Below the pieces are notes generated by a model. The model did no database searches and was not told the DNA's origin. It saw only the letters and a list, made by a program, of their open reading frames with translations. From the NCBI GenBank assembly GCA_037445915.1, contig JBBIJQ010000049.1:1-15030 (forward strand): 15,030 nt of DNA, given 5' to 3'. The stretch is from Planctomycetales bacterium. GTDB lineage: Bacteria; 4484-113. This document shows positions 1 to 15,030 of the stretch, one piece after another. Each line of letters opens with the position of its first letter. Position 1 is the first letter of the stretch. The position numbers and the translations under genes are program-made.

Positions 1-173
1 CGCGGCGTCCCAGTGCGCGCCTGGCCTGAGATCAGCCCGACGACGAGGGGAATGACTGCAAGGTGGCACGGGCTTAGCGCGACGCTCATGACTCCCCACA
101 CGAACGCAGCCAGCAGCGCAAGCCACTGTGCGCAGCCACCTGATGCCAGCAGTTGTGTTATTTGTTCGCCCAT
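1..173 (-). CDS. ccdA: Cytochrome c biogenesis / thiol-disulfide membrane electron transporter CcdA (N-terminal part, runs off the window)
   Basis: Not in the ORF track. Manual translation from ATG at 173 gives MGEQITQLLASGGCAQWLALLAAFVWGVMSVALSPCHLAVIPLVVGLISGQARTGTP. The hydrophobic helix plus SPC-x4-P motif is typical of the CcdA/DsbD-beta first helix. Lies downstream of a thioredoxin gene. Confidence 0.88.
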   Translation of the reverse strand, partial: MGEQITQLLASGGCAQWLALLAAFVWGVMSVALSPCHLAVIPLVVGLISGQARTGTP

Positions 174-197
174 TCCCGCGGGTTAATGCGCGTGATG

Positions 198-203
198 ATT
201 ATA
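198..203 (-). promoter_or_regulatory. Putative -10 box for ccdA
   Basis: Perfect TATAAT on the minus strand about 24 nt upstream of the ccdA ATG. Directly preceded by the palindrome CCTGCG-CCC-CGCAGG (204-218). No convincing -35. Confidence 0.5.
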
Positions 204-239
204 CCTGCGGGGCGCAGGATTACTTCGAACTTACTGCTT

Positions 240-338
240 GTAGGCGGAGCTTCAGCTCCGCTATGGTATCTGGAACAAACCCCGAGCTCCTCCCAGAACT
301 GGACTAAGGCTTGCCAGCCTTCGGCTGGTCCCGCCTGC
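240..338. repeat. Inverted pair of GTAG-type REP-like palindromes (REPIN/BIME-like)
   Basis: Plus strand GTAG-GCGGAGC-TTCA-GCTCCGC (240-261). Minus strand GCAG-GCGGGA-CCAGCCGAAGGCTGG-CAAGCCTTAGTCC (338-301). Both resemble units in the 8463-8743 cluster. Confidence 0.7.
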
Positions 339-375
339 AAGTATTATGAAAGCAGTATTTAGTTTGCACTAAAGC

Positions 376-807
376 CTAAGTGAACTTATAGCCAAGTTCG
401 GCCCATTTCGCTACGATGTCCTGCGCTGAAAGCCCGCCTTCCATGCGAAACAGCTGCGTGCCGTCGGGGCTCAGGAATATCAGCGTGGGTATCCCGCGAA
501 TACCCAGGTCTTTCGCGCGCTGGGGCTCCTTGTCTGTGTCAATGCGCTCAACAACAAACTTTCCCGCGTAGTTCCTTTCCAGTTCGTCCAGAACCGGTGC
601 CATCTGACGGCAGCCCGTTCACCAGTCTGCACCGAGATACTGAAGCTTCGGCGTGCTTGCAGATGCTGCCTGCGCCGGCGGAGGGGCATTGCTGGTCGTC
701 GTGCCAGCGCTAGTGTCCTGTGTAGGCTTGTTGCACGATGTGGCGATTAGTGCGAGAGACATGAGCACTGCTGCTCCTAATAGCACGGCAATAAAACGAA
801 TCCCCAT
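376..807 (-). CDS. Selenocysteine-containing thioredoxin-family lipoprotein (UxxC; 143 aa with TGA 619-621 read as Sec)
   Basis: ORFs 619..807 and 376..603 are in the same frame and join as ...LQYLGADW-TGA-TGCRQMAPVLDEL..., giving W-U-T-G-C at the WCxxC position. The cis-Pro motif GIPT follows. N-terminal signal peptide with lipobox-like ATSC, and SD GAGGTG before ATG 807. Confidence 0.85.
579..618 (-). promoter_or_regulatory. Candidate bacterial SECIS element
   Basis: Immediately 3' of the UGA: hairpin UGCCGU-CAG-AUGGCA, then CCGGUUC-UGGAC-GAACUGG (7 bp stem, G at loop position 2, loop starting 28 nt after the UGA). Folded by eye only. Confidence 0.55.
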
Positions 808-857
808 AATTGCACCTCAAAACAATTCGCGCAGGCATGCAATGCCTTCCGGCGCTA

Positions 858-863
858 ATTATA
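858..863 (-). promoter_or_regulatory. Putative internal -10 box for the Sec-thioredoxin gene
   Basis: Perfect TATAAT on the minus strand about 50 nt upstream of ATG 807, overlapping the TAA of ORF 859..1053. No clear -35. Confidence 0.5.
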
Positions 864-1053
864 CATCTTGCCTATGACCCGCGCACGCGAGTATAGCCTG
901 CGGCGAACGTCCGCCGGGGGTGGGCTTTGCAGAGTTGGCAGCGGCGGAAGGCTTGTTAGCGGCCGTGCCGGTGGATGAAGGGTTTGCGCCCTGCGGCTGG
1001 TTACACCCCACTAATACCGCAGCAAGCAAGGCAAAGGAAGCATTTGCGAGCAA
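859..1053 (-). pseudogene. Truncated lipoprotein remnant (signal peptide and low-complexity linker, no folded domain)
   Basis: Hydrophobic stretch and lipobox LVGC, then an A/S/P/N/T-rich linker and a stop. The start is uncertain: the SD-adjacent TTG downstream of the previous gene is in a different frame. Confidence 0.5.
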
Positions 1054-1079
1054 TTGCGCCTTATCAATTTTATCTCCCG

Positions 1080-1315
1080 CTAGCCTAAGGCCAACAGCTT
1101 CTTGATGTCCTCAACGGTTAGCAGCCTACCGGCTGATTTCACGACTCCGTCAATAGCCAGCGCGGGGGTCATCATCACGCCGAATTCCATTATCTCCTTA
1201 ATGTCGGAGACTTTAACTATTTCATGCTCAATTCCCAAGCAAGCGCTGCCGTCTCTGCGTGTTCAAAGAGCTTCTTGCACTTGGGGCATCCAGTTCCGAG
1301 TATCTGAATTTTCAA
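1080..1315 (-). pseudogene. Small redox-active disulfide protein (MTH895-like thioredoxin family), frameshifted
   Basis: SD AGGAGG, TTG start at 1315: MKIQILGTGCPKCKKLFEHAETAAL. It continues in another frame as LGIEHEIVKVSDIKEIMEFGVMMTPALAIDGVVKSAGRLLTVEDIKKLLALG*. Total length 236 nt, one base short of 79 codons, with the shift near 1236-1243. Confidence 0.88.
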
Positions 1316-1327
1316 GCCCGTTGCCTC

Positions 1328-2646
1328 CTATCCGAATAATGCGCCAAACAACATGCCGCTGGCAGTGGAGAGCAAAACAACGATGACGGCGAATGTTGCC
1401 GTTTTTTTTAGTCCCATAACGCTGTTAAGCACTAACATGCTGGGCAGCGATAGCGCCGGCCCCGCCAAAAGCAGCGATAACGCAGGTCCCTTACCCATCC
1501 CGCTGCCTAACAGGCCTTGCACAATCGGGACTTCAGTGAGCGTCGCGAAATACATAAACGCTCCGGCTATTGAAGCGAAGAAGTTAGCCCTCAATGAGTT
1601 GCCGCCGACAGCCGCGCTGACCCATTCGCTGGGGATAAGCGCTTCACGGCCTGGCATCCCCAGGAGCAGGCCGGAGAAGAGCACTCCTAGCAGCAGCAGC
1701 GGCATTATCTGCTTGGTGTAGCCCCAGCTCGCGCCGAACCAATCCCCCGCTTTGCCGCCGCTTGTGCTCGTGATGATGGATACGCCGATGAGCGCGGCCA
1801 AGAATGGGATTGCGGGAAGCGCGGGGAATACTGCAGCCAGAGCGGCTACTGGGACTGCAACCAAGGCTACCTTCTTCCAAGCAATTCCTAGCCATGCAAC
1901 AAGCATATATCCCAAAGCCAATCCTGCGAAGGCCGTCAATATCCATTTAGCGTTATATACGGCTATGAACGCTGCGCCGCTTGTCTCGTTAGGCTTTGCC
2001 CACGTCGCGAAGACAAGCACGCCTACAAGGGCCGCGAAAAACAGCGCGTTCTTCCATAGCGGCCATGTCGGTTCTGGCACAGGAAGATGAGCTTGCGCGT
2101 TGGCTTTGGCGGTTTCCCCGTGGCGAAAGATGAAGTGCATCAGCAGCCCGATGACTATGCTGAAGAAAACCGCCATGACAGCCCGGGCAATGCCGATTTC
2201 CACGCCGAGAATGCGCGCGGTGAGGATGATCGCGAGCACGTTTATCGCAGGGCCTGAGTATAGGAACGCCGTCGCCGGCCCAATCCCCGCGCCCAGCTTG
2301 TAGATTCCGGCAAACAGCGGCAGCACGGTGCAGGAGCAGACCGCGAGTATCGCTCCTGATACTGACGCTACTCCATATGCCAGCACCTTGTTTGCCTTCG
2401 CACCAAGGTACTTCATCGCTGAACCTTGGCTAATGAAGGCTGCTATTGCCCCCGCGATGAAGAACGCAGGCAGCAGGCAGAGGATGACGTGCTCGCGCGC
2501 ATACCAGCGCACCATTGTCAGCGCTTCGGTAACGGCATTATCAAAGCGCGGTATCCCAACTGGAAGAAAGTAGCTTATGGCGAAGCCGGCTGCGATGTTG
2601 CGATGTATATGAGCGGCCGCCACTCGCGCATCCAATCTGTTTTCAT
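1328..2646 (-). pseudogene. arsP: ArsP/DUF318-family permease, frameshifted near the N-terminus by an 8-bp tandem duplication
   Basis: Polytopic membrane protein with VCSCTVLP, FLYSGPAIN, FATLTEVP and LLLAGPALSLP motifs. ATG 2646 overlaps the arsR stop (ATGA) and reads MKTDWMREWRPLIYIA. The ACATCGCA duplication (2591-2606) shifts this frame to a stop at 2575-2577. Removing one copy restores a continuous frame. Confidence 0.8.
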
Positions 2647-3038
2647 TTATGAATCTTGGTTACATATGAGCGTGTATCTGCGCAACCACAGCGAAATCGG
2701 GAATGTGAGCTTAGCAGCCGTGCATCTTGCTTGATGAAGTCGTCAACGCAGTCTATGAACCCCGCGACGCAGGTCATGCGCAGGCTGTAATAAACCTGCT
2801 GCCCACGCTTTTCGTCGACGACTATGCCCGCAGCTTTCAGCACGGACAGGTGCTTGGATATTGTGGACATGTCAGCGCCGACCATGTCCGTAAGCTCGCA
2901 GACGCAGCGCGGGCCGCGCGAAAGTTCGTGGACGAAGAACAGGCGGGTGGGGTGCGCCAGCGCCTTGAAGACCTTCGCGCGCGCCTCCAAGCCGCTAAGC
3001 GAGCCCTCGTAACTGCGCAGTGTAGTTGTGCGTACCAT
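2643..3038 (-). CDS. arsR: ArsR/SmtB-family metalloregulatory repressor
   Basis: FKALAHPTRL...RCVCELT...STISKHLSVLK.AGIV...KRGQQVYYSL winged HTH with a CVC site. Start moved to ATG 3038 because the track's TTG at 3068 lies inside the promoter spacer. Confidence 0.92.
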   Translation of the reverse strand: MVRTTTLRSYEGSLSGLEARAKVFKALAHPTRLFFVHELSRGPRCVCELTDMVGADMSTISKHLSVLKAAGIVVDEKRGQQVYYSLRMTCVAGFIDCVDDFIKQDARLLSSHSRFRCGCADTRSYVTKIHK

Positions 3039-3039
3039 A

Positions 3040-3078
3040 GATACTTGGTAATATAGCCAAATAGCCAAGCATTGTCAA
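3040..3078 (-). promoter_or_regulatory. Sigma70-type promoter with overlapping putative ArsR operator
   Basis: TTGACA (3078-3073), 17 nt spacer, TATATT (3055-3050). The imperfect inverted repeat TATTTGG-CTATATTA-CCAAGTA straddles the -10, and TTGGCTAT occurs twice in tandem. Confidence 0.8.
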
Positions 3079-3099
3079 TGGGTTGCGGCACGCGTAATG

Positions 3100-5133
<2,034 letters not shown>

Positions 5134-5218
5134 TTACTTCAGTTCATTGCTCAACAGCCATTTCTCTCAATTCAACTCTCCCAACTTACCCTCTTGGCGC
5201 CATTTCCGCCGTTTCCCC

Positions 5219-5246
5219 TTGCGCTCTGCATCCTATCTGCTACAAT
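5219..5246 (+). promoter_or_regulatory. Putative extended -10 promoter for glmS (leaderless)
   Basis: TTGCGC, 16 nt, TACAAT with a TGn extension (TGC-TACAAT). The ATG follows 8 nt later with no SD. Confidence 0.6.
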
Positions 5247-5254
5247 CCCCGCCC

Positions 5255-7078
5255 ATGTGTGGAATATTTGGAATCGTGCTTAAAGAAAAGAGCGACAAGC
5301 TCGGCGATATGATGGTGCGCGCGGCGCACCGCCTTTCATACCGCGGATACGACTCGGTGGGCATGGCTGTCGTCACCGGCGACGGGCCGATAGACCTGCG
5401 CAAGGACACTGGCAATATCCAGAAGACTAACGCGCAGTTCCACTTTGACCAGATGTCCGGTACGCGCGGCATCCTCCAGCTTCGCTGGGCGACCTTCGGC
5501 GTCCCCAACACCATCAACGCCCAGCCGCACTTTGCGCCGGGCGAAGAGATGATTGGCGCGCACAACGGGAACATCACCAACAACCCGTTCCTGCGCGACG
5601 ACCTCTCCGCCGAGGGCTACACCTTCAAGAGTGAAAACGACGGCGAGACGCTGGTGCTGCTTTCGCACAAGTACTTGTCGCAGGGCTTGTCGCCCGAAGA
5701 GGCTTACACGAAGATCATCGGCGACACTGAAGGCGACTTCGCGCTTGTGTTTATGCGCAAGGACAAGCATGAAATCTACGCGACCAAGATGGGATCCAGC
5801 CTTTACCTCGGCCTCGCGGAAGACTTCATCTGCATCAGCTCCGACCTGCCGAGCATTTTGGAATTCACGAAGAAATACATCCGCCTGGAAAACGGCGACC
5901 TCGTGATATTCAACGACCATGAATACCGCATCTTCCGCCTGCCGGAGCAAAAGTATATTGACCGCCCGATAACCATCTCCAACATTGACGTTGAAAACGC
6001 CAACAAGGAGCCCTTCGCGCACTTTTTTATGAAGGAGATCCACGAGCAGGTTGAGGCGACGCACAACATGCTTGACTTCTATGACAAGAGCGGCCGCTGG
6101 GAGCCGTTCGTTGAAGCGCTGGACAAGTCCGAGCGCGTGATAATGGCCGGCGCGGGCACGAGCCACCACGCCTTGCTGCTCGGCACGTATTTCTTCAACA
6201 AGATCGCCAAGTTCTCCATCTACCCGTCAATGGCGTCGCAGATGCTGCCTATGTTTGAAAACAGCATCCGCGAGGGCGACCTGCTTGTCTTGGTGTCGCA
6301 GTCAGGCGAGACCAAGGACCTGATGAACGTTTACAACTGGAGTCGCGAGCACCGCACCGCGAGGACATTCTCGGTCGTGAACAACATCGGCTCAACGCTG
6401 GCGCTGCACTGCGACGGCATGATACCGATTGTGAGCTACCTGGAAATCTCCGTTCCCGCGACAAAGACTTACACTAACCAGGTGCTTTGCTTCCTCTATT
6501 CCGCGATGAAGCTCGCGGAGCGCCGTGGCATCAAGTATAAGGGGATTACCTGGGACGATGTGTTCCGCATCCCCGAACTCATCAAGGAAACGATTGCGAT
6601 GTGCGAAGAGCCCTGCAAGAAGCTGGCGCCAGTCTTGCTGCCCCGCCCGTCCATGCACATCCTCGGCCACGATATGACGCACCCGGTGGCTATGGAAGGC
6701 GCGCTGAAGATGAAGGAAGTCGTTTACAACCACCCCGAGGGCATGTATTCCTCCGAGTTCAAGCACGGCCCGCTGGCGGTCGTGGACAAGGGCTACCCGG
6801 TGCTGTTCGTGTCGCTGCCGGAAAACGAAAACCTCGTCCTGTCGCATATGAACGAGGTTATCTGCCGCCTCGGCCTGGTGGTGCATGTGGGCCAGCCCAG
6901 CCGTGGCTACGACAAGATCTTGCACCACAAGCTGCCCATCCCCGCAGTGGGCAACCCATACCTGAACAGCATCCTCTCGGTCATCCCGCTACAGATGATC
7001 GCCTACGAAATGGCAATAGCGCTGGGGCACAACCCCGACCAGCCGCGCAACCTGAGCAAGACGCTCACGGTTGACTAA
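5255..7078 (+). CDS. glmS: Glutamine--fructose-6-phosphate transaminase (isomerizing), divergent type
   Basis: Starts at ATG 5255 with MCGIFG (Ntn catalytic Cys). Motifs YRGYDS, RWAT, HNGNI, SQSGET, ATKTY, EGALKMKE, KHGP and C-terminal PRNLSKTLTVD. 607 aa. Confidence 0.93.
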   Translation: MCGIFGIVLKEKSDKLGDMMVRAAHRLSYRGYDSVGMAVVTGDGPIDLRKDTGNIQKTNAQFHFDQMSGTRGILQLRWATFGVPNTINAQPHFAPGEEMIGAHNGNITNNPFLRDDLSAEGYTFKSENDGETLVLLSHKYLSQGLSPEEAYTKIIGDTEGDFALVFMRKDKHEIYATKMGSSLYLGLAEDFICISSDLPSILEFTKKYIRLENGDLVIFNDHEYRIFRLPEQKYIDRPITISNIDVENANKEPFAHFFMKEIHEQVEATHNMLDFYDKSGRWEPFVEALDKSERVIMAGAGTSHHALLLGTYFFNKIAKFSIYPSMASQMLPMFENSIREGDLLVLVSQSGETKDLMNVYNWSREHRTARTFSVVNNIGSTLALHCDGMIPIVSYLEISVPATKTYTNQVLCFLYSAMKLAERRGIKYKGITWDDVFRIPELIKETIAMCEEPCKKLAPVLLPRPSMHILGHDMTHPVAMEGALKMKEVVYNHPEGMYSSEFKHGPLAVVDKGYPVLFVSLPENENLVLSHMNEVICRLGLVVHVGQPSRGYDKILHHKLPIPAVGNPYLNSILSVIPLQMIAYEMAIALGHNPDQPRNLSKTLTVD

Positions 7079-7101
7079 GCGGCTTGTTTCTTGCAACACA
7101 T

Positions 7102-7134
7102 GCGGCGGGTGCTTCGGCATCCGCCGCTTTATTT
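7102..7134 (+). terminator. Intrinsic terminator after glmS
   Basis: GCGGCGGGTGC-TTCG-GCATCCGCCGC (11 bp stem, cUUCGg tetraloop) followed by TTTATTT. Confidence 0.88.
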
Positions 7135-7337
7135 AATCGGCGGCTGGCGCGCGAAACGCCCAAAAGCCGCATCAGCAATGGAAATGGCGTTGGCTCTGTT
7201 AAAAGGGGAGGGGCGCCATAGCGGCGCCCCATTAATCCAGAAAGGAAGTTAGGTAATAGTTTAGACTATGCCCAGGCGTTTTTGTTCCAGCTTCCGCTGA
7301 AATTCCCCCGAGAGTTTTACTTAGGCTTTTATCGTTC

Positions 7338-7346
7338 TGATATAAT
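7338..7346 (+). promoter_or_regulatory. Extended -10 promoter element for the downstream lipoprotein gene
   Basis: TGA-TATAAT (TGnTATAAT) 35 nt upstream of ATG 7382. Confidence 0.6.
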
Positions 7347-7381
7347 CAGGCTGAAAGAACACATTTTTGCTTGGGGCGGAG

Positions 7382-8443
7382 ATGAAACGCTTAGTAGAAC
7401 AACTTGCGGCTTTGCTGATACTCGCCGCCATAATCGCATCCTGCGGCGGGGCGAATAACGCCGTGAGGACACCTGCTACCTCTGCCGCGCAAAACGGCGC
7501 GCTGGAGAAGCTCCAGTCGCTGCCCATTCCTGAAGGCGCTGACCCGGCGGTGTTCCAAATGCTCAAAGGCGAGCTGACGCGCCAGCTTGCGCAAAACGGC
7601 TGGAAGTCCGCAAGCGCGCCGCCCGACCCGGCGAAGCCCGGCAATGACGTCGCTGACCTTGCGCTTGCGCCGGACGGCACAGACTGGGCGCTTGAGTGGA
7701 CGTTCAAGAGCCTCGGCGACTACGACCAGAACGGCGCAGTGGGCGTGAGCGATATAACGCCGCTTGCCGCGCATTTCGGGCACAACGCCGCCGACGCGCT
7801 AGACGCGCTCATAGACCTTGACCAGAACGGCGTGGGCGTGAGCGACGTCACCGCAATCGCCCAGAACTTTGGCGTAACCGTCGGGGGCTATGCTGTGATG
7901 CAGTCCGCCAACGGCGTTGACTGGACGGAGATTGACCGCGCGCCGTTTGCGTCGGAGCAGGTCACGGAGCCGCGCAGGCTGTCATTCACGCTGCCCGCCC
8001 CCAACGACCTGGACATGTTCCGCGTGCGCGTCTATGACAGCACCGAAGCCGCCTTCGGCAAAGCAAGCAACGCAGTGCGTTTTGCAGCATATGACTTGAC
8101 GGTGGAGCTGGTCGTGGCGTCAACACCGCCCGTGAGCGGCATAGGCACCGAGCCCGACCCCTTCGTCGTCCAGTTCAACACGACTACGCCGATTGAATAC
8201 GACATCCGCGTGTTTTATGCGAAAGGCGAAGCCGGGGAGGTTGAGTTAACCGACCAGGTTACGTTTGAAACATTCCCGCCCGCGTTCATAAGCTTTAGCG
8301 CAGCAACGCTGCCGGAGCCCGTGAAGATGACTGTGGACAACCCCATGGCGGGAAGTTTCAACATCACCGCTGTCTGGGGAGATATCGCACCGCTAGCATC
8401 CGACCCGCTCTATTTCCGCGTCCAGGGCGGCCTCCCGGGGTAA
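7382..8443 (+). CDS. Uncharacterised lipoprotein with paired dockerin/EF-hand-like repeats and beta-rich C-terminal region
   Basis: MKRLVEQLAALLILAAIIAS-CGG signal peptide II. Repeats DYDQNGAVGVSDIT...FG and DLDQNG-VGVSDVT...FG. Acidic, Pro/Thr/Val-rich C-terminal half. Confidence 0.8.
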   Translation: MKRLVEQLAALLILAAIIASCGGANNAVRTPATSAAQNGALEKLQSLPIPEGADPAVFQMLKGELTRQLAQNGWKSASAPPDPAKPGNDVADLALAPDGTDWALEWTFKSLGDYDQNGAVGVSDITPLAAHFGHNAADALDALIDLDQNGVGVSDVTAIAQNFGVTVGGYAVMQSANGVDWTEIDRAPFASEQVTEPRRLSFTLPAPNDLDMFRVRVYDSTEAAFGKASNAVRFAAYDLTVELVVASTPPVSGIGTEPDPFVVQFNTTTPIEYDIRVFYAKGEAGEVELTDQVTFETFPPAFISFSAATLPEPVKMTVDNPMAGSFNITAVWGDIAPLASDPLYFRVQGGLPG

Positions 8444-8462
8444 GGCAGCTCATCCGATTCTG

Positions 8463-8743
8463 GTAGGCGGAACTTTAGCCCCGAGTCCGTAGGCCAGGCT
8501 TTAGCCTGGCGATGGTGAACGGTTTTCGGGGTTCGGGGCTCGGTTTCAATTGAGTACGCCGGGCTAACCAGCCCGGCTGCGGGTTCTGGAATCAGGCTGT
8601 AGGGCAGGGGTTTATCCCCTGCCGTCTGTATGGTTTTCTTGTAGGCGGCACCAGCCGAAGGCTGGCTTGCTTTAGCGCCGCTCTGAGATATTCCGCGGAA
8701 CTTCAGTTCCGCTCCGGATGTAGGGCACGGACTTGTACCGCAC
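8463..8743. repeat. Cluster of about seven GTAG-type REP-like palindromes
   Basis: GTAGG followed by a hairpin at 8463, 8489 (GCCAGGC-TTTA-GCCTGGC), 8599 (GGCAGGGG-TTTAT-CCCCTGCC), 8641 and 8720. Also GCCGGGCT-AACC-AGCCCGGC (8558, reverse orientation, GCAG foot) and GCGGAAC-TTCA-GTTCCGC (8695-8712). Confidence 0.8.
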
Positions 8744-8866
8744 TTCTGATTGATACGTGTGATTTAGCATGGCTCTGTGGAGAGTAATCCTTTTTTCCCA
8801 CTTATTCCTTGACGCGCTTCTCCTTTCAACCTTCTACTTCCTACCGACTAACCGTATAATCTCCAC

Positions 8867-10015
8867 ATGCCTGCGCAGCCCATCTTCGGGAACGGCATTG
8901 CGCTTCGGTTCTTGGCGAAGCTGATTTTGCGCGAGACGCTGCCGAGCACGATGCTGCTCACCGGCCCCGGCGGGGTTGGGAAGGCGCTGACGGGCTTTGC
9001 GTTCATCACGGCGCTGGTGTGCGAGCGGAACATTGGCAAACGCGCACAAAGCGCGGTGGACATTGCCGGAGGAAACGGCGGCGGTGATAACGCGCATGAA
9101 ACATCCACACTGCTCAGCTCATGCGGCGAATGCGCTGCATGCCGCGCGCTGGAGGCGGGAGTGTCCACCGATTTCGCAGGCATCCGCCCGAAGACTGCCA
9201 AGCTTACGCTGAAGACGGTGCGCGAAGAGCACGGCTCTTTCCGCGACGCATACCTTTACCCGCGCGCGCTGCCATACCGCCTGTTCCTGATGGAAGAGTG
9301 CCACGCGATGAGCGAGGACCTCGCCAACACGATGCTCAAGCTGCTTGAGGAGCCGCCGGAGCGCACGCTGTTCATCCTCGTGACCGACCAGCCGTCGCTC
9401 TTGCTGCCAACAATCATTTCGCGTTCATTGCGCGTGCGCTTCCGCCCTGAACCTGAAGCGGCATTGGCGCAGTGGCTGCGCGATGACGGAGTATCCGCGA
9501 CCGATGCCGAGAACGCGGCGTTCTTCGCGCAGGGCAGGGCGGGCATTGCGCGATTCTTCCTGCTGGAAAAAGAGCTGCTGCCGAAGACAACGGCGGTTAT
9601 GGGCAAGTTCACGGGTATGCTCAAGAAGCAGCCTACCGCGGCAGGGCTATATCCGCTGGGCGATGCGTTGCTTGCGCTGGCAGACATTTACCACGACGCG
9701 ATGGTGCGCGTGGAAACAGGCGACGTGCCGCAGTCGTATTACCTGCTTCCGTGGCGTCGCGCGGCGGAAGCCATCGGCGATGACGAGCCTGAGAAGATGG
9801 CTGACGAGCGCAGGCGCGAGCTTCGCCGCGAAGCGCTGCAACTGGCGCTGGACATGCTGTTGCTTGCGGTGTGGCGCGTGAATCCCGGGGCTGCGGCTGC
9901 GTCAGCGCCTCTTTTCGGGCAGGCGACGAGCATGCTGGACGTGAACCTACGCGAAGAGCAGGTCGTGGATTATTTGCTGGTGGGAATGGCCGGTGCTAGA
10001 ATTAGCAGCCCTTGA
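8867..10015 (+). CDS. holB: DNA polymerase III subunit delta-prime-like clamp-loader protein
   Basis: GPGGVGK P-loop, C...CGECAAC zinc module, degenerate Walker B (LMEECHAM), ANTMLKLLEEPP and LLPTIISRS. Directly upstream of a PSP1 gene, as commonly seen. Confidence 0.88.
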   Translation: MPAQPIFGNGIALRFLAKLILRETLPSTMLLTGPGGVGKALTGFAFITALVCERNIGKRAQSAVDIAGGNGGGDNAHETSTLLSSCGECAACRALEAGVSTDFAGIRPKTAKLTLKTVREEHGSFRDAYLYPRALPYRLFLMEECHAMSEDLANTMLKLLEEPPERTLFILVTDQPSLLLPTIISRSLRVRFRPEPEAALAQWLRDDGVSATDAENAAFFAQGRAGIARFFLLEKELLPKTTAVMGKFTGMLKKQPTAAGLYPLGDALLALADIYHDAMVRVETGDVPQSYYLLPWRRAAEAIGDDEPEKMADERRRELRREALQLALDMLLLAVWRVNPGAAAASAPLFGQATSMLDVNLREEQVVDYLLVGMAGARISSP

Positions 10016-11035
10016 GTGGGCGAAGCCGTGGATACCGAATATCACGCCAATGACGAAGCAAGCGCGGGCGAAGACGCCCCGCAGCCTTCCGGCGCTCCTG
10101 CGCAGTGTGAAGCAGGAATAGCTGCTCCAGCTCTCGCCGCGCCAGTCGCCCCCGAATCCATTAAGCCGCCTGAGCGCTGGGCTTACTATGTCGCGATGGG
10201 CAGGCTGCGCCGCCGTAGCGTTTTCCTCGCCGCAGAGGATATGGGCCGCCACTTCGGCAGGCAGGTCATTGTGGACGCTGAATACGGGCTGGACATTGGG
10301 CTGTTGCGTGAACGCTGCAAGGAAATCCCTAACGAAACCGCCGGCGTGGTTGTGAGGCCTGCCGACTGTGGCGACCTTGAGCACGCGGCGAAGAACGTCG
10401 ACGCAGATGTTGAGTGCGCGAAGATCTTTGAGGACGCCGTGCGCGACGAGGGGCTGGATATGAAGCTAGCGGGGATTGACCACAGCTTTGAGCAGGCGCG
10501 CATTACCTTCTACTACCAAGCGTCGGGGCGCGTGGACTTCCGCCAGCTTGTGAAGCTACTTGCTTCAAAGCTGCGGCGGCGCATTGAGCTTTACCAGCTC
10601 AATTTGCGCGACCAGCTTTTATTCCACGCATATATCGGCCCGTGCGGCCTGGATCTGTGCTGCAAAGCAAAGCCAGAGCTTTTCCCGGAGAAAATCCCGA
10701 CGCGCCTGGCGAAGCTGCAAAAGCTACCATACAGCCCAGGGAAGATGTCGGGCATGTGCGGAAAGCCGTACTGCTGCCTGAAATACGAAGCTGAAGGCTA
10801 CCAGGAGTTTGCGGACTTCCTGGGGATTAAGCCCGGTGCGCCCTTCCGCCGCAAGGGCGGCGACAGGAAGGAATGCCGCGTCATGGACTGGAACATGCTC
10901 ACCAACCAGGTTTTTGTTGACGCGGGCGAAGATGACAAGGAGCTTGTCTTTACGCTTGAGGAATTCAAGCGCGAGTTCGAGCCGATGCGCCGCCAAGACC
11001 ACGCCAAGCAGCAGCACCGCGACGATGAAGGCTAG
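10016..11035 (+). CDS. PSP1-domain protein (YaaT/RicT family)
   Basis: ITFYYQASGRVDFRQLVKLLA..LRRRIELYQ, GPCGLDLCC and KMSGMCGKPYCCLKYE motifs. Start codon uncertain because the N-terminus is low complexity. Confidence 0.9.
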   Translation: MGEAVDTEYHANDEASAGEDAPQPSGAPAQCEAGIAAPALAAPVAPESIKPPERWAYYVAMGRLRRRSVFLAAEDMGRHFGRQVIVDAEYGLDIGLLRERCKEIPNETAGVVVRPADCGDLEHAAKNVDADVECAKIFEDAVRDEGLDMKLAGIDHSFEQARITFYYQASGRVDFRQLVKLLASKLRRRIELYQLNLRDQLLFHAYIGPCGLDLCCKAKPELFPEKIPTRLAKLQKLPYSPGKMSGMCGKPYCCLKYEAEGYQEFADFLGIKPGAPFRRKGGDRKECRVMDWNMLTNQVFVDAGEDDKELVFTLEEFKREFEPMRRQDHAKQQHRDDEG

Positions 11036-11072
11036 CCGCCCCGCGCAGCCGCGTGGGCTATAATTGGGCTAT

Positions 11073-11145
11073 GCGCCCGTAGCTCAGGGGATAGAGCATC
11101 TGCCTTCTAAGCAGAGGGTCGCAGGTTCAAGTCCTGCCGGGCGTA
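11073..11145 (+). tRNA. tRNA-Arg (anticodon TCT); CCA not encoded
   Basis: Cloverleaf: GCGCCCG/CGGGCGT acceptor, GCTC/GAGC D-stem, TCTGC-CTTCTAA-GCAGA anticodon arm, GCAGG-TTCAAGT-CCTGC T-arm, discriminator A. TATAAT at 11059-11064. Confidence 0.97.
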
Positions 11146-11182
11146 ATTTCCATGTTCGGTTGTGAGTTGGAGGGCTTGCCCT

Positions 11183-11494
11183 ATGGAAACAGGCATAGTA
11201 ATCGTGACAACGACGTATCCATCCAAAGAGAGCGCGCTAGATGCCGCGCGGGAAATCATCCGTGGGAAGCTCGCAGCCTGCGCGCACATTTATCCCGTCA
11301 CCAGCGTTTATCACTGGGAGGGGAAACTGGAAGAAAGCGGCGAGTTTGCGCTTGCAGCCAAAACAACCATTGAATCCGCTTCAAGGCTTATGGAGCGCTT
11401 GCGCGCCAACCATCCCTACGCGCTTCCGGAGCTGCTGATAACCCCGGCCGGCGGCGATGCGCGCTACATAGAGTGGGTTAAGTCCGCGGTTTAG
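11183..11494 (+). CDS. cutA: Divalent-cation tolerance protein CutA
   Basis: VTTTYP...KLAACAHI.PVTSVYHWEGKL...E...KT...HPYALPEL...YIEWV. SD GGAGG upstream of ATG 11183. 103 aa. Confidence 0.95.
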   Translation: METGIVIVTTTYPSKESALDAAREIIRGKLAACAHIYPVTSVYHWEGKLEESGEFALAAKTTIESASRLMERLRANHPYALPELLITPAGGDARYIEWVKSAV

Positions 11495-11543
11495 TGAAGC
11501 GCGAATGCCAGTGAACACATGAGCCAGTGGTATCATCTAAAGC

Positions 11544-12389
11544 ATGACGATGAATAAAGCTGCATATGCATTATGCGCCGTGCTCGCGCTCGTCGGGCTT
11601 CTTGCGCTTTCGCCCTGCGCCTATGCCGGGCTGTTTAAGGTGTCGCGCAACGACGAGCGCAAGATTGGCCAGGGGTTCTACGAAAGCTACAAGAAGGAAC
11701 GCAAATATCTTGATAACACGCCCGACGGCGCGCGCGTGAAGCGGGTAGGGCAGAAACTCGTGCAGCGCAACAACCTTTCCGACTGGAACTACACATTCAC
11801 GCTGGTTGACGACGAGGAAGTAAACGCCTTCGCCGTCCCCGGCGGCTACGTCTTCATTAATAAAGGCCTTTACGATTACCTTTTCTATGACGAGGCGATG
11901 CTGGCTGCGGTGCTGGGCCATGAAATGGCGCACATAAAAGAGCGCCACTACAAGCAAATGTATGAAAAGTCGCTGAAGGCGCAGCTGGGGATACTCGCAG
12001 TTGGGCTTGCCATAGGCGGGCGCGAAGGGCAGGCTGTCGCGGAAACGCTGGGATACGGCGGCTCGCTGATATTCCTTAAGTATTCACGCGACGATGAAGA
12101 GCATGCAGACCGCACCGGCATTGAACTTGCTTTCGGCGCGGGATACGACCCCTATGGGATGTCGCGCAGCATGCGCCTGTTCAGCAAGCTGGAGAGCAAG
12201 CTGGGCAAGACGGAGTTGTTTGACCTTTGGCGCACCCACCCGCAACCAAAAGAGCGAATTGATCGCTGCCAGAGGATAGCGCTGGAGCTAAGCGGGAAAA
12301 GCGAGATAGCGTTCAACCCCCCAACGCCGCCGAAAGACAGCCCGCTTTACGAAAAGCCTCCGACCATCATCCGCAAAATTGACGGGTAA
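11544..12389 (+). CDS. Exported M48-family zinc metallopeptidase
   Basis: Signal peptide (..CAYA-G), VNAFAVPGG, GHEMAH (HExxH), YSRDDEEHAD, AGYDP and THP...RI motifs. Confidence 0.93.
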   Translation: MTMNKAAYALCAVLALVGLLALSPCAYAGLFKVSRNDERKIGQGFYESYKKERKYLDNTPDGARVKRVGQKLVQRNNLSDWNYTFTLVDDEEVNAFAVPGGYVFINKGLYDYLFYDEAMLAAVLGHEMAHIKERHYKQMYEKSLKAQLGILAVGLAIGGREGQAVAETLGYGGSLIFLKYSRDDEEHADRTGIELAFGAGYDPYGMSRSMRLFSKLESKLGKTELFDLWRTHPQPKERIDRCQRIALELSGKSEIAFNPPTPPKDSPLYEKPPTIIRKIDG

Positions 12390-12399
12390 GCGGCCTAGC

Positions 12400-13032
12400 C
12401 TACTCCTTGCGCGGCTGCTCTTTTGCGGTTTTGATGATCTCGTCAATCAGGCCGAACTCGCCGTAATCACGCGCTTCCTCCGGGCTGAAATACTTGTCGC
12501 GGTCCGCGTCTTTCGCGACTTGCGCAGGCTTTTTGCCGGTGTGGTAGGCGATAATTTCATAAAGCCGGTCGCGGGCGATGACTACTTCGCGCGCCTGTAT
12601 TTCCACATCGGCGGCGGTACCGCGGAAACCTCCGGCAGGCTGGTGGATCATCATCCGCGAGTTGGGCAGCGCGAACCGTTTGCCCTTTGCGCCGCCTGTG
12701 AGCAGTATCGCCCCCATGCTCGCAGCAAGCCCTACGCAAATCGTGCTCACGTCGGGCTTGATAAGCTGCATCGTGTCGTAAATGGCGAGGCCGTCAATGA
12801 CTGTTCCGCCGGGCGAGTTGATGTAGATGTCAATATCTTTGCTGGGGTCTTCCTTTTCCAGGAATAGCAGTTGCGCGATGACGGCGTTGGCGAGCTGGTC
12901 GTCAATATCGGTGCCGATGAAAATGATCCGGTCTTTGAGCAGCCGCGAGTAAATATCATAGCCGCGCTCTCCGTATGCCGACTGCTCAATCACATAAGGT
13001 ATGTGCTGGAATGCGCGAATCTTCTTGTCCAT
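12400..13032 (-). CDS. clpP: ATP-dependent Clp protease proteolytic subunit
   Basis: [27 protein letters not shown] (Ser), MIHQP (His), DRD (Asp). Confidence 0.98.
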
Positions 13033-13044
13033 CGTAATTCCCCT

Positions 13045-14418
13045 TTATTGCTGGCCTTCGTTGGTTTCCAACGTATCAATTTCAGTCCCGGTCTCAGGCT
13101 GCGGCGCGGGCTCTTCGTCTTCGTAATAGAAACTCGCGCTCTCGGCGATGTGCTTGAATACCTTGGCGCGTAGGATCTCCATCATAGCGTCGTTTCGGAA
13201 TTCGCGGTTTTGCAGGAGCTTCTTCATGTCCTTGGAGTTGACGTTATATTGGCGCATCCTGCTGGCAGCATACCGCGACATCTCCTCGTCAGTGACGCGA
13301 ATGTTCTCGGCCTTGGCGATTGCGCGCACGGCGAGGAACTCCTTGAGTCGCCGCGTTGCTTCTTCGCGCAGGCTGTTGCGGTATTCCTCAAGCTGCATGT
13401 CGCGTTCCTTAAGCATTTCCGCAAGCGAATGGCCGCGCGCGCGCAAGTTGCGTTCGTGCGAGCTAATGAGGTAATCCGTCTCCTCCTTAATCATATCTTC
13501 GGAGACAACTACCGCCATCCTCCCAAGCAGGTGCGAAAGCGACACATCCTGCTTATAGCGCTTCTCCTCTTCGGCAAGTTCGTACTCCAGCGCCTCCTGG
13601 ATGTAGCGCTCAAACTCCTCTACCGAATCCATTTTGAAATTTTCCTTCACGAATGCCGCTGTAACATCCGGCGGCTTAACGGTGCGCACTGCGTTTACCG
13701 CCGCTTCAAAGATAAGCGTCTTGCCTGCGACTTCATGCCTTGGAAAGTCGTTGGGCATAACATATTCAAAGGTAAGCTTGTCTCCGCCCTTCGCGCCTGC
13801 GAAATGCTCATCATAGCCCGGAAGGTTGCCTTCCTTGCCAAGGATGTGCAGAGCGTCTTTATGCGCAAGCGGGGCTTCCTTCTCACCGTCGTCAAACGTC
13901 GTCTTCAGGTCGTAAGCGATGGCGTCGCCCATCTCCGCAGCGCCCTTCTTGTCTTCATACTGGATGAAGCGCTCCAGCAGATTCTGCCGGTAGCGGCGGG
14001 TCATCTCGCTGTCAATAATCACGCGCTTTATCGGGATGCGAAAGCCCTTGTAGTCGGGCAGGCTAACTTCCGGCAGTAGCGGTATTTCATAGACGACCTC
14101 GTAAGGCTCGTTTTCCACCGCCGCGCGCTCATTTTTGAAAGTCACGTCGCTGGAGCGCGCCTGAAGTTCCAGGTCTGCCAGGCTCTGGTTGACGGCGGCT
14201 TCCTTGATTTCATCCTGCGCCTCACGGGCGATATCCTCCGCTCCTACCCGGCTGGTGATGATGTTGCGCGGTATCTTGCCTTTACGGAAGCCGGGCAACT
14301 TCAGTTGCTGGTTGTATTGTTCATAAACGCTGTTGAAAAACCGGTTTACTTCTTTGGCGTCAAGGCTAACGCGCACTGTTGCGCGGTTCTCAACCCTTTC
14401 CACAAGTTCAGATTGCAT
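13045..14418 (-). CDS. tig: Trigger factor
   Basis: PGFRKGKIP ribosome-binding signature, FKBP-like middle domain, 457 aa, SD GAGGTG, directly upstream of clpP. Confidence 0.96.
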   Translation of the reverse strand: MQSELVERVENRATVRVSLDAKEVNRFFNSVYEQYNQQLKLPGFRKGKIPRNIITSRVGAEDIAREAQDEIKEAAVNQSLADLELQARSSDVTFKNERAAVENEPYEVVYEIPLLPEVSLPDYKGFRIPIKRVIIDSEMTRRYRQNLLERFIQYEDKKGAAEMGDAIAYDLKTTFDDGEKEAPLAHKDALHILGKEGNLPGYDEHFAGAKGGDKLTFEYVMPNDFPRHEVAGKTLIFEAAVNAVRTVKPPDVTAAFVKENFKMDSVEEFERYIQEALEYELAEEEKRYKQDVSLSHLLGRMAVVVSEDMIKEETDYLISSHERNLRARGHSLAEMLKERDMQLEEYRNSLREEATRRLKEFLAVRAIAKAENIRVTDEEMSRYAASRMRQYNVNSKDMKKLLQNREFRNDAMMEILRAKVFKHIAESASFYYEDEEPAPQPETGTEIDTLETNEGQQ

Positions 14419-14454
14419 TCTTCACCTCAGTTCACTCCCTTCCGGGGAGCAGAG

Positions 14455-14460
14455 ATTATA
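14455..14460 (-). promoter_or_regulatory. Putative -10 box for tig-clpP
   Basis: TATAAT 36 nt upstream of the tig ATG. The leader contains a small hairpin (CTCCC-CGGAA-GGGAG) followed by SD GAGGTG. Confidence 0.55.
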
Positions 14461-14909
14461 GCCTATTATCGCGGCGCAATCACGCTTGATGTTCAGCATA
14501 TACAGCAGCATTAGTGGGCGTAAGCGCTTAAATCCAATGCGCGGCTAAGCCCAAGGGACAGCCATGCCTACAATGATTAAGGATTCTTGTTAGTGAAGCT
14601 TGAGAAATATACTGCTTTTGTGTTTTCCCTGGTTTTCTGACATTCAGAAGCTCCATATTATGGTAGCTTGTAACTAGATGGGTTGGATTGTGGATGAGGA
14701 TAGCTCTAAGGGAGTGCCACGCATTCTGTGGACTATCGCGTGACGCTTCTTTGCGGGGCATGTTCCCGCAGGGCAACCCTTGCTTGGTTCGCAATTGGGA
14801 TTATGGGCAGTTACGCTATTACGCTGCACGGTGGGAAGCGCCGCTCTTTGTGCGGCAGTTTGCAGATAGCGTATTTATTTTCATATCACCAAAGGACGAG
14901 GTGAACTTT

Positions 14910-15030
14910 ATGAGGAAGAATTTATTTTTTGTAGGCGGGATGCTAATCCTGCTTGTGTTGCTGGGGGTGATGTCGTGCGGCGGCGGCCGCAAGAGCGCGA
15001 CCATCCCAACATTGGGGGACACTGTGCGCA
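14910..15030 (+). CDS. Lipoprotein, N-terminal fragment (runs off the window)
   Basis: Not in the ORF track. SD GAGGTG, then ATG 14910: MRKNLFFVGGMLILLVLLGVMS-CGGGRKSATIPTLGDTVR, a signal peptide II similar in style to the 7382 protein (S-CGG). Confidence 0.8.
   Translation, partial: MRKNLFFVGGMLILLVLLGVMSCGGGRKSATIPTLGDTVR

What the first reader, a model, noticed from the sequence alone, without database searches (positions are those of the whole stretch)
376..807. Hidden selenoprotein: lipid-anchored UxxC thioredoxin in an arsR/ArsP/CcdA locus
Seen in sequence: two short ORFs share a frame and are joined by TGG TGA ACG GGC TGC, so the stop sits exactly at the nucleophilic first Cys of the thioredoxin WCxxC motif. 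Both halves are intact (SD, signal peptide II, GIPT cis-Pro, full C-terminus) and SECIS-like hairpins follow the UGA. Established: bacterial selenoproteins typically carry Sec in place of the first Cys of CxxC, and thioredoxins in ars-type operons next to ccdA usually have CxxC. Inference: an extracytoplasmic Sec-thioredoxin reduced by CcdA, possibly in metalloid or organoarsenical redox chemistry. Standard annotation would miss it or call it a pseudogene. I cannot tell from sequence alone whether this family's Sec form has been described.
Basis: partly seen in the sequence, partly recalled or inferred. Interest (0 to 1): 0.9.

Follow-up and report, generated by a model that had tools for sequence, protein, structure and literature searches.

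The report
Selenocysteine thioredoxin lipoprotein beside CcdA
A gene that looks broken by a stop codon almost certainly encodes a membrane-anchored thioredoxin whose reactive cysteine is replaced by selenocysteine; this is a new lineage of a known type of selenoprotein, sitting in a conserved metal/arsenic-type gene cluster.

Summary
Window 376-807 (- strand) is one 143-codon frame with a single TGA (619-621) where the first Cys of a thioredoxin CxxC motif should be (GADW-U-TGC).

Evidence that the TGA encodes selenocysteine:
- Three orthologues at 43-47% identity in two genera of the same small phylum carry TGA at the same column.
- All 160 homologous loci examined outside the phylum (80 genome, 80 metagenome) carry TGC or TGT there.
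- A 7-bp hairpin with loop UGGAN lies 28 nt after the UGA. It fits the published bacterial SECIS consensus, is identical in all 4 Sec forms down to synonymous sites, and is essentially absent from Cys forms.
- The genome has selA, selB and a Sec-containing selD. TGA is otherwise an ordinary stop.
- Contigs from three sequencing runs keep the TGA.

One gap remains. tRNA-Sec was not found in this 90%-complete assembly, although a same-genus genome has it.

The gene sits in the widespread cassette ArsR, ArsP-type permease, MTH895-type small thioredoxin, thioredoxin, CcdA.

Verdict: a real, unannotated selenoprotein gene. It is a new member of the known UxxC thioredoxin-fold selenoproteins. Its substrate is unknown; 23 of 80 Cys homologues are fused to a MerB-like domain, which hints at organometal(loid) chemistry.

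The parts
376..807 (-). Sec-thioredoxin lipoprotein gene: 143 codons plus TAG stop, read through one UGA
   Evidence: translation; PF00085, 59.6 bits; thioredoxin fold, pLDDT above 93 for residues 50-143
813..818 (-). Shine-Dalgarno-like GAGGTG, 5 nt before the ATG
   Evidence: read directly from the sequence
733..807 (-). Lipoprotein signal peptide (codons 1-24) and lipid-acceptor Cys25 (733-735)
   Evidence: Orthologues have LAGC or ITGC lipoboxes at the aligned place. The pattern match is recalled; no predictor was run
619..621 (-). UGA = Sec63, in place of the nucleophilic first Cys of CxxC
   Evidence: TGA in 4 of 4 orthologues. TGC/TGT in 80 of 80 genome loci and 80 of 80 metagenome loci. 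No difference at this place in contigs of runs X1, X2, X3
610..612 (-). TGC = Cys66, the resolving Cys of UxxC
   Evidence: invariant column
579..597 (-). Putative bacterial SECIS core: stem 591-597 / 579-585 (7 bp, CCGGUUC/GAACUGG) and loop 586-590 (UGGAC)
   Evidence: identical stem in 4 of 4 Sec forms; synonymous sites frozen; 7 of 7 pairs possible in 1 of 79 Cys forms; strain variant at 586 changes only loop position 5
3..173 (-). 5' part of ccdA (DsbD_TM family), cut by the contig end
   Evidence: PF02683, E 4e-4 on 57 aa; 72% identity over 25 aa to the G001 CcdA, including SPCHL. Full-length ccdA follows the gene in G001 and G002
1080..1315 (-). MTH895/ArsE-type small thioredoxin (CPKC), frameshifted in this assembly near 1236
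   Evidence: TIGR00412 on both halves; contigs of runs X2 and X3 carry one extra base behind 1236, which puts the two halves in one frame
1328..2635 (-). ArsP_1-family permease (PF03773)
   Evidence: E 1.5e-64; below the cut-offs for SO_0444 (96.5 against 300) and SaoE (85.8 against 325)
2643..3068 (-). ArsR/SmtB metalloregulator
   Evidence: HTH_5; NF033788, 89.2 bits against a cut-off of 55
859..1053 (-). Small ORF: a second lipoprotein signal (VGC) plus a low-complexity tail, with no thioredoxin domain
   Evidence: translation; 27 nt at 85% identity to the lipobox region of the G001 orthologue (E 1.4e-5)

Best explanation
Window 376-807 (-) is a selenoprotein gene. The ribosome reads UGA at codon 63 as selenocysteine, directed by SelB bound to a hairpin 28 nt downstream. 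The product is a lipid-anchored extracytoplasmic thioredoxin with a U-T-G-C active site. By analogy with other CcdA-coupled thioredoxins, CcdA (encoded next door) carries reducing equivalents across the membrane to keep the selenenylsulfide reduced. The Sec63 selenolate then attacks a disulfide or a metal(loid)-thiol adduct outside the cytoplasm. The gene belongs to a cassette controlled by an ArsR-type regulator that also holds an ArsP-type permease and a small cytoplasmic thioredoxin. Shown: the conserved UGA/Cys pair, the conserved hairpin, the Sec machinery genes, the thioredoxin fold and the synteny. Inferred: actual Sec insertion, export and lipidation, reduction by CcdA, and the substrate.
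For: 1. UGA/Cys pair. TGA is at the same column in G000, G001, G006 and G002 at 43-47% identity. These are 4 of the 24 species genomes of the phylum and the only 4 with an orthologue at E<=1e-15. TGC/TGT is at that column in the best 80 of 537 relatives in genome contigs and the best 80 of 507 in metagenome contigs.
2. SECIS. The hairpin CCGGUUC-UGGAN-GAACUGG lies at +25 to +43, with an identical stem in 4 of 4 Sec forms. It has G at loop position 2 followed by G, and 28 nt between UGA and the loop. The published consensus is G in the first two loop positions and 16-37 nt (PMC13188914, section 5 passage). Codons are identical at 5 of 5 amino-acid-invariant degenerate columns inside the hairpin, against 7 of 30 elsewhere. 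Among Cys forms, all 7 positions can pair in 1 of 79 and 6 in 5 of 79.
3. Machinery. selD scores 330.8 bits and has its own TGA in SCAG-U-ASK; selA scores 446 bits; selB scores 257 bits. tRNA-Sec (anticodon UCA) is in same-genus G001 at 73.7 bits, and in G002, G004 and G005.
4. TGA is otherwise a stop. It ends 124 of 508 frames of 400 or more codons, and it ends arsR and holB in the window.
5. It is not a sequencing error. Contigs of runs X1, X2 and X3 cover 619-621 unchanged. The X2 strain differs at 6 other places in the gene but keeps the TGA. All three runs are from one study, and one may be the source sample.
6. Fold. The AlphaFold2 model places U63 at the N-terminus of helix 64-79. Foldseek gives classical thioredoxins at rmsd 1.1-1.4 A over about 87 residues.
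7. Context. ccdA follows directly in G001 and G002. Within about 3 kb of 80 Cys homologues I found CcdA in 69, the MTH895-type thioredoxin in 68, the permease in 52, ArsR in 45 and ACR3 in 28 (HMMs I built from a few seeds, E<=1e-5).
Against: tRNA-Sec was not found in this assembly (90% complete, 120 contigs). The best Rfam RF01852 hit, 46.3 bits, is a tRNA-Ser. ARAGORN finds 42 tRNAs and none is Sec. blastn with the G001 selC finds nothing significant.

The hairpin stem never varies among the 4 Sec forms, so there is no compensatory change (0 of 12 pairs).

The window's copy is the most divergent of the four, with a terminal branch of 1.08. By my reading, it departs from several nearly invariant family positions, such as Q109L, H122M and F125G.

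The locus shows irregularities: a frameshift in the neighbouring small thioredoxin in this assembly, and an extra signal-peptide ORF at 859-1053.

There is no expression or selenium-labelling evidence. No Rfam family matched the hairpin, which is expected because bacterial SECIS elements are diverse.
Confidence: 0.88

Rival explanations
1. The gene is a pseudogene: a thioredoxin inactivated by a TGC-to-TGA nonsense mutation in a decaying locus.
For: TGC to TGA is a single base change. The neighbouring small thioredoxin is frameshifted in this assembly. The window's copy is on a long branch. selC was not found in G000.
Against: The same TGA is kept in 4 species of 2 genera at 43-47% identity, with intact and conserved downstream frames. 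The hairpin is frozen at synonymous sites. Contigs of two other runs carry an extra base at the neighbour's frameshift, which puts that gene in one frame, so the frameshift looks like an assembly or strain artefact. selD in the same genome also needs UGA decoding.
Confidence: 0.06
2. These are two separate small genes: a 62-residue lipopeptide ending at TGA, and a 75-residue thioredoxin fragment starting at Met69.
For: ORF callers list them this way. Met69 is conserved.
Against: Met69 is also conserved in full-length Cys forms (KMMAP), so it is a structural residue. No Shine-Dalgarno-like sequence precedes it. A fragment lacking strand 1 and the active site would not form the fold modelled. 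The two halves stay in one frame in all 4 species.
Confidence: 0.03
3. UGA is read as a standard amino acid (Trp, Gly or Cys) through a changed genetic code or near-cognate suppression, not as Sec.
For: A frame that is open under a changed code is compatible with the gene structure.
Against: TGA ends 124 of 508 long frames and conserved genes in the window. The in-frame TGAs found so far (this gene and selD) lie exactly at redox Cys/Sec positions, each followed by a hairpin. A dedicated selA/selB/selD set is present.
Confidence: 0.03

Closest known systems
Sec-containing thioredoxin (Trx, PF00085, UxxC), listed as a verified selenoprotein family in tables seen as passages of PMC9312934 and PMC13188914
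   Same: It has the same Pfam domain, scoring over threshold. Sec is at the same position, the first residue of UxxC, and the fold is a thioredoxin fold.
   Different: It is not a cytoplasmic TrxA: TIGR01068 scores 57.7 bits against a cut-off of 96.8. It carries a lipoprotein signal and a roughly 30-residue linker, is encoded next to ccdA, and its Cys relatives use C-[IV]-P-C rather than CGPC.
[quoted passage not shown]
   Same: All three genes lie together with an ArsR regulator and an ArsP-type permease. ACR3 follows in the orthologous loci.
   Different: That paper describes Cys proteins and proposes that they support cytoplasmic ArsC. Here the thioredoxin is predicted to be extracytoplasmic and carries Sec. 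No arsC was seen in the window or in the loci I read.
Bacteroides fragilis TrxP (PDB 3hyp), a periplasmic thioredoxin. Its lipid anchoring and DsbD/CcdA dependence are recalled, not checked here.
   Same: 37% identity and rmsd 1.5 A over 87 columns to the model. As recalled, it has the same extracytoplasmic reductant role.
   Different: TrxP has Cys, not Sec. Its gene context was not examined here.
[quoted passage not shown]
   Same: They are UxxC thioredoxin-like selenoproteins. SaoT sits beside an ArsP-family efflux transporter in a metal-related cluster. The I-P-C of HUIPC recalls the C-I-P-C of this family's Cys forms.
   Different: The window protein gives no hit to either model at E<=10. 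Cys homologues reach 16 bits on NF047660 against a cut-off of 105. SaoT is a roughly 85-residue protein related to MJ0307, so it resembles the neighbouring gene at 1080-1315 more than this one.

Membership tests
Bacterial selenoprotein gene (SelB/SECIS-dependent UGA recoding) | In-frame UGA aligned with Cys in homologues (Sec/Cys pair) | tested here: met
   4 TGA forms, and 160 of 160 other loci with TGC/TGT
Bacterial selenoprotein gene (SelB/SECIS-dependent UGA recoding) | UGA conserved in orthologues of other species | tested here: met
   4 of 4 orthologues in the phylum, in 2 genera
Bacterial selenoprotein gene (SelB/SECIS-dependent UGA recoding) | Stem-loop just downstream, with G in the first two apical-loop positions and 16-37 nt from UGA to the loop (consensus as given in PMC13188914) | tested here: met
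   7-bp stem, loop UGGAN, 28 nt from UGA. No compensatory changes were available. Support comes from frozen synonymous sites and absence in Cys forms
Bacterial selenoprotein gene (SelB/SECIS-dependent UGA recoding) | selA, selB and selD in the genome | tested here: met
   all over the NCBIfam cut-offs
Bacterial selenoprotein gene (SelB/SECIS-dependent UGA recoding) | selC (tRNA-Sec) in the genome | tested here: inconclusive
   Not found in G000, which is 90% complete. Found in same-genus G001 and in G002, G004 and G005
Bacterial selenoprotein gene (SelB/SECIS-dependent UGA recoding) | Selenium actually incorporated at the UGA | not testable with these tools
   Needs 75Se labelling or mass spectrometry
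Thioredoxin (PF00085) UxxC selenoprotein family, as classed by domain plus motif in PMC9312934 | PF00085 match over the gathering score, and a UxxC motif | tested here: met
   59.6 bits against 23.5; U-T-G-C
Canonical thioredoxin TrxA (TIGR01068 equivalog) | Score over the curated cut-off | tested here: not met
   57.7 bits against 96.8
[quoted passage not shown] | Score over the curated cut-off of 105 bits | tested here: not met
   no hit at E<=10 for the window protein; the family is not found at this locus
CcdA-coupled extracytoplasmic thioredoxin | Export or lipoprotein signal, and an adjacent ccdA | tested here: met
   lipobox, by recalled pattern; ccdA adjacent here, in G001 and G002, and in 69 of 80 homologous loci
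CcdA-coupled extracytoplasmic thioredoxin | Electron transfer from CcdA to the thioredoxin | not testable with these tools
   No complex prediction was run. It needs redox-state trapping in a ccdA mutant

The most novel reading that the evidence does not exclude
The C-[IV]-P-C thioredoxin/CcdA/permease cassette is an uncharacterised extracytoplasmic pathway for organometal(loid)s or metalloid-thiol adducts. That would explain why 23 of 80 homologues are fused to a Cys-rich MerB-like domain. In this small phylum the pathway was upgraded by a single Cys-to-Sec switch. The otherwise near-invariant I-P dipeptide was then lost (TG, GP, QA, GA), retuning the active site so that the selenolate itself captures or reduces As, Hg or Se species at the cell surface.
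Probability: 0.2. Interest if true: 0.7.

Novelty: new member of a known kind. Interest (0 to 1): 0.42.

Why it matters
Gene callers split this gene into two fragments, so the selenoproteome of this little-known phylum is undercounted. The four Sec forms, set against at least 160 Cys forms, make a clean natural Cys-to-Sec pair in an extracytoplasmic thioredoxin. That is useful for asking what Sec buys in a CcdA-driven reductive pathway. It also points attention to a widespread but uncharacterised ArsR/permease/thioredoxin/CcdA cassette that is sometimes fused to MerB-like domains.

Tried and rejected
- Rfam scan of window 1-3200 at E<=1 gave only two sub-threshold chance hits, neither a SECIS family. 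This is uninformative.
- The search for homologous proteins with the read-through protein returned 70 proteins at E<=1e-10, with a top score of 72 bits. They are generic 'thioredoxin' or 'thioredoxin 2' proteins. It did not reach the C-I-P-C family and said nothing about Sec forms.
- No RNA holder was listed for the stretch, so expression could not be examined.
- All runs laid were Logan contigs of one study, so they show presence but not read-level support or minor variants.
- PF03243 (MerB) in the own genome gave no match, but the control rang nowhere. This is not evidence of absence.
- tblastn with the G001 ACR3 found nothing in G000 at 1e-5. The G001 CcdA found only the cut N-terminus in the window and a 35%-identical paralogue at the start of C12. 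The rest of this ccdA is therefore unassembled or elsewhere.
- The careful tree search did not finish in 288 s, so only the quick tree is reported.
- The G000-specific minimum-energy hairpin that starts inside the UGA (+2 to +31) was rejected as the SECIS because it is not conserved in the orthologues.
- The lower helix predicted by RNAalifold (5 pairs, between the UGC codon and GCR-GG) rests on protein-conserved codons and is not claimed.
- No recent duplication links the current 5' end to the ORF at 859-1053: there is no significant DNA similarity.
- Earlier findings of the scan: nothing was returned.
- Complex prediction was not used. A thioredoxin-CcdA pair would tend to pass by likeness, and the window's CcdA is cut.
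- Supplementary files of the papers were not opened. The lists of selenoprotein sequences there might already include members of this clade.

Full report
**Observation**

On the - strand of the window, an ATG at 807-805 is preceded by GAGGTG. It opens a frame that runs to TAG at 378-376 with one internal stop, TGA at 621-619, in the context TGG TGA ACG GGC TGC. The mechanical ORF list shows the two halves as separate ORFs of 62 and 75 aa. Read through, the 143-residue product matches Pfam Thioredoxin PF00085 (E 3.3e-16, 59.6 bits against a cut-off of 23.5) over residues 58-134. The TGA falls where the first Cys of CxxC belongs.

**Is the TGA conserved?**

A six-frame search of 41 related genomes found orthologues with exactly one in-frame TGA in three other species: G001 (same genus), and G006 and G002 (another genus of the same family). 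They are 43-47% identical to the window protein. Translation shows the TGA at the same column in all four: GADW-U-TGC, GANT-U-GPC, GADY-U-QAC and GAET-U-GAC.

The phylum holds only 24 species genomes in the collection. Four of the 24 have an orthologue at E<=1e-15, and all four carry TGA.

Outside the phylum the family is large:
- Genome contigs gave 537 confirmed relatives. I examined the best 80, mostly Planctomycetota and Verrucomicrobiota, with Krumholzibacteriota, Omnitrophota and others. All 80 have TGC or TGT at this column, almost always as C-[IV]-P-C (76 by pattern, 4 by eye).
- Metagenome contigs gave 507 relatives. Of the best 80, none has TGA (78 by pattern, 2 by eye).

On a quick maximum-likelihood tree of 85 domain sequences, the four Sec forms lie on one side of a branch with SH-aLRT 99. 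The careful search did not finish and the root is arbitrary. This fits a single Cys/Sec switch.

**SECIS**

All four Sec forms share an identical 7-bp stem, CCGGUUC/GAACUGG, closing the loop UGGAN. It lies at +25 to +43 from the U of UGA, which is window 597-579. The loop has G at its second position, followed by G, and 28 nt separate the UGA from the loop. The published bacterial consensus is G in one of the first two loop positions, often followed by G or U, with 16-37 nt from UGA to the loop (passage of section 5 of PMC13188914).

Because the stem never varies there is no compensatory change (0 of 12 predicted pairs). Three controls support an RNA-level constraint:
- Across the four orthologues, 35 degenerate codon columns have an invariant amino acid, and 12 of them have identical codons. 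All 5 such columns inside the hairpin (P71, V72, L73, E75, L76) are identical, against 7 of the 30 elsewhere. By my own arithmetic, drawing 5 of 5 from 12 of 35 has probability about 0.002; relatedness is ignored.
- Among 79 Cys-form sequences, the same seven positions can all pair in 1, six can pair in 5, and the mode is four. The first 60 nt fold to -11.4 +/- 3.9 kcal/mol in Cys forms, against -16.0 to -21.5 in the four Sec forms.
- A strain variant seen in run X2 changes only loop position 5 (window 586), giving the loop found in G001.

The selD gene of the same genome has an analogous hairpin with a GGU loop after its own UGA.

**Machinery and genetic code**

The assembly is 1.79 Mb in 120 contigs and 90% complete; the window is the whole of contig C49. 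It encodes three Sec genes:

| Gene | Score | Note |
|---|---|---|
| selD | 330.8 bits | in-frame TGA in SCAG-U-ASK, the known Sec/Cys site of SelD |
| selA | 446 bits | |
| selB | 257 bits | |

tRNA-Sec was not found. The best RF01852 hit, at 46.3 bits, is a tRNA-Ser. ARAGORN reports 42 tRNAs and none is Sec. blastn with the G001 gene found nothing significant. It is present in G001 (73.7 bits, called SeC/tca by ARAGORN), G002, G004 and G005, and not detected in the fragmented G006.

TGA is an ordinary stop in this genome. It ends 124 of 508 frames of 400 or more codons, including arsR and holB in the window.

**Sequence reliability**

Logan contigs of three runs (X1, X2, X3) cover 619-621 with no difference. 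All come from one study of a subsurface metagenome, and one may be the source sample. The X2 contig differs at six other positions of the gene, among them R78K, two synonymous changes and ATG to TTG at the start, yet keeps the TGA.

The same call shows one extra base behind window 1236 in the X2 and X3 contigs. That places the two halves of the neighbouring small thioredoxin (1080-1315) in one frame. The frameshift I saw there is therefore probably an assembly or strain artefact, not a sign of locus decay.

**Protein**

An AlphaFold2 model built on a 61-sequence alignment has pLDDT above 93 for residues 50-143. The order of elements is strand 54-59, helix 64-79, strand 85-90, helix 95-100, strand 108-112, strand 118-123 and helix 128-137. 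U63 sits at the N-terminus of the first helix, and P107 precedes the third strand. Residues 1-50, the signal and linker, are of low confidence.

Foldseek's best matches are classical thioredoxins, at rmsd 1.1-1.4 A over about 87 residues and 30-37% identity. They include Bacteroides fragilis TrxP, 3hyp. The N-terminus ends in ...LIATS-C, and the orthologues have LAGC or ITGC, consistent with a lipoprotein signal. I matched this pattern from memory and ran no predictor.

The Sec forms have lost the I-P dipeptide that is kept in more than 90% of the family.

**Context**

In the window the gene order on the - strand is arsR (2643-3068), ArsP_1-family permease (1328-2635), MTH895/ArsE-type small thioredoxin (1080-1315), Sec-thioredoxin, then the first 57 codons of a CcdA/DsbD_TM protein cut by the contig end. 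In G001 and G002 a full ccdA and an ACR3 arsenite pump (466.9 bits) follow directly.

I built HMMs from a few seed sequences and searched about 3 kb around each of the 80 Cys homologues. Many of those loci are cut by contig ends.

| Neighbour | Loci with it (of 80) |
|---|---|
| CcdA | 69 |
| Small thioredoxin | 68 |
| Permease | 52 |
| ArsR | 45 |
| ACR3 | 28 |

Unexpectedly, in 23 of the 80 loci the thioredoxin domain is fused to a Cys-rich C-terminal region that matches Pfam MerB, alkylmercury lyase (best E 2.8e-23). This is the only hint I have about the substrate.

**Comparison with the known**

Tables of prokaryotic selenoprotein families, seen as passages of PMC9312934 and PMC13188914, already list these:
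- Thioredoxin (PF00085, UxxC)
- DsbA-like and DsbG-like proteins
- SaoT (NF040730)

The window protein meets the domain-plus-motif definition of the first. It is not a canonical TrxA (TIGR01068, 57.7 bits against 96.8) and does not match NF047660 or NF040730.

I found no mention of CcdA in the three selenoproteome papers searched for it (occurrence counts of 0). The search 'selenoprotein / thioredoxin-like / CcdA / selenocysteine' listed no paper holding all four terms among its top 20. Supplementary lists were not available, so a member of this clade may already be recorded there.

**Verdict**

This is very probably a genuine selenoprotein gene (about 0.88) that standard annotation splits or calls a pseudogene. 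It is a new Sec lineage, so far seen in two genera of one small phylum, within a widespread family of CcdA-linked extracytoplasmic thioredoxins. I class it as a new member of a known kind.

The open points are the unassembled selC, the lack of any expression or selenium evidence, and the substrate.

Noticed in passing
L056, L059, L065-L067, L069, L077, L078, L080, L083, L086-L088, L093, L095, L101, L102, L104-L106, L110, L111, L121 (alignment A3): 23 of the 80 Cys homologues are proteins of roughly 380 residues or more (measured from the thioredoxin domain). The C-I-P-C thioredoxin domain is fused to a Cys-rich middle part (one weak NosL hit) and a MerB-like (alkylmercury lyase) domain. Mean column identity is 72% across Planctomycetota, Verrucomicrobiota, Lentisphaerota and Hydrogenedentota.
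   Followed up: partly
window 1080-1315 (-), around 1236: The MTH895/ArsE-type small thioredoxin (CPKC) is split into two frames in this assembly. Contigs of runs X2 and X3 carry one extra base behind 1236 that joins them, so this is probably an assembly or strain artefact.
   Followed up: yes
window 859-1053 (-): An extra small ORF lies between the two thioredoxin genes and is absent from G001 and G006. It encodes a lipoprotein signal (…AAVLVGC) and a low-complexity tail. Its lipobox region matches the 5' end of the G001 orthologue (27 nt, 85%), whereas the gene's current 5' end matches neither. This may be a remnant of the ancestral N-terminus.
   Followed up: partly
window about 303-342, and 8638-8666: A palindromic intergenic repeat of about 30-40 nt has at least 10 further copies on other contigs of the genome. 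Several run contigs break or diverge there.
   Followed up: partly
G000:C26:8769-9680 (L001): selD of this genome is itself a selenoprotein gene (SCAG-U-ASK), with a hairpin carrying a GGU loop after the UGA.
   Followed up: yes
window 7367-8443 (+): A 358-aa ORF has no Pfam match at E<=0.01. The rest of the window is housekeeping: ligA, glmS, holB-like, PSP1, M48 peptidase, clpP, tig and tRNA-Arg.
   Followed up: no
L087, L092, L105, L110, L111, L113: Some homologous loci carry a second, more divergent thioredoxin paralogue of the same family (motifs such as GCVPC or GCRPC) near the first.
   Followed up: no
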